This document shows positions 1 to 64,000 of a DNA stretch of 64,000 nucleotides, in pieces. Location: contig WRDW01000003.1 of NCBI GenBank assembly GCA_009779995.1, forward strand, positions 2,392 to 66,391, given 5' to 3'. Below the pieces are notes generated by a model that saw only the letters and a program-made list of their open reading frames with translations, did not search any database and was not told where the DNA came from. The DNA is from Oscillospiraceae bacterium. GTDB lineage: Bacteria; Bacillota; Clostridia; Oscillospirales; Acutalibacteraceae. The stretch's first letter is position 1, and every line of letters begins with the position of its first letter. Position numbers and translations under genes: made by a program.

Positions 1-1082
1 GCCTCGCCCCGGGATTTCGCGAGGCCAGAGAGCACGAGGGCGGACACGATGTCGATTGCGCCGTCAACAAAGTCACTGTCAGTCAGGGTGACACAGGGGA
101 TGCTGCCGCCCTCGCCCGCGCCTGAAAATAAAGCTTTCGCCGCGGACTGCGCCTTTTCGGCCTCCTCTTCGCCATGAATGAGCCTGGTTACTTCAAAAGC
201 CAGCTTCTCTTTCGCCTGGTTGAGGGCACTGCCGGTGAGCTTGGCATATTCGGCGATCTCCTCCAGAGGCATGAAAGTGAGCATCTTCATGCAGCTTGTC
301 ACGTCGCTGTCGGACACGTTGCGCCAGTACTGGTAGAAGTCGTAGGGGCTTGTTTTTGCCGGGTCAAGCCAGAGCGCGCCCTTCTCGGTCTTGCCCATCT
401 TCAGGCCCTCGGCGGTGAGCAGCAGATTGAACGTGAGCCCGTAGACCTCCCTGCCGTCGCGGCGGCGGCACAGCTCCACCCCGCCGATGATGTTGCTCCA
501 CTGGTCGTCCCCGCCCAGCTGCATGATCACATCGTGATTGCGATTGAGATGCAGAAAGTCGTAGCTCTGCAATATCATATAGTTCATCTCGAAGAAGCTC
601 AGGCCCCGCTCCAGCCGGGCCTTGTAGCACTCGGCGGCGAGCATTCGATTTACGGAAAAATGCACGCCGATGTCCCGCAGGAACTCGAGATAGTTCAAAT
701 CAAGGGTCCAGTCGGCGTTGTTGACCATCAGGGCCTTTCCCTCGCTGAAATCCAGCACCGCGCCCATCTGCTTTTTGAAACAGGCGATATTGCGCTCTAT
801 CTCCTCCCGGGTGAGCATCCGGCGCATGTCGGTCTTGCCGGTGGGGTCGCCGATCATGGCGGTGGCCCCGCCGAACAGAACCACCGGCACGTGCCCGGCG
901 CGCTGCAAATGGGCCATGGCCATCAGGGGGACGAAGCCCCCCACCGTGAGGCTGTCGGCCGTGGGGTCAAAGCCGATGTAGAAGCGCACCGGCGCGTTGC
1001 CCGCGAGCAGCTGCTCCACTTTGTCGAAATCCGTGCACTGGGCCACGAGATTGCGCTCTTTCAGTTCCTGAAATACGTTCAT
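1..1082 (-). CDS. tyrS: Tyrosine--tRNA ligase (C-terminal end cut by the window edge)
   Basis: Own minus-strand translation from ATG at 1082: MNVFQELKERNLVAQCTDFDKVEQLL..GFDPTADSL..QLGGDDQWSNI..GLKMGKTEKGALWL (KMGKT = KMSKS loop). Absent from the ORF track because there is no stop in the window. The + ORF 174..1304 is its antisense shadow. Confidence 0.9.
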   Translation of the reverse strand, partial: MNVFQELKERNLVAQCTDFDKVEQLLAGNAPVRFYIGFDPTADSLTVGGFVPLMAMAHLQRAGHVPVVLFGGATAMIGDPTGKTDMRRMLTREEIERNIACFKKQMGAVLDFSEGKALMVNNADWTLDLNYLEFLRDIGVHFSVNRMLAAECYKARLERGLSFFEMNYMILQSYDFLHLNRNHDVIMQLGGDDQWSNIIGGVELCRRRDGREVYGLTFNLLLTAEGLKMGKTEKGALWLDPAKTSPYDFYQYWRNVSDSDVTSCMKMLTFMPLEEIAEYAKLTGSALNQAKEKLAFEVTRLIHGEEEAEKAQSAAKALFSGAGEGGSIPCVTLTDSDFVDGAIDIVSALVLSGLAKSRGE

Positions 1083-1110
1083 CGCGAAAACTCCTCATTA
1101 TACTTATTTT

Positions 1111-1139
1111 ATTATATCGGAACGCCGGTGAATTGTCAA
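1111..1139 (-). promoter_or_regulatory. Sigma-70-type promoter proximal to tyrS
   Basis: Minus strand reads TTGACA, 17-nt spacer, TATAAT, about 30 nt upstream of the tyrS ATG. SD GAGGAG follows. Confidence 0.55.
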
Positions 1140-1178
1140 CCGGGGCCCCCGCAAAATCGAAGATTTTGTGGGGTGGGA

Positions 1179-1216
1179 AGAAAAAGAGCCCGAGAGCCGT
1201 TAATGGCTTTCGGGCT
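1179..1216 (-). terminator. Intrinsic terminator of a short transcript upstream of tyrS
   Basis: Minus strand: AGCCCGAAAGCC-auuaac-GGCUCUCGGGCU (11 of 12 bp) followed by CUUUUUCUU. Confidence 0.6.
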
Positions 1217-1347
1217 TCATCTCCGTGCGGCTCTACGCGCCGGGGAAAAGGCAGGAAAGCCGGTATCGGCAGCCCGACACAGCCTGGGTATACGCATAAT
1301 ATGACTGCGTAAACATGCGGCTCTCCTCTCGTTTTATCCAGCGTTCT
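1180..1347 (-). ncRNA. Unassigned ~170-nt promoter-to-terminator transcript (class unknown)
   Basis: Bounded by a consensus promoter (1354-1382) and a terminator (1179-1216). No convincing ORF or SD. AGAGCCGCA occurs twice. No T-box GGUGGNACC core. Confidence 0.3.
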
Positions 1348-1353
1348 ACGAAT

Positions 1354-1382
1354 AGTATACACGATTTTCCCGCGAATGTCAA
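1354..1382 (-). promoter_or_regulatory. Sigma-70-type promoter of the orphan transcript
   Basis: Minus strand: TTGACA, 17 nt, TATACT. Confidence 0.5.
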
Positions 1383-1390
1383 GAAAAAGA

Positions 1391-1419
1391 TTGATTTTTC
1401 ACCCGCAACATGCTAAAAT
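1391..1419 (+). promoter_or_regulatory. Promoter for the DUF3006-like gene
   Basis: TTGATT, 17 nt, TAAAAT. Divergent from the orphan-transcript promoter. Confidence 0.45.
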
Positions 1420-1442
1420 ATATCCTTAAGGGGGGTGCTGTT

Positions 1443-1655
1443 ATGCGATTGATCATAGACCGCTTCGAAGGCGGCCTTGCCGTGTGCGAACGGGAGGACG
1501 GCTCGCTGGAGCACATCCCCGTGGAGGCCCTGCCCGAAGGCGCGCGGGAGGGCAGCGTACTGGTGCTGCAAGATGGCGCGTGGGCGCTGGATATGCGTGA
1601 AGAAGAAGAGCGGCGGGCAAGGCTATTTGCGAAGCAGGAGGGGTTGTTTCAATGA
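1443..1655 (+). CDS. DUF3006-like small protein
   Basis: MRLIIDRFEGGLAVCEREDG.. matches the DUF3006 N-terminal pattern. Start moved to the ATG at 1443, behind SD AAGGGGGG; the ORF-track start at 1410 lies inside the promoter. Confidence 0.7.
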   Translation: MRLIIDRFEGGLAVCEREDGSLEHIPVEALPEGAREGSVLVLQDGAWALDMREEEERRARLFAKQEGLFQ

Positions 1656-1702
1656 CCCTGCGTGATTTACTGGATAAACTAAATTGAGGTGGTGAGCATG
1701 TT

Positions 1703-2026
1703 ATGATCTATACGCTGAAAGAATTGCAGGATCGTGTTCTGCCCATAGCGGAAAAATACCGCATTCCCGCCATGTATGTGTTCGGCTCCTACGCCCGTGG
1801 CGACGCGACAGAGCACAGCGACATCGACATCCTGTTCCGCAGGAAAGGCTCGGATGTACGTGGCTTCGGCATGGGCCTTCTGTACGAGGACCTGCACGCG
1901 GCGCTGCGCAAAAAAGTGGATCTGGTGACGCTGGAATCCATGGAAAATCCGGAGGAGCGCAGGCGTTCGCCCTGGTTCATTCACAATGCTGAGCAGGAAA
2001 GGGTGGCAATCTATGAAAGACAGTGA
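1703..2026 (+). CDS. mntA: MntA-type nucleotidyltransferase (antitoxin of a HepT/MntA pair)
   Basis: ..AMYVFGSYARGDATEHSDIDILF.. is the GS..(D/E)xD minimal nucleotidyltransferase motif. Overlaps the next gene. Confidence 0.8.
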   Translation: MIYTLKELQDRVLPIAEKYRIPAMYVFGSYARGDATEHSDIDILFRRKGSDVRGFGMGLLYEDLHAALRKKVDLVTLESMENPEERRRSPWFIHNAEQERVAIYERQ

Positions 2027-2393
2027 TGTGCAGCGCGTTTGGCATATGAGGCAATACTGCGAGCAAATCGAACGGGCGATAAATCGGTTCGGCCCAACAT
2101 TTGAGGCGTTCGCAGCCGACGTTGATTATCGGCATGTGATTTCCATGTGCATCATGCAGATTGGCGAGTTGAGCGGGCGGCTCTCCGAGGAATTCAAGGA
2201 CGCCAGCCGCAATCATGTGACCTGGGCGGCGCTCAAGGGTATGCGCAACTGGTTCGCGCACGACTATATTTCCATGGACATGGAGACCATCTGGGAGGCC
2301 GCAACCAAAGACGCGCCCGCTCTGCTCGCGTTTTTCAACCGGACCATCGAGGAAAGTCCCGAGGCGTTTCAGCCGCCTTGGACACAGCACTAA
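2013..2393 (+). CDS. hepT: HepT-like HEPN (DUF86) ribonuclease toxin
   Basis: RNWFAHDY is the RxxxxH HEPN motif. The start at 2013 overlaps the mntA stop by 14 nt. Confidence 0.8.
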   Translation: MKDSDVQRVWHMRQYCEQIERAINRFGPTFEAFAADVDYRHVISMCIMQIGELSGRLSEEFKDASRNHVTWAALKGMRNWFAHDYISMDMETIWEAATKDAPALLAFFNRTIEESPEAFQPPWTQH

Positions 2394-2411
2394 GAATTTG
2401 GAGGACACCAC

Positions 2412-3902
2412 ATGCATTGTTCAGATCACACCCCAGACGATACCATCCAGCAGGAGGTCGGCGAATACGAGGTGCGCCTGCGGAAATACCAGGCCATAGC
2501 CGCGCGGGACGGCGTTGTGTGCAAGGACAAGTTCCAGCGCACGCATACAATCGCAGAAGCACAGAAGCTAGCCGAAGGTGAAGAAGTCGCGCTGTGTGGA
2601 AGAATCACAGCCTTGCGCTGGTTCGGCAAGCTCGTGTTCGGGAAACTATACGACGCGGGGGGCAGCATACAGTTTTCCCTTTCGAAAAACGAGCTGGACG
2701 AGGAGGCGTTCGCGTTTGTCAAGGCGAACGCGGACGTGGGCGACTATATTGGTATAAGCGGCGCGATGTACTATACCCAAAAGGGCGAGTTCACCCTCAA
2801 GGGCAGCCGGTGCGCGATCCTGAGCAAAGCGCTGCGCCCCCTGCCCGAGAAATTTCATGGAATTACGGACGTGGACAGAAAATTCCGGCAGCGCTATCTC
2901 GATGTCATTATGAACGAAAGCACCAGAAATACCCTGGCCATGCGCATCCAAATGCTGCGCTTCATCCGGAATTTCCTGGACGAAGCGGGCTTCGTGGAAG
3001 TGGAGACGCCCATCCTGCAAAACGTGGCCAGCGGCGCGGCGGCGCGGCCCTTCGTCACCAGGCACAACGCCCTGGACACAGAATTCTACCTGCGCATCGC
3101 GCCCGAACTATTTCTCAAGCAGGTGATCGCCTGCGGCTTCGACAAAGTGTTCGAGCTGGGCAAGAACTTCCGCAACGAGGGCATGGACGCCATGCACCTG
3201 CAGGAGTTCACCATGCTGGAGTGGTACGCCTCCTACTGGGACTTCAACGATAATATTGACTTCGTCACCAAAATGATACAGGGCATTTTGATGGAGCTGC
3301 GGGGCACGCTGCAAATCGAGTACCAGGGCGAGGCTCTGGATTTCTCGCGGCTGCGGCGCGTGGACTACATCGCCGAGTTGAACAAGATACTCGAAACCGA
3401 CATTCTCTCTTACGAGAGCGCGCAGGACCTGGCCAATCACATCATTCAAAAGAATATTTTTTGTGAAGAAGATCTGAAAGATTTAAAGTCCCTGCCGGCG
3501 ATTGTGGATTTCACTTTCAAGCGCAAGCTGCGGCCATCGCTGGTGCAGCCCTGCGTGACCTTCAACTATCCGGCCTTCCTGATCCCCCTCGCGCGGCGCA
3601 ATGACCTGAACCCCAAGGCCATCGACATGTTCCAGGTGGTGGTGTGCGGCGCGGAAATCGTGAAGGCCTATTCCGAGCTCGTGGACCCCATTTTGCAGCG
3701 CGGGGCCTTCGAGGAGCAGGTGCGCAACAAGTCCACCGGGGACGACGAGGCCTTCGACCTGGACGAGAGCTTCCTGCTGGCCATGGAACACGGAATGCCG
3801 CCCATGTCCGGCCTGGGCTTCGGCATTGACCGATTTATGTCCATCGTGGCCGACCAGCCCACACTGCGCGATGTAATCTTTTTCCCGCAGATGAAGGTGT
3901 AG
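2412..3902 (+). CDS. lysS: Lysine--tRNA ligase (class II)
   Basis: OB-fold GRI..LR.FGKL.F..L.D plus a class II core (FVEVETPILQ..GAAARPF, FRNEG..HLQEFTMLEWY, GLGFGIDR). Confidence 0.93.
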   Translation: MHCSDHTPDDTIQQEVGEYEVRLRKYQAIAARDGVVCKDKFQRTHTIAEAQKLAEGEEVALCGRITALRWFGKLVFGKLYDAGGSIQFSLSKNELDEEAFAFVKANADVGDYIGISGAMYYTQKGEFTLKGSRCAILSKALRPLPEKFHGITDVDRKFRQRYLDVIMNESTRNTLAMRIQMLRFIRNFLDEAGFVEVETPILQNVASGAAARPFVTRHNALDTEFYLRIAPELFLKQVIACGFDKVFELGKNFRNEGMDAMHLQEFTMLEWYASYWDFNDNIDFVTKMIQGILMELRGTLQIEYQGEALDFSRLRRVDYIAELNKILETDILSYESAQDLANHIIQKNIFCEEDLKDLKSLPAIVDFTFKRKLRPSLVQPCVTFNYPAFLIPLARRNDLNPKAIDMFQVVVCGAEIVKAYSELVDPILQRGAFEEQVRNKSTGDDEAFDLDESFLLAMEHGMPPMSGLGFGIDRFMSIVADQPTLRDVIFFPQMKV

Positions 3903-3918
3903 GGCTATGCAGAAAAAT

Positions 3919-3943
3919 AGGGACGCAGCAGCCCTGCGTCTCT
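3919..3943. terminator. Hairpin between convergent lysS and the 3953-4618 gene
   Basis: AGGGACGCAG-cagcc-CTGCGTCTCT. A T-run lies on the minus side (CTATTTTTC) and a weak one on the plus side. Confidence 0.5.
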
Positions 3944-3952
3944 GTTAATTTA

Positions 3953-4618
3953 TCATGCGTTCAAAATCTCAAACCTAAACGCGCAGCTCCTCTCCCCCCT
4001 GGTGCTGGCCGCCGAGGAGACGATCTCCTTCAGCCGCAGCTTCACGCCCAGGGCCCTTTGGAGGTTCTGCCGGGCGTGGCCGCCGCAGCAGCCGCAGAAG
4101 GTGGGCGAGACCGCCGCCGGCTGCGGCAATTTTGCAAAAATGCCGCACACGCAACTGTATTCGCCGGCTTTTCCGTGGCTCCAGGCGACGGTCAGGGTGC
4201 CGCCGGGATTCAAGCGGCAGGGCAGCTGATACATGATGTCCGATTCGTTATAAAGCCGCACTTTGTCTTCCAGCAGCAGGCCCGCGTGCGCGCGCCCGAA
4301 CGCCATGTGCGCGGCGGCGGGCTTGCCGCTCACGCTGCAGCCCTGCTCCTGCATGATAGAAAGGCGCTGTTCCCCGGTGAGCAGCCGGTCCATCTGGCCG
4401 ATGAAGCCGACGTATTCCTCGCTCCACTGCGCGCCCTTTGACGCGGGGTCGGGGAGGACAAATTGGCTCAGGGTATCCTCGGGGATGCATTTTTTTATCA
4501 TGGTTGTCATGATGGCCCTCGCGCTTGGCATGGTCAGCGGCCCTCCTTGATTTTGATAGGCCTTCAGGCCCCTATCCACGCGGTCCCACTCGCTCATCTC
4601 CCAGCTGTCCGTCAGCAT
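3953..4618 (-). CDS. Cys-rich hypothetical protein
   Basis: 221-aa ORF with C-terminal SCVCG..FCGCCGGHARQN. Coding-like composition. Family not recognised with certainty. Confidence 0.6.
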   Translation of the reverse strand: MLTDSWEMSEWDRVDRGLKAYQNQGGPLTMPSARAIMTTMIKKCIPEDTLSQFVLPDPASKGAQWSEEYVGFIGQMDRLLTGEQRLSIMQEQGCSVSGKPAAAHMAFGRAHAGLLLEDKVRLYNESDIMYQLPCRLNPGGTLTVAWSHGKAGEYSCVCGIFAKLPQPAAVSPTFCGCCGGHARQNLQRALGVKLRLKEIVSSAASTRGERSCAFRFEILNA

Positions 4619-4640
4619 GGCATAGACGCTGTCCCAAAGG

Positions 4641-4678
4641 CAGAGTCAAGGTTTTTTTGCAGAGTCAAGGTTTTTTTG
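4641..4678. repeat. Perfect 19-bp tandem duplication
   Basis: CAGAGTCAAGGTTTTTTTG x2 in the divergent intergenic region. On the minus strand each copy carries TTGACT. Confidence 0.9.
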
Positions 4679-4686
4679 CACGGCAC

Positions 4687-4715
4687 TTGACAGCAGAGAT
4701 GGAAAAGTTTATAAT
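4687..4715 (+). promoter_or_regulatory. Consensus sigma-70 promoter
   Basis: TTGACA, 17 nt, TATAAT, 30 nt upstream of the ATG at 4745. Confidence 0.6.
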
Positions 4716-4744
4716 AGCCCATAGAGATCCAAAGGAGTGATTTC

Positions 4745-5062
4745 ATGAACAACGAAGAGAAAATCCTATCCGCGCTGGAAGCGTTAAGCGGCCGTATTGA
4801 CGCCTTTGAAGCTGGCGTAAACGCCCGCTTTGAGGGCGTAGACAACCAATTCCTCGGTATAAACCAGCGCCTGGACGGGATAGACGAGCGCCTGGACGGG
4901 ATAGACGAGCGCCTGGATAGAATCGAGGATGACATCTCGATTATCAAGGAGGAGGCCATCGTCACCAGGGGCGCTACAGACCAGTTGCTTGAGAACTGGG
5001 TTTTGCGTTTCGGCGACGATGATTTCGTTCAACTTGTAGCATTGTCTGATATTGCGGCATAG
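4745..5062 (+). CDS. Small coiled-coil protein with heptad RLDGIDE repeats
   Basis: 105 aa, ..NQRLDGIDERLDGIDERLDRIEDD.. encoded by 21-nt tandem repeats. Has its own consensus promoter. Confidence 0.6.
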   Translation: MNNEEKILSALEALSGRIDAFEAGVNARFEGVDNQFLGINQRLDGIDERLDGIDERLDRIEDDISIIKEEAIVTRGATDQLLENWVLRFGDDDFVQLVALSDIAA

Positions 5063-5099
5063 CGGTATCCCGTAGATGAAGCAGGCAGCGCAGGCCCCC

Positions 5100-6785
5100 T
5101 TACATCCTCTCCGGCGCGTCGATCTTGAACATCCGCAATAGATTCCCCAGCACATCCCTCACGCAGGCGCACAGCGAAAGCCGCGCCTGCAGGAGGGATT
5201 CCTCTTCGCCCATCACCCGGCAGGCGTTATAGAACTTGTGGAACTGCCCGGCCAGCTCCATGCAGCAGCGCGTCACCCGGGCGGGGTCGCAGGCCCGCGC
5301 GGCCTCGGCAATCTCCCCGGTCAGCGCCGCCAGCAATCGGATGAGCTCGCGCTCCTCAGTTGTGCTTAACAGGCACAGCTCTTCTTTTGTACACGCGCGC
5401 GGCTCTATGCCCTCCTCTTCAAAGCGCCTGAAAATGCTGCAAATTCTTGCGTGGGCGTATTGGCAATAATAAACAGGGTTTTTCGCCGACTGCTCCACGG
5501 CCAGGTCCAGGTCGAAATCCATGGCGGAGGCCGGGCCGCACATATTGAACAGGAAGCGCAGCGCGTCGATGGGAATGTCGTCCAGCAGGTCCTCCAGGGA
5601 GATGGACTTGCCGGTGCGCTTGCTCATGCGCACCACCTGGCCGCCCTGCACCAGCTTCACCAGCTGCGTGAGCACGAACTGCGCGCGGCCTTTCCCGAAC
5701 ATGGCGTCCAGGACAGCGCCCAAACGGATCGTGTGCCCGTGGTGGTCGCTGCCCAGCACCAAGATTGAGCGGTCGAAGCCGCGCGTCACCAGCTTGTTGT
5801 GGTGATAGGCGATGTCCGGGACAATATAGGTCGGCAGCCCGTTGGAGCGCACGACCACGAAATCCTTATCCAGGCCATATTCTGTGCCCTTGAACCATAG
5901 CGCGCCCTCGGCCTCATAGGTCTGCCCGCTCTCGCGCAATAGCTCTATCACCCGGTCAACCTCGCCGTTTTTATACAGCGTGCTCTCGTAGAACCAGGTG
6001 TCATATTTTATTCTATAGCGCTCCAGATTCACCCGAATTTGCTCCACATTCAGGGGCAGCGCGAAATCCACAAGCGCCTTACGCCGCTCCTGTTCGGGTT
6101 TGGCGAGATAACTATCGCCAAATTTCTCTGCGAACTCTTTGGCTCTTTGCGTAATATCCTCCCCATGATACCCGTCGTCCGGCAGTTCAATCTCCTCGCC
6201 GAAGTGCTGGCGGTAGCGCACGTCCAGGCTCAGGCCGAAGTTCTCGATCTGCTTGCCGCCGTCGTTGACGTAGAACTCTCTTTCGATTTCATACCCGGCG
6301 GCTTCCAACACAGTCGCGAGGCAGTCGCCCAGCGCGCCGCCCCGGGCGTTGCCCATATGCATGGGCCCGGTGGGATTGGCGGAGACGAACTCCACCAGCA
6401 CGCGCTGCCCCTCGCCTATATTTGACCGCCCATAGGCATCGCCTTTTGCCAGCACGTCAGCTACTATATCAGCAAAATACGCATCGCCATAATAGAAATT
6501 GAGGAACCCCGCCCCGGCGGCCTCGCAGCGCAGGGCATAGGTGTTTGAAAGCTCAATGTGATTCACCAGCGCCTCGGCGATTTTGCGCGGCGGCGAACGA
6601 AGTTCGCGGGCCCAGGCCATGGCCGCGTTGGAGGACAAATCCCCGTTGCGGCGGTCGGCGGGCGTCTCCAGGGTGAAGGGCCCCTGCGGCAGGGCGGGCA
6701 GCGCCCCCGCGGCAAAAGCGGCCCTCGCAGCCGCTTCAATCGCCTGTTTGATTTGCATCTGTGCCTCTTGGACAAGAAATGACAT
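5100..6785 (-). CDS. argS: Arginine--tRNA ligase
   Basis: 561 aa. SANPTGPMHMGNARG (HIGH region), MSKRTGKSI (KMSKS), DALRF anticodon-binding domain. Confidence 0.95.
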   Translation of the reverse strand: MSFLVQEAQMQIKQAIEAAARAAFAAGALPALPQGPFTLETPADRRNGDLSSNAAMAWARELRSPPRKIAEALVNHIELSNTYALRCEAAGAGFLNFYYGDAYFADIVADVLAKGDAYGRSNIGEGQRVLVEFVSANPTGPMHMGNARGGALGDCLATVLEAAGYEIEREFYVNDGGKQIENFGLSLDVRYRQHFGEEIELPDDGYHGEDITQRAKEFAEKFGDSYLAKPEQERRKALVDFALPLNVEQIRVNLERYRIKYDTWFYESTLYKNGEVDRVIELLRESGQTYEAEGALWFKGTEYGLDKDFVVVRSNGLPTYIVPDIAYHHNKLVTRGFDRSILVLGSDHHGHTIRLGAVLDAMFGKGRAQFVLTQLVKLVQGGQVVRMSKRTGKSISLEDLLDDIPIDALRFLFNMCGPASAMDFDLDLAVEQSAKNPVYYCQYAHARICSIFRRFEEEGIEPRACTKEELCLLSTTEERELIRLLAALTGEIAEAARACDPARVTRCCMELAGQFHKFYNACRVMGEEESLLQARLSLCACVRDVLGNLLRMFKIDAPERM

Positions 6786-6798
6786 GGTTGCCTCCTGC

Positions 6799-7245
6799 CT
6801 ATTCGTCTCCTAAATACTTACGCACCGTATCCCAATCGGGCTCCCATTCCTTCAGGATGAAGCTCTGGCAGCCCAATTCCAGGTGCAGCTCGTTGTCATC
6901 CCATCGGTCGCCTAACCCGGCGGCAAAATCGAACCTGCTTTTCAGCTGCTTTGTGATGTCCATGCGCTCCTGCTGATTTTTCCCAAGATACACCTCGCCG
7001 TCAGGAAAGCCCACGCTGCGCAGCCATTGCCGCGTAATATCAACATATGCGTCGGGACGGGCGCCGATGTAGACCAGCCTGTACTTTTCGGCCAGCTCCC
7101 GCATCATCTCCACGCTGCCGGCGGTCGGGGTATCTTTCATTATTTTCTTATCCGAAAAGAACCACTTATATCCCAATCGCTGCAGCGGAATCCTGTGCCG
7201 CATGTCGCAAATCGTGCCGTCCAGGAACACTAAAATTGCCTGCAT
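6799..7245 (-). CDS. HAD-like small hydrolase with degenerate motif I
   Basis: MQAILVFLDGTICD.. and ..GLGDRWDDN.. resemble HAD motifs I and IV. SD GGAAGGGGGA precedes the ATG at 7245. The rest of the 286-aa ORF is an upstream read-through. Confidence 0.6.
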   Translation of the reverse strand: MQAILVFLDGTICDMRHRIPLQRLGYKWFFSDKKIMKDTPTAGSVEMMRELAEKYRLVYIGARPDAYVDITRQWLRSVGFPDGEVYLGKNQQERMDITKQLKSRFDFAAGLGDRWDDNELHLELGCQSFILKEWEPDWDTVRKYLGDE

Positions 7246-7280
7246 ACGAATCCCCCTTCCAAGGACGTGCGGAGCACCTA

Positions 7281-7315
7281 ATTGTGCATTGTGCATTGTG
7301 CATTGTAAATTGTGC
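7281..7315. repeat. Tandem heptamer tract (ATTGTGC)x5
   Basis: attgtgc attgtgc attgtgc attgtaa attgtgc, lying between the DUF1934 stop and the HAD-like start. Confidence 0.9.
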
Positions 7316-7316
7316 C

Positions 7317-7742
7317 CTACCCCCGCGCCTGCACTTTGATCTCCATCTGGTTGCTGCTCATCAGGTCCGCGCAGAAATCCAGGGTGTAGGCCAGCTTGAT
7401 GCGCCCGCCCGCCCGGTTGATGCTGGCGTCCACCGAGCGCGCGTAGACGCCCAGGTGCATCATCCCGGCGGGGGTGTTGTAGTAGCAGTTGTGGCGCACG
7501 CCCTGCTCCAGGGTGATCTCCAGGGGGTAGGCCCCCCGGCGCGAGAGCGACACCGTGCGGTTTTGCACCCGCAGGGCGGATTCGCTCTGTTCGGGGCCGT
7601 CGGTCTCCACGTAGTCCAGCTTCCAGCCGTCCCCCAGCTCGGTGAGCACGCCGTCGCACAGGAACTCCGAGGCGTGGGTTTCGCCCTCCACCTCATGGGA
7701 GTCCCGGATCTCGATGACCACGGGCACTTTTTTCTTCGGCAT
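7317..7742 (-). CDS. DUF1934 (YwiB-like) beta-barrel protein
   Basis: 141 aa with a DUF1934-like sequence. Sits in the position near argS that is typical in Firmicutes. Confidence 0.75.
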   Translation of the reverse strand: MPKKKVPVVIEIRDSHEVEGETHASEFLCDGVLTELGDGWKLDYVETDGPEQSESALRVQNRTVSLSRRGAYPLEITLEQGVRHNCYYNTPAGMMHLGVYARSVDASINRAGGRIKLAYTLDFCADLMSSNQMEIKVQARG

Positions 7743-7755
7743 TTTGACTTCCTCC

Positions 7756-9525
7756 TTATACTAATTTCAGCCCCAGTTCCTTCAGCTGCGCCGCATCCAC
7801 TGGCGAGGGGCACTGCGTCATGGGCTCCGAGGCGTTCTGCACCTTGGGGAAGGCCGTCACGTCGCGCAAATTCTCGCAGCCGAGCAGCTGCATCACGAGC
7901 CTGTCGAGCCCCAGGCCCATGCCCCCGTGGGGCGGCGGGCCATAGCGGAAGGCGTCCACCAAAAAGCCGAATTTTGTCTTGATTTCTTCTTCAGTCAGTC
8001 CCAGCAAAGCAAAAATGCGCTGCTGCAATTCCGGGTCGGTGATTCTGATTGACCCGCTGGACATCTCGATGCCATTGAGGGTCAAATCGGCGGCTTTGGC
8101 GATGACGTTCGCCTTATCGCTTTCGAGAATCGCCATGCTCCCGTCCGTGGGGGAGGTGAAGGGGTGGTGCATCGCCACGAACTGCTGCGCGTCCTCGTCC
8201 CAGTCGAAGAAGGGGAACTGCGTCACCCACAGGAATTTTAAATTCCCCTTGGGGATAAGATCGAGCTTTCTCGCCAGCGCCTGCCGCAGCGCCCCGAGCA
8301 CCGAAAGCGTCAGCGAGTTCTTCGCGTCGGCCACCAGGAAGACGACGTCGCCGGGCTGTGCCTGCGCGCGGGCGATGATGCTTTGCATGGTCTCTTCAGA
8401 GATAAACTTGCCGAACGAAGAAGCAATTGTCCCATCAAGAGCCAGCCGCGCCCAGGCCAGGCCCTTCGCGCCTATGCCCTTCACAAGCTCTGTCAGCTTG
8501 TCGATTTCCTTCCGGCTGAGCGTGTCATAGGCGTTCTTCGCTGTGAGGCCCCGCACGCTGCCGGTTTGCAAAGCGCTCTCAAATACAGTGAACCCACAAC
8601 CAGCAAGCAAATCGCTTGCGTTGAAAAGCTCCATGGCGTAGCGTATGTCGGGCTTGTCGCTGCCGAAGCGCTCCATCACGTCGCGGTAGGTCATGCGGGG
8701 GATGGGGAACTCCACGCCGAGCCCCAGCTCCCTGTCCAGCCTCTTGATGAAGCCCTCGACCATAGTCAAGATATCTTCGAGCTCGACGAAGGACATCTCC
8801 AGGTCGATCTGCGTGAACTCGGGCTGCCGGTCTGCGCGCAGGTCTTCATCGCGCATACAGCGGGCCAGCTGAAAATATCTATCGAATCCGGCGACCATGC
8901 ACAATTGCTTATACATCTGCGGGGACTGCGGCAGGGCGTAGAACGAGCCCGGGTGCACCCGGCTGGGCACGAGATAGTCCCGCGCGCCCTCAGGGGTGGA
9001 GCGTATCATCATGGGGGTCTCGATCTCGATAAAGCCGTTCTCGTCGAAGTAGTCCCGGGTGATCTTGGCAATCTTATGTCTCATCAAAATATTGCGTTGC
9101 AAATCGGGCCGCCGCAGGTCCAGGTAGCGATATTTCAGCCTGGTCAACTCTGAAGTCGGGCAATTTTCGATGATCTCGAAGGGCGGGGTCTCGCTCTTGC
9201 CCAAGAGCAATAACTCAGTTACAGCCAGTTCCACCTCGCCGGTAGGCAGCTCAAGATTTTTCGCGCTGCGCTCGCGCAGCACGCCCACGGCCATGACGAC
9301 GTACTCGCTGCGCAGGCCGCGTGCCTTCTCCAGCACATCGGCGGGGCACGCCTCGTCAAAGGCCAATTGCAACAGGCCCGTTCTATCTCGCAGATCCACG
9401 AAGATCAGCGCGCCCAGGTCGCGCCGACGCTGTACCCAGCCCGCCGCGATGACCTGCTGCCCAATGTGTTCAGGTCTGGGTTCGCCACAATAGTGCGTGC
9501 GTTTCCTGCCGCCGATGTTGTCCAT
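7756..9525 (-). CDS. aspS: Aspartate--tRNA ligase
   Basis: 589 aa. GWVQRRRDLGALIFVDLRD, FYALPQSPQ, FQLARCMRDEDLRADRQPEFTQ, GGMGLGLDR. Confidence 0.95.
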   Translation of the reverse strand: MDNIGGRKRTHYCGEPRPEHIGQQVIAAGWVQRRRDLGALIFVDLRDRTGLLQLAFDEACPADVLEKARGLRSEYVVMAVGVLRERSAKNLELPTGEVELAVTELLLLGKSETPPFEIIENCPTSELTRLKYRYLDLRRPDLQRNILMRHKIAKITRDYFDENGFIEIETPMMIRSTPEGARDYLVPSRVHPGSFYALPQSPQMYKQLCMVAGFDRYFQLARCMRDEDLRADRQPEFTQIDLEMSFVELEDILTMVEGFIKRLDRELGLGVEFPIPRMTYRDVMERFGSDKPDIRYAMELFNASDLLAGCGFTVFESALQTGSVRGLTAKNAYDTLSRKEIDKLTELVKGIGAKGLAWARLALDGTIASSFGKFISEETMQSIIARAQAQPGDVVFLVADAKNSLTLSVLGALRQALARKLDLIPKGNLKFLWVTQFPFFDWDEDAQQFVAMHHPFTSPTDGSMAILESDKANVIAKAADLTLNGIEMSSGSIRITDPELQQRIFALLGLTEEEIKTKFGFLVDAFRYGPPPHGGMGLGLDRLVMQLLGCENLRDVTAFPKVQNASEPMTQCPSPVDAAQLKELGLKLV

Positions 9526-9562
9526 GGAGTTCTCCTTTAATGCAAATTTCTCTTTAGAAGAA

Positions 9563-9623
9563 CCCCCCTACTCGCTCCGCTCACTTCCCCCTGTAGGGGG
9601 GAGTGTGCGCAGCACACAGGGGG
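9563..9623. repeat. GC-rich REP-like palindrome in the hisS-aspS spacer
   Basis: CCCCCCTAC..GTAGGGGGG and GTGTGCGCAGCACAC inverted repeats. Confidence 0.6.
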
Positions 9624-9630
9624 TTTTAGA

Positions 9631-10938
9631 TCACGCAAATTCCGCCAGCATCTCTTCTTCCGCCAGCCTGAACCAAATCTGCGCGAACGTATCCGCGAAA
9701 TCCTCCAGGGCGATGGCTTCCTCAGTGCCGGTGCGCATATCCTTCAGCTTGGCGCAGCGGGTCTGGAGCTCCTCTTCGCCGAGAACAAGCGTAAACCGCG
9801 CGCCGAGCTTGTCGGCGTACTTCATCTGGGATTTTAAACTGCGGCCCACGATGTCGAACTGCGCGGAAAGGCCTTCAGAACGCAGCTCGTTCGCCAGCTT
9901 CGCCGCCTGCACCAAGGCCTCCTCGCCCCGGTTGGCGATGTAGACCGCGCAGGGCTCGGGTTCCGGGATGTACGCCCCGAGCTCCCGCAGGTGCAGCAGC
10001 ACGCGCTCGATCCCCAGGCCGAAGCCCAGCGAGGGCGTGTGCGCCCCGCCCAGCTCCTCGATCAGGCCGTCGTAGCGCCCGCCGCCGCCGAGAGCCAGGC
10101 CCTCCAGCTTCGGCAGCTCGGAGACAAACTCGAACACAGTCCGCGTGTAATAATCCAGACCCCGCACCACCCTGGGATTGATCACATAGGGGATGTCCAT
10201 GGCCTGCAGCAGCGCCTGTACGCCATCGAAGTGCGCCTTGCAGTCCTCGCACAAAAAGTCAGTGACAACAGGCGATTTTTCGGCGATGGCCGCGCACACG
10301 GGGCTCTTGCAGTCCAGGATGCGCATGGGATTTTTCTCCAGGCGGCCGAGGCAGGTTCCGCACAGCTCGCCGCTATGCCCGGCGAAGTAGGCCCGCAATT
10401 GCTCCAGATAGACCTTTCGGCATTCCGGGCAGCCGATGGAGTTGAGCTCAATCCTGTAATTCGTCATCGACAGCGACGAAAAGTATTCCGCCGCCAGGGC
10501 AATCACCTCGGCATCGGCGGCAGGTGGGGCCGCGCCGAAGCACTCCACGCCAAACGTCGTGTATTCCCTGTAGCGCCCGGTCTGGGGCTTGTCGTAGCGG
10601 TAGCAGGTGAAAGCGTAGCTGACCTTCCGGGGCAGGGCGTCCCCCAGCAGGCCGTGCTCCATGCAGGCCCGCGCGACGCCCGCCGTGCCCTCGGGCCGCA
10701 GGGTGATCGAGCGCCCGCCCTTATCAAAAAACGTGTACATCTCTTTTTGAACCACGTCCGTGGTGTCCCCCACGCCGCGCTCGAAGAGTTCCGTGTGCTC
10801 GAACACGGGCACGCGAATCTCCTTATATCCATAATTCAGCGCGGTCTCCAGCGCCACGCGCTCCACGTACTGGTATTCATAGGATTTATCGGGCAGCACG
10901 TCGTTTGTGCCGCGCGGGGCCTGTGTGATCAATGCCAT
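9631..10938 (-). CDS. hisS: Histidine--tRNA ligase
   Basis: 435 aa. GTNDVLP, LRPEGTAGVAR, YRYDKPQTGRYREY, GGGGRYDGL. Confidence 0.95.
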   Translation of the reverse strand: MALITQAPRGTNDVLPDKSYEYQYVERVALETALNYGYKEIRVPVFEHTELFERGVGDTTDVVQKEMYTFFDKGGRSITLRPEGTAGVARACMEHGLLGDALPRKVSYAFTCYRYDKPQTGRYREYTTFGVECFGAAPPAADAEVIALAAEYFSSLSMTNYRIELNSIGCPECRKVYLEQLRAYFAGHSGELCGTCLGRLEKNPMRILDCKSPVCAAIAEKSPVVTDFLCEDCKAHFDGVQALLQAMDIPYVINPRVVRGLDYYTRTVFEFVSELPKLEGLALGGGGRYDGLIEELGGAHTPSLGFGLGIERVLLHLRELGAYIPEPEPCAVYIANRGEEALVQAAKLANELRSEGLSAQFDIVGRSLKSQMKYADKLGARFTLVLGEEELQTRCAKLKDMRTGTEEAIALEDFADTFAQIWFRLAEEEMLAEFA

Positions 10939-10957
10939 GGGGATATCCTTTCGTCGT

Positions 10958-11203
10958 TCAAATGGGGACGCTCAGCTCATACAGCTCATGGGGTGCGAGG
11001 TCCTGCCCGTGGGGCCATTCGATGTGATGGCCGTCCGGCAGAAGCCGCACAGCATAGAAATAGGACGAATCACGCAATTCGCCGAACCAAGAGCCCTTGA
11101 TATACCAGTTGACATCAAAGAGTTTGCGCTCGCCGGTGACGTAATGCAATTCCAGATGGTAGTTATCTCTGGGGATTACACGCAGCATTTTTGGTTGTAG
11201 CAT
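10958..11203 (-). CDS. DUF2442-like protein
   Basis: 81 aa, ..NYHLELHYVTGERKLFD..IEWPHGQDLAPHELY. Paired with the DUF4160-like gene. Lower GC than its neighbours. Confidence 0.75.
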   Translation of the reverse strand: MLQPKMLRVIPRDNYHLELHYVTGERKLFDVNWYIKGSWFGELRDSSYFYAVRLLPDGHHIEWPHGQDLAPHELYELSVPI

Positions 11204-11211
11204 ACTATCAC

Positions 11212-11478
11212 CTACTTCAGTGGATCAATGCGGAAAATCTGCTTGCCGTCGCCAAGCAGCTTCCAGTTCGCGTACAAGTCATCGCGATGGATTTCCACCC
11301 ATGCTTTCGCTAGGCGCAATTTGTTTCTGGGAATCTTTCCTTCCAACAAATCGCCGTCCAGCGAAACGACCGCCTCATCACCGGCATACTCCACATGAAT
11401 ATGCGGCGTATGATGGCGCTCGTTGGCCTCTGCGTGCATATACACAATAATCCCGTAAAACAGAGACAATACCGGCAT
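11212..11478 (-). CDS. DUF4160-like protein
   Basis: 88 aa, MPVLSLFYGIIVYMH..ERHHTPHIHVEY is the characteristic DUF4160 N-terminus. Confidence 0.75.
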   Translation of the reverse strand: MPVLSLFYGIIVYMHAEANERHHTPHIHVEYAGDEAVVSLDGDLLEGKIPRNKLRLAKAWVEIHRDDLYANWKLLGDGKQIFRIDPLK

Positions 11479-11493
11479 TGCAATTCTCCTCTC

Positions 11494-11907
11494 CTACCAC
11501 TCAATCGGCTTTCTGCTCGCCTTCTGTATCTCCCGCCATTCCAGGTCGCCGCGCTCCATGGCGTGGATGAGGGCCTCCGCCGTGGCGATGTTCGTGGCCA
11601 CGGGGATGTTGTGCACGTCGCACAGGCGCAGCAGGTTGTTCTCCTCCGTGCCGTCGGCCACGTTGATGCCGTCCCGGAAGAGCATCAGCAGGTCGATCTC
11701 GTCGCAGGAGACCATGCTCTCCACCTGCTCCACGCCGCCCTGCCCGGAATACAGCAGCTGCACGGACAGGCCGGTGCTCTCCTCGATCATGCGCCCGGTG
11801 GAGCCGGTGGCGTACAACGTGTGCTTGCCGAACACCCCGCAATAGGCGATGCAGAACTGCACCATGAGCTCTTTCTTCGTGTCGTTGGCGATTAAGGCGA
11901 TGTTCAT
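11494..11907 (-). CDS. mgsA: Methylglyoxal synthase-like protein
   Basis: [38 protein letters not shown].. follows the MGS fold pattern. ATGA overlap with the gyrA stop. Confidence 0.8.
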
Positions 11908-14393
11908 GCTGGCACCTCTTCTTCAGGAATTATTTCTTCCTCGGTCGCCGGGATATTCACCATGGTCACCACGCGCTCGGCTTCGCCGGTGCGCATCACG
12001 CGCACGCCCTTGGCCGGGCGGTTGTTCACGCTCACCCCCGCGGCGGCGGTGCGGATGAGCACGCCGTCGGAGGAGATGAAAATCAGGTCTTCGCTGTCGT
12101 CCACAACAGCCAATGCGCAGACTTTCCCGAACCTGCCGCAGTGGTAGTTGATCGTGCCCCTGCCGCCCCGGGACTGCAACCTGTAGTTCTCGGGCAGGCT
12201 GCGTCGCCCGAAGCCCGTCTCCGTCACGGTGAGCACGGTTTTGCCCGGCTGGATCACGTCCATGCCGACGACCTCGTCGCCCTCACGGCCCAGCGTGATG
12301 GCCTTCACCCCGCGGGCCGCGCGGCCCATGGCCCGCGCGTCGGTCTCCCGGAAGCGTATGGCCATGCCCTCGCGCGTGGCGAGGATCAGGTCGGCCGCGC
12401 CGTCGGTCAGGCGCACCCAGGCAAGCTCGTCGTCCTCGTCCAGGTGCAGGGCGGTCACGCCGTTCCTGCGCACATAGCGGAAATCGCTGAGCGCCGCGCG
12501 CTTGATGATGCCCTTGCGCGTCACCATGCAGAGATAATGCTCGCCCTTTTCGGCCTCCGCCTCGGCCTTGGAGACCTGGATCAGGGCCGACACGCTCTCC
12601 CCGCCGTCCACAGGCAAAATGTTCACAATGTTCATGCCCCTGGCATTGCGCGAGCCCTCGGGAATTTCGTAGCCCTTGAGCCTGTAAACCCGCCCTTTTG
12701 TCGTAAAGGCCATCACGTAGTCGTGCGTGGAGCAGGTGAACATCGTCTGTACGACGTCTTCCTCCCGCCGCGTCATGCCCTTGATGCCCTTGCCGCCGCG
12801 CCGCTGGCTCTGGTAGGTGTCGATGGGCATACGCTTCACGTAACCCATGTTCGTCATGGTGTAGACGCAGTCCTCCACGGGGATCAAATCTTCCACGTCC
12901 ACCTCGCCGGAGATGTTCATGATCTCCGTGCGGCGCGGGTCGTTGAACCTGTCTTTGATTTTCTCCAGCTCGTCCCTGAGCAGCGCCAGGAGCCTCTCGG
13001 GGGAGGCCAAAAGCTCTTCCCAATCCTGAATCTGCGCCGCCAGCTGCGCCTTCTCCTCCTCCAGCTTGCCGCGCTCCAGCCCGGTGAGCTGCCCCAGCCG
13101 CATCTGCACGATGGCCGTGGCCTGCGTGTCGTCGAAGCCGAAGCGCTCCATGAGCCGCTCTTTCGCCTCGGGCACGCTGCCGGAGGAGCGTATGATGGCG
13201 ATCACCTCGTCGATGTTGTCCTGCGCCACCAGCAGGGCTTCTAAAATATGCGCGCGCTCGCGGGCTTTGCGGAGATCGTACTCGGTGCGCCTGGTAAGCA
13301 CTTGCACCTGAAAGTCTATGTAATGGCGCAAAATTTGCTTGAGCGTTAGCACCTTCGGCTCGCCGTCCACCAGGGCGATCATAATCACCCCGAAGGTGAT
13401 CTGCATTTGCGTGAAGGTATACAGCTGGTTGAGCACCACCTGGGGGTTGGCGTCGCGTTTGAGGTAAATCACCAAATCCATCCCGCTGCGCGCCGATGAA
13501 AAATCATCTGTTCCCGAGACGCCCTCGAGCTTTCTCTCCTTGGCGATGTCGTTGATGTACTTTTGCAGCTCGGATTTATTTACTTTATAGGGCAGCTCGC
13601 TGACATGAATGGTGAATTTGCCGTTTTTCTCGCGTATCTCGGCCTTTGCGCGCAAAATCACCTTGCCGCGCCCGGTGCCGTAGGCCGCGCGTATCCCGCT
13701 GCGCCCCATGATGATGCCCGCCGTGGGGAAATCCGGCCCCTGGATGTGCTCCATCAGCTCGTCCAGGCCGCGGTCGGGGTCGTCTATCATGCAGCCGATG
13801 GCGCCTATGACCTCCCCAAGGTTGTGGGGCGGGATGTTCGAGGCCATGCCCACCGCGATGCCGGTGGAGCCATTCACCAGCAGGTTCGGGAAGCGCGAGG
13901 GCAGCACCGTGGGCTCCTTCAGGCGGTCGTCGTAGTTGGGCATGAAATCCACGGTGTCTTTGTCGATGTTCGTGAGCATCTCCAGGGAGATGCGGCTCAT
14001 GCGGCTCTCGGTGTAGCGCTGGGCGGCGGGGGGGTCGCCGTCCATGGTGCCGAAGTTGCCGTGGCCGTCCACGAGCATGTAGCGCATGGAGAAATCCTGC
14101 GCCATGCGCACCAGGGCGTCATAGATCGATTGGTCGCCGTGGGGGTGGTAGCTGCCCATCACGGTGCCCACGGTGTCGGCGCATTTGCGGTAGGCCTTGT
14201 CGGGGGTCAGGCCGTTGCGGTGCATGGTGTAGAGGATGCGCCGGTGCACGGGCTTGAGCCCGTCGCGCACGTCCGGCAGCGCCCGCGCGGTGATGACGGA
14301 CATGGAGTAATCGAGGTAGCTCCTGCGCATCTCCCGCGCAACGTCCACGCCGATAATTTTCTGTTCCTCCAGGGAGGTTTCGTCAAAGCCCAA
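11904..14393 (-). CDS. gyrA: DNA gyrase subunit A
   Basis: 829 aa. [29 protein letters not shown]-like catalytic region, C-terminal beta-pinwheel repeats. Confidence 0.97.
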
Positions 14394-14425
14394 GGTGTTA
14401 CCTCTTTTTTATTCGTTGGGGTTAT

Positions 14426-14746
14426 TTATGCTCTGAATGCAATACTGACAAGCAAAAAGAGCGGCATTGCGAGCCAAGAGATTATTTCCATTACTCCCCG
14501 AAAGAGCGGTTCATATAGCATGAGCGGAAACAGGAGAAAGCCTGTGAAAAACAAAAATCCCGAATAAAGAAACTCGCCTGGGTCGCTTGAATTCGGATTG
14601 GGCCATGGATGCATTCCACTGGGGTCAGGAGGCCATATTTGCAGCGCAAGCTCTTCCAGAGCGTCGAAGCAAAATGCGTTTGCGCCGAGCGCAAATACCC
14701 CCATCAGCATCAACAAAGCCAGAACCACACAGATTGTTTTCTTCAT
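14426..14746 (-). CDS. Small secreted or membrane hypothetical protein
   Basis: Signal peptide MKKTICVVLALLMLMGVFALGANA plus two hydrophobic segments. Low GC relative to gyrA and gyrB. Confidence 0.5.
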   Translation of the reverse strand: MKKTICVVLALLMLMGVFALGANAFCFDALEELALQIWPPDPSGMHPWPNPNSSDPGEFLYSGFLFFTGFLLFPLMLYEPLFRGVMEIISWLAMPLFLLVSIAFRA

Positions 14747-14763
14747 GACCTCACCTTTCCTCT

Positions 14764-15360
14764 CTAGTCTTCGTTGGGGAAGATGTCGCTTAAGGTTATT
14801 TCCAGGCCGGGGAAGCGTTCGCTGACAAGAATCTCGGTTTCATCGAAAAACTGTACGATATAGCTGTTGTGATCCAGCACATGGCGTTTCACCGTGCGCG
14901 TACCAGGGTTAAATATCCAGTATTCCTGCACGCCCGCCTGAAAATAGCAATGCATTTTCTCATCTAAGTCACGGCTGGCAGTGGAAGGAGAGAGTATCTC
15001 AATAATCAATGTAGGCGCACCAGCACAGCCGCTGCTGCTGATTTGCTCCGAATCGCATACGATGCTTAAATCCGGGCGGAACACACGGTCTTTTTGCACC
15101 AGAGTCAAGTCGCCTCTTTTGATTTCTTTTGGGAACAAACGCACGTCAATATCGGGATACAGCTTGCAGGGCTTCCCCTTTAAATACGCATGAATCACCA
15201 CGATTAGCTCTGTGCATATCGTTTGGTGCTCGGGCGTGGCTGCCGCCATTGCATAGGCATACCCGTCAATCAATTCGTAGCGTTCGTCGTCGTCCCATGA
15301 GAGATAGTCCTCATAGGTATAATTGCCGTTTTCAGGCTTTTCGGCCAAATTTCCGCCCAT
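14764..15360 (-). CDS. Uma2 (DUF820) family PD-(D/E)xK endonuclease-like protein, paralog 1
   Basis: ..YELIDGYAY.M...EHQ...RPDLSIVC..GAPTLIIEILSPST.. is the Uma2 signature. About 48% GC. Confidence 0.8.
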   Translation of the reverse strand: MGGNLAEKPENGNYTYEDYLSWDDDERYELIDGYAYAMAAATPEHQTICTELIVVIHAYLKGKPCKLYPDIDVRLFPKEIKRGDLTLVQKDRVFRPDLSIVCDSEQISSSGCAGAPTLIIEILSPSTASRDLDEKMHCYFQAGVQEYWIFNPGTRTVKRHVLDHNSYIVQFFDETEILVSERFPGLEITLSDIFPNED

Positions 15361-15376
15361 ATAAATGCCTCCTTAG

Positions 15377-17347
<1,971 letters not shown>

Positions 17348-17938
17348 TTACTCCTTCGTGTTATTCGTCGTCGTGCCGGAAAATATATCGCGCAGGGGGA
17401 TTTCCAGGCCGGGGAAGGTGGGGCTGGAGAGGGTTTCGCCTATCTCCCATGTCCTGCGTTTTTCATGCGTCTGCAGCAGGTAGACATGCACCACATGGCT
17501 GAAGGGGTCCACGATCCAGTATTCCTTCACGCCTGCCTCGCGGTAGAGGTCCATTTTCGTGGTAAAATCAAGACTGGCGGTGGAGGGGGAAAGAATCTCC
17601 ACAACCAGGGTGGGCGCGCCCTTGCAGCATTTCTCGTCGATGATGTCAGGGTTGCAGATCACGCTGATGTCCGGTTGCACCGAAATGTAGTCATCGTCCT
17701 TCTCCTGAGGAAAAAGACGGACATCATAGGGCGCGGGGATCAGCTTGCAGGGCTTGTCTCGGAAAAAGGGATACATTAGGTAAGTCAGCGCGAGACTGAT
17801 CTCTTGGTGCTCTGTGCCCGGCGCGGCCATGAGATAGGCCCGCCCATAGATCAGCTCCCAGCGCTGCCCGTCGTCCCACGTGAGGTAATCCGCATAGGTA
17901 TATAGATTGGTTCTGTCCTCGGCCAGATTGCTTTGCAT
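17348..17938 (-). CDS. Uma2 family endonuclease-like protein, paralog 2
   Basis: MQSNLAEDR..YTYADYLTWDD..QPDISVIC..GAPTLVVEILSPST..PGLEIPLRDIFS. Ends 6 nt before the gyrB start. Confidence 0.8.
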   Translation of the reverse strand: MQSNLAEDRTNLYTYADYLTWDDGQRWELIYGRAYLMAAPGTEHQEISLALTYLMYPFFRDKPCKLIPAPYDVRLFPQEKDDDYISVQPDISVICNPDIIDEKCCKGAPTLVVEILSPSTASLDFTTKMDLYREAGVKEYWIVDPFSHVVHVYLLQTHEKRRTWEIGETLSSPTFPGLEIPLRDIFSGTTTNNTKE

Positions 17939-17940
17939 GG

Positions 17941-18537
17941 CTATTCCTCCGTAATAATCGCAGACGTGTCGGAAAATATATCGCGCAGGGGGATTTCCAG
18001 GCCGGGGAGCACGGTGCAGGGGAGGACGTCAGTTGCTCCATAGGCCATCACGAAATAGCGTTTTTCCTCCAGCAGAAACACCTGCACGAGCTTTTCTACC
18101 GGGTCAACAACCCAGTACTCCCGCACGCCTGCCTGAAAATATTTTTGGAATTTTATCAATCGCTCATAGCGCTGATTGGAAGGGGACAGGATTTCAACGA
18201 CCAAGTCGGGTGCGCCGTTTACCCTGCTGCCGTCCAGCTTGGATGGGTCGCACACCACAAGCAAATCGGGCTGCACAAGCGCCTTCTCGTGTTTCTTTGT
18301 GCTGCCTGGGAAAAGCCGCACATCAAAGGGTGCGTGGAAGACCTTGCAGGGCTTGCCGCGCAAAAATGCCCGGAACTGCGCCGTCAGCTCCACGCTGATG
18401 TCCTGGTGCACCTCGCTGGGCGACGCCATCATATACGCGCGCCCGTCGATGATCTCCCATCGCTGGTCGCCTTCCCATGAGAGATAGTCCTCATAGGTAT
18501 AAAGCTCTTCGCGCTTCTCCGCCAGATTGCTCTGCAT
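17941..18537 (-). CDS. Uma2 family endonuclease-like protein, paralog 3
   Basis: MQSNLAEKR..YTYEDYLSWEG..QPDLLVVC..GAPDLVVEILSPSN..PGLEIPLRDIFS. Lies 2 nt from paralog 2. Confidence 0.8.
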   Translation of the reverse strand: MQSNLAEKREELYTYEDYLSWEGDQRWEIIDGRAYMMASPSEVHQDISVELTAQFRAFLRGKPCKVFHAPFDVRLFPGSTKKHEKALVQPDLLVVCDPSKLDGSRVNGAPDLVVEILSPSNQRYERLIKFQKYFQAGVREYWVVDPVEKLVQVFLLEEKRYFVMAYGATDVLPCTVLPGLEIPLRDIFSDTSAIITEE

Positions 18538-18550
18538 CGTTCATCCCTCA

Positions 18551-18585
18551 ATTGTGCATTGTACATTGTGCATTGTGCATTGTCA
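18551..18585. repeat. Tandem heptamer tract (ATTGTGC)x5, second copy
   Basis: attgtgc attgtac attgtgc attgtgc attgtca. The last unit supplies the TGA stop of the upstream 18583-19464 gene. Confidence 0.9.
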
Positions 18586-19464
18586 CATCCCAAGCCCGCC
18601 CTGTCCGCCGCCCATCATCTGCGAGAACAGGCCCTGCTTTTTCTGTTTCTTGGGCCTGTAGAGCGGCGGGTTCTCCAGGCGCATACGGGCGCTCTTGCCC
18701 GCGTTGGACGTCAGGTAGCGGTTGACCCGTATCGCCACGGGGGCGAGGTCGGCGCTCATGTAGTCCGCGCAGCGCGCCAGCAGCACCTCGTCGCCCTCCA
18801 GCGCGCCGAGGATGGTGACGCAGATGAGGCTCTGCACGTCGTTCACGCCGTTCTCGTAGACCTCGTTGAGCAGGCCGAACAGGCGTTTCAGCTGCGCCTT
18901 GTCGTCGTTTTTGATCAGGCGCAGCACCAGCTCGTTGCCGCCGCCGCGCAGGAAGAACTCCTCGGCCAGAAACTCGCCGTACTTCTCGTAGTTTTCTTTA
19001 TAGGCCCCGCGCAGCTCGGGGAACATGGAGGTGAAGCTGTTGCCGAAGGACAGCGCGTCGTAGTAAGCGTCGCCGTTGCGTATGGCCGTTTTGGAGATGC
19101 TCTTCGGGGGCTTGACGCCGGGGGCGAGCCCCGCGCCCTTCTTCTTTTTGCGGAATTTCTGCTGCACCACCTCGGCGAAATCGCCCGCGATGTATTTGCA
19201 GTCCGCCTCCGAGGCCGTGTCCAGCTCCAGCAGGGTCACCGCCAGCTGCTTGTAGTCGCCGTCCAGGGCCAGCTCCGGCTCGCGGGGGCAGTGCTGCAGG
19301 GCGGCCCTGTCGTCCTCCACCTTCACGCGCAGGCTCTCGCCCTCGCGGCTATAGAGCGCGGCGTTCTCCTCCTCCCTGGGCTTCACAGGGACAAATTCGC
19401 TCTCCTGCAGCGCGGGTTCCATGCCCTTCAGGATCAGGTCCAGCGCGGTTTTTGCGTTCATCAT
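18583..19464 (-). CDS. Hypothetical protein (first gene of the gyr cluster)
   Basis: Coding-like 308-aa ORF. Start trimmed to MMNAKTALD.. behind GGGGGGAA. No family recognised. Confidence 0.55.
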   Translation of the reverse strand: MMNAKTALDLILKGMEPALQESEFVPVKPREEENAALYSREGESLRVKVEDDRAALQHCPREPELALDGDYKQLAVTLLELDTASEADCKYIAGDFAEVVQQKFRKKKKGAGLAPGVKPPKSISKTAIRNGDAYYDALSFGNSFTSMFPELRGAYKENYEKYGEFLAEEFFLRGGGNELVLRLIKNDDKAQLKRLFGLLNEVYENGVNDVQSLICVTILGALEGDEVLLARCADYMSADLAPVAIRVNRYLTSNAGKSARMRLENPPLYRPKKQKKQGLFSQMMGGGQGGLGM

Positions 19465-19601
19465 GGCTGCTGTCGTTCCCCCCATAGATTTATAGGAATA
19501 GTATACCACATCGCGTGCCGGATGTCCATGCCCAATCGTGTAATAATGCCGAAATTCAAGCCCTGTCCATGCCGCCTGGGGCGCATAGACCTCCTATTTA
19601 T

Positions 19602-19630
19602 ATTATATAATATTTTAATGCGTTTGTCAA
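19602..19630 (-). promoter_or_regulatory. Promoter of the hypothetical-Uma2-gyrB cluster
   Basis: Minus strand: TTGACA, 17 nt, TATAAT. Confidence 0.5.
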
Positions 19631-19676
19631 TGGGAATAGCGTTTTTCCTGCGGGTTTTTCATTGGCCGGAGATCGA

Positions 19677-19718
19677 GTATTCGTGTATTCGTGTTTTCGT
19701 GTTTTGGTTCGTGTTTTG
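19677..19718. repeat. Degenerate tandem 8-mers (GTATTCGT)
   Basis: gtattcgt gtattcgt gttttcgt gttttggttcgt gttttg, ending 11 nt upstream of the -35 of the T-box promoter. Confidence 0.8.
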
Positions 19719-19728
19719 AAAAAAGTTG

Positions 19729-19757
19729 TTGACAAGCGCGCCGATCTATGATATAAT
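19729..19757 (+). promoter_or_regulatory. Promoter of the Trp T-box leader
   Basis: TTGACA, 17 nt, TATAAT. Confidence 0.6.
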
Positions 19758-19763
19758 GCATGG

Positions 19764-20110
19764 CAATCGAATAAAAACAAACCGATGAACAAGAGTAGTA
19801 TCCACGGAGACCACGCAAAGAGAGCCGCAGGCGGTGGGATTGCGGTCGTATAGGGACTGTGCGGGAATGGACTTGCGAGGGCGGGAAGAAAGGCGGCAGC
19901 GCTTCATGTGAAGCGGCGGCGCTCAGTAATGCCCGACGGGATTCGCCCGTGAAAGCGATAGCATGTAGACCACCCCAACGAATCTGCGGATTCGCCGGGG
20001 ACCCCGGAAGCATGTGACGAGAGACCGGCTTATGCCGGTAAATTGGGTGGCACCGCAGGAATACCCTGTCCCAATGGATCGTTTGATTCATTGGGGCAGT
20101 TTTATTTTGG
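19764..20110 (+). promoter_or_regulatory. T-box riboswitch with tryptophan (UGG) specifier
   Basis: Stem I has AGAGAG and GGUGGGA. The specifier loop is GAA-UGG-A (TGG at 19868-19870). T-box core AAUUGGGUGGCACCGC lies at 20041-20056. Terminator CTGTCCCAATG..CATTGGGGCAG plus TTTTATTTT. Confidence 0.85.
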
Positions 20111-20119
20111 TCGTTGTGT

Positions 20120-20146
20120 GCGGGCGGCAAGAATGCCGCCCCTACA
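20120..20146. repeat. REP-like 27-mer GCGGGCGGCAAGAATGCCGCCCCTACA
   Basis: Hairpin GGGCGGCA-agaa-TGCCGCCC. An identical 27-mer occurs at 37416-37442. Confidence 0.8.
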
Positions 20147-20184
20147 ATGAAATAAAAACAAAACTAGAAAAGGAGACCACAGCT

Positions 20185-21540
20185 ATGTCAGCGAAGAACA
20201 TCCCCAACCGCATCATTCTGCCCGAAAGCCAGGTGCCGCAGCAGTGGTACAACCTGCGGGCGGACATGAGAACCAAGCCCGCGCCCTTCCTGAACCCCGG
20301 GACGGGGGAACCCATGCGCGCCGAGGAACTGTACCCGGTGTTCTGCGAGGAGCTTGTCAGGCAGGAGATGGACGACGACACCGCGTTCATCGATATCCCC
20401 GGCGAGATCCTGGACTACTACCGCACCTACCGGCCCGCGCCGCTCCACCGGGCCTATCAGCTGGAGAAGGCCCTGGGCACCCCGGCGAAAATCTACTACA
20501 AGTTCGAGGGCAACAACACCTCCGGCAGCCACAAGCTCAACTCCGCCATCGCCCAGGCCTACTACGCCAAGCAGCAGGGCCTGAGGGGCATCACCACCGA
20601 GACCGGCGCGGGGCAGTGGGGCACGGCCCTCGCCATGGCCTGCACGCACTTCGATCTGCCCTTAATTGTGTACATGGTCAAGGGCAGCTTCACCCAAAAG
20701 CCCTATCGCCGCAGCGTCATCCAGACCTTCGGGGCGCGGATCGTCCCCAGCCCCAGCGACACCACCGACGCCGGGCGGGGCATCCTGGAGAAAATGCCCG
20801 ATACTTCCGGCTCTCTCGGCTGCGCGATCTCGGAAGCTGTGGAGAAGGCCGTGACGACGGAAGGCTACCGCTACGTCCTGGGCAGCGTGCTCAACCAGGT
20901 GCTGCTGCACCAGAGCGTCATCGGCCTGGAGGCCAAGGCCGCCATGGAATCCGTGGACGAATACCCCGACGTCGTCGTCGGCTGCGCGGGCGGCGGCTCG
21001 AATTTGGGCGGCTTGATCGCGCCATTTATGCAAGACAAGCTCACCGGCAAGGCAAATCCCCGCGTCGTCGCCGTGGAACCGGCCTCCTGCCCCAGCTTCA
21101 CCCGCGGGCGCTTCGCCTACGACTTCTGCGACACGGCTAAAATCACCCCCATGGCCAAGATGTACACCCTGGGCAGCGGCTTCATCCCCCGGGCCAACCA
21201 CGCGGGCGGCCTGCGCTACCACGGGATGTCCCCCATCCTCAGCCAGCTCTACCACGACGGCCTGATGGAGGCCATTTCCTGCGAGCAGACGAAGGTCTTC
21301 GAGGCGGCGGCGCTGTTCAGCAAGGCGGAGGGCATCCTCCCCGCCCCCGAGAGCGCCCACGCCATACGCGGTGCCATCGACGAGGCCCTGCTGTGCAAGG
21401 AGAGCGGCGAGGCGAAGACAATTTTATTCGGCCTGACGGGCACGGGCTACTTCGACATGAGCGCCTACGAGCAGTACCTCAGCGGCACGATGACGGACGA
21501 GATTCCCACGGACGAGGAGCTGAGGGCCTTTGAAGCGTAG
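20185..21540 (+). CDS. trpB: TrpB-like PLP-dependent enzyme (tryptophan synthase beta, TrpB2 type)
   Basis: ..KFEGNNTSGSHKLNSA..(PLP lysine)..GAGQWG..GCAGGGSN.. Start set to the ATG at 20185 behind AAAGGAG. The upstream part of the 508-aa ORF covers the T-box. Confidence 0.88.
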   Translation: MSAKNIPNRIILPESQVPQQWYNLRADMRTKPAPFLNPGTGEPMRAEELYPVFCEELVRQEMDDDTAFIDIPGEILDYYRTYRPAPLHRAYQLEKALGTPAKIYYKFEGNNTSGSHKLNSAIAQAYYAKQQGLRGITTETGAGQWGTALAMACTHFDLPLIVYMVKGSFTQKPYRRSVIQTFGARIVPSPSDTTDAGRGILEKMPDTSGSLGCAISEAVEKAVTTEGYRYVLGSVLNQVLLHQSVIGLEAKAAMESVDEYPDVVVGCAGGGSNLGGLIAPFMQDKLTGKANPRVVAVEPASCPSFTRGRFAYDFCDTAKITPMAKMYTLGSGFIPRANHAGGLRYHGMSPILSQLYHDGLMEAISCEQTKVFEAAALFSKAEGILPAPESAHAIRGAIDEALLCKESGEAKTILFGLTGTGYFDMSAYEQYLSGTMTDEIPTDEELRAFEA

Positions 21541-21596
21541 GGCACACAAAATTCTGTAGGGGGCGGCGTCCCCGACGCCCCAGGCATAGAAGGCCT

Positions 21597-21624
21597 GGGA
21601 CGTCCGGTCGTCCCCTGCTTTTTT
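21597..21624 (+). terminator. Putative terminator after trpB-like gene
   Basis: GGGACG-tccggt-CGTCCC, then CTGCTTTTTT. Embedded in REP-like sequence. Confidence 0.5.
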
Positions 21625-21664
21625 GCTGCTCCGCAAACGTCCCGGAGAAATTTCACTGCACCTC

Positions 21665-21693
21665 TTGACATATTGGACAATATACTGTACAAT
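21665..21693 (+). promoter_or_regulatory. Promoter of yefM-yoeB
   Basis: TTGACA, 17 nt, TACAAT. The spacer contains an imperfect palindrome that could be an autoregulatory operator. Confidence 0.55.
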
Positions 21694-21715
21694 AATAGGA
21701 AAGGGAGGTGTTGAA

Positions 21716-21979
21716 ATGATTGCAGCGAACTATTCTACCGCGCGCGACAATTTCAAACGGTTTTGCGACGCCGCCACGATGGATTTCGAAACGGTCATTA
21801 TCACCCGCAAGCAGGACGAAAATGTAGTGCTCATGTCGGAAAAGGAATACAACAACCTGATGGAAAACCTGTATGTCCGCTCCAACAAGGGGGATTACGA
21901 CCGGCTGTTGCGCTCCATCGCGCAGTTGAAAGCGGGGAAGGGCACGGCGCACGAGCCGATCGAGGTGGCCGATGCTTAA
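21716..21979 (+). CDS. yefM: Phd/YefM family antitoxin
   Basis: MIAANYSTARDNFKRFCDAA..ETVIITRK..NVVLMSEKEYNNLMENLY. SD GGGAGG. Confidence 0.85.
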   Translation: MIAANYSTARDNFKRFCDAATMDFETVIITRKQDENVVLMSEKEYNNLMENLYVRSNKGDYDRLLRSIAQLKAGKGTAHEPIEVADA

Positions 21980-22232
21980 GACTTGGTCGGACGAAGCCTG
22001 GGAGGACTACTTATATTGGCAAGCCGAAGACAAAAACATGGTCAAGCGCATCAACTTGCTTTTGAAGGACATCGAACGCGGCTCCTTTGACGGCATCGGC
22101 AAGCCCGAGCCTTTAAAACATGACCTGTCGGGCTTTTGGAGCCGCCGCATAACCGATGAGCACCGGCTGGTCTACACCGTGGAAAACGGGTGTATCTTCA
22201 TCGCCAAATGCCGCCGCCACTACAAGCCTTAG
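21972..22232 (+). CDS. yoeB: Txe/YoeB family toxin
   Basis: ..WSDEAWEDYLYWQ..DKNMVKRINLLLKDIERG.F.GIGKPEPLKH.LSGFWSRRIT.EHRLVY... 8-nt overlap with yefM. Confidence 0.88.
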   Translation: MLKTWSDEAWEDYLYWQAEDKNMVKRINLLLKDIERGSFDGIGKPEPLKHDLSGFWSRRITDEHRLVYTVENGCIFIAKCRRHYKP

Positions 22233-22335
22233 CCCGCCCCCCCACAGCCTTTTCCGGGCTGTGGCTTTTGGGCGAGATTGCTTCCCGCCGAAAAAACACA
22301 ACCAAATAAGAAATGAAGATATGGAGGAACCAACC

Positions 22336-23454
22336 ATGCAACAACCCGTAGGCTACAACCGCGAGCGCGCCGCCGCGCTCATGGAGAAGTACGGCCTGGA
22401 GGCCATGCTCGTCAGCTCGCCGCTGAACGTGTGGTACGTCACTGGCCTGCCCACGCTCCACGGCGCGCCCAACCCCATCCTGGAGGCCCTGAGCAACAAA
22501 TTCCCGAATTTCGCGTTCATCATGCGCGACGGCAGCACCATGATGCTGGGCTGGGTGGGCTTCATGAGCCCAGACGAGTTCTGCTGGGCCGACGACAGCG
22601 TGGCCATCTTCTCGAAGGAGATGCTGGACCTGCCCTCCACGCTGGAGGAGCTGGGCTTCACCGGCGGGCGCGTTGGAATCGAATCCGACATACCGAAGTA
22701 CGCCGCCGACAACCTGGCCGAGGGCGAGGGCGTGGAGCTTGTGGCGTGCGACGAGGTGTTGAACGAGCTGCGCCTTGTCAAATCCGAAGAGGAGATTGCG
22801 CGGCTGATCCGCTCCATGGAGATCACGCACGCCGTGACGGAGAAGTGCCTGGGCATCCTGAAGGAGGGCCTGATGGACAGCGAGCTCATCGAATTCGCCC
22901 GCAGGGAGATGCTCAATGAGGGCGCGGAGGACTGGAACCACTTTACCATCCGCTTCGGGGATTCCGACCCGGAGGCCCCGGGCATAGGCCGGGCGCTGCA
23001 GCGCGACGAGATCGTGCGGCTGGATCTGGGCGCGGTGTACAAGGGCTACGCCTCTGACCTGAACAAGCACGCCATCATAGGCGAGGCGGACGACGAGGCA
23101 CGGCAGGTGCTCGATGGCCTGGTGGCGCTCCAGCGGTTCTGCGAGGAGAACATCCGGCCCGGCGTGAACATGAATGAGCTCAGCGAAGCGGCCCTGGACT
23201 GGTACGACGAGCAGGGGGGCAGCGGCGCGGCCTACCTGATGGGCCACAGCATCGGCCTGCAGGTGGAGGACGCGCACCTCTTCGGCACCCTGGGCGGGCC
23301 GGATATGGAATTCGAGGAGAACATGGTCTTCGAGATCGAGGCCTGGGAGGACTACAGGGACACCAAGCTGGGCGTAGAGGACATGTACATGGTGACGGCC
23401 GACGGCTGCCGGAAATTGTCGTCCATGACGGCGGAGGTTTTTGAGATAGCGTAA
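22336..23454 (+). CDS. M24 family Xaa-Pro peptidase / creatinase-like
   Basis: Creatinase-like N-terminal domain plus pita-bread fold motifs (LDLGAVYKGYASD, GHSIGLQVED, MVFEIE). Start at 22336 behind GGAGG. Confidence 0.85.
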   Translation: MQQPVGYNRERAAALMEKYGLEAMLVSSPLNVWYVTGLPTLHGAPNPILEALSNKFPNFAFIMRDGSTMMLGWVGFMSPDEFCWADDSVAIFSKEMLDLPSTLEELGFTGGRVGIESDIPKYAADNLAEGEGVELVACDEVLNELRLVKSEEEIARLIRSMEITHAVTEKCLGILKEGLMDSELIEFARREMLNEGAEDWNHFTIRFGDSDPEAPGIGRALQRDEIVRLDLGAVYKGYASDLNKHAIIGEADDEARQVLDGLVALQRFCEENIRPGVNMNELSEAALDWYDEQGGSGAAYLMGHSIGLQVEDAHLFGTLGGPDMEFEENMVFEIEAWEDYRDTKLGVEDMYMVTADGCRKLSSMTAEVFEIA

Positions 23455-23460
23455 GGCATA

Positions 23461-23486
23461 TAGAGACGCACTGCCGTGCGTCTCTA
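23461..23486. repeat. Hairpin repeat TAGAGACGCAC-tgcc-GTGCGTCTCTA
   Basis: Seen here and again at about 39889-39912 (AGACGCACTGCCGTGCGTCTCTAC). Confidence 0.75.
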
Positions 23487-23492
23487 CATAAA

Positions 23493-25007
23493 ATGGTTTC
23501 ACAGGGGGTATTTAATTTGGACCGACAGCTCCTGACCTATTCCAAAAAAGAGCGCAACACCTACCTGCTTTCCATGACGGGCCAGAACATCCTGTATGGG
23601 ATACTCAACGCCGCGCACGCCTACTTCCTGCAGTTTACGGTGCTCATCCCCGCCGCTTCCATAGGGGTCTTCATGGCCTGCGCCAGGGTCTATGACGCCC
23701 TCAACGACTCCGTCATGGGCGTAATTATGGACAGGACCAACACAAAGATCGGCAAGGCCCGGCCCTACCTGATCGCCGCGCCCCCGTTCATCCTCATCAC
23801 TACCATCCTCTGCTTCTGGGCTCCCTTCGGCACGTACACGCAGGCGAGTTCCACAGGCATGGTTGTCCTGTGGGCCGCCGCCGGGTATACGCTGTGGAGC
23901 ATGGCATACACCGTGGGGGATATTCCCCTTTGGGGGATCACCGCCCTGATCACCGAAAAGGACGCCGACCGCAACAAGCTCATATCCGCCGCCAATATCG
24001 TCAGCGGTGTAGGCATAGGCCTCGGCTTTATCGTGCAGCCCCTGGCCCTGGGCCTTGCCCCTGTCCTGGGCAGCGAGATGAACGCATTCCTGTTAATCGC
24101 GGTGATCTTTGCACTTCTCGGCAGCGGCTTGTTTCAAATCATCGGCTTCACCGCCAGGGAAAAAATAAGGCCCACGGGAAAGCCGGCGAAGATAAGGGAG
24201 AATTTCAAGATGCTGTGGAGCAACAAGCCCTTCCGGCAGATATTGATCTCAGGCGTGCTGGGCAGCCCCAAATCGCTCATCATGATCGCCATTTTCCCGC
24301 TGTTCACCTATTACTACGCCGCGAAAAACATACTCTACGTCATTGTGTATCTGGCGCTCATCGGCTCGGGTCTGTTTGTAGGGCAATACATTGCCATCGG
24401 CTCCGTGCCCAAGCTGCTTGAAAAATTCTCGAAAAAGATACTCTACAATTACTCCAATCTCGTCGCGGTGGTCCCCAGCGCGCTGATTTTCGTGCTGTAC
24501 CTGATAAACCCCCAGGGCATGACGGGCTGGCTGTACGTAATCCTGACGGCGATGTGCTTCCTCTTCGTGGGCGTCGGCATGGGAGTCCCCATGGTGCTGC
24601 AGTCGGTCATGATCGCCGACTGTGTGGATTACCAGGAATATCAGAGTGGCCTGCGCCCTGACGGCGTGTTCTTCGCGGGGCAGACCTTCATCGCCAAGCT
24701 GCAGGCCGCCATGGCCACGATCATCAGCGGCTTCGCCTTCGCCATCGTGGGATTTTCGGATGTGGCCATAGAAAAAGTGAACGAGTTCATCGAGGCGGGG
24801 GGCATCCCCCGCACCGAGCCCGAATTCCAGCCCTACATGATGATCCTCTTCTTCCTGGTGAGCGTCCCGCCGGCGATAGGCTACCTCATCAGCGTTTTGC
24901 CCACCTGGCGCTACGCCCTGGACACCGCAGAGCACAAGCGCATCCTGGAGGAGCTCAACGCGAGGCGTGGGGCGCGGGGGGCGGAGGAGGTTGCGCGGAG
25001 CGGCTGA
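23493..25007 (+). CDS. GPH-family (MelB-like) glycoside/cation symporter, MFS fold
   Basis: 12-TM profile. DRTNTKIGKARPYL is the GPH signature. Confidence 0.85.
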   Translation: MVSQGVFNLDRQLLTYSKKERNTYLLSMTGQNILYGILNAAHAYFLQFTVLIPAASIGVFMACARVYDALNDSVMGVIMDRTNTKIGKARPYLIAAPPFILITTILCFWAPFGTYTQASSTGMVVLWAAAGYTLWSMAYTVGDIPLWGITALITEKDADRNKLISAANIVSGVGIGLGFIVQPLALGLAPVLGSEMNAFLLIAVIFALLGSGLFQIIGFTAREKIRPTGKPAKIRENFKMLWSNKPFRQILISGVLGSPKSLIMIAIFPLFTYYYAAKNILYVIVYLALIGSGLFVGQYIAIGSVPKLLEKFSKKILYNYSNLVAVVPSALIFVLYLINPQGMTGWLYVILTAMCFLFVGVGMGVPMVLQSVMIADCVDYQEYQSGLRPDGVFFAGQTFIAKLQAAMATIISGFAFAIVGFSDVAIEKVNEFIEAGGIPRTEPEFQPYMMILFFLVSVPPAIGYLISVLPTWRYALDTAEHKRILEELNARRGARGAEEVARSG

Positions 25008-25060
25008 CCGCCTTCGGCGCAAGAGGCATAGCAGTGAGGTATCTCACAACGGGAATAGTA

Positions 25061-25630
25061 TCACGGCCTGCCTGTGCGCAGCGCCGCCAGAACTTTGCCT
25101 TCGATGTGGGCCGCCGTGATGGGGCCGAAGCTGCGGGAATCGTCGGAGCTTTCGCGGTTATCGCCCAGGACGAAATATTCGCCCTCCCCCAGCAACAGGG
25201 GGAAGGCCACGCTTTGGCCGCGCTCGGTACGGCCCTGGGCGTAGGGCTGCTCCAGGGGTGCGCCGTTGACGAAGACGCCCAGGGCCCCGATGTCCACCGC
25301 GTCGCCCGGGACGGCGACGACCCGTTTTAAATATTTGCGTATGCTTGTGCCGCCTGTGCGCTGCGCAACCTCCGCTTTTAAAATAACGACGTCGCCGGGT
25401 CTGTAATTCCGCCCGAGGCGCGAGAACAGAACCAGGTCGCCGCCGCGGAAGGCGGGGTTCATGGAATCCCCGTGCACGGCGGCCACGCCGAACAGCAGGC
25501 CGAACAGGAGCAGCGTGCCAGCCAAGGCCGCGCCCGCGCTGAGCGCCAGGCGACGCCAGCTGCCGCGCCGCACCAGGGCGCGCCCCCTCTCCCGCAGCAC
25601 CTCGGAGGGGGTGGTTTGCGTCGTACTCAT
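25061..25630 (-). CDS. lepB: Signal peptidase I
   Basis: GDSMNPAF (Ser box), GDVVILK, VLGDNRESSDDSR. Confidence 0.9.
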   Translation of the reverse strand: MSTTQTTPSEVLRERGRALVRRGSWRRLALSAGAALAGTLLLFGLLFGVAAVHGDSMNPAFRGGDLVLFSRLGRNYRPGDVVILKAEVAQRTGGTSIRKYLKRVVAVPGDAVDIGALGVFVNGAPLEQPYAQGRTERGQSVAFPLLLGEGEYFVLGDNRESSDDSRSFGPITAAHIEGKVLAALRTGRP

Positions 25631-25639
25631 CCCGTCCCC

Positions 25640-26053
25640 CTAGTATGTGTAGGCCTGCGGGGCGCAGGTTTGCGGCGTATACGGTTGCTGCGCCCAGGGG
25701 TCGCAGGCCCCCCAGGGATTCTGATACGTCTGCGGCTGCATCTGCTGCATCAGCTGCGCGTGCTGCTGCTGCGGCCAGGACGGCGGCGGCATGACCCACT
25801 GCCGGGCGCTTTGCGCATCCCCGGCGCGCAGGCGGGCCTCGGCTTCCGCCAGGCGGCGCGCGCTATCGGCCGCCTGCCGCATAAACGCGCTGACGACGGC
25901 CTCGTATTGCAGCGTGACCGCCGAAAAGTGCTCAAGAACGCTCTCAGGATCGACACCGCCGAATAGTTTCCTGCGAAATTCCATCTTGCGCAGGTATTCG
26001 GCGATGTTCTGAATCTCGGGCAGGTGTCGCAGCTCCTTCAATTCATCTTTCAT
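25640..26053 (-). CDS. DivIVA-domain-like protein with Q/P-rich tail
   Basis: ..FRRKLFGGVDPESVLEHF.. resembles the DivIVA N-terminal motif. Coiled-coil segment, then a QQQHAQLMQQMQPQ tail. Start trimmed to MKDELKEL. Confidence 0.55.
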   Translation of the reverse strand: MKDELKELRHLPEIQNIAEYLRKMEFRRKLFGGVDPESVLEHFSAVTLQYEAVVSAFMRQAADSARRLAEAEARLRAGDAQSARQWVMPPPSWPQQQHAQLMQQMQPQTYQNPWGACDPWAQQPYTPQTCAPQAYTY

Positions 26054-26087
26054 TGCTTCTTTACTTCCTTCTCCCCTGTTACCTACT

Positions 26088-26116
26088 ACCATAAATCATC
26101 GCGGCGCGGCTGTCAA
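26088..26116 (-). promoter_or_regulatory. Promoter for the DivIVA-like/lepB unit
   Basis: Minus strand: TTGACA, 17 nt, TATGGT. Confidence 0.45.
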
Positions 26117-26261
26117 GCCATATGGGGCTTTCACTTGCAAACATTGTCGCTTTTGGAGAAAAATTGGGAAGAAAAGGGATCTGCGGCGCGGCGCGCTGAC
26201 AGGTTTTTGGAGGAAAATGGGAAATATTCCGGATATGGGGGCCGGGCGCTGGCGATACGCC

Positions 26262-26400
26262 CCGCCCTCGCGAGGACCCCCCCGGTTCAACGTCCCTTTG
26301 GGACGCTGAACCTCCCCCCTCGCAGGCGAGGGGGGAAGGCCGTCAGGCCGGGGGGGCCTCGCGAGGGGGATGGCGCGAAGCGCCGGGGGTGTCCTCGCGC
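26262..26400. repeat. Cluster of GC-rich REP-like palindromes
   Basis: GTTCAACGTCCC-tttg-GGACGCTGAAC, CCCCCCTCGCAGGCGAGGGGGG, CCTCGCGAGG. The same families recur at 34005-34200 and 50367-50500. Confidence 0.7.
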
Positions 26401-26402
26401 GC

Positions 26403-26942
26403 TTACGCATTGTCCCAATCGTACTCAAAAGCAATCAGCGACAGCTTGCCGTTTGCGACGGCGACGTGCAGGATGCTCATGCCTTTTTTGAAGTAATAGT
26501 GGCCGTTTTCTTCCTCGTAGTCCGTGCCGTAGGCCGCGAACAGCGCCTCGGCCGTGCTGCCGATGGTGATGCCGCCGGGGATGCTGTATTTGTCGTTGCT
26601 GAGATCGATGCCGGAGATATAGTCCTCCCCCTGTTCGGGGTAGGTGACGGTGAGGGCGAAGCCGTCGTAATTGTAATTGATGTCCTTGGCCTTCTGCGCG
26701 CAGCTCTTGCACTCCAGCTCGTCCAGCGGCGCGCCCAGGGCGGCCTCCAGGGCCTCCAGGGCGGGCGCGGGCGGCGCGCCGATCTCCATGCGCACGCCTT
26801 TGGGCGCGAAGTAGAGCTCGCTCTGCGCGGGTTTCCCGCCGGACTGCGTGGTGGGGCTGGTGGTGGTTGGCTTGTTGTCGCCGCAGGCGGAGAGGGCCAG
26901 GGCGAGGAGGGCCGCGATAAAGAACGCGATTGTTTTTTTCAT
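26403..26942 (-). CDS. Lipoprotein, function unknown
   Basis: Lipobox MKKTIAFFIAALLALALSAC. Confidence 0.65.
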   Translation of the reverse strand: MKKTIAFFIAALLALALSACGDNKPTTTSPTTQSGGKPAQSELYFAPKGVRMEIGAPPAPALEALEAALGAPLDELECKSCAQKAKDINYNYDGFALTVTYPEQGEDYISGIDLSNDKYSIPGGITIGSTAEALFAAYGTDYEEENGHYYFKKGMSILHVAVANGKLSLIAFEYDWDNA

Positions 26943-26998
26943 GGGTGGGCTCCTTTTGATAAATTGTGCTTGGCTTTACCCTTTTCGCTCTGAATAGC

Positions 26999-27184
26999 AA
27001 AGCGGTCAGCCGCTCTGCGGATGCTCCCTCACCGCCTGCGGGCGGAGTTCCCTCACGGAGGGAGCCAGGGGTTTGTAACCGATGGTTGCAGGAAAATGCG
27101 AGAGAAAATTCCCCGGCTCCCTCGTGAGGGAGCTCCCCGCCTCGGGCGGGGTGAGGGAGCATCCGCGGAGCGGCTGACAGCTTT
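26999..27184. repeat. Nested palindromic (MITE-like) ~185-bp element
   Basis: ~45-bp terminal inverted repeats (..GGTCAGCCGCTCTGCGGATGCTCCCTCACCGCC.. / ..GGTGAGGGAGCATCCGCGGAGCGGCTGAC..) enclose a second inverted pair (CCCTCACGGAGGGAGCC / GGCTCCCTCGTGAGGG). Confidence 0.65.
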
Positions 27185-27206
27185 TCTATTAAAAGCGGGA
27201 ATAATT

Positions 27207-28322
27207 CTAATCGGCAAAAAATGTCCTAACCTCGCCTAATGCGGCGATTTCGCGCTCCTGGGCGGCGCGCATGGCGTGGTATTGCGCGCATTTCACTGCC
27301 CAATCCCGATCGAAGATTTCCTCGCCCCGGCGGTCTATCAATTCCGGGCAGTGGTCTTTCAAAAATTCGCCGAGGTACACGGCCATCTTCTCGGCGCCCT
27401 GGCGGTTGAGGTGCAGCCCGGCGTCGTAGGTGTCCAAGGCATAGTCTAACCCGATTTCGTCGGCTTTGTCAAGGGCATTGAGATAGGCGAGATTGTGCTC
27501 CAGGGCGTATTGGGCGATTTGCGCGTCCCATTCGCCGTACCAGTGGGGGGTGAGGCTGGGGGCCTTGAAAAGCACCAGCTGTATGCCGCGCGCCTCGCAC
27601 AGGGCGGCGATTTTATCGAGATATTCCCAGGCCATATCGCCGAAATCGTAGTTCGGCAGGAGCTTGGGCGGGGGGATCCAGCCTGCGGGCTTGACGTCGC
27701 TGCGCATGACGAAGCCCGCGATCCCCACCTGCCGCTTGGCGAAGTAGTGCTGCCAGTCCGTCCTGCCCAATTCGCTCCAGCGGCCGTGGAAGCGCAGCAG
27801 CGGCAGGACATACGAAGAGAAGCTCTCCTCCGGCAGCATGGAGGCCCGGACGGCGTCTGCTTTCGCGCGGGACCAGCGCAGGCCGTCCAGGGCCATGCGG
27901 TTGTAGGGCTCGATGTCCCTGGTCGGCGCGCCGTACATCATGGCAAGCACGCTGAGCAACACCACCTTGGGGGTCTCATAGCGCAGGGCGTCCTCCAGCA
28001 TGGCGAAGCTGTGCCACATGAGCTGCTTGGCGTTGCCCCGGATGAAGCTCGGAATGCCGAATTCCTCCCACAGCGTGATCGGCGAAATATTCTCATACAC
28101 CTCGCAGTCGCCTATAATCAGCAGGTCGTTGCGATGGCTGTCCTGATAGTATTCCCCGGTGAGCCTGCCCTCGCGGGACTCGGCCATATATTTTGGCATG
28201 AGGAGGTTCTGCGCGGCGGTGAGGGCGAGGAAGAATGTTATGCATAGGGCTAGGGATAGGATTTTTTTCAGCGGAGAGACCTCCTTTCGTGGCTTGAATT
28301 GTGACCGCTGCCGCCAGCTCAT
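27207..28322 (-). CDS. DltD-like / SGNH-like membrane-anchored protein
   Basis: N-terminal TM segment, LLIIGDCEVYE (block I-like), YDAGLHLN (block V-like). Last gene of the dlt-like operon. Start uncertain: ATG at 28322, or CTG at 28271 behind AAGGAGG. Confidence 0.65.
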   Translation of the reverse strand: MSWRQRSQFKPRKEVSPLKKILSLALCITFFLALTAAQNLLMPKYMAESREGRLTGEYYQDSHRNDLLIIGDCEVYENISPITLWEEFGIPSFIRGNAKQLMWHSFAMLEDALRYETPKVVLLSVLAMMYGAPTRDIEPYNRMALDGLRWSRAKADAVRASMLPEESFSSYVLPLLRFHGRWSELGRTDWQHYFAKRQVGIAGFVMRSDVKPAGWIPPPKLLPNYDFGDMAWEYLDKIAALCEARGIQLVLFKAPSLTPHWYGEWDAQIAQYALEHNLAYLNALDKADEIGLDYALDTYDAGLHLNRQGAEKMAVYLGEFLKDHCPELIDRRGEEIFDRDWAVKCAQYHAMRAAQEREIAALGEVRTFFAD

Positions 28323-28373
28323 CGCACGAGGGAGCATCGCGGAGCGACGTTCCTCGTGCGGCTTTGCCTGACG

Positions 28374-29882
28374 CTAAAACCTCGTATAGACGAACGCCGA
28401 GGCGTCATATCCCAGGCCGTAGACGCCGAAGACCAGAATCGCCAGCACCAGCAGCAGCCAGAAGGCCGCCGGGAGCCTGCGCAGGCGCTTTGTGCCGATC
28501 AACAGCAGACAAATCCCCAGGCCCGCCACGAGCCAGTCCAGCCAGGGCAGCACCTGCAAAGCTTCGCTCAAAGCGCCAAAGTGCGGCCTGATAAAGATAG
28601 ACGCGAAGCGGGAGAATGTGAGGGGGACATCGAGATAGATGTCGAAAGCTCTGATAAAGGCCATGAGCAGGAAGGTGCGGGCGATTTGGAAGGCGTCGTA
28701 GGCCTTGCCATTCATCTTCGGGAAGCGCGTGTGGAATTTGCCGTAGAGGGGCTGCAACTCTTGTGAAATTAAGATCACCACGCCGTTGGCGAGGCCCCAG
28801 GCGATGTAATTCCACGCCGCGCCGTGCCATATGCCCGTGACGAACCAGGTGACCATCGTCGCGATGTACACCGGCGCGCGCCGGGCGAGCTTGGGATGCT
28901 TCTGCTTGATTTTTGCTGTCAATTTCTGCAATGGCTTGGCCACTGATACAGGGTAGAATACGTAGTCCCGGAACCAGGTGCCCATGGTGATGTGCCAGCG
29001 CCGCCAGTATTCGAAAATATTTTTTGACCGGAAGGGCGAGTCGAAGTTCTCTTCCATTTTGATGCCGAAGCACTCGCCTATGCCGATGGCGATATCGATG
29101 CCGCCGGTGAAATCGCAGTAGAGCGCCGCCGCGTAGACGACCATGTTCAGCAGGGCGGATATGCCGTCAAGTTTGGGCAGGTCACGCAGGGCAGGGCCAA
29201 TCAGGCGCTCGGCGATCACCAGCTTCTTGAAATAGCCGAATATCATTCTTTGCGCGCCTGACTGAAAACTGTCCCAGTCGAATTTGCGTGGAGCGAGCAG
29301 GGTTTCGCTCAAATACTCATAGCGGCTGATGGGGCCCATCCACACCTGTGGGAAGAAGATCGTGAACAGGGTCAGCTTGGCGGGGTTTTTCTGGGCGCGA
29401 ACCTTGCCCCAGTAGACGTCGATGAGATAACCCATGATCCTGAACGTGTAATAGGAAATGCCGAGAGGGATCAGGATTTCAAACCTGAGGGCGTCCTCCA
29501 GCGTGCCCTTCAGCGAAGTGCTCTTCAGGACGATCATGAAGGCCATGATACCCAAGTTCACTGCCAAGCCTAAAATCAGCCAGCGGCGCTGCGCGCGCTT
29601 TTGCACTGCGTTGTAGGCTTTGCGCTCCTCACGCGATAACTCTGCTCTGTGTTCGGCGACATAAGCCTTTTGCCTGGCCTGCATCGTATCGATGCGCCAC
29701 GCGATGAGCCATGTGCTTATGACAGTGAACAGCACATAGCACAGCCCCCGCCAGCCGGCAAAAGCGTAGAAGCCCAGGCTGGCCAGCAGCAGCAGGGGCC
29801 AGCGGGTCTTCATGGGCAGGGCGTAGTACAGCGGCATCAGCAGGGCAAGCCCGCCGACGAACGCAATGCTCGTGAGCGGCAA
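28374..29882 (-). CDS. MBOAT family O-acyltransferase (DltB/AlgI-like)
   Basis: 502 aa, polytopic. ..FWRRWHITMGTWFRDYVFYP.. includes the MBOAT catalytic His region. Confidence 0.9.
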   Translation of the reverse strand: MPLTSIAFVGGLALLMPLYYALPMKTRWPLLLLASLGFYAFAGWRGLCYVLFTVISTWLIAWRIDTMQARQKAYVAEHRAELSREERKAYNAVQKRAQRRWLILGLAVNLGIMAFMIVLKSTSLKGTLEDALRFEILIPLGISYYTFRIMGYLIDVYWGKVRAQKNPAKLTLFTIFFPQVWMGPISRYEYLSETLLAPRKFDWDSFQSGAQRMIFGYFKKLVIAERLIGPALRDLPKLDGISALLNMVVYAAALYCDFTGGIDIAIGIGECFGIKMEENFDSPFRSKNIFEYWRRWHITMGTWFRDYVFYPVSVAKPLQKLTAKIKQKHPKLARRAPVYIATMVTWFVTGIWHGAAWNYIAWGLANGVVILISQELQPLYGKFHTRFPKMNGKAYDAFQIARTFLLMAFIRAFDIYLDVPLTFSRFASIFIRPHFGALSEALQVLPWLDWLVAGLGICLLLIGTKRLRRLPAAFWLLLVLAILVFGVYGLGYDASAFVYTRF

Positions 29883-30113
29883 TTATTCGTCCTCCAGACG
29901 CCGGATGAGTTCCCAGATGGCCGCGGCCGAGTGGAAGTGGTCGGGGTCGCCCATGAGGCTGGGCGGGAACTCCACATCGAATTTCTCCTCGATGGCGGTG
30001 ATAAGCTCCACCATCTCCATGGATTGAATCAGCGGCCCGTCCACGCGGGCGTCGTAGGCGGTGAAGTCCACGTCGGGGTAGAGGTCGTTTAGGATTGCGA
30101 GCAGGTCGTCCAT
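29883..30113 (-). CDS. Acyl/D-alanyl carrier protein (DltC-like)
   Basis: 76 aa. ..LIQSMEMVELI.. has Ser at the phosphopantetheine position. Abuts the MBOAT start. Confidence 0.8.
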   Translation of the reverse strand: MDDLLAILNDLYPDVDFTAYDARVDGPLIQSMEMVELITAIEEKFDVEFPPSLMGDPDHFHSAAAIWELIRRLEDE

Positions 30114-30125
30114 GGGGTCTCCTTC

Positions 30126-30215
30126 AATGCTTAATTCTTAATGCTTAATGCTTAATGAATGCGCGCCGCAGGCCGTTCCCCAATTAAGAATTAAGCATTC
30201 AGCATTGAGCATTTC
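30126..30215. repeat. Palindromic heptamer-repeat element (GCTTAAT family)
   Basis: aatgctt aattctt aatgctt aatgctt aatgaat, 21-nt loop, then the inverted units aattaag aattaag cattcag cattgag. The right arm encodes the last residues (CSMLNA) and the TAA stop of the dltA-like gene. Confidence 0.9.
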
Positions 30216-31705
30216 AGCCCGTTCCTGTCAATCTTGCCGTTGGGCGTGAGGGGCAGGGCTTCCAGCTGGTGGATCACGTTGGGCAGCATATATTGCGGCA
30301 ATTTTGCCTTCAGTGCCTCATTTAAGTCAGCACGCAAAATATCGCCCGCGTAGCAGAGAATGATTTTTTTCTTCGCGTCGTCGAAGAGGCAGCAGGCAGC
30401 GTGGAGGCCCTCCACGCTGTGGGCGGCGGACTCAATCTCCCCCAGCTCGATGCGGTATCCCGCGCGCTTGATCTGGTAGTCCTTGCGTGACAAAAAGAGC
30501 AATTCGCCGGTTTCGTTGTACTGCGCCAAATCCCCGGTTCTGTAAATTTTCTCGTCATAGCGGCCATGCAGCGGGTTCTGCGTAAAGCTCTGGGCCGTGC
30601 GCGCGGGGTCGGCGTAGTAGCCCAGGGTCAGGCAGGTGCCCCGTATGCAGATTTCCCCGGGGGTGTTCGGCTGCTCGACGCGCTGATTTTGCTCATCGAG
30701 CAGGAACACATCTGTATTTTTAAACGGCCCGCCGATGGGGACTTTGTCGCCTTCGAAATCATTGGGCAATGCATAGAAACAGCTCATGCCGGTGGCCTCT
30801 GTGGGGCCATACAGGTTGAGAAAACGGGCTTCCGGGCAGGCCTTGCGCCAGGCTTTCAATTGCTTGACGGGGAAGACCTCGCTGCCGAAGGCGATTGTGC
30901 GCAGGTGCTCCGGGCGCAGCTCGTCCAGGATGCGCAGCGCGGCGACCATGGTGAAGGCCGAGGCCACCCAGCAGACTGTGTTGACGCGCTTCTCGTTGAG
31001 AAATTCGATGAGCTTCAGGGGAAAACTAAAATATTGCTTCGGCACGAACCAGGTGGTTGCGCCGAACATAAGCGTGGGGTAGAGCTCCTTCAGGCAGGCG
31101 TCCACGTAGAGCGGGGCCTGGTTCCCGAAAATCGTGTCTTCATTGATTCGCAGCACCTGCGACAGGTTTTCGACATAGTCAATCACCGAGCGATGGCAGG
31201 CCGCCACGCCCTTGGGCTTGCCCGTGGAGCCCGAGGTGAAGACCACGTAAATCGGGTCTGTGTCAATCGCGCGGCTGCGAATTTTTCGCAGGGCAATATC
31301 ATCAATCGGCGTTTCCAGCAGCGCGTCATAGCAGAGGGCTTCACCCTGAAAATCAAGGCCCGCCAGCGCGGCCCGCGTCGATTGGTCATAGATGACGGCC
31401 CTGGGCTGAAGCAATGCAAAGATGAGCTCGATGCGATGCCGGGGCATCTCCTCGTCCAGGGGGACATAGAAGCAACCGGCCCGCAGCGCGCCGAAGAAGG
31501 CCGACACCGCCGCCGGGCCCTTGCCCATGAAGACGACCACGGGCTCGCCGCAGAAGCCCCCCAGCGCCAGCGCCGTGCCGATTGCCCGCGAGCGCCTGTC
31601 CAGTTCGCCGAAGGCAAGCCGCAGGCTATCGTCGCAGAAGGCCGGTTTCTCCGGCAATCGCGCGGCGCTCTCGTCGAGGTATTCCAATACGTTGATGCGC
31701 GGCAT
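30191..31705 (-). CDS. DltA-like adenylation enzyme (amino acid--carrier protein ligase)
   Basis: 504 aa. ANL-superfamily motifs FTSGSTGKPKG, YGPTE, YRTGD, GKIDR. Confidence 0.88.
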   Translation of the reverse strand: MPRINVLEYLDESAARLPEKPAFCDDSLRLAFGELDRRSRAIGTALALGGFCGEPVVVFMGKGPAAVSAFFGALRAGCFYVPLDEEMPRHRIELIFALLQPRAVIYDQSTRAALAGLDFQGEALCYDALLETPIDDIALRKIRSRAIDTDPIYVVFTSGSTGKPKGVAACHRSVIDYVENLSQVLRINEDTIFGNQAPLYVDACLKELYPTLMFGATTWFVPKQYFSFPLKLIEFLNEKRVNTVCWVASAFTMVAALRILDELRPEHLRTIAFGSEVFPVKQLKAWRKACPEARFLNLYGPTEATGMSCFYALPNDFEGDKVPIGGPFKNTDVFLLDEQNQRVEQPNTPGEICIRGTCLTLGYYADPARTAQSFTQNPLHGRYDEKIYRTGDLAQYNETGELLFLSRKDYQIKRAGYRIELGEIESAAHSVEGLHAACCLFDDAKKKIILCYAGDILRADLNEALKAKLPQYMLPNVIHQLEALPLTPNGKIDRNGLKCSMLNA

Positions 31706-31716
31706 GATTCCCCCTT

Positions 31717-31818
31717 TATGCTTAATGCTTAATGCTTAATGCTTAATGCTGAATTGCCTTATCATGCGCCTGCTTTGCCTCAAATCATTAAGCATTAAGA
31801 ATTAAGCATTAAGAATTG
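31717..31818. repeat. Palindromic heptamer-repeat element (GCTTAAT family), second copy
   Basis: (T/A)ATGCTT x5, 28-nt loop, then inverted ATTAAGC/ATTAAGA x4. The right arm encodes the last residues (FLMLNS) and the TAA stop of the racemase. Confidence 0.9.
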
Positions 31819-32469
31819 TTCCGCCAGAACCTGCATGGCGTCGATATAGCGATCGTCAAGGCCCGCTTTGGCGAAAAGCGAGAGCTCCGTGCAGCCCAGG
31901 ATGACCTTTTCGGCCCCTTGGGCGAGCAGCGGCGCGGCCAGGGCCTCGAGCGTCTCGTTGCCCGGCATGTTGCCTGACTTTATGCCGTAAATTACGTCCA
32001 TCAGGGCCTTCCTGCCCTCCCGGGTTGGCAGCAGGGGGGCGATGCCCGCGTTTTCCAGGGCGTTCGCGAAGGCCCCGGAGACGTAGCTGCCCTCGGTGGC
32101 CAGCAGCGCGGCCTTGGTGACGCCCTGCTTTTGCAGCGTTTTTGCCGTGAGCGCCAGCATGTTGAGCACCGGCACATCCGTGGCGGCCTGCATCCCGCCG
32201 TGCCAGTGGTGGGCCGTGGCGCAGGGCACGGCGATGGCCCCGGCCCCGGCGCGCGCCAGCAGGGCTATACCCTCGGTCAAGGCTTGCAGGGGGGATTCGC
32301 CCCGCCCCAGCAAGTAAGCCGAGCGATCCGGGATGGAGGCCTTGCTGTACAGCAGCAGGTCGGGGTGGTCCTGGTCGCGGTTGGCCGGGCACAGGCGCAC
32401 GAGCAGGTCATAGAAATAGCAGCTGGCGGCCGGGCCGAGGCCGCCCAGGATGCCGAGGGTATTATTCAA
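31795..32469 (-). CDS. Aspartate/glutamate-type amino-acid racemase family protein
   Basis: MNNTLGILGGLGPAAS.., two catalytic Cys contexts (VPCATAHHW and LGCTELSL). Confidence 0.85.
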   Translation of the reverse strand: MNNTLGILGGLGPAASCYFYDLLVRLCPANRDQDHPDLLLYSKASIPDRSAYLLGRGESPLQALTEGIALLARAGAGAIAVPCATAHHWHGGMQAATDVPVLNMLALTAKTLQKQGVTKAALLATEGSYVSGAFANALENAGIAPLLPTREGRKALMDVIYGIKSGNMPGNETLEALAAPLLAQGAEKVILGCTELSLFAKAGLDDRYIDAMQVLAEQFLMLNS

Positions 32470-33907
32470 CTATCACAACCCCCTCCGGCAATAACGCCGG
32501 GTCGTAGGTGTAAAAATCGGGCTGGTTCGTGGCGCGGCAGAAGGCCTGGGCCTGGGATTCGGTCATCATGAAGCCGTTGTTCGGGCGGGACTCCGGGCGC
32601 TTGACGCGCGTGGCGTCGAAGTGGCGCCAGCCCTCGCCGAGGTCCAGCAGCAGCCAGTAGTGCGCCATATCCGTGCCGGGGACGCGGTGCACGTCCACGC
32701 TCTCGATGCCCACGCGGTCCAGCATGTATTTCGCCAGGGCGTAGTAGGTGTAGCAGTCCCCCCGGCGCAGCTGCAGGCCGTTGTACGCGCCGTCGAGCAC
32801 GTCCTCCTTCTCGCCGTCGTTGGTGTAGGCGATGTTCTCCAGCACCCAGTAGTGGATGGCCTTGGCCTTCTGGGTATCGGTCATGCCCGCTGAGATGATC
32901 TCGGCCAGGATGGGGTCGGCCAGGGCGTCGACTTTTTCCTTTGCCACCGGCAAAACCGTGACTGTAACTTGTACCTCTACCGCCTGGCCGAGGGCGTCCA
33001 CGGCGCTGTAGAGGGCGCTGTATTCCCCCGGCTTGTCCGTATCCACGCCGCCGCTGTCCACCTGGAGCTCGATCACGTTGCCGCGCGCATCGAAGGCCTC
33101 GACGCCCGCGCGGTAGGCGATGTTGTCGTAGCGGTTGACCGTGATGTCCTTCGCGCCACGGATGATGGGGGTCACGGCGTCGCCGCTGATTTTTAGACTT
33201 GCTTTGATTTCGGTCTGGTTGCCGCCCTCGTCGGTGATAATCACGGTGATATTCTGCGTGCCTCTGAGAAAAAAATCCGGTTCTTCGGCGAAGCGCAGCG
33301 TCACCTCGGATTGGTCGAATATATCGCGCGTAAAATCGCCGGGCTCCCAGGGCTGGCCGGGCTGGCCCTCGCGGTTGACGGCCTTCGCCGTGGGCGCTAT
33401 GGTATCCGCCACGCGCAGCGTGAGGGGGAAGCTCTGGCCGTCGAGCCGCAGCGTGACATGGTGCTCCCCCAGGGCATTCAGGGCGGGCGGCGGCGCGGCG
33501 AAGGAGGCGGAGAGGTTCGCGGCGCTGTCGAGCAGCAGGTCTTGCGGGGTGAGCAGCGAGGGCGCGGCTCCCAGCTCGAAGGTGAGCTCCCGCAGGCGCA
33601 GCAGGCGCAGCCTCGCGCTCGCGCGGCCCTTGCGGCCCTCGCCGTCGGCCAGCAGCAGGCGCACCCGCTGCGTGCCGCGCTTTTCCATGTCCGGCGCTTT
33701 GCTGAAGCTGACACTGACGCCCTCCGGTGTGTAAACGAAGGCCTCCGGCCCCAGCGCGCACAGCCCCGCGAGGCTGACCCTGTCGTTCGCCTCGGCCTTG
33801 AGCTTCGAGCCCGGCAGCAGCAGGCAAAGCGCCAGCACCACAGCCGCCGCGGCCAGCCCCGCCGGGACGAGCATTTTCTTACGGCTCAAGCGTATACCCT
33901 CTTTCAC
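32462..33907 (-). CDS. Membrane-anchored transglutaminase-like protein with Ig-like repeats
   Basis: N-terminal TM segment. The C-terminal core ..RRGDCYTYYALAKYML..HYWLLLDLGEGWRHFDAT matches a Cys-His-Asp transglutaminase-like core. Confidence 0.8.
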   Translation of the reverse strand: MKEGIRLSRKKMLVPAGLAAAAVVLALCLLLPGSKLKAEANDRVSLAGLCALGPEAFVYTPEGVSVSFSKAPDMEKRGTQRVRLLLADGEGRKGRASARLRLLRLRELTFELGAAPSLLTPQDLLLDSAANLSASFAAPPPALNALGEHHVTLRLDGQSFPLTLRVADTIAPTAKAVNREGQPGQPWEPGDFTRDIFDQSEVTLRFAEEPDFFLRGTQNITVIITDEGGNQTEIKASLKISGDAVTPIIRGAKDITVNRYDNIAYRAGVEAFDARGNVIELQVDSGGVDTDKPGEYSALYSAVDALGQAVEVQVTVTVLPVAKEKVDALADPILAEIISAGMTDTQKAKAIHYWVLENIAYTNDGEKEDVLDGAYNGLQLRRGDCYTYYALAKYMLDRVGIESVDVHRVPGTDMAHYWLLLDLGEGWRHFDATRVKRPESRPNNGFMMTESQAQAFCRATNQPDFYTYDPALLPEGVVIVE

Positions 33908-33946
33908 AACACAACATCCTGTTTAATATGACTCCCCCATGCCATT

Positions 33947-33975
33947 ATTATACTATATACGCGCGAGGTTGTCAA
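33947..33975 (-). promoter_or_regulatory. Promoter of the TGase-racemase-dlt-like operon
   Basis: Minus strand: TTGACA, 17 nt, TATAAT. Confidence 0.55.
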
Positions 33976-34004
33976 GGGGCGGGAGGGGAAAGTGTGGGCA
34001 ATCC

Positions 34005-34200
34005 CCCGGTTCAACGCTCGCGTGGACACCCCCCGGCGCTAACGGCTCCTGCGGAGCCGCGCGCCTCCCCCCTCGCAGGCGAGGGGGGCTTTAAACCTCT
34101 GCGCTGTACATAGCTTTTCGATAGAGCAATCCCCCTGCCCCCCTCGCGTGCGAGGGGGGTGGCCCGTTAGAGCCGGGGGGTGTCCACGCGAGGGGGGCAC
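34005..34200. repeat. Cluster of GC-rich REP-like palindromes
   Basis: CCCCCCTCGCAGGCGAGGGGGG, CCCCCCTCGCGTGCGAGGGGGG, GTGGACACCCCCCGGC / GCCGGGGGGTGTCCAC. Confidence 0.7.
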
Positions 34201-34213
34201 AGGCCGGAGGTGC

Positions 34214-35626
34214 TCACCACCCGAAATACTTCTCCCGCTGGGCCTTCATCCGGCCCGAGAGCAATTCCAGGGTTTCCCTGGCCCCCGGCTCGCCGTTGGC
34301 GTAGGCCTTCATCGCGCGGCCCTCCTCGAAGCACAGCTCGTCGTGCAGGGGGAACCAGTTTTTCTCCAGGAAGCAGGCGTAGCGCACGAAGCGCCACTCC
34401 CCCACGAAGCGGGGCATCTCGTCTATGGTGTCCACGGCGACGGAATAGAAGTTCAAAATCGAGTCGATCAGGGCGGCGCGCCCGTTCTCCGGGGAGAAGA
34501 CGTAGGTGCAGCACAGGTGGCTGTTGCGGCTGCCCACGCTGTTGTGGCTGTCCGTGCTGCCCACGATGGGGTAGCGGCGGCCCTTGGCCCAGTCAAGATA
34601 ATACCCCGCGCTCTGGAAGCCGTTTTGCTCGAAGTTGTTCTCGCCGCCGAGGACTTCATACGCCCCGAAGGGGTGGGACTCCATCATGGCGCCGACAAAA
34701 GCCGGCGGGATGTGGAATACGTTGGCGATCCAGTAGGGGTGGCAGAAGATGCCGAGGCCTCCGCCCCTCTTGATTTGGTCGAAAATCCAGTGGCAGGAGG
34801 CGTAGGTCCAGCGCTCGCTGCCCTGAAGGGAGGCGGGGATGTCGATTGTGAACATGTACTGGTCGACTTCACGCCAGTATTGCTCCCAGCTGCGCACGGG
34901 CGGGGGATTCGGGATCACGGCGCGGCGGGGGTCCTCGTCGCTGGAGGAGCCCGCGTCCTCGTCGTGCACCAGGGCGTTGACGCTGTAATCCCCGCCGAAG
35001 TTGACGATGTGCACGCTGTTCAGGTGCTGCCGCGGCTGATCCTGCTTGTCGTCGCTGGGCAGGTGGACCTCCTCGCCGGGCACGAGGCACAGCTCAATGG
35101 GGACGTCCTCGTAGGCCTCGATGGCGTCCAGGGAGGGGTAGTACCTGTGGTGGTCGGTGATGGCCAGGAAGTCGTAGCCGGTTTTGCGGTAGTCGGCGGC
35201 GACGACCTCCGGGGCCTGCCTGCCGTCGGAGCGGAAGGAGTGCAGGTGGAGGTCGCCCCGGAAGGGGTAGCGGCCCGCGAGGTCCTCCTCCACGGCGTAG
35301 ACGCTCAGCTGCAGCTTGAATTTCCCCGAAATCAGCCTGACGAAGTACTGCTGCTCGCTGAAGAACTCAAACGTGAAGCGAATGCAGCCGTCTTCGTCCG
35401 GGGCGGCGTCGTACTCGAAGTCATTGGGCCTGTCGGGGTACTGCGAGGGCGCGCCCTCGTCCAGAGGGCAGATGGAGAGCCTGTAGCCCCCCCGGCTGAA
35501 GGCGGCGTGGCGTCCCAGGGGCTTGATCGTGATTACGCTGGTCTTCCCCACGGGGACGACCTTGGGGAAGATGTCGTAGTTGCGCAGCTCCGGCGCGATG
35601 GCGAGTTCGAGCTTGTTGGTGAACAT
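34214..35626 (-). CDS. PHP/CehA-McbA-like metallohydrolase
   Basis: ..FRGDLHLHSFRSDG..DFLAITDHH.. PHP-type His cluster. Confidence 0.7.
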   Translation of the reverse strand: MFTNKLELAIAPELRNYDIFPKVVPVGKTSVITIKPLGRHAAFSRGGYRLSICPLDEGAPSQYPDRPNDFEYDAAPDEDGCIRFTFEFFSEQQYFVRLISGKFKLQLSVYAVEEDLAGRYPFRGDLHLHSFRSDGRQAPEVVAADYRKTGYDFLAITDHHRYYPSLDAIEAYEDVPIELCLVPGEEVHLPSDDKQDQPRQHLNSVHIVNFGGDYSVNALVHDEDAGSSSDEDPRRAVIPNPPPVRSWEQYWREVDQYMFTIDIPASLQGSERWTYASCHWIFDQIKRGGGLGIFCHPYWIANVFHIPPAFVGAMMESHPFGAYEVLGGENNFEQNGFQSAGYYLDWAKGRRYPIVGSTDSHNSVGSRNSHLCCTYVFSPENGRAALIDSILNFYSVAVDTIDEMPRFVGEWRFVRYACFLEKNWFPLHDELCFEEGRAMKAYANGEPGARETLELLSGRMKAQREKYFGW

Positions 35627-35720
35627 GATTTTTCCTCCGGTTTATCTTGTAGGGGACGGCGTCCTCGACGTCCCAAGCAGAAAGTTTTTAAGGGCCAAGG
35701 GACGTCCCGAAGGCCGTTCC

Positions 35721-36569
35721 CTAGAGTCTCTTAATACCATGACACACAGGTTTACACACAAACCTCTCCGCGCACTCGAAAGTCACCGGCAGGGCGGGGG
35801 GCATTTCGCCGGGACGCCAGAGGGAAAACACCGCCGAGCCGGAGCCCGTCATGCGGGCGAGGAGAGCGCCGTTTTGCAGGCGGCTGTGCAGATAGCCCGC
35901 CAGGCCCGGCAGGGCTGCGGCCTGCTCGAACACGTTCTCGCACAGGGGGAAGGCGCTTTCCCAGCCGCCCTGCCGGACAAATTCAATAACGCGGGCTGTC
36001 TGGGGGCGCTTGATCTCGATCTGATCCAGGGAGGCGTAGGCGCGGGCCGTGTTTACACCCTGGACGGGCTTGAGGACTTCGATTTCGTATGTTTCCGGCA
36101 GACAGGGCAAGGGAGACAAAACCTCGCCTATGCCCTCGGCCAGGCGGCAGCCGCCCACCAGGCAGAAGGGGACGTCCGCGCCGACCATTGCGGCGATTCC
36201 AAGCAGGGTTTCCTCGGGCATATCCGGGCGCAGCATGTCCCGCAGGGCGGTGAGCACCGCCGCGGCGTCCGCGCTGCCGCCGCCCAGGCCCGCCCCACTG
36301 GGGATGCGTTTTTCCAGGGTGATCTTCACCCCTTGGGTCACGCCGAATGCATCGCAGGCCGTCCAGGCGATGTTGCGGCTGTCCGTGGGGATGTAGGGCA
36401 AATTGCAGATAATCTCGATGCCGGGGGATGGCGTAATTTCCACCGTGACCGTGTCGTGCAGGTCGATGGACTGCAAAAGCATGGCCACGCTATGAAACCC
36501 ATCGGGCAACTTTCCGGTGACGTCCAGGTGGAGGTTGAGTTTTGCGTGTGCACGGTAGGTGTGTTTCAT
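35721..36569 (-). CDS. ispE: 4-diphosphocytidyl-2-C-methyl-D-erythritol kinase
   Basis: AKLNLHLDV, PSGAGLGGGSADAAAVL (GHMP kinase motif). Confidence 0.9.
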   Translation of the reverse strand: MKHTYRAHAKLNLHLDVTGKLPDGFHSVAMLLQSIDLHDTVTVEITPSPGIEIICNLPYIPTDSRNIAWTACDAFGVTQGVKITLEKRIPSGAGLGGGSADAAAVLTALRDMLRPDMPEETLLGIAAMVGADVPFCLVGGCRLAEGIGEVLSPLPCLPETYEIEVLKPVQGVNTARAYASLDQIEIKRPQTARVIEFVRQGGWESAFPLCENVFEQAAALPGLAGYLHSRLQNGALLARMTGSGSAVFSLWRPGEMPPALPVTFECAERFVCKPVCHGIKRL

Positions 36570-37387
36570 ACGATCTCAATCTCTATGGGCTCTCTCTTTT
36601 GATAGAGCGTCATATATTTAAAACCGCAGCGCAGGGCCATATCCATCGCCTGGGGCAGCCCCGCGCCGAGATTTTCCGCCTCGTGGGCGTCGGAGCCTAT
36701 GGTGATCCTCGTGCCGCCGAGCGCCCGGAAGCGCCGCAGGACCCACTCGTCCGGGGTGGTTTGCGCGATTTTTTGGCGCAGTCCCGAGGTATTGATCTCC
36801 AGGGCGAGCCTGTTTTTGACCATGGCCTTCAGCACGGCGTCCAGCCGTTCGCTGTATGTCTCCCGGGGCACGGGGATGCCGTGCACGCCCTCAATGTAGC
36901 GCAGCGGGTAGGTCAGGTGGGCCAGGACGTCGCATTTGCCCCACTGGGCGAGCAGCAGCAGCTCGTCGAAGTATGCGCGCAGCATGGCTTCCGCGCGGCC
37001 CCCGGCGAATTCTTCTTTGGACATATACCAAAAATCTTTTTCGCCCCGCAGATTGTGAATAGAACCGAGCACGACGTCATATGAATACTGTTGGGTGAGC
37101 TGCTCGCTCTCCGGCAGGTTGTAGGTGGGCTGGCCGAGCTCCACCCCCGCGCAGACGATCAGCGTGCCCCGGAAGGCCGAGCGGGCCTTCACGATCTCGA
37201 AGTAGCTCTGCCGGGCCGTGCGGTCGAAGTCGCTCTCCCGATAGAAGTCCATCTCCACGTGGTCGGTGAGCGCGAGGGCGCGCAGGCCCCGCGCCACGGC
37301 GCTCTCGCAGAGAAACACCGCCGAGTGGAGGCCGTCGAAGGAGTTATCGGTGTGGGCGTGGAGGTCTAAAAGATTTTTGTAGGGCAT
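36566..37387 (-). CDS. PHP-domain histidinol-phosphatase family protein
   Basis: LDLHAHTDNSFDG.., ..GSIHN.., ..IGSDAHE.. ATGA overlap with ispE. Confidence 0.8.
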   Translation of the reverse strand: MPYKNLLDLHAHTDNSFDGLHSAVFLCESAVARGLRALALTDHVEMDFYRESDFDRTARQSYFEIVKARSAFRGTLIVCAGVELGQPTYNLPESEQLTQQYSYDVVLGSIHNLRGEKDFWYMSKEEFAGGRAEAMLRAYFDELLLLAQWGKCDVLAHLTYPLRYIEGVHGIPVPRETYSERLDAVLKAMVKNRLALEINTSGLRQKIAQTTPDEWVLRRFRALGGTRITIGSDAHEAENLGAGLPQAMDMALRCGFKYMTLYQKREPIEIEIV

Positions 37388-37415
37388 GAGGATTGCCTCC
37401 GCGTTGGTTTAGTGC

Positions 37416-37442
37416 GCGGGCGGCAAGAATGCCGCCCCTACA
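37416..37442. repeat. REP-like 27-mer, identical to 20120-20146
   Basis: GCGGGCGGCAAGAATGCCGCCCCTACA. Confidence 0.8.
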
Positions 37443-37451
37443 GATACCCCT

Positions 37452-37480
37452 ATTCTACCACCTTTTTGTCCCCCTTGCAA
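37452..37480 (-). promoter_or_regulatory. Promoter of the PHP-ispE unit
   Basis: Minus strand: TTGCAA, 17 nt, TAGAAT. Back-to-back with the rnj promoter. Confidence 0.45.
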
Positions 37481-37488
37481 TAAAAACC

Positions 37489-37517
37489 TTGACAAATTCA
37501 TTTTTTTCGCATATAAT
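37489..37517 (+). promoter_or_regulatory. Promoter of rnj
   Basis: TTGACA, 17 nt, TATAAT, followed by a ~125-nt leader. Confidence 0.6.
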
Positions 37518-37646
37518 AAAAATAGAGCAGTATGGTATGGAGCGCCGAACAGGCCTCCTGTTATAGACAAGTACATAAATGCAGCTTGCGCGGGCTTCGT
37601 ATGCAGGGAGCCTTCGCGTTGGCTACTCACCAAAGGAGAATTTTTC

Positions 37647-46347: not shown

Positions 46348-46447
46348 CCGCCCCTGAGTCGACAGCTCGGGCGGTTACTTCTCGTTTTTCAGCAATTATG
46401 AGGGGCAAGGGGAGCGGGCCGCCTGTTGGGCAACGCCACCCCTCATG
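46330..46447 (-). ncRNA. Candidate convergent antisense RNA (locus 2)
   Basis: Downstream of the minus-strand promoter at 46451-46479. Begins with hairpin ATGAGGGG..CCCCTCAT, then runs into the complement of the small-ORF terminator and 3' codons. 3' end not defined. Confidence 0.35.
46340..46389 (+). terminator. Terminator overlapping the last codons of the small ORF
   Basis: AGAAGTAACCGCCC-15 nt-GGGCGGTTACTTCT followed by CGTTTTT. Confidence 0.7.
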
Positions 46448-46450
46448 AAT

Positions 46451-46479
46451 AGTATAGCGCAAAACATTGCCCTTGTCAA
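46451..46479 (-). promoter_or_regulatory. Convergent antisense promoter (locus 2)
   Basis: Minus strand: TTGACA, 17 nt, TATACT. Confidence 0.55.
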
Positions 46480-46519
46480 GGGATTTTTTTATCATGCGAA
46501 AAGATAAGGAGAACTTCTC

Positions 46520-47842
46520 ATGCCTGATTTCTACCCGACCATCCCAGTGATCCCCTACGACCCCTCCAGCAAATCACCCCTGGCGTTTCATTTTTACAAC
46601 CCGGATGAAACGCTGCTGGGCAAGACGATGAAAGCCCACCTGCGCTTTGCCATGAGCTATTGGCACACCATGTGCGCCGGGGGCGCGGACATGTTCGGCG
46701 TGGCGACCCTGGATAAGTCCTACGGCCACGCCGACCCCATGGCAAGCGCCTACGTTAAGGCCGGGGCCGCCTTCGAGTTCATGCGGAAGCTGGGCCTGGA
46801 GCTCTACTGCTTTCACGACAGGGACATCGCCCCCGAGGCCGATACCCTGTGCGAGACGAATGCAAGGCTGGATAAAATCAGCGACAAGCTGCTGGAGCTG
46901 CAAAACGAAAGCGGCATCGCGCCGCTGTGGGGCACGGCGAACCTCTTCAGCAACCCGCGCTATCAGAACGGCGCGGCCAGCAGCTGCTCGCCCGAGGTGT
47001 TCGCCTTCGCCGCCGCCCAGGTGAAGAAGGCCCTGGAGCTCACGGTGAAGCTCGGCGGGCAGGGCTTCGTGTTCTGGGGCGGGCGCGAGGGCTACGAGAC
47101 GCTGCTCAACACGAATTACGCCCTGGAGCAGGAAAACATCGCCCGGCTGTTCACCCTGGCGCGGGACTACGCCCGTTCGATTGGCTTCAAGGGGCCGTTT
47201 TACGTCGAGCCCAAGCCCAAGGAGCCCATGAAGCACCAGTACGACTACGATGCCGCCGCCGCGATTGGCTTCCTGCGCAAGTACGGCCTGCAAGATGATT
47301 TCAAAATGAACATCGAGGCAAACCACGCCACCCTGGCCGGGCATACCTTCCAGCACGAGCTGCGCATGGCCCGGGAGGAGGGCATGTTCGGCTCCATCGA
47401 CGCCAACATCGGCGATCCCCTGCTGGGCTGGGACACCGACCAGTTCCCCACGAACGTGTACGACTCGACGCTTGCCATGCTGGAAGTCCTGCAGGCCGGG
47501 GGATTTACGACAGGCGGCCTGAACTTCGACGCGAAGACGCGCCGGGCCTCCAACAGCTTCGAGGATCTGTTCCAGGCCTACGTCGCCGGGATGGACGCCT
47601 TCGCCTTGGGGCTGCGCATGGCGGCGAAGCTGCAAGCCGACGGCCGCCTGGGCGAGTTCGTGAAGGCCCGTTACGCCGGGTATGAGAGCGGCCTCGGCCT
47701 GGACATCGTGGAGGGCCGCGCCGATATGGCCGCCCTGGAGGCCTTCGCCCTGGAGCGGGGCGACGTCGAAACCACCAGCGGCCGGCAGGAGTATCTGGAG
47801 CATGTGATGAACTGCGTGATGTTTGGACAGGCAAAACTGTAG
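46520..47842 (+). CDS. xylA: Xylose isomerase
   Basis: 440 aa. ..[40 protein letters not shown].. Confidence 0.95.
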
Positions 47843-47906
47843 GGGTGGCATTCTTGCCACCCGGGCGGCAACAAAAAACGGGCGGCAAAAATGCCGCCCC
47901 TACAGG
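47838..47906. repeat. REP-like palindromes (GTAGGGG..GGCATTCTTGCC family)
   Basis: CTGTAGGGGTGGCATTCTTGCCACCCGGGCGGCAA..GGGCGGCAAAAATGCCGCCCCTACAG. Confidence 0.75.
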
Positions 47907-47918
47907 TTCTGCTATGCC

Positions 47919-48815
47919 CTACCCCAGCCCCAAATACTCCTCCAAGCACTGACCGCTGGCCTTCATCGCCGTGGCGGGGCCTGCGCCCACGTAGCGCCAG
48001 TGCCATGGCTCGTAGGTGATCTGGGTGATGCCGGTCTTGTCTTTCGGGTAGCGCAGGATGAAGCCGTATTCGTGGGCGTGGGCCGTGAGCCAAGCAAACT
48101 CCGCCGTGGCGTCGAAACCCGTGCTGGTGCCGGCGATGTCCATGGCGAGGCCCGCGCCGTGCTCGCTGCAGCCGGGCGGGAGGATGCTCTGCGCGGCGAT
48201 GTTCACCGCCTGGGCGTAGCTGTAGCCCCGGTTCACGTTGGTCTGCACCAGGCGCTCGAAGTTGGCCTTCTGCCGGGCGTCGCTGCGGTAGCCCGAGTAG
48301 GGGGTGAGCCGCGCGCCCCCGGCCAGGGCGGCGTCATACATCAGCTTATACTGCGCCGCCGCCGTGGCCTCCATCTTTTGCTCGTACCCCTCCACGCAGG
48401 TCTTCAGCGCGGGCTCGTAGTTCGCGGGCAGGTGGTAATCGCGGTTCACGCACAGGAGGTAGGGGTCGGATGGCACGCTGGCCGCCACCGGCGCGATGCC
48501 GGGGTAGTCGTAGGCGTAGGTTCCGCCGGGCCGGGCCGCGGCCCTGGGGATGGTGTTCTGCACGGGCGCGGGAGCCCTCGTGGTTGGCGCGAAGGTCACG
48601 GACGCGACGAGCCGCGCGACGGCGGTATCAGCGGCGGCTGTGGTTTGCGCTGCCGTTTCGGCTGCGATATTGACATTTGTGATTGCGGCTGCGGCGGTCG
48701 TCGCCTGCGTGGTCTCCGGCGCGGCTTCCGGCTCCGGCGCCCTGCCGCAGGACGCGGCGCACAGCAGGCACAGCAGGGCCAACAAAAGCGCTCCCATTTT
48801 TTTCTTTTTCAACAT
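47919..48815 (-). CDS. M15B (VanY-type) D-alanyl-D-alanine carboxypeptidase-like lipoprotein
   Basis: Lipobox ..LLCLLCAASC. ..SGYRS...Q.., CSEHGAGLAMDI, EPWHWRYVG (H-D-H zinc ligand pattern). Start trimmed to MLKKKK. Confidence 0.85.
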   Translation of the reverse strand: MLKKKKMGALLLALLCLLCAASCGRAPEPEAAPETTQATTAAAAITNVNIAAETAAQTTAAADTAVARLVASVTFAPTTRAPAPVQNTIPRAAARPGGTYAYDYPGIAPVAASVPSDPYLLCVNRDYHLPANYEPALKTCVEGYEQKMEATAAAQYKLMYDAALAGGARLTPYSGYRSDARQKANFERLVQTNVNRGYSYAQAVNIAAQSILPPGCSEHGAGLAMDIAGTSTGFDATAEFAWLTAHAHEYGFILRYPKDKTGITQITYEPWHWRYVGAGPATAMKASGQCLEEYLGLG

Positions 48816-48833
48816 AATACTCTCCATGCATAC

Positions 48834-48862
48834 ATTTTACACCTTTAAATAGTATTTGTCAA
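48834..48862 (-). promoter_or_regulatory. Promoter of the M15 peptidase gene
   Basis: Minus strand: TTGACA, 17 nt, TAAAAT. Confidence 0.5.
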
Positions 48863-48875
48863 GGAGGAGTTCATC

Positions 48876-50366
48876 ATGCGTTCCATTCTCATCGGCCTGG
48901 ATATTGGCACATCCAGCTGCAAGGCCCTGGCCGTGGACGAAAATGCCCGCCTGCTGGCCTCGGCAAGCGAGGAGTACCCCTGTTATGCTCCAAAGCCCGG
49001 CTGGAGCGAGCAGGACCCCGCCGACTGGTGGCGCGGGGCCCGCGCGGCGCTGTCGCGGCTCATGCGAAAAATTGAGCCATCCCGGGTGAAGGCCATAGGG
49101 CTCTCCGGGCAGATGCACGGCATGGTGGCCCTGGACGCGCAAATGCAAGTCCTGCGGCCCGCGATTCTCTGGAATGACCAGCGCACGGCAAAGCAGTGCG
49201 AGGAGATCACCCGGGCCGCCGGGGGGCCCGAGGGCCTGCTGCGCCTGACCAACAACGCCATGCTCACGGGCTTCACCGGCGGGAAGATCGCCTGGTTCCG
49301 CGAGAACGAGCCCGAGCTTTACGCGAAATGCGTGAAAATAATCAACCCGAAAGATTACATGAATTATTTGCTCACAGGGGAGCTCGCCACGGAGGTCAGC
49401 GACGCCAGCGGCACCGGGTTCTACGATGTGGCCCATGATTGCTGGAGCAGTGAGCTCCTGGGCATTTTGGGCATTTCAGAGAATTTATTTGCGCCTGTAA
49501 AAAACTCGACTGAGAGTATCGGCAAAATCTCTAAAGAAGCATCAGAATTGACCAGCCTGCCTGAAAACCTTCCTGTCGTGGCCGGGGGCGGCGACGCGGT
49601 GCTCTCCGCCGTGGGCATGGGCCTGGAGGAGGCCTGGCAGCTGGCCGTCACCCTGGGCACCAGCGGCGTCGTCGCCCGGCACGTGCCCGCGTTCTTTAAG
49701 AACGAGGGCGCGAAATTGCAGTTCTCGCGGGCCTGCCTGCCGGGGCTGTTTCACGTGATGGGCGTCACGCTCTCGGCGGCGGGGAGCTACCAGTGGCTGG
49801 AAAGCATCCTGGGCGACCCGCGCCTGGCCTCCCGGAGCGAGCGCTACAAGGCCCTGGACGAAGCGGCCGCCGCGTCCCCGCCGGGGGCGAACGGCGCGCT
49901 GTTCCTGCCCTATCTCAGCGGCGAGCGCTGCCCCGTGAACGACGCCGACGCCACGGGCTGCTTCCTCGGCCTGCGCGGGCAGACATCGAAGGGCGACCTG
50001 GCCCGGGCGGTGCTGGAGGGCGTGGCCTTCTCCCTGCGGCAGGCCTACGACCTGATGGCCGATGCCACCGGCCCGGCAAAGCGTCTGATTCTCGCGGGGG
50101 GCGGCGCGGCGAGCCCCCTCTGGCGGCAGGTCATGGCCGACGCCTTCGCCCTGCCGGTTGTCACGCTGGAGGCGGGCGACGAGGGCGGCTCCTTCGGCGC
50201 GGCGATTCTGGCCGGCCTGGGCGCGGGCGTGTGGGATGCCCCGGCGCAAGCCCTGGGCCAGCTGCGCGTGAAAAGCGAAACGCTCCCGATGGAGGAGCAT
50301 TTGGCTTTGTATAGTGAGCGGTATGAGGTGTATAAGAGGGTGTATCCGGCGGTGCGGGGGCTGTAG
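48876..50366 (+). CDS. xylB: Xylulokinase
   Basis: 496 aa. FGGY kinase family: LIGLDIGTSSCKA.., ..GGGDAV.., ..GGGA.S.LWRQ..AD. Confidence 0.92.
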   Translation: MRSILIGLDIGTSSCKALAVDENARLLASASEEYPCYAPKPGWSEQDPADWWRGARAALSRLMRKIEPSRVKAIGLSGQMHGMVALDAQMQVLRPAILWNDQRTAKQCEEITRAAGGPEGLLRLTNNAMLTGFTGGKIAWFRENEPELYAKCVKIINPKDYMNYLLTGELATEVSDASGTGFYDVAHDCWSSELLGILGISENLFAPVKNSTESIGKISKEASELTSLPENLPVVAGGGDAVLSAVGMGLEEAWQLAVTLGTSGVVARHVPAFFKNEGAKLQFSRACLPGLFHVMGVTLSAAGSYQWLESILGDPRLASRSERYKALDEAAAASPPGANGALFLPYLSGERCPVNDADATGCFLGLRGQTSKGDLARAVLEGVAFSLRQAYDLMADATGPAKRLILAGGGAASPLWRQVMADAFALPVVTLEAGDEGGSFGAAILAGLGAGVWDAPAQALGQLRVKSETLPMEEHLALYSERYEVYKRVYPAVRGL

Positions 50367-50500
50367 GGGCATTCCCCAGCGACGGCCCCTTCGGGAGTCG
50401 CCGCATCCCCCCTCGCAAGCGAGGGGGGCTATTTGTGGCATTTTCGTAGATTGCGGATGAACCACGAAAAGCCCCCCTCGCTTGCGAGGGGGGGTCCATG
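50367..50500. repeat. Cluster of GC-rich REP-like palindromes
   Basis: CCCCCCTCGCAAGCGAGGGGGG and CCCCCCTCGCTTGCGAGGGGGGG. Confidence 0.7.
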
Positions 50501-50516
50501 CGTGGTGGGTGTACTC

Positions 50517-51662
50517 CTAAAACACATTCTCCTCCGCCGTCACCGGCAGCAGCTTTTGCGCCTCGAAGGGGGATTCGATGGCGATCTCGCGGCCCTCGGC
50601 GCTGCTGCGCTCGATGGCGGTGAGCACTTCGAGCACGTGCAGGGTCTGCGTGGCGGCCCCGGCGCGGGGGGCGCGGCCCTGTTGCAGAGCGGCTGCCATG
50701 TCAGCCAGGCCCACGCCGCGGCAGTTCTCGGAGTAGATGTCGTAGGGCGTGTCGAAGGGAATCCACGCGCCGCCGCCAAAGTTCTGCGCCGCGTCGGGGG
50801 AATTTTTTTCTTTCACTTTGATTTTGATCTCCCCGCCGAAGTTGTTGGGGTCGGGGACGATCATGTTGCCGGAGGTGCCGTAAATTTCGATGTTGTTGAC
50901 GCCGGGCATGGAGAAGGCGTCGAATGTCGTAATCAGCGTGGCAATTGCCCCTGAGCAAAAACGCAGCAGGGCGGTTTGATGCGTTGGCACGTCCACTTCA
51001 ATGACAGTGCCGTTCAGGGGCTGGCTGGTGATGGTGCGCGTGGGCCAGGTGGTACGGGTCATGCCCATGACGCTCTTCACCGGGCCTATCAGCTGGCACA
51101 GCGCGGTGACGTAATACGGCCCCATGTCCAGCATCGGGCCGCCGCCGGGTGCGCGGTAGTAAAATTCCGGGTCGGGGTGCCAGGTCTCGTGGCCGTGGCA
51201 GATCATGTGCGCCGCCGCCCCGATGGGCCGGCCTATCACATCCTCGCTGAGCAGCTTGCGGCAGCCCTGTACGCCCGCCCCCAGGAAGGTGTCCGGCGCG
51301 CCGCCGATGAGTAGGCCCTTTGCCTGCGCGAGCTCCACGAGCTCTTTACCCTGCTCAAATGTCGCGGCCAGGGGCTTCTCGCTGTAGACGTGCTTGCCGG
51401 CCTCCAGCGCCGCGCGGCTGACCTCGTAGTGCTCCGCCGGGCGGGTGAGGTTCAGCACGATGTCGACTTGCGGGTCGGCGAAGAGCTCGCGCATGTCGCC
51501 GTAGAGCTTCATGCCGTAGGCGTCCACGGCGCGCTGCGCCTTCTCTTTTACAAGGTCGCACACGCCGATTATTTCCAAATCCGTGAATTTTTCCGTCAGG
51601 TTTTTCAGGTAGATGCCGCTGATGTTGCCCACACCCACGAAACCGATCCCGGTCTTTTTCAT
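50517..51662 (-). CDS. Gfo/Idh/MocA family oxidoreductase
   Basis: MKKTGIGFVGVGNISGIY.. Rossmann N-terminus. Start trimmed to 51662; the upstream part of the ORF is REP sequence. Confidence 0.85.
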   Translation of the reverse strand: MKKTGIGFVGVGNISGIYLKNLTEKFTDLEIIGVCDLVKEKAQRAVDAYGMKLYGDMRELFADPQVDIVLNLTRPAEHYEVSRAALEAGKHVYSEKPLAATFEQGKELVELAQAKGLLIGGAPDTFLGAGVQGCRKLLSEDVIGRPIGAAAHMICHGHETWHPDPEFYYRAPGGGPMLDMGPYYVTALCQLIGPVKSVMGMTRTTWPTRTITSQPLNGTVIEVDVPTHQTALLRFCSGAIATLITTFDAFSMPGVNNIEIYGTSGNMIVPDPNNFGGEIKIKVKEKNSPDAAQNFGGGAWIPFDTPYDIYSENCRGVGLADMAAALQQGRAPRAGAATQTLHVLEVLTAIERSSAEGREIAIESPFEAQKLLPVTAEENVF

Positions 51663-51700
51663 GGTCTGTCCTCCCCTGATGCTGAATATTTGCAAGGATT

Positions 51701-51792
51701 CGGGTGGCATGAATGCCGCCTCTACAGCCTCTGCTAGCCGAAACACGCCCCACTTTCGCAATCCTGCAGGGGCGGCATTCTTGCCGCCCGGG
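51701..51792. repeat. REP-like palindromes (GGCATGAATGCC / GGCATTCTTGCC family)
   Basis: GGGTGGCATGAATGCCGCCTCTACAG .. CTGCAGGGGCGGCATTCTTGCCGCCCGG. Confidence 0.7.
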
Positions 51793-51837
51793 ATATTTAT
51801 ACAACCTTGCCGCCGAAAAAAACACGGCAAAAATTTA

Positions 51838-52563
51838 TCAATACATTTTCGCGTTGTTTAAATAGCGATCCACCGTCCAGCCCCGGGCGGCGGCGAAGGC
51901 CTTGCCCCCGGCAGCCCATAGGAAGCCGCGCCGCATGAGCTCCTGCGCGGCGGGGGCCTGGTCGAATACGTCGTCATGATGCCCGAGCGAGTTGTAGAAT
52001 ACCCGCCCGACGCCCCAGTATTTCGTCCACACCACCGGCATATCCACCGGCTTGTTGGAGGCGTGGTAGTATCTCACCAGGGGAAAGCGCGTGGTGGCAA
52101 GCACTTCGATCGAGGGATCGACGTGCAAATAATACTGCTCGCTGACAACTTTGAAATCCTCAATGCCCTCTATGATGGGGCTGGAACCGCGCGCGATGTT
52201 CACGGTGTATTCCACGCCCGCGCCGCCGGGGTGGCTCACCCACTGCCCGCCGGTCATGAACTGCCACTCGGTGTCCTCCCGGTAGGCGTCGCACATGCCG
52301 CCGTGGCAGCCCGCGATGCCGACGCCCGCGCCCACGGCTTTCGCGATGGCCCGCGATGTGTCCCCGGGCATGGAGGCGCTGGTGGTCACCGGCACGAGCA
52401 GATCCAGGGCCACCAGCTCGTCATAGCCCGGCAGCCGCTTCGCCTCTTTCACCACGCGCACCCGAAAGCCCTCGTTCTCCAGGATGCGCTGGAAGCGCTT
52501 GGCCACCTTCTCCGGCTCGTGGCCGTCCCAGCCGCCCCAGAAGATCAGCGCGGATTTGCCCAT
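51838..52563 (-). CDS. ThuA-domain protein
   Basis: MGKSALIFWGGWDGHEP.. and ..VWTKYWG.GRVFY..LGH.. are ThuA-like. Confidence 0.8.
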   Translation of the reverse strand: MGKSALIFWGGWDGHEPEKVAKRFQRILENEGFRVRVVKEAKRLPGYDELVALDLLVPVTTSASMPGDTSRAIAKAVGAGVGIAGCHGGMCDAYREDTEWQFMTGGQWVSHPGGAGVEYTVNIARGSSPIIEGIEDFKVVSEQYYLHVDPSIEVLATTRFPLVRYYHASNKPVDMPVVWTKYWGVGRVFYNSLGHHDDVFDQAPAAQELMRRGFLWAAGGKAFAAARGWTVDRYLNNAKMY

Positions 52564-52613
52564 AGTTTAGCTGCTCCCCACATATATTCGCAATCAACAA
52601 TATAGCAAGGAGC

Positions 52614-52642
52614 ATTATACCATACTATTTTTGGAAATGCAA
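52614..52642 (-). promoter_or_regulatory. Promoter of the ThuA-like/oxidoreductase unit
   Basis: Minus strand: TTGCAT, 17 nt, TATAAT. Near-identical cassette to 42753-42782. Confidence 0.5.
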
Positions 52643-52680
52643 GGGAAATTTGCAAAATTTCACAATTTTTATCAAGCAGT

Positions 52681-53106
52681 TTAAAGCGCGAGCAGCAGCT
52701 CCATGGCCCTCGCGTAGCCCGCGAAGCCCTGTCCCGCGATTGTTTCCACGCAGGCCAGCGAGGCATAGGATATTTTCCGGAAGTCCTCGCGGGAGTGCAC
52801 GTCGCTCAGGTGGACCTCCACGGCGGGGAGGCCCACTGCCTTCAGGGCGTCCAGGATGGCCACGCTGGTGTGGGTGTAGGCCGCCGGGTTGATCACAATG
52901 GCGTCGGCCGTTCCCAGGCACTGCTGAATATGCTCTACCAGCGCGCCCTCATAATTCGACTGGAAGATGTCCGCTTCCACGCCCAACGCCTTTGCGCTGC
53001 CGCGAATGAAGGCCTCCAGATCGGCATAGGTGGCGTGGCCGTAGATTTCCGGCTCGCGGATGCCGAGCATGTTCAGGTTCGGGCCGTTGATGACGGTGAT
53101 TTTCAT
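52681..53106 (-). CDS. aroQ: Type II 3-dehydroquinate dehydratase
   Basis: MKITVINGPNLNMLGIREPEIYG.., ..NPAAYTHTSVA.. Confidence 0.9.
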   Translation of the reverse strand: MKITVINGPNLNMLGIREPEIYGHATYADLEAFIRGSAKALGVEADIFQSNYEGALVEHIQQCLGTADAIVINPAAYTHTSVAILDALKAVGLPAVEVHLSDVHSREDFRKISYASLACVETIAGQGFAGYARAMELLLAL

Positions 53107-54308
53107 GAATACAACCTCCACGCCTGCTCAAATAATTCTTCCCAGTCCTCGTTGTGGTCTACGCATATATCTGCCGCCGCCTCGTAATGGGGCCTCCTGA
53201 CCTGTTCCAGCTTTTCCAGATCGACGGATAGAGGCCGCCCATCTGTCGCCAGGCAGCGAATGCCGCGGCGTATCCACAGGAGCCTGCCGTTGCCGCGCAG
53301 GGCCTCGACGTTCTCCCGGCGCAGCACCGCGCCGCCCCCCGTGGCGATCACCTGGCCGGTCTGCGCGCCGAAGCGCGCCGCCATCCGTGCCTCTATCTCC
53401 CGGAAGGCCGCCTCGCCCTGCGTGAGCAGGATTTCCCGCCCGGAAAGGCCGGTGCGCCTCTCGATCTCCATGTCCAGGTCGACGAAGGGGCGCCCGCCGC
53501 GCTGCGCCAGGCGGCGGCCCAGGGAGGTCTTGCCGCTGCCGGGCATCCCGATGAGCACCCAGTTCTCCAGGTCCCGCCGCAGCGGAGACAGCACGCGGGC
53601 GGCGTCGCATTCGTTGCAGGGCTCCCCAGTGAACAATTTAATGGACGCCGCCGCCTGGGCCACGAGCATGGAGAGGCCGTCGGCGGTTTTGAGGCCGCGC
53701 TGCTGCGCCTTTTGCAGGAAGCGCGTGCGCAGGGGGTTGTAAATTAAGTCCAAGGCGGCCTCCAGGGCGGGGAATCTGTCGGGCTCCGCCGGGCAATTTT
53801 CGGCTTTGGGGAACATCCCCAGGGGCGTGGCGTTGACGATCACCTGGGTGCCCGTGTGACCGTACATGCTGCCGAAGTCCCCGCGTTTTATCACGATCAC
53901 GCTCTTTGCGCCCATCTCAACCGCGACAATCTGTACGGTGAGCGAGGCCCCGCCGCTGCCCAGCACGAGCACGCGCTTTCCCGCGAGCTGTATCCCGGCC
54001 TCGTCCAGCATAAATTGAAAGCCTGCGGGGTCGGTGTTGTGGCCGAAGAGTGTTCCGTCGCTGCGTTTCACGATAGTGTTGACGGCTCCTACGCATTTGG
54101 CTGTATCGCTCAGTGCATCGCAGTAGGGGATGACTGCCTGTTTGTAAGGGATGGTCACGTTGATTCCCTGGAAAGCGCGCCGGGCGAAGAAGGCGGGCAG
54201 CCCGTCCGGGGGCAGGGGGCATAATTCGTAGGCATACCCGCGCAAGCGCTTATGAATTTCCGGCGACCAGCTGTGTTCGAGGTGCTCGCCGATGAGGCCG
54301 AAGGTCAT
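53103..54308 (-). CDS. aroE: Fused shikimate dehydrogenase / shikimate kinase
   Basis: N-terminal AroE (..INVTIPYK..NTD..LGSGGAS..) and C-terminal AroK (LIGMPGSGKTSLGRRLA..GGGAV) in one 401-aa ORF. Confidence 0.85.
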   Translation of the reverse strand: MTFGLIGEHLEHSWSPEIHKRLRGYAYELCPLPPDGLPAFFARRAFQGINVTIPYKQAVIPYCDALSDTAKCVGAVNTIVKRSDGTLFGHNTDPAGFQFMLDEAGIQLAGKRVLVLGSGGASLTVQIVAVEMGAKSVIVIKRGDFGSMYGHTGTQVIVNATPLGMFPKAENCPAEPDRFPALEAALDLIYNPLRTRFLQKAQQRGLKTADGLSMLVAQAAASIKLFTGEPCNECDAARVLSPLRRDLENWVLIGMPGSGKTSLGRRLAQRGGRPFVDLDMEIERRTGLSGREILLTQGEAAFREIEARMAARFGAQTGQVIATGGGAVLRRENVEALRGNGRLLWIRRGIRCLATDGRPLSVDLEKLEQVRRPHYEAAADICVDHNEDWEELFEQAWRLYS

Positions 54309-54586
54309 GACAGCCCCTCCTGTATCTCCCGGCTGGCCCGGAAAACCGCCTCGTAGATTGTTTCCAGAGCGGGCAAGTATTCGGGGGCGATTGAAGTGCC
54401 CAGACGCGACAGGATCGCCTGCTCGCGCGCGGGCCGGTGAATGGGCGCGCAGGTTTTGCGCTTGACAGCGGCGACCTGCGCCGTAAGGCCCATGCGCCGC
54501 TCCAGCAGGGGCGCGATTTCGTCGTCGATACGGTCGATCTCGACACGCAAGGCGTCGATTTCGGCGCGCAGCTCTTCCGGGCTCAT
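54305..54586 (-). CDS. Chorismate mutase (AroQ-class, helical)
   Basis: ..LRAEIDALRVEIDRIDDEIAPLLERRMGL...VA..K pattern. Confidence 0.8.
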   Translation of the reverse strand: MSPEELRAEIDALRVEIDRIDDEIAPLLERRMGLTAQVAAVKRKTCAPIHRPAREQAILSRLGTSIAPEYLPALETIYEAVFRASREIQEGLS

Positions 54587-55554
54587 AGCCTTCCCTCCAT
54601 CAGCAAGTCCAGCAGGACGCAGGCCGTCACGGCCTCCACCACGGGCACGGCGCGGGGCACGATGCAGGCGTCGTGCCGCCCATCTATCGTCAGATCTACC
54701 TCTTCCAGGGAGCGCAAATCCACGCTCTTCTGCGGCAGGGCGATGGAGGGCGTGGGCTTTATCGCCACGCGCAGCACCAGCGGCATCCCCGTGGTGAGGC
54801 CGCCCAGGACGCCCCCATGATGGTTCGTGCGCGTGCGTATTTGGCCGCCTTTGACGAAATACTCGTCATTATTCTCGCTGCCCAGAAGCGAAGCGGCGGA
54901 AAAGCCCGAGCCGAATTCCACGCCGCGCACCGCCGGGATGCCGAACAGCGCCGCCGCCAGGCGGTTCTCCACCCCGCCGAACATGGGCGCGCCGAGCCCC
55001 GCGGGCAGGCCCTCGGCCACGCATTCGATCACGCCGCCCACGGAATCGCCGCGCTGCATTGCATCAGCGACGTCGCCCATTTTTGCGATTTTTGCACTGA
55101 CCGTGACGCCCCGGCGTTCGAGAATTTGCAGGCACACGGCCCCGGCGAAGCACAGCGGCGCGGTCAGCCGGCCCGAGCTGTGGCCGCCGCCGCGGATGTC
55201 CTGGTGGCCCCTGTGCTTCACGGCAAGGGGAAAATCGGCGTGGCCGGGGCGGGGGACGTGCCGCAGCGCCTCGTAGTCCTTCGGCCGCGCGTCTGTATTT
55301 TCGATCATCGCGCACAGGGGCGCGCCGCAGGTGACGCCCTCCGCCAGGCCGGAGAGCACGCGGGCCCCGTCGGCCTCGCGGCGGGGGGTGTCGCCGGGAT
55401 TGCGGCCCGGCGCGCGCCGCGCCATGAAGGCCGCAATCGCCTGCATGTCAAGGTGTTCACCGGCGGGCAGGCCGTCGATCACCACGCCTATGCCCTCGGA
55501 ATGCGACTGCCCGAAGATTGAAAATTTCACGTTTTCGCCGAAGACAGAGCTCAT
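54583..55554 (-). CDS. aroC: Chorismate synthase
   Basis: ..FGQSHSEGIGVVIDGLPAG.., ..GRPGHADF.., ..GGGHSSGR.. At 323 aa it is shorter than most. Confidence 0.88.
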   Translation of the reverse strand: MSSVFGENVKFSIFGQSHSEGIGVVIDGLPAGEHLDMQAIAAFMARRAPGRNPGDTPRREADGARVLSGLAEGVTCGAPLCAMIENTDARPKDYEALRHVPRPGHADFPLAVKHRGHQDIRGGGHSSGRLTAPLCFAGAVCLQILERRGVTVSAKIAKMGDVADAMQRGDSVGGVIECVAEGLPAGLGAPMFGGVENRLAAALFGIPAVRGVEFGSGFSAASLLGSENNDEYFVKGGQIRTRTNHHGGVLGGLTTGMPLVLRVAIKPTPSIALPQKSVDLRSLEEVDLTIDGRHDACIVPRAVPVVEAVTACVLLDLLMEGRL

Positions 55555-56738
55555 GCGATTTTACCTCCCAGGCGCTGATAGTCTTCCCAAAACGCGGGAT
55601 ATGATTTTTGCACAGCCTGCGCCCCATGCAGCGTAATTGGGTTTTCGCAGCGCAGCGCGGCGACGGCCATCGCCATGGCGATTCTGTGATCGCCGAAGCT
55701 GTCGGCACCGCCGCCTTGCAGGGTTGGCTTGCCTTGAATCACGAGGCCGTCGGGCAGCTCCGTCACGTCCCCGCCCAGGGCGTTGAGATTTTCTGCAATA
55801 GCGTGCAATCTGTCGCTCTCTTTCAGGCGCAGGCGCGCGGCGTTGGCGATCCTGCCTTCGCCGGGCGTGAGGGCCATGACTACCGCCATAATCGGCGCCA
55901 AGTCGGTGTACTGGGAGGCGTCCATCACGCCGCGATGCTCCAGCAGCGATGTGATTGCCCGGTCAGATTGTTCTGAAGCCCCGTCGAGCCCGGTGATACG
56001 AATATCGCTCCCCAAGGCATTTGCCGCCAGCCAAAAGGCCGCGCTGGACCAGTCCGCCTCAATTGACAATTGGCAGTTGACAGTTGACAATTGATATTTT
56101 TGCCCGCCGGGCACCGCAAAGCCCTGCTCCGTCTCATGTATCACAATGCCGAACTTGCGCAGGGTGCGCAGGGTCATTTGCACATAGCCCGCGGATTCCA
56201 GCGGTGAGGTAAGAATGATTTCGCTTTCCCCGATCAGCAGGGGCAGCGCGAACAGCAGGCCCGTGACGTACTGCGATGTGATGTCCCCAGGCAGGGCAAA
56301 AATGCCGGGCCGGAGCTGGCCGGAGATTGCGATGGGCAGGCGTTCGCTGTCTATAGAGCAGCCGTGGGCGCGCAGGAGATCAACCAGGGGCTGCATGGGG
56401 CGCGCGGGCAGGCGGCCCGTGCCGGTGAACGTGACGCTCTTACCCAGCGCGGCGAAAACCGGCAGCAGGAAGCGCAGGGTGGAGCCGCTTTCGCGGCAAT
56501 TCAATCTTAAACAGGGGTCTGTCAAGCCCCCCTCCGCCAGAGGGGGGAGCCCGAAGGGCGGGGGGTGTGATGCGGCCAGGCATTCCCTCGTCGCCTCAAT
56601 GTCGTCCGAGATCACCGGCAGGCTTTCGAGGCCCATCCCCGCGAGGTGCGCGGCAATCATCAGGCGGTGCAGTTCATATTTTGAGGGCATGGCCGCAATT
56701 TCGCCGGATAGTCTGCCGGGCTTCAGCGTGAGTGTCAT
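55551..56738 (-). CDS. aroA: 3-phosphoshikimate 1-carboxyvinyltransferase (EPSP synthase)
   Basis: MTLTLKPGRLSGEI..PSK...R.., ESGSTLRFLLP, RLKESDR, GDHRIAMA. Start at 56738 (ATGA overlap with aroB). The upstream part of the 553-aa ORF overlaps aroB. Confidence 0.9.
   Translation of the reverse strand: MTLTLKPGRLSGEIAAMPSKYELHRLMIAAHLAGMGLESLPVISDDIEATRECLAASHPPPFGLPPLAEGGLTDPCLRLNCRESGSTLRFLLPVFAALGKSVTFTGTGRLPARPMQPLVDLLRAHGCSIDSERLPIAISGQLRPGIFALPGDITSQYVTGLLFALPLLIGESEIILTSPLESAGYVQMTLRTLRKFGIVIHETEQGFAVPGGQKYQLSTVNCQLSIEADWSSAAFWLAANALGSDIRITGLDGASEQSDRAITSLLEHRGVMDASQYTDLAPIMAVVMALTPGEGRIANAARLRLKESDRLHAIAENLNALGGDVTELPDGLVIQGKPTLQGGGADSFGDHRIAMAMAVAALRCENPITLHGAQAVQKSYPAFWEDYQRLGGKIA
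56061..56095. repeat. Heptamer tract (A[AG]TTGAC family) x5 inside aroA
   Basis: aattgac aattggc agttgac agttgac aattgat, translated in frame as YQLSTVNCQLSIE. Confidence 0.9.
56537..56576. repeat. GC-rich REP-like hairpin inside aroA
   Basis: CCCCCCTC-cgccag-AGGGGGG plus AGCCCGAAGGGCGGGGGG, translated as ..PPPFGLPPLAEGGL.. Confidence 0.7.
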
Positions 56739-57772
56739 ACTTTTTCCTCCAATAAACGCTTGAGCTCGCTCATGGGCATGGTGCGCAGCTCGCACTCTCC
56801 AATTTTCAATGGCACAACTATGGTGATATTGTTGCCCGCGCGCTTTTTGTCCTGCTCCAGGGCTGAAAATAATTCCTGGATCGAATATTCGCAATGCGTG
56901 GGCAGGCGGTTGCTCTCCAGGGCGGCGCAGAGCCTGTCTACAATCGCCGGGCAGAACACCCGCGAGATCATCACCATGCCGAGCCCTACGGCGGCCCCGT
57001 GGGGTATCGTGTAATCGCTCACTTTTTCGATGGCGTGGCCGAGGGTGTGCCCCAGGTTGAGCAGCCGCCGGCGGCCCGTGTCGCGCTCGTCTGCCAGGAC
57101 GCAGGCGCGCTTGAGCTCCACGTTGCGGGCCACCTGCGCGGCGCTCACCGGCCCGCCGTGTTCCAGGGATGCGAAGAGCCCCTCGTCGAACAGCACCCCG
57201 TGCTTGAGGCACTCGGCCATGCCGTTGGCATACTCTTCCGGGGGCAGCGTGTTGAACGTGTCTGTGTCAGTGATCACCAGGCTCGGCTGCCAGAAGGCCC
57301 CGGCGAGGTTTTTCCCGGCGGGGAGGTTCACGCCGGTTTTGCCGCCCACGGAGGCGTCCACCGCCGCCAGCAGTGTGGTGGGCATCTGCGCGTAGGCAAT
57401 GCCCCTGCGATACGTGGCCGCGGCGAAGCCCGTGAGGTCGCCTGTCACGCCGCCGCCCAGGGCAATCAGCGCGTCACCGCTGTAAAGCGAAAAACCTGTA
57501 CAGGTATCCAAAATTTTCTCATAGGTGTAAAGGGATTTGCTTGCTTCACCTGCCTGGAAGATAAAGGTATGGCACGCAACACCTTGTGCTTTAAGGCTTT
57601 GCATCACTGAATCGACATAGTCGTGCTTCGCCACATTGCTGTCTGTGACAAGTAAAACCCTTGTCGGGCGCAGCTTTTCGGCGATAAGCGCCCCTGCTTT
57701 TTCCAGCAGCCCGGGGCCGATGCGCACGTCATAGGCGCGTTCGCTCAGGGGGATGTGGACGGTGTGGTGCAT
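56735..57772 (-). CDS. aroB: 3-dehydroquinate synthase
   Basis: ..ALGGGVTGDLTGFAAATY.RG.., ..GGKTGVN.., ..LNLGHT.GHA.E. Confidence 0.92.
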   Translation of the reverse strand: MHHTVHIPLSERAYDVRIGPGLLEKAGALIAEKLRPTRVLLVTDSNVAKHDYVDSVMQSLKAQGVACHTFIFQAGEASKSLYTYEKILDTCTGFSLYSGDALIALGGGVTGDLTGFAAATYRRGIAYAQMPTTLLAAVDASVGGKTGVNLPAGKNLAGAFWQPSLVITDTDTFNTLPPEEYANGMAECLKHGVLFDEGLFASLEHGGPVSAAQVARNVELKRACVLADERDTGRRRLLNLGHTLGHAIEKVSDYTIPHGAAVGLGMVMISRVFCPAIVDRLCAALESNRLPTHCEYSIQELFSALEQDKKRAGNNITIVVPLKIGECELRTMPMSELKRLLEEKV

Positions 57773-57837
57773 GTGTTTGGCCTTTCATATTTGTGCGAAT
57801 TTGTGCCACGGCGGGCCAATGGCCGCGCCGCCTCGCG

Positions 57838-58833
57838 TCAAACCGCCCGAATCTTTCCCACCGCCGCCATGACCTCCCCGAACTGCGCCGGCGTGAGGGA
57901 CTGCGGGCCATCGCACATGGCCTTGGCGGGGTCGTTGTGGACCTCGATCATCACGCCGTGCGCGCCCACGGCAGCGGCCGCAACGGCCAGGGGTTTCACG
58001 TAGCGCGCGACTCCCGTAGCGTGGCTGGGATCGACGATTACCGGCAGGTGGGAGAGCTCCTTCACTACGGGCACGGCGGAGATGTCGAGCGTGTTGCGCG
58101 TGGCGGTCTCGAAGGTGCGTATGCCGCGCTCGCAGAGGATCACCTGCTCGTTGCCCCCGGCCATGACGTACTCCGCGCTCATCAGCCACTCCTGTATGGT
58201 GCTGGACAGCCCGCGCTTGAGGAGCACCGGCTTGCCGCAGTGCCCGAGCTCTTTCAGCAGCTCGAAGTTCTGCATGTTGCGCGCGCCCACCTGGATGCAG
58301 TCCACGTCCGCGAAGGCGTCCAGGTGCGAGATGTCCATGATCTCCGTCACGATGGGCAGGCCGGTCTGTTTTTTTGCCTCCAGCAGCAGCTCGATGCCGC
58401 TCTCGCGCATCCCCTGGAAGGCGTAGGGCGAGGTGCGCGGCTTGAAGGCCCCGCCCCGCAAAATCCGCGCCCCGGCGGCCTTGACGGCCTCGGCCACCTC
58501 GCACAGCTGCTCGCGGGATTCCACAGAGCAGGGCCCGGCCATCACCGTGAAGCCCCCGCCGCCCACGGGCACGCCCGCGACGTTGACGACCGTATCCTCC
58601 GGGTGAAATTTTCGATTGGCCTTCTTGAAGGGCTCCTGTATGCGCTTGACGCTCTCCACGAAGGGCAGGGCCTCGATGCGCTCGGCGTCCACGGCGGCGG
58701 TGTCGCCGATGAGGCCAAGCAGGGTGGTGTGGGCGCCGGCGCTGTGGTGAATGCTGATGCTCTGGGATTCCAGCCAGGCGCGCAGCTCCTCGAGCTGGGC
58801 CTCTGTGTGGCTGGGCCTTAGGATGACGATCAT
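57838..58833 (-). CDS. aroF: DAHP synthase (type I-beta) with N-terminal ferredoxin-like domain
   Basis: MIVILRP..(regulatory-type domain), then ..GPCSVES..QL.., ..RGGAFKPRTSPY.FQG.., ..VDPSH..G. Confidence 0.9.
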   Translation of the reverse strand: MIVILRPSHTEAQLEELRAWLESQSISIHHSAGAHTTLLGLIGDTAAVDAERIEALPFVESVKRIQEPFKKANRKFHPEDTVVNVAGVPVGGGGFTVMAGPCSVESREQLCEVAEAVKAAGARILRGGAFKPRTSPYAFQGMRESGIELLLEAKKQTGLPIVTEIMDISHLDAFADVDCIQVGARNMQNFELLKELGHCGKPVLLKRGLSSTIQEWLMSAEYVMAGGNEQVILCERGIRTFETATRNTLDISAVPVVKELSHLPVIVDPSHATGVARYVKPLAVAAAAVGAHGVMIEVHNDPAKAMCDGPQSLTPAQFGEVMAAVGKIRAV

Positions 58834-58851
58834 GGCGATGCCTTCTTTCGG

Positions 58852-58884
58852 ATAAAAAATACCCGCAGCCGGTCAGCTGCGGGT
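58852..58884 (-). terminator. Intrinsic terminator between leader ORF and aroF (candidate attenuator)
   Basis: Minus strand: ACCCGCAGC-ugaccg-GCUGCGGGU followed by AUUUUUUAU, 18 nt before the aroF ATG. Confidence 0.7.
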
Positions 58885-58903
58885 GAGGTGGCATTCGGGT
58901 ATT

Positions 58904-58984
58904 TTAGCCCCGAGGACAGCCCTGCCGCAGCGTGCCCTGCCAATAGGCAAAGCTGGCGCAGTGGTAATAGCTGTTGCGGGCCAT
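58904..58984 (-). CDS. Candidate 26-codon leader peptide of the aro operon
   Basis: SD AAAGGAG 8 nt before the ATG. MARNSYYHCASFAYWQGTLRQGCPRG has 5 aromatic codons (Y6 Y7 F12 Y14 W15). Lies between the promoter and the terminator. Confidence 0.4.
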   Translation of the reverse strand: MARNSYYHCASFAYWQGTLRQGCPRG

Positions 58985-59014
58985 GATGTTTGCTCCTTTA
59001 ATTGGGCTACTCGT

Positions 59015-59043
59015 AGTATAACACAAAGCGAAGAAAAAGTCAA
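59015..59043 (-). promoter_or_regulatory. Promoter of the aro operon leader
   Basis: Minus strand: TTGACT, 17 nt, TATACT. Confidence 0.55.
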
Positions 59044-59049
59044 GAAAAA

Positions 59050-60501
59050 TTACTTATACTTCACCACAATCTTTGGCGTGTCCGTAATCACCTGCAAAAG
59101 ATTGCCCTGCATACTGATTTTCGCGCCTGGCCCCGCATCTACATTTTCATAGCCGTCGGGAAGGAAAAACTCCGTGGGATGGCTCTCCCAATCGGGGGCG
59201 GGGGTATACCAGAGGGTGCAGGTTTTTGCCTTGGGGTCGACTTTGAAATTGGCGAACGTGCCGTGGATCGCCACGGGGTAGGGGCGGCCCAGCACGGCTG
59301 TGAAGTTGTCGTATTCGTAAAGGCCGTGCCAGTAGGCCCAGTAGGTGTTGGACCAGCCCCAGGAATCGAACAAGCCTAAGATAAACTCGATGTGGCGGAA
59401 CCAGGGGTAGTCCTTTTCTTTGTCGTCCAGAGTGCCGGTGGCGCCCCACTCGCCCGCGAGCACGGGGACGTTCATGCGCAGCTGGGCGCGGCGGGCCTCC
59501 CCGAAAATGCAGCCCACCCGGGCATCGCTGGCGTGGTCGTAGAGCGGGCCGTCCACGAAGAAGTCGTAGCCGTGGGGGCTGTAGCAGCACTGCGTCTCCC
59601 CGGCGGGGGCGTCCCCGTGGAAGGGGATGGCCGCGTTGCTGTAGTAGCCGTGTTCCATGATAATAATGCCCTTGGGGGTGACAGCGCGGACAGCTTTTGT
59701 CATTTTTTCGATGAAGGGGGTGTAGACCTCCAGGTCGAATTTGCGCGAGAGATGCTCGGCACTGCCGACGACTTTTCGCATCAGCTCCGGGGTGAGGATA
59801 TCCAGGGCGGGGCCTATGCCCTTCGCCTCCAGGTCTTTGGCGAACTGCCTATAGCTGGCGCAGGGCAGGAGGGCCAGCTCCTTCACCAGGCCGGCCACGA
59901 CGAGCTTGAAAAATTTTCCGCCGGGGGAGCCGGGGTGGGGCTCGTTGAGGAAATCGAAGCCGAAGAAGGCCGGGTGATCGCCGTAGCGCCGGGCCAGCAT
60001 GGCCCACAGGTCCGCGTAGTGCTCCTGCAAACCTTTTCCGTAGACAAGGCCGTTGGCCCAGAAATGGTCGAAGGCGTGGAAGATGCCCTTGCCCCAGAAG
60101 TAGCCCTCGGCCCAGATGGCTTTTGGCTTGGTGTAGCCGTAGCCGCCGTCGCGCGTGGCCCACACGGGCGCGCCGTCGCCCACGCCCGCGCCGAAGTCCG
60201 ACCAGAGGTCCTGGTGCATGTCCAGGAAGACGTACATGCCGTGCCTCTCCGCCATGTCGAAGATGCCGTCCATGATTTTTAAATACGCTTCGTCGTATTC
60301 CCCGGGGAACTCGGGCTCGATCTTGCTCCAGCAGGGGCCCAGGCGCAGGATATTGAAGCCCAGCGCACGGCTCTTGACGAAGAAGCCCTCCTCCAGGGTG
60401 GGCGGGTCGGTCTTCCCCATGGGGAAGTTGATGCCGTGGAAGATGCGCTCGCGGCCGAGCGCATCCACAAAGCGGCGGCCCTTGACGGTGATTTGGTCCA
60501 T
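59050..60501 (-). CDS. Glycoside hydrolase family 5-like enzyme
   Basis: ..FHGINF.., ..GFNILRLG..W..IEP.., ..FDFLNEPH.. (NEP acid/base), ..IIMEHG.. Start trimmed to MDQITVKG. Confidence 0.8.
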   Translation of the reverse strand: MDQITVKGRRFVDALGRERIFHGINFPMGKTDPPTLEEGFFVKSRALGFNILRLGPCWSKIEPEFPGEYDEAYLKIMDGIFDMAERHGMYVFLDMHQDLWSDFGAGVGDGAPVWATRDGGYGYTKPKAIWAEGYFWGKGIFHAFDHFWANGLVYGKGLQEHYADLWAMLARRYGDHPAFFGFDFLNEPHPGSPGGKFFKLVVAGLVKELALLPCASYRQFAKDLEAKGIGPALDILTPELMRKVVGSAEHLSRKFDLEVYTPFIEKMTKAVRAVTPKGIIIMEHGYYSNAAIPFHGDAPAGETQCCYSPHGYDFFVDGPLYDHASDARVGCIFGEARRAQLRMNVPVLAGEWGATGTLDDKEKDYPWFRHIEFILGLFDSWGWSNTYWAYWHGLYEYDNFTAVLGRPYPVAIHGTFANFKVDPKAKTCTLWYTPAPDWESHPTEFFLPDGYENVDAGPGAKISMQGNLLQVITDTPKIVVKYK

Positions 60502-60591
60502 GGGGTTCTCCTTTGTTTTTTCTGGGTTTATTATATACCGGGGAGCGGGGGGCAAGGTGGAAAAAGCGAAAAAGCGAGGCGAAAAAAACGC

Positions 60592-60620
60592 TTGACATTA
60601 AGTTCAAAATGGTATATAAT
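60592..60620 (+). promoter_or_regulatory. Convergent antisense promoter (locus 3)
   Basis: TTGACA, 17 nt, TATAAT. Confidence 0.55.
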
Positions 60621-60626
60621 ACAGGC

Positions 60627-60740
60627 GAGGGGCAGTGCCGCGTAGAGCAGACAGCCTTCTCAACCCTCGCCTAAAATGAATGTGAGAAGTAACCGACCGA
60701 GCGTACCAGGCTGGGGGCGGTTACTTCTTATTACCACGGA
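60627..60740 (+). ncRNA. Candidate convergent antisense RNA (locus 3)
   Basis: Begins with hairpin GGCGAGGGG..CCCTCGCC, then AGAAGTAACCG..CGGTTACTTCT, which is complementary to the 3' codons and hairpin of the small ORF. 3' end not defined. Confidence 0.35.
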
Positions 60741-60801
60741 TAGTCATGAGATACCCTGTCGCGATCACGAGGAAAGCTAAAATGTACATCTCAAGAGCCA
60801 T
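60721..60801 (-). CDS. Candidate 26-aa hydrophobic peptide (type I toxin-like), paralog of 46261-46347
   Basis: SD AAAGGAGGTGAG, then ATG. MALEMYILAFLVIATGYLMTIRGNKK. The stop lies in hairpin AGAAGTAACCGCCC..GGTCGGTTACTTCT. Confidence 0.5.
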   Translation of the reverse strand: MALEMYILAFLVIATGYLMTIRGNKK

Positions 60802-60864
60802 GTATACTCACCTCCTTTCGAAGGCGAGAGGAAGATAACCGCCGCTGCGCGCGGCACCGACACC

Positions 60865-60893
60865 ATTATACAACGCTCTCGCGAATATTGCAA
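60865..60893 (-). promoter_or_regulatory. Promoter of the small-ORF transcript (locus 3)
   Basis: Minus strand: TTGCAA, 17 nt, TG-TATAAT, the same hexamers as locus 2. Confidence 0.55.
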
Positions 60894-60913
60894 GCGCTTT
60901 TGCGGATTCGACC

Positions 60914-60956
60914 AACAAAAAACCCGCCGCCGGGCTTTCACCCCCGGCGGCGGGTT
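60914..60956 (-). terminator. Intrinsic terminator after the 60973-61872 lipoprotein gene
   Basis: Minus strand: AACCCGCCGCCGGG-ggugaaag-CCCGGCGGCGGGUU followed by UUUUUGUU. Confidence 0.8.
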
Positions 60957-60972
60957 GGTGTACATTTTTGTT

Positions 60973-61872
60973 TTACCAGGCAAACTTGTCGTAATCCCAG
61001 GTGGATGACTGGTAGGCGAGAACATCGAAGTTAAAAATCAGGAGCTTCGCCTTTTTGGCATCCGCGTCCACGAAGAATTCGCCGTGGGCCTTGATAATCT
61101 GGCCCTTGTCGTTGACGGTGATAACCGACTTGCCATTTTTGTAGGTCAGGAGACAGTTGCTGACCTCTGCGGTCAGACCGTCCTCCGCCAGGCTATCCAA
61201 CAGCTCCTTGCGCGTTTGGATGAAGAACATACGGTAATATTTGCTCGACATGGTCTTTTCGGGGTTGGTCTCATTGCCCAGGGTGAGGGTGATGACATAG
61301 TTATCGCCCTCCTTTTTCGCGGTTGCCGTCGCCACGTCGCTGGCGCGCACTTGGGAGGTCTGCTGGTCAATGTAGAAGTGGTCTACATTGCTGTCGCCCT
61401 TATTCTTGGTTTTGGTTTCCGGATTTCCGGGCATCTGGCTCTCTACGACCTTGTTGAGAGGGCCATCCAAAGCGCCGCCGACGAAGGTGGTTGTGAGCTT
61501 GTTGATCTTGAGCACCTCGACCCGGGTGTAGCCCGGCTTATCCGAGCGCACTTTGTTGATGGCCTCATTGTAATACGCAACCAACTGTTCTTTGTTCATC
61601 TTGTCCGGGGTGAGGGCGTCCGGGGCTTCGGTTACGTCGCCGGTGGGGGCTTCGGTGGTCACATCGGCGGGGGGCTCGGTGGTCACTTCGTCGCCGGGCT
61701 CGGTGGTGATCTCGTCGCCGGGTTCAGTCGTGATCTCGTCGTCGGGATCGGTGATGTCTACGACGACGGGCTCTGTGGTGGGCGTGGGGTCGGGATCGGG
61801 CGTTTTTTTGCAGGCGGCGAAGACGGTGACGATCATCGCCAGCGCCAGCAGGAGGACCAGGATGCGTTTCAT
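60973..61872 (-). CDS. Lipoprotein with acidic TTEPGDE repeats
   Basis: Lipobox MKRILVLLLALAMIVTVFAAC. DDEITTEPGDEITTEPGDEVTTEPP tandem repeats. C-terminal domain unassigned. Confidence 0.7.
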   Translation of the reverse strand: MKRILVLLLALAMIVTVFAACKKTPDPDPTPTTEPVVVDITDPDDEITTEPGDEITTEPGDEVTTEPPADVTTEAPTGDVTEAPDALTPDKMNKEQLVAYYNEAINKVRSDKPGYTRVEVLKINKLTTTFVGGALDGPLNKVVESQMPGNPETKTKNKGDSNVDHFYIDQQTSQVRASDVATATAKKEGDNYVITLTLGNETNPEKTMSSKYYRMFFIQTRKELLDSLAEDGLTAEVSNCLLTYKNGKSVITVNDKGQIIKAHGEFFVDADAKKAKLLIFNFDVLAYQSSTWDYDKFAW

Positions 61873-61904
61873 TGGATTCTCCCCTTTTGTTAATGTATTT
61901 TTTC

Positions 61905-61934
61905 GTGCGGGCGGCTAGGCCGCCGCCCTACAGG
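61905..61934. repeat. REP-like palindrome
   Basis: GTGCGGGCGGCTAGGCCGCCGCCCTACAGG. Confidence 0.7.
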
Positions 61935-61963
61935 GTCTATTTTAATAGAAAATCGCGGGTTTG

Positions 61964-64000: not shown

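What the first reader, a model, noticed from the sequence alone, without database searches (positions are those of the whole stretch)
60592..60893. Second, paralogous copy of the small-peptide/antisense module (copy B), with conserved leader and hairpin architecture
On the minus strand the same promoter hexamers (TTGCAA-17-TGTATAAT, 60865-60893) precede a leader. That leader shares GCAGCGGCGGTT..CTyCCTC..CyTCGAAAGGrGGTGAG with copy A. The 26-codon ORF encodes MALEMYILAFLVIATGYLMTIRGNKK, which has 12 consecutive residues identical to copy A. The stop again lies in a long hairpin (AGAAGTAACCG..CGGTTACTTCT). A convergent TTGACA-17-TATAAT promoter (60592-60620) again fires toward the ORF 3' end, and again its RNA starts with a private hairpin (GGCGAGGGG..CCCTCGCC). 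Both units, the leader motif and the hairpin overlapping the stop codon are conserved while flanking sequence has diverged. That argues for a selected two-RNA module rather than chance ORFs.
Basis: seen in the sequence. Interest (0 to 1): 0.65.

Follow-up and report, generated by a model that had tools for sequence, protein, structure and literature searches.

The report
Toxin-like peptide gene with antisense RNA
This is a roughly 320-base cassette that encodes a 26-residue membrane-type peptide on a tightly folded mRNA, faced by a strong antisense promoter; it is conserved in about 40 places in termite-gut bacteria and is most likely an uncatalogued family of a well-known kind of system, the RNA-controlled (type I) toxin-antitoxin module.

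Summary
A metagenome scan and a genome scan found 38 further copies in unrelated contexts. One locus is from a termite-gut Oscillospiraceae MAG. The 26-codon ORF is under purifying selection (pN/pS 0.12; third-position entropy 0.82 against 0.22 and 0.10). The Shine-Dalgarno sequence sits in a 9-bp GAAA-capped hairpin that stays paired in 97% of cells. The antisense promoter (TTGACA-17-TATAAT type) is kept in 35 of 35 copies.

New here: the sense RNA probably does not end at the hairpin over the stop codon. It runs about 280 nt to a second terminator that overlaps the antisense -35. Its first 20 nt pair with the 3' UTR, with compensatory changes in 6 of 9 pairs. G.U against A.C counts (48 to 4) place this helix on the sense strand. 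The antisense RNA is complementary to the 3' arm of that helix.

Best reading: a new family of type I toxin-antitoxin-like modules (confidence 0.7). Toxicity and both transcripts are untested. Pfam, NCBIfam, PHROGs and Rfam gave no significant match; plasmid and phage records gave no relevant one. A third, divergent module lies at 42.9-43.25 kb. Interest is moderate.

The parts
60865..60893 (-). Sense promoter of copy B: TTGCAA (60893-60888), 17-nt spacer, TATAAT (60870-60865)
   Evidence: The same hexamers and spacing occur in copy A and in nearly all related loci.
60841..60858 (-). 5' end of the sense RNA (GGUGCCGCGCGCAGCGGC). It is the 5' arm of the long-range closing helix and holds the conserved leader GCAGCGGCGG
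   Evidence: It starts 7 nt after the -10 box. RNAalifold and pair counts give 6 of 9 pairs with compensatory changes and 95.8-97.9% of cells paired. The per-sequence pairing probability has a median of 0.99.
60807..60828 (-). SD-occluding hairpin CUCGCCUUC-GAAA-GGAGGUGAG. The Shine-Dalgarno sequence is its 3' arm
   Evidence: 96.7% of cells paired, 1 compensatory pair and 6 pairs with one-sided changes. G.U outnumbers A.C by 56 to 4, which places the hairpin on the sense strand.
60721..60801 (-). 26-codon ORF plus TAA stop, encoding MALEMYILAFLVIATGYLMTIRGNKK: one hydrophobic helix-length segment and a basic C-terminus
   Evidence: Purifying selection across 29 distinct homologues, with pN/pS 0.12. 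The best 17-residue hydropathy window scores 2.05.
60685..60728 (-). Hairpin over the last two Lys codons and the stop codon (AGAAGUAACCG...CGGUUACUUCU). It is a likely bidirectional, leaky terminator, with an A-rich 5' side and a U-rich 3' side on both strands
   Evidence: It is nearly invariant in 24 to 34 copies. Its terminator role is inferred.
60634..60655 (-). 3' UTR segment GCUGUCUGCUCUACGCGGCACU. It is the 3' arm of the closing helix that pairs with the mRNA 5' end
60624..60671 (.). Local hairpin GGCGAGGG...CCCUCGCC. On the plus strand it is the 5' stem-loop of the predicted antisense RNA
   Evidence: Covariation is modest and shows no strand preference, with G.U against A.C at 7 to 7.
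60592..60620 (+). Antisense promoter TTGACA-17-TATAAT (12 of 12)
   Evidence: It is conserved in 35 of 35 related copies.
60627..60738 (+). Predicted antisense RNA of about 112-120 nt. It is complementary to the mRNA 3' UTR and to the last codons of the ORF
   Evidence: Both ends are inferred from the promoter and the hairpin. No transcript has been observed.
60582..60600 (-). T-run, preceded here by only a weak stem, that overlaps the antisense -35. In most homologues this position holds a clear sense-strand intrinsic terminator
   Evidence: hairpin plus U-run of -7.5 to -14.4 kcal/mol in 18 of 24 copies, with compensatory stem variants. In copy B it is only -4.6 kcal/mol.
46171..46490 (+). 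Copy A of the same family: promoter 46171-46199, ORF 46261-46347, antisense promoter 46479-46451 on the minus strand, terminator 46470-46490
42945..43248 (+). Third, divergent module (copy C). Its ORF 42989-43081 encodes MWEIVGVVLQATSIIVALVELFLYLRDHRK. A hairpin follows the stop codon. The antisense promoter TTGACA-17-TATAAT lies at 43227-43199 on the minus strand, followed by a T-run
   Evidence: nhmmer gave a partial hit with E = 0.0012. The fold has a z-score of -5.6.

Best explanation
Copy B belongs to a previously uncatalogued family of type I toxin-antitoxin-like modules found in termite-gut Oscillospiraceae.

The sense promoter makes an mRNA for a 26-residue hydrophobic peptide with a basic C-terminus. 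Such peptides typically insert into the membrane, and this one is presumed harmful when over-made.

The mRNA is held off in two ways. First, the Shine-Dalgarno sequence is locked in a local 9-bp hairpin with a GAAA loop. Second, the first 20 nt of the transcript pair with a segment of the 3' UTR about 200 nt downstream. This closes the molecule and buries its 5' end.

The hairpin over the stop codon probably terminates part of the transcription in both directions. The rest of the sense transcription continues to a second terminator that overlaps the antisense -35.

A near-consensus convergent promoter inside the 3' UTR makes an antisense RNA of about 115 nt, built from a 5' stem-loop and a terminator hairpin. 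This RNA is fully complementary to the 3' UTR, including the 3' arm of the closing helix.

Its binding would form a long duplex and release the mRNA 5' end. I infer that this leads to RNase III-type cleavage and decay while the SD stays closed, as in the 3'-overlapping systems of Bacillus.

Shown here: the ORF is under protein-level selection, the SD hairpin and the 5'-3' helix are conserved with covariation, both promoters are conserved, and the module is multi-copy and lies in varied contexts. Inferred: both transcripts and their ends, peptide toxicity, and the way the antisense RNA acts.
For: 1. Copies. There are 2 full copies and 1 divergent module in the 64-kb window. Another 38 copies lie on other contigs, in many unrelated gene contexts and in both orientations relative to neighbours.
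2. Coding selection. Third-position entropy is 0.815 against 0.22 and 0.10 at the first two positions. Pooled pN/pS is 0.12. Codon 2 varies synonymously, so translation starts at M1.
3. Peptide type. There is one hydrophobic stretch of 17-19 residues and a C-terminal R-G-N-K-K.
4. SD hairpin. It is 96.7% paired, and every change is compatible with pairing.
5. The 5'-3' helix. Six of 9 pairs carry compensatory changes. The covariation score is reached by 0 of 500 shuffles. Sliding the partner drops pairing from 95% to 43-55%. Arm haplotypes are matched, for example GGUAUCGCG with CGCGAUACC and GGCGCUGCG with CGCAGCGCC. Single-sequence partition functions recover the helix with a median probability of 0.99. 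G.U against A.C is 48 to 4, so the helix forms on the sense strand.
6. Antisense promoter. The hexamers and 17-nt spacing are kept in 35 of 35 copies, including copies whose ORF is broken.
7. Antisense RNA. A two-hairpin shape is conserved.
8. Sense terminator. It overlaps the antisense -35 and has compensatory stem variants.
9. Literature. 3'-side antisense RNAs, toxin mRNAs of 150-400 nt, SD sequestration and 5'-3' long-distance interactions are all described for type I systems (PMC8594479, PMC3834814, PMC6733600).
Against: No transcript data exist for either strand. Peptide toxicity is untested. There is no sequence similarity to any known type I toxin or antitoxin family.

Predicted SD accessibility is low in every modelled state, with a median unpaired probability of 0.11 for the free full-length mRNA and 0.01 for the short or antisense-bound form. 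How the peptide is ever translated is therefore unexplained.

The hairpin over the stop codon is invariant, so its structure has no covariation support. In copy B itself the second terminator is weak.

Twelve loci sit directly upstream of sugar-use genes on the same strand. This leaves room for a cis-regulatory role.
Confidence: 0.7

Rival explanations
1. It is an ordinary small membrane protein gene, for example an accessory subunit or a regulator of a membrane complex. Its expression is tuned by a structured mRNA and a cis-antisense RNA, and the peptide is not a toxin.
For: The peptide sequence is unusually conserved for a type I toxin: FLVIATGY is invariant and pN/pS is 0.12. This could reflect a specific binding partner. 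No toxicity data exist. All the RNA features fit this reading equally well.
Against: The module has several copies per genome and lies in many unrelated contexts with no constant neighbour gene. Some copies have a broken ORF but keep the antisense promoter. The double lock on translation and the near-consensus antisense promoter are the usual hallmarks of type I systems (PMC8594479, PMC6733600).
Confidence: 0.17
2. It is a portable cis-regulatory cassette, that is a promoter with a translated leader and an attenuator, which controls the downstream gene. A ribosome reaching the stop codon inside the hairpin would melt this first terminator and allow read-through.
For: The stop codon always lies in the 5' arm of the terminator-like hairpin. 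Twelve loci lie just upstream of, and on the same strand as, xylose isomerase-like, L-fucose isomerase-like or GH5 genes. Those upstream of the fucose isomerase-like gene, together with L006 and L017, lack the second terminator. Copy B sits 80 nt upstream of a GH5 gene and has only a weak second terminator.
Against: Many copies are followed by a convergent gene and have a strong terminator of their own. Leader peptides of attenuators are not normally conserved as a hydrophobic helix across their whole length. An attenuator does not need a conserved convergent promoter. No Rfam cis-regulatory family matches.
Confidence: 0.1
3. It is a non-functional dispersed repeat or miniature mobile element, and its ORF and promoters are accidental.
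For: It is dispersed and multi-copy, with sharp borders of homology. One copy, L001, is flanked by a 42-nt direct repeat.
Against: There is codon-level purifying selection, there are compensatory changes in RNA helices, and flanking repeats are absent in the other 25 loci tested.
Confidence: 0.03

Closest known systems
3'-overlapping type I systems of Bacillus subtilis (bsrG/SR4, txpA/RatA, bsrE/SR5, yonT/SR6)
   Same: These systems occur in Firmicutes and encode a small hydrophobic toxin. A convergent antisense RNA lies on the 3' side of the toxin mRNA and overlaps the end of the ORF (PMC8594479). In bsrG the SD sits in a double-stranded region, and the first contact involves the antitoxin terminator loop (PMC3834814).
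   Different: There is no sequence similarity in peptide or RNA. Here the antisense RNA appears to lie wholly inside a long 3' UTR. The mRNA is closed by a 5'-3' helix whose 3' arm is part of the antisense target. The SD is already locked in a 9-bp hairpin without the antisense RNA.
hok/Sok and aapA/IsoA (mRNAs controlled by a 5'-3' long-distance interaction)
   Same: The full-length toxin mRNA is folded by pairing between its 5' and 3' ends. A local hairpin masks the SD through a CU-rich anti-SD. There are several copies per chromosome (PMC6733600).
   Different: Those systems are from Gram-negative bacteria. In them the long-distance interaction itself carries the anti-SD, and the antisense RNA pairs with the 5' part or the ORF. 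Here the long-range helix involves the extreme 5' end and not the SD, and the antisense RNA targets the 3' UTR. There is no sequence similarity.
fst/RNAII (par) of Enterococcus
   Same: Toxin mRNA and antitoxin RNA are transcribed convergently towards a shared terminator, and the peptide is a roughly 30-residue hydrophobic one (from my own knowledge and PMC8594479).
   Different: In par, the RNAs interact through direct DNA repeats at their 5' ends, outside the overlap. Here the repeat is inverted and gives pairing within one molecule. There is no Fst-family or Rfam match.
SprA1/SprA1as of Staphylococcus aureus
   Same: The peptide has about 30 residues with a basic C-terminus, and the antisense RNA overlaps the 3' end (PMC8594479).
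   Different: SprA1as acts through its non-overlapping 5' domain on the ribosome-binding site. Here a CU-rich stretch in the antisense 5' hairpin could in principle do the same, but I did not test this. There is no homology.
Type I systems of Clostridioides difficile
   Same: These are chromosomal type I modules in Clostridia (PMC5961336; title and abstract only).
   Different: From memory, those toxins have about 50 residues and the loci are tied to CRISPR arrays or prophages. No similarity was detected here, and no CRISPR or phage context was seen.

Membership tests
Type I toxin-antitoxin system (the kind) | A small ORF, usually under 60 codons, that encodes a hydrophobic peptide | tested here: met
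   26 codons, best hydropathy window 2.05, under purifying selection.
Type I toxin-antitoxin system (the kind) | An antisense RNA gene whose product is complementary to the toxin mRNA | tested here: inconclusive
   A 12 of 12 consensus convergent promoter is kept in 35 of 35 copies, and the predicted RNA shape is conserved. The transcript itself has not been observed.
Type I toxin-antitoxin system (the kind) | Toxin translation is held off by mRNA structure (SD sequestration) | tested here: met
   A 9-bp SD hairpin is 96.7% paired with pairing-compatible changes, and the SD unpaired probability has a median of 0.11 or less.
Type I toxin-antitoxin system (the kind) | The peptide is toxic when expressed, and the RNA neutralises it | not testable with these tools
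   This needs expression experiments.
BsrG/SR4, TxpA/RatA, BsrE, YonT families | Sequence homology of the toxin or of the antitoxin RNA | tested here: not met
   Pfam and NCBIfam gave 0 hits at E up to 10. Rfam gave no relevant hit at E up to 5.
BsrG/SR4, TxpA/RatA, BsrE, YonT families | The antisense RNA lies on the 3' side and overlaps the 3' end of the ORF | tested here: met
   The promoter position and the shared hairpin place the predicted antisense 3' end over the last codons.
Hok/Sok and AapA/IsoA | A 5'-3' long-distance interaction in the full-length toxin mRNA | tested here: met
   Six of 9 pairs are compensatory, and the median pairing probability is 0.99.
Hok/Sok and AapA/IsoA | The long-distance interaction supplies the anti-SD, and the antisense RNA pairs with the 5' region or the ORF | tested here: not met
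   The anti-SD is local and upstream. The long-range helix uses nt 1-20. The antisense RNA covers the 3' UTR.
Fst/RNAII (par) | An Fst-family peptide, and direct repeats that make the two 5' ends complementary | tested here: not met
   There is no Pfam hit. The repeat between the 5' end and the 3' UTR is inverted, not direct.

The most novel reading that the evidence does not exclude
These modules may form a superfamily in termite-gut Oscillospiraceae, comprising this family plus divergent relatives such as copy C and the second module of L028. In it the antitoxin RNA would lie entirely inside the toxin mRNA's 3' UTR. It would act by prising open a 5'-3' closing helix, exposing the buried 5' end to 5'-dependent RNases rather than blocking the ribosome-binding site. 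In addition, translation through the stop codon inside the leaky bidirectional terminator would decide whether the short or the long (closed) mRNA is made. At some loci that choice would also couple the cassette to expression of the downstream sugar-use gene.
Probability: 0.15. Interest if true: 0.65.

Novelty: new member of a known kind. Interest (0 to 1): 0.45.

Why it matters
Type I toxin-antitoxin families are hard to find by homology, and almost all known ones come from a few cultured model species.

This one comes from uncultured termite-gut Clostridia. It also comes with unusually clear comparative evidence: about 40 natural variants define the ORF, the SD lock, a 5'-3' closing helix and the antisense promoter.

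It combines two features usually seen in separate lineages. One is the 3'-side antisense RNA of Gram-positive systems. The other is the 5'-3' closed mRNA of hok and aapA.

It is therefore a ready-made test case for how an antisense RNA bound to a 3' UTR can control a toxin mRNA. It also adds a family that annotation pipelines currently miss, because the ORF is shorter than most gene callers report.

Tried and rejected
- Protein homology search. The 26-residue peptide is below the tool's 40-residue minimum. The 47-codon upstream-extended ORF of copy A found nothing.
- Family libraries. Pfam, NCBIfam and PHROGs gave no significant family; the best PHROGs E-value was 0.045, for a family of unknown function.
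- Rfam at E up to 5. Only sub-threshold microRNA-like hits on unrelated palindromes appeared, plus a 28-bit Bp1_684 hit over the neighbouring terminator. I judged all of these to be chance.
- Viral contig scans with the invariant 17-mer and with the leader pattern gave 0 hits.
- Plasmid and phage BLAST gave nothing relevant. The module is not evidently plasmid- or phage-borne.
- The GTDB species scan gave only one locus, so the family is rare among sequenced species.
- Mobile-element test. Flanking direct or inverted repeats were found only in L001 (42 nt) and not in the other 25 loci.
- Look-up of the GH5 neighbour returned only the same genome, so no presence/absence comparison was possible.
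- I considered that the antisense RNA might change SD accessibility. Predicted accessibility is low in all states and differs only slightly between them, at 0.11 against 0.01, so I do not rely on it.
- I considered that the closing helix might form on a long antisense transcript. I rejected this because of the G.U against A.C asymmetry.

Full report
**1. Observation.**

- The sense promoter TTGCAA-17-TATAAT lies at 60893..60865.
- The convergent plus-strand promoter TTGACA-17-TATAAT (12 of 12) lies at 60592..60620. The scan found 3 promoter-like sites in 800 nt against 0.3 expected from shuffles.
- The ORF 60801..60721 encodes MALEMYILAFLVIATGYLMTIRGNKK.
- Its stop codon lies in the 5' arm of the hairpin 60728..60685.
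- The plus-strand RNA would begin with the hairpin GGCGAGGG..CCCUCGCC.

Copy A lies at 46171-46490 on the plus strand and has the same plan.
- The motif TCGAAAGGRGGTGAG occurs only in these two places, against 0.19 expected.
- The two peptides share YILAFLVIATGY.
- The modules are 72% identical from the -35 box to the T-run.
- Their 200-nt flanks are 57% identical, which equals the shuffled level.

In the shared peptide block, 9 of 11 identical residues use different codons in the two copies (read). This was the first sign of selection on the protein.

**2. Relatives.**

- Protein databases could not be used, because the peptide is too short and is not called as a gene.
- A back-translated scan of one genome per GTDB species found one locus, L001. 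It comes from an Oscillospiraceae MAG, isolate Gsp477_bin18. Gsp477 bins come from the termite Glyptotermes (PMC11707648).
- The same kind of scan of JGI metagenomes found 37 loci, L003-L039. From memory, and unverified, those sample series are termite-gut metagenomes.
- All 38 loci carry the whole module.
- The consensus peptide is MG[IF]E[MF]Y[IL]L[AV]FLVIATGYLM[TVA]IRG[NS]KK.
- Homology ends at the -35 box on one side and at a T-run on the other. The neighbouring genes differ from locus to locus.
- A profile of the module finds exactly two full copies in the window, plus one weak partial hit.

**3. The ORF is a real gene.**

- The test used 29 distinct 26-codon sequences.
- Mean column entropy is 0.22, 0.10 and 0.815 at codon positions 1, 2 and 3. 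Pooled pN/pS is 0.12.
- Codon 2 (Gly) uses all four synonymous codons, so translation begins at the first ATG. That start is GTG in 3 copies and TTG in L001.
- The peptide has one hydrophobic stretch of helix length, MYILAFLVIATGYLMTI, with mean hydropathy 2.05. It ends in R-G-N-K-K.
- The last two codons and the TAA stop hardly vary even at synonymous sites. They lie inside the hairpin.

**4. RNA structure of the sense strand.**

I aligned 24 complete units from 7 nt after the -10 box to the T-run (A4). RNAalifold and an explicit pair count gave these results.

(a) The SD hairpin.
- Its sequence is CUCGCCUUC-GAAA-GGAGGUGAG, and the SD is its 3' arm.
- It is 96.7% paired. One pair switches between U-A and C-G in 8 sequences. 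Six other pairs change on one side only, in ways that keep pairing.

(b) A long-range helix between the first 20 nt of the transcript and a 3' UTR segment about 200 nt downstream (columns 1-20 with 233-255).
- The outer 9 pairs have compensatory changes in 6 pairs and are 95.8% paired.
- The inner 8 pairs, where the conserved leader GCAGCGGC pairs with GCCGUCUG, are 97.9% paired.
- Matched arm haplotypes include GGUAUCGCG with CGCGAUACC, GGCGCUGCG with CGCAGCGCC, and GGUAUUGCG with CGCAAUACC.
- For the whole structure (47 pairs), none of 500 shuffles reaches the observed covariation score. Sliding the 3' partner by 1-3 columns drops pairing from 95% to 43-55%.
- Single-sequence partition functions predict the helix with a median probability of 0.99.
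- G.U pairs outnumber A.C mismatches by 48 to 4 in this helix and by 56 to 4 in the SD hairpin. These helices therefore form in the sense RNA, not in a long antisense RNA.

(c) The hairpin over the stop codon.
- It is nearly invariant: 9 of 14 pairs never vary. It is conserved as sequence, and covariation says nothing about it.
- It is A-rich on its 5' side and U-rich on its 3' side on both strands. It therefore looks like a bidirectional terminator with a weak U-tract. This is inference.

(d) A second, sense-strand terminator overlapping the antisense -35.
- Eighteen of 24 units have a clear hairpin followed by five or more U, at -7.5 to -14.4 kcal/mol.
- The stems differ in a compensatory way: CCGCUU/AAGCGG, UCGCUU/AAGCGA, CCACUU/AAGUGG, CCUCUUG/CAAGAGG and GCCCUUG/CAAGGGC.

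The long-range helix needs both arms on one RNA. The functional sense transcript is therefore about 275-285 nt long and extends beyond the hairpin over the stop codon. In copy B itself this second terminator is weak (-4.6 kcal/mol), although the T-run is present.

**5. The antisense side.**

- In all 35 copies that include this region, the -35 hexamer and a TATAAT-like -10 lie 17 nt apart. The -35 is TTGACA in 33 copies and TTGACT or TTGACG in one each. The spacer sequence varies.
- This holds even for copies whose ORF is damaged. L028 and L039 have TAA changed to CAA. L034 has a repeat inserted in the leader and a frameshifted C-terminus. L029 has lost the SD hairpin.
- The predicted RNA has about 112-125 nt. 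Its conserved shape is a 5' stem-loop and the shared hairpin, with a few compensatory changes at the base of the 5' stem.
- It is complementary to the mRNA 3' UTR, including the 3' arm of the closing helix, and to the last codons of the ORF.
- No conserved ORF lies on that strand.

**6. Mechanism.**

The anatomy is that of a type I toxin-antitoxin module with a 3'-side antisense RNA, the arrangement described for Gram-positive families (PMC8594479).

Shown:
- a selected hydrophobic mini-protein;
- an SD lock;
- a closed 5'-3' mRNA;
- a conserved strong convergent promoter.

Inferred:
- The closed 5' end protects the mRNA.
- The antisense RNA pairs with the 3' UTR, perhaps starting loop-to-loop at the shared hairpin, as SR4 does with bsrG (PMC3834814).
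- This pairing displaces the 5' end and creates a long duplex that is cut by RNase III, so the mRNA decays.

Predicted SD accessibility is low in all modelled states. The median unpaired probability is 0.11 in the free full-length mRNA. It is 0.01 when the mRNA is truncated at the first hairpin or when the antisense site is blocked. The direction fits a small extra translational effect of the antisense RNA, but the difference is too small to rely on. How translation is ever switched on is unexplained. An activating processing step, as in hok and aapA (PMC6733600), is one possibility.

**7. Rivals.**

- A non-toxic small membrane protein under antisense control fits all the RNA evidence and cannot be excluded without experiments. 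Against it stand the copy number, the scattered contexts and the decayed copies.
- A translated-leader attenuator for the downstream gene has some support. The stop codon always lies in the first hairpin. Twelve loci lie upstream of, and on the same strand as, xylose isomerase-like, fucose isomerase-like or GH5 genes. Copy A precedes a xylose isomerase-like gene and copy B precedes a GH5 gene. Several of these loci lack the second terminator.
- Against the attenuator reading, many other copies face a convergent gene and end in a strong terminator. An attenuator also needs neither a conserved hydrophobic peptide nor a convergent promoter.
- A dead repeat is excluded by the selection and covariation results.

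**8. Comparison with known systems.**

- No known family matches by sequence: Pfam, NCBIfam, PHROGs and Rfam. Plasmid and phage records gave no relevant match. A full-text search for type I toxin-antitoxin together with termite found nothing relevant.
- In gene layout it works like bsrG/SR4 and txpA/RatA.
- In mRNA folding it works like hok and aapA. It differs because the long-range helix holds the extreme 5' end rather than the SD, and because the antisense target includes that helix.
- It is not a member of any of those families.

**9. Verdict.**

The added result is that the mRNA is longer than assumed and is closed by a covarying 5'-3' helix. I file it as a new member (family) of a known kind. 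Interest is moderate. The comparative evidence is strong and the layout has a twist, but new type I families are not in themselves surprising, and nothing here has been shown experimentally.

Noticed in passing
window 42945-43248 (+): A third, divergent module with the same plan. Its SD is GGGGGGUGA. Its ORF 42989-43081 encodes MWEIVGVVLQATSIIVALVELFLYLRDHRK. A long hairpin follows the stop codon. It has a CCGTCTC motif, the antisense promoter TTGACA-17-TATAAT (12 of 12) at 43227-43199, and a T-run. I found no clear sense promoter. The fold has a z-score of -5.6.
   Followed up: partly
L028 1-190: A second, divergent module lies 2.3 kb from the main copy. It has a hairpin over the end of a different ORF, CCGTCTCC, ATTATA-17-TGTCAA and a T-run. 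This suggests a wider superfamily with swapped peptides.
   Followed up: no
window 7281-7315, 18551-18583, 30126-30157, 31714-31754, 31786-31817, 56060-56094, 62832-62889, 62910-62941: Tandem arrays of 7-nt units (ATTGTGC, AATGCTT/CTTAATG, CAATTGA, AGTTGAC, ACTGTCA) with 4.6 to 8.3 copies occur at eight places. The 100%-identical AGTTGAC x8.3 array lies inside the recG-like ORF 61964-63997 (-), where it encodes repeated QLSTVNC.
   Followed up: no
window 19970-20007 and 43325-43362; L034 1668-1688: A 38-nt palindromic repeat (CCACCCCAACGAATCTGCGGATTCG.CGGGGACCCCGG) occurs twice in the window at 97% identity. It also occurs, inverted, inside the leader of the decayed module of L034. It may be a small intergenic repeat or mobile element.
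   Followed up: partly
L001 about 2819-2868 and about 3218-3268: The module of the Glyptotermes MAG is flanked by direct repeats of about 50 nt, with 42 nt identical, that contain a terminator-like hairpin. None of the other 25 loci tested has flanking repeats.
   Followed up: partly
L003, L005, L022 versus L014: The same upstream gene (a 187-192 residue protein starting MPK..FPVL.TERL.LRQ) is followed by the module and then a xylose isomerase-like gene in three loci. In L014 it is followed by the module and then a fucose isomerase-like gene. This is consistent with recombination between module copies.
   Followed up: no
L028, L029, L034, L039: These are decayed copies. L028 and L039 have the stop codon changed to CAA. 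L034 has a frameshifted C-terminus and a leader insertion. L029 has a leader insertion and has lost the SD hairpin. All keep the antisense promoter.
   Followed up: partly
window 26294-26335, 34047-34088, 50387-50493; 20121-20157, 37417-37453, 47879-47915, 51701-51737: Two families of repeated GC-rich hairpins recur in the window: CCCCCCTCGCAGGCGAGGGGGG and CGGGCGGCAAGAATGCCGCCCCTACA. They are probably shared terminator-type or REP-like elements. The first gave the sub-threshold microRNA-like Rfam hits.
   Followed up: no
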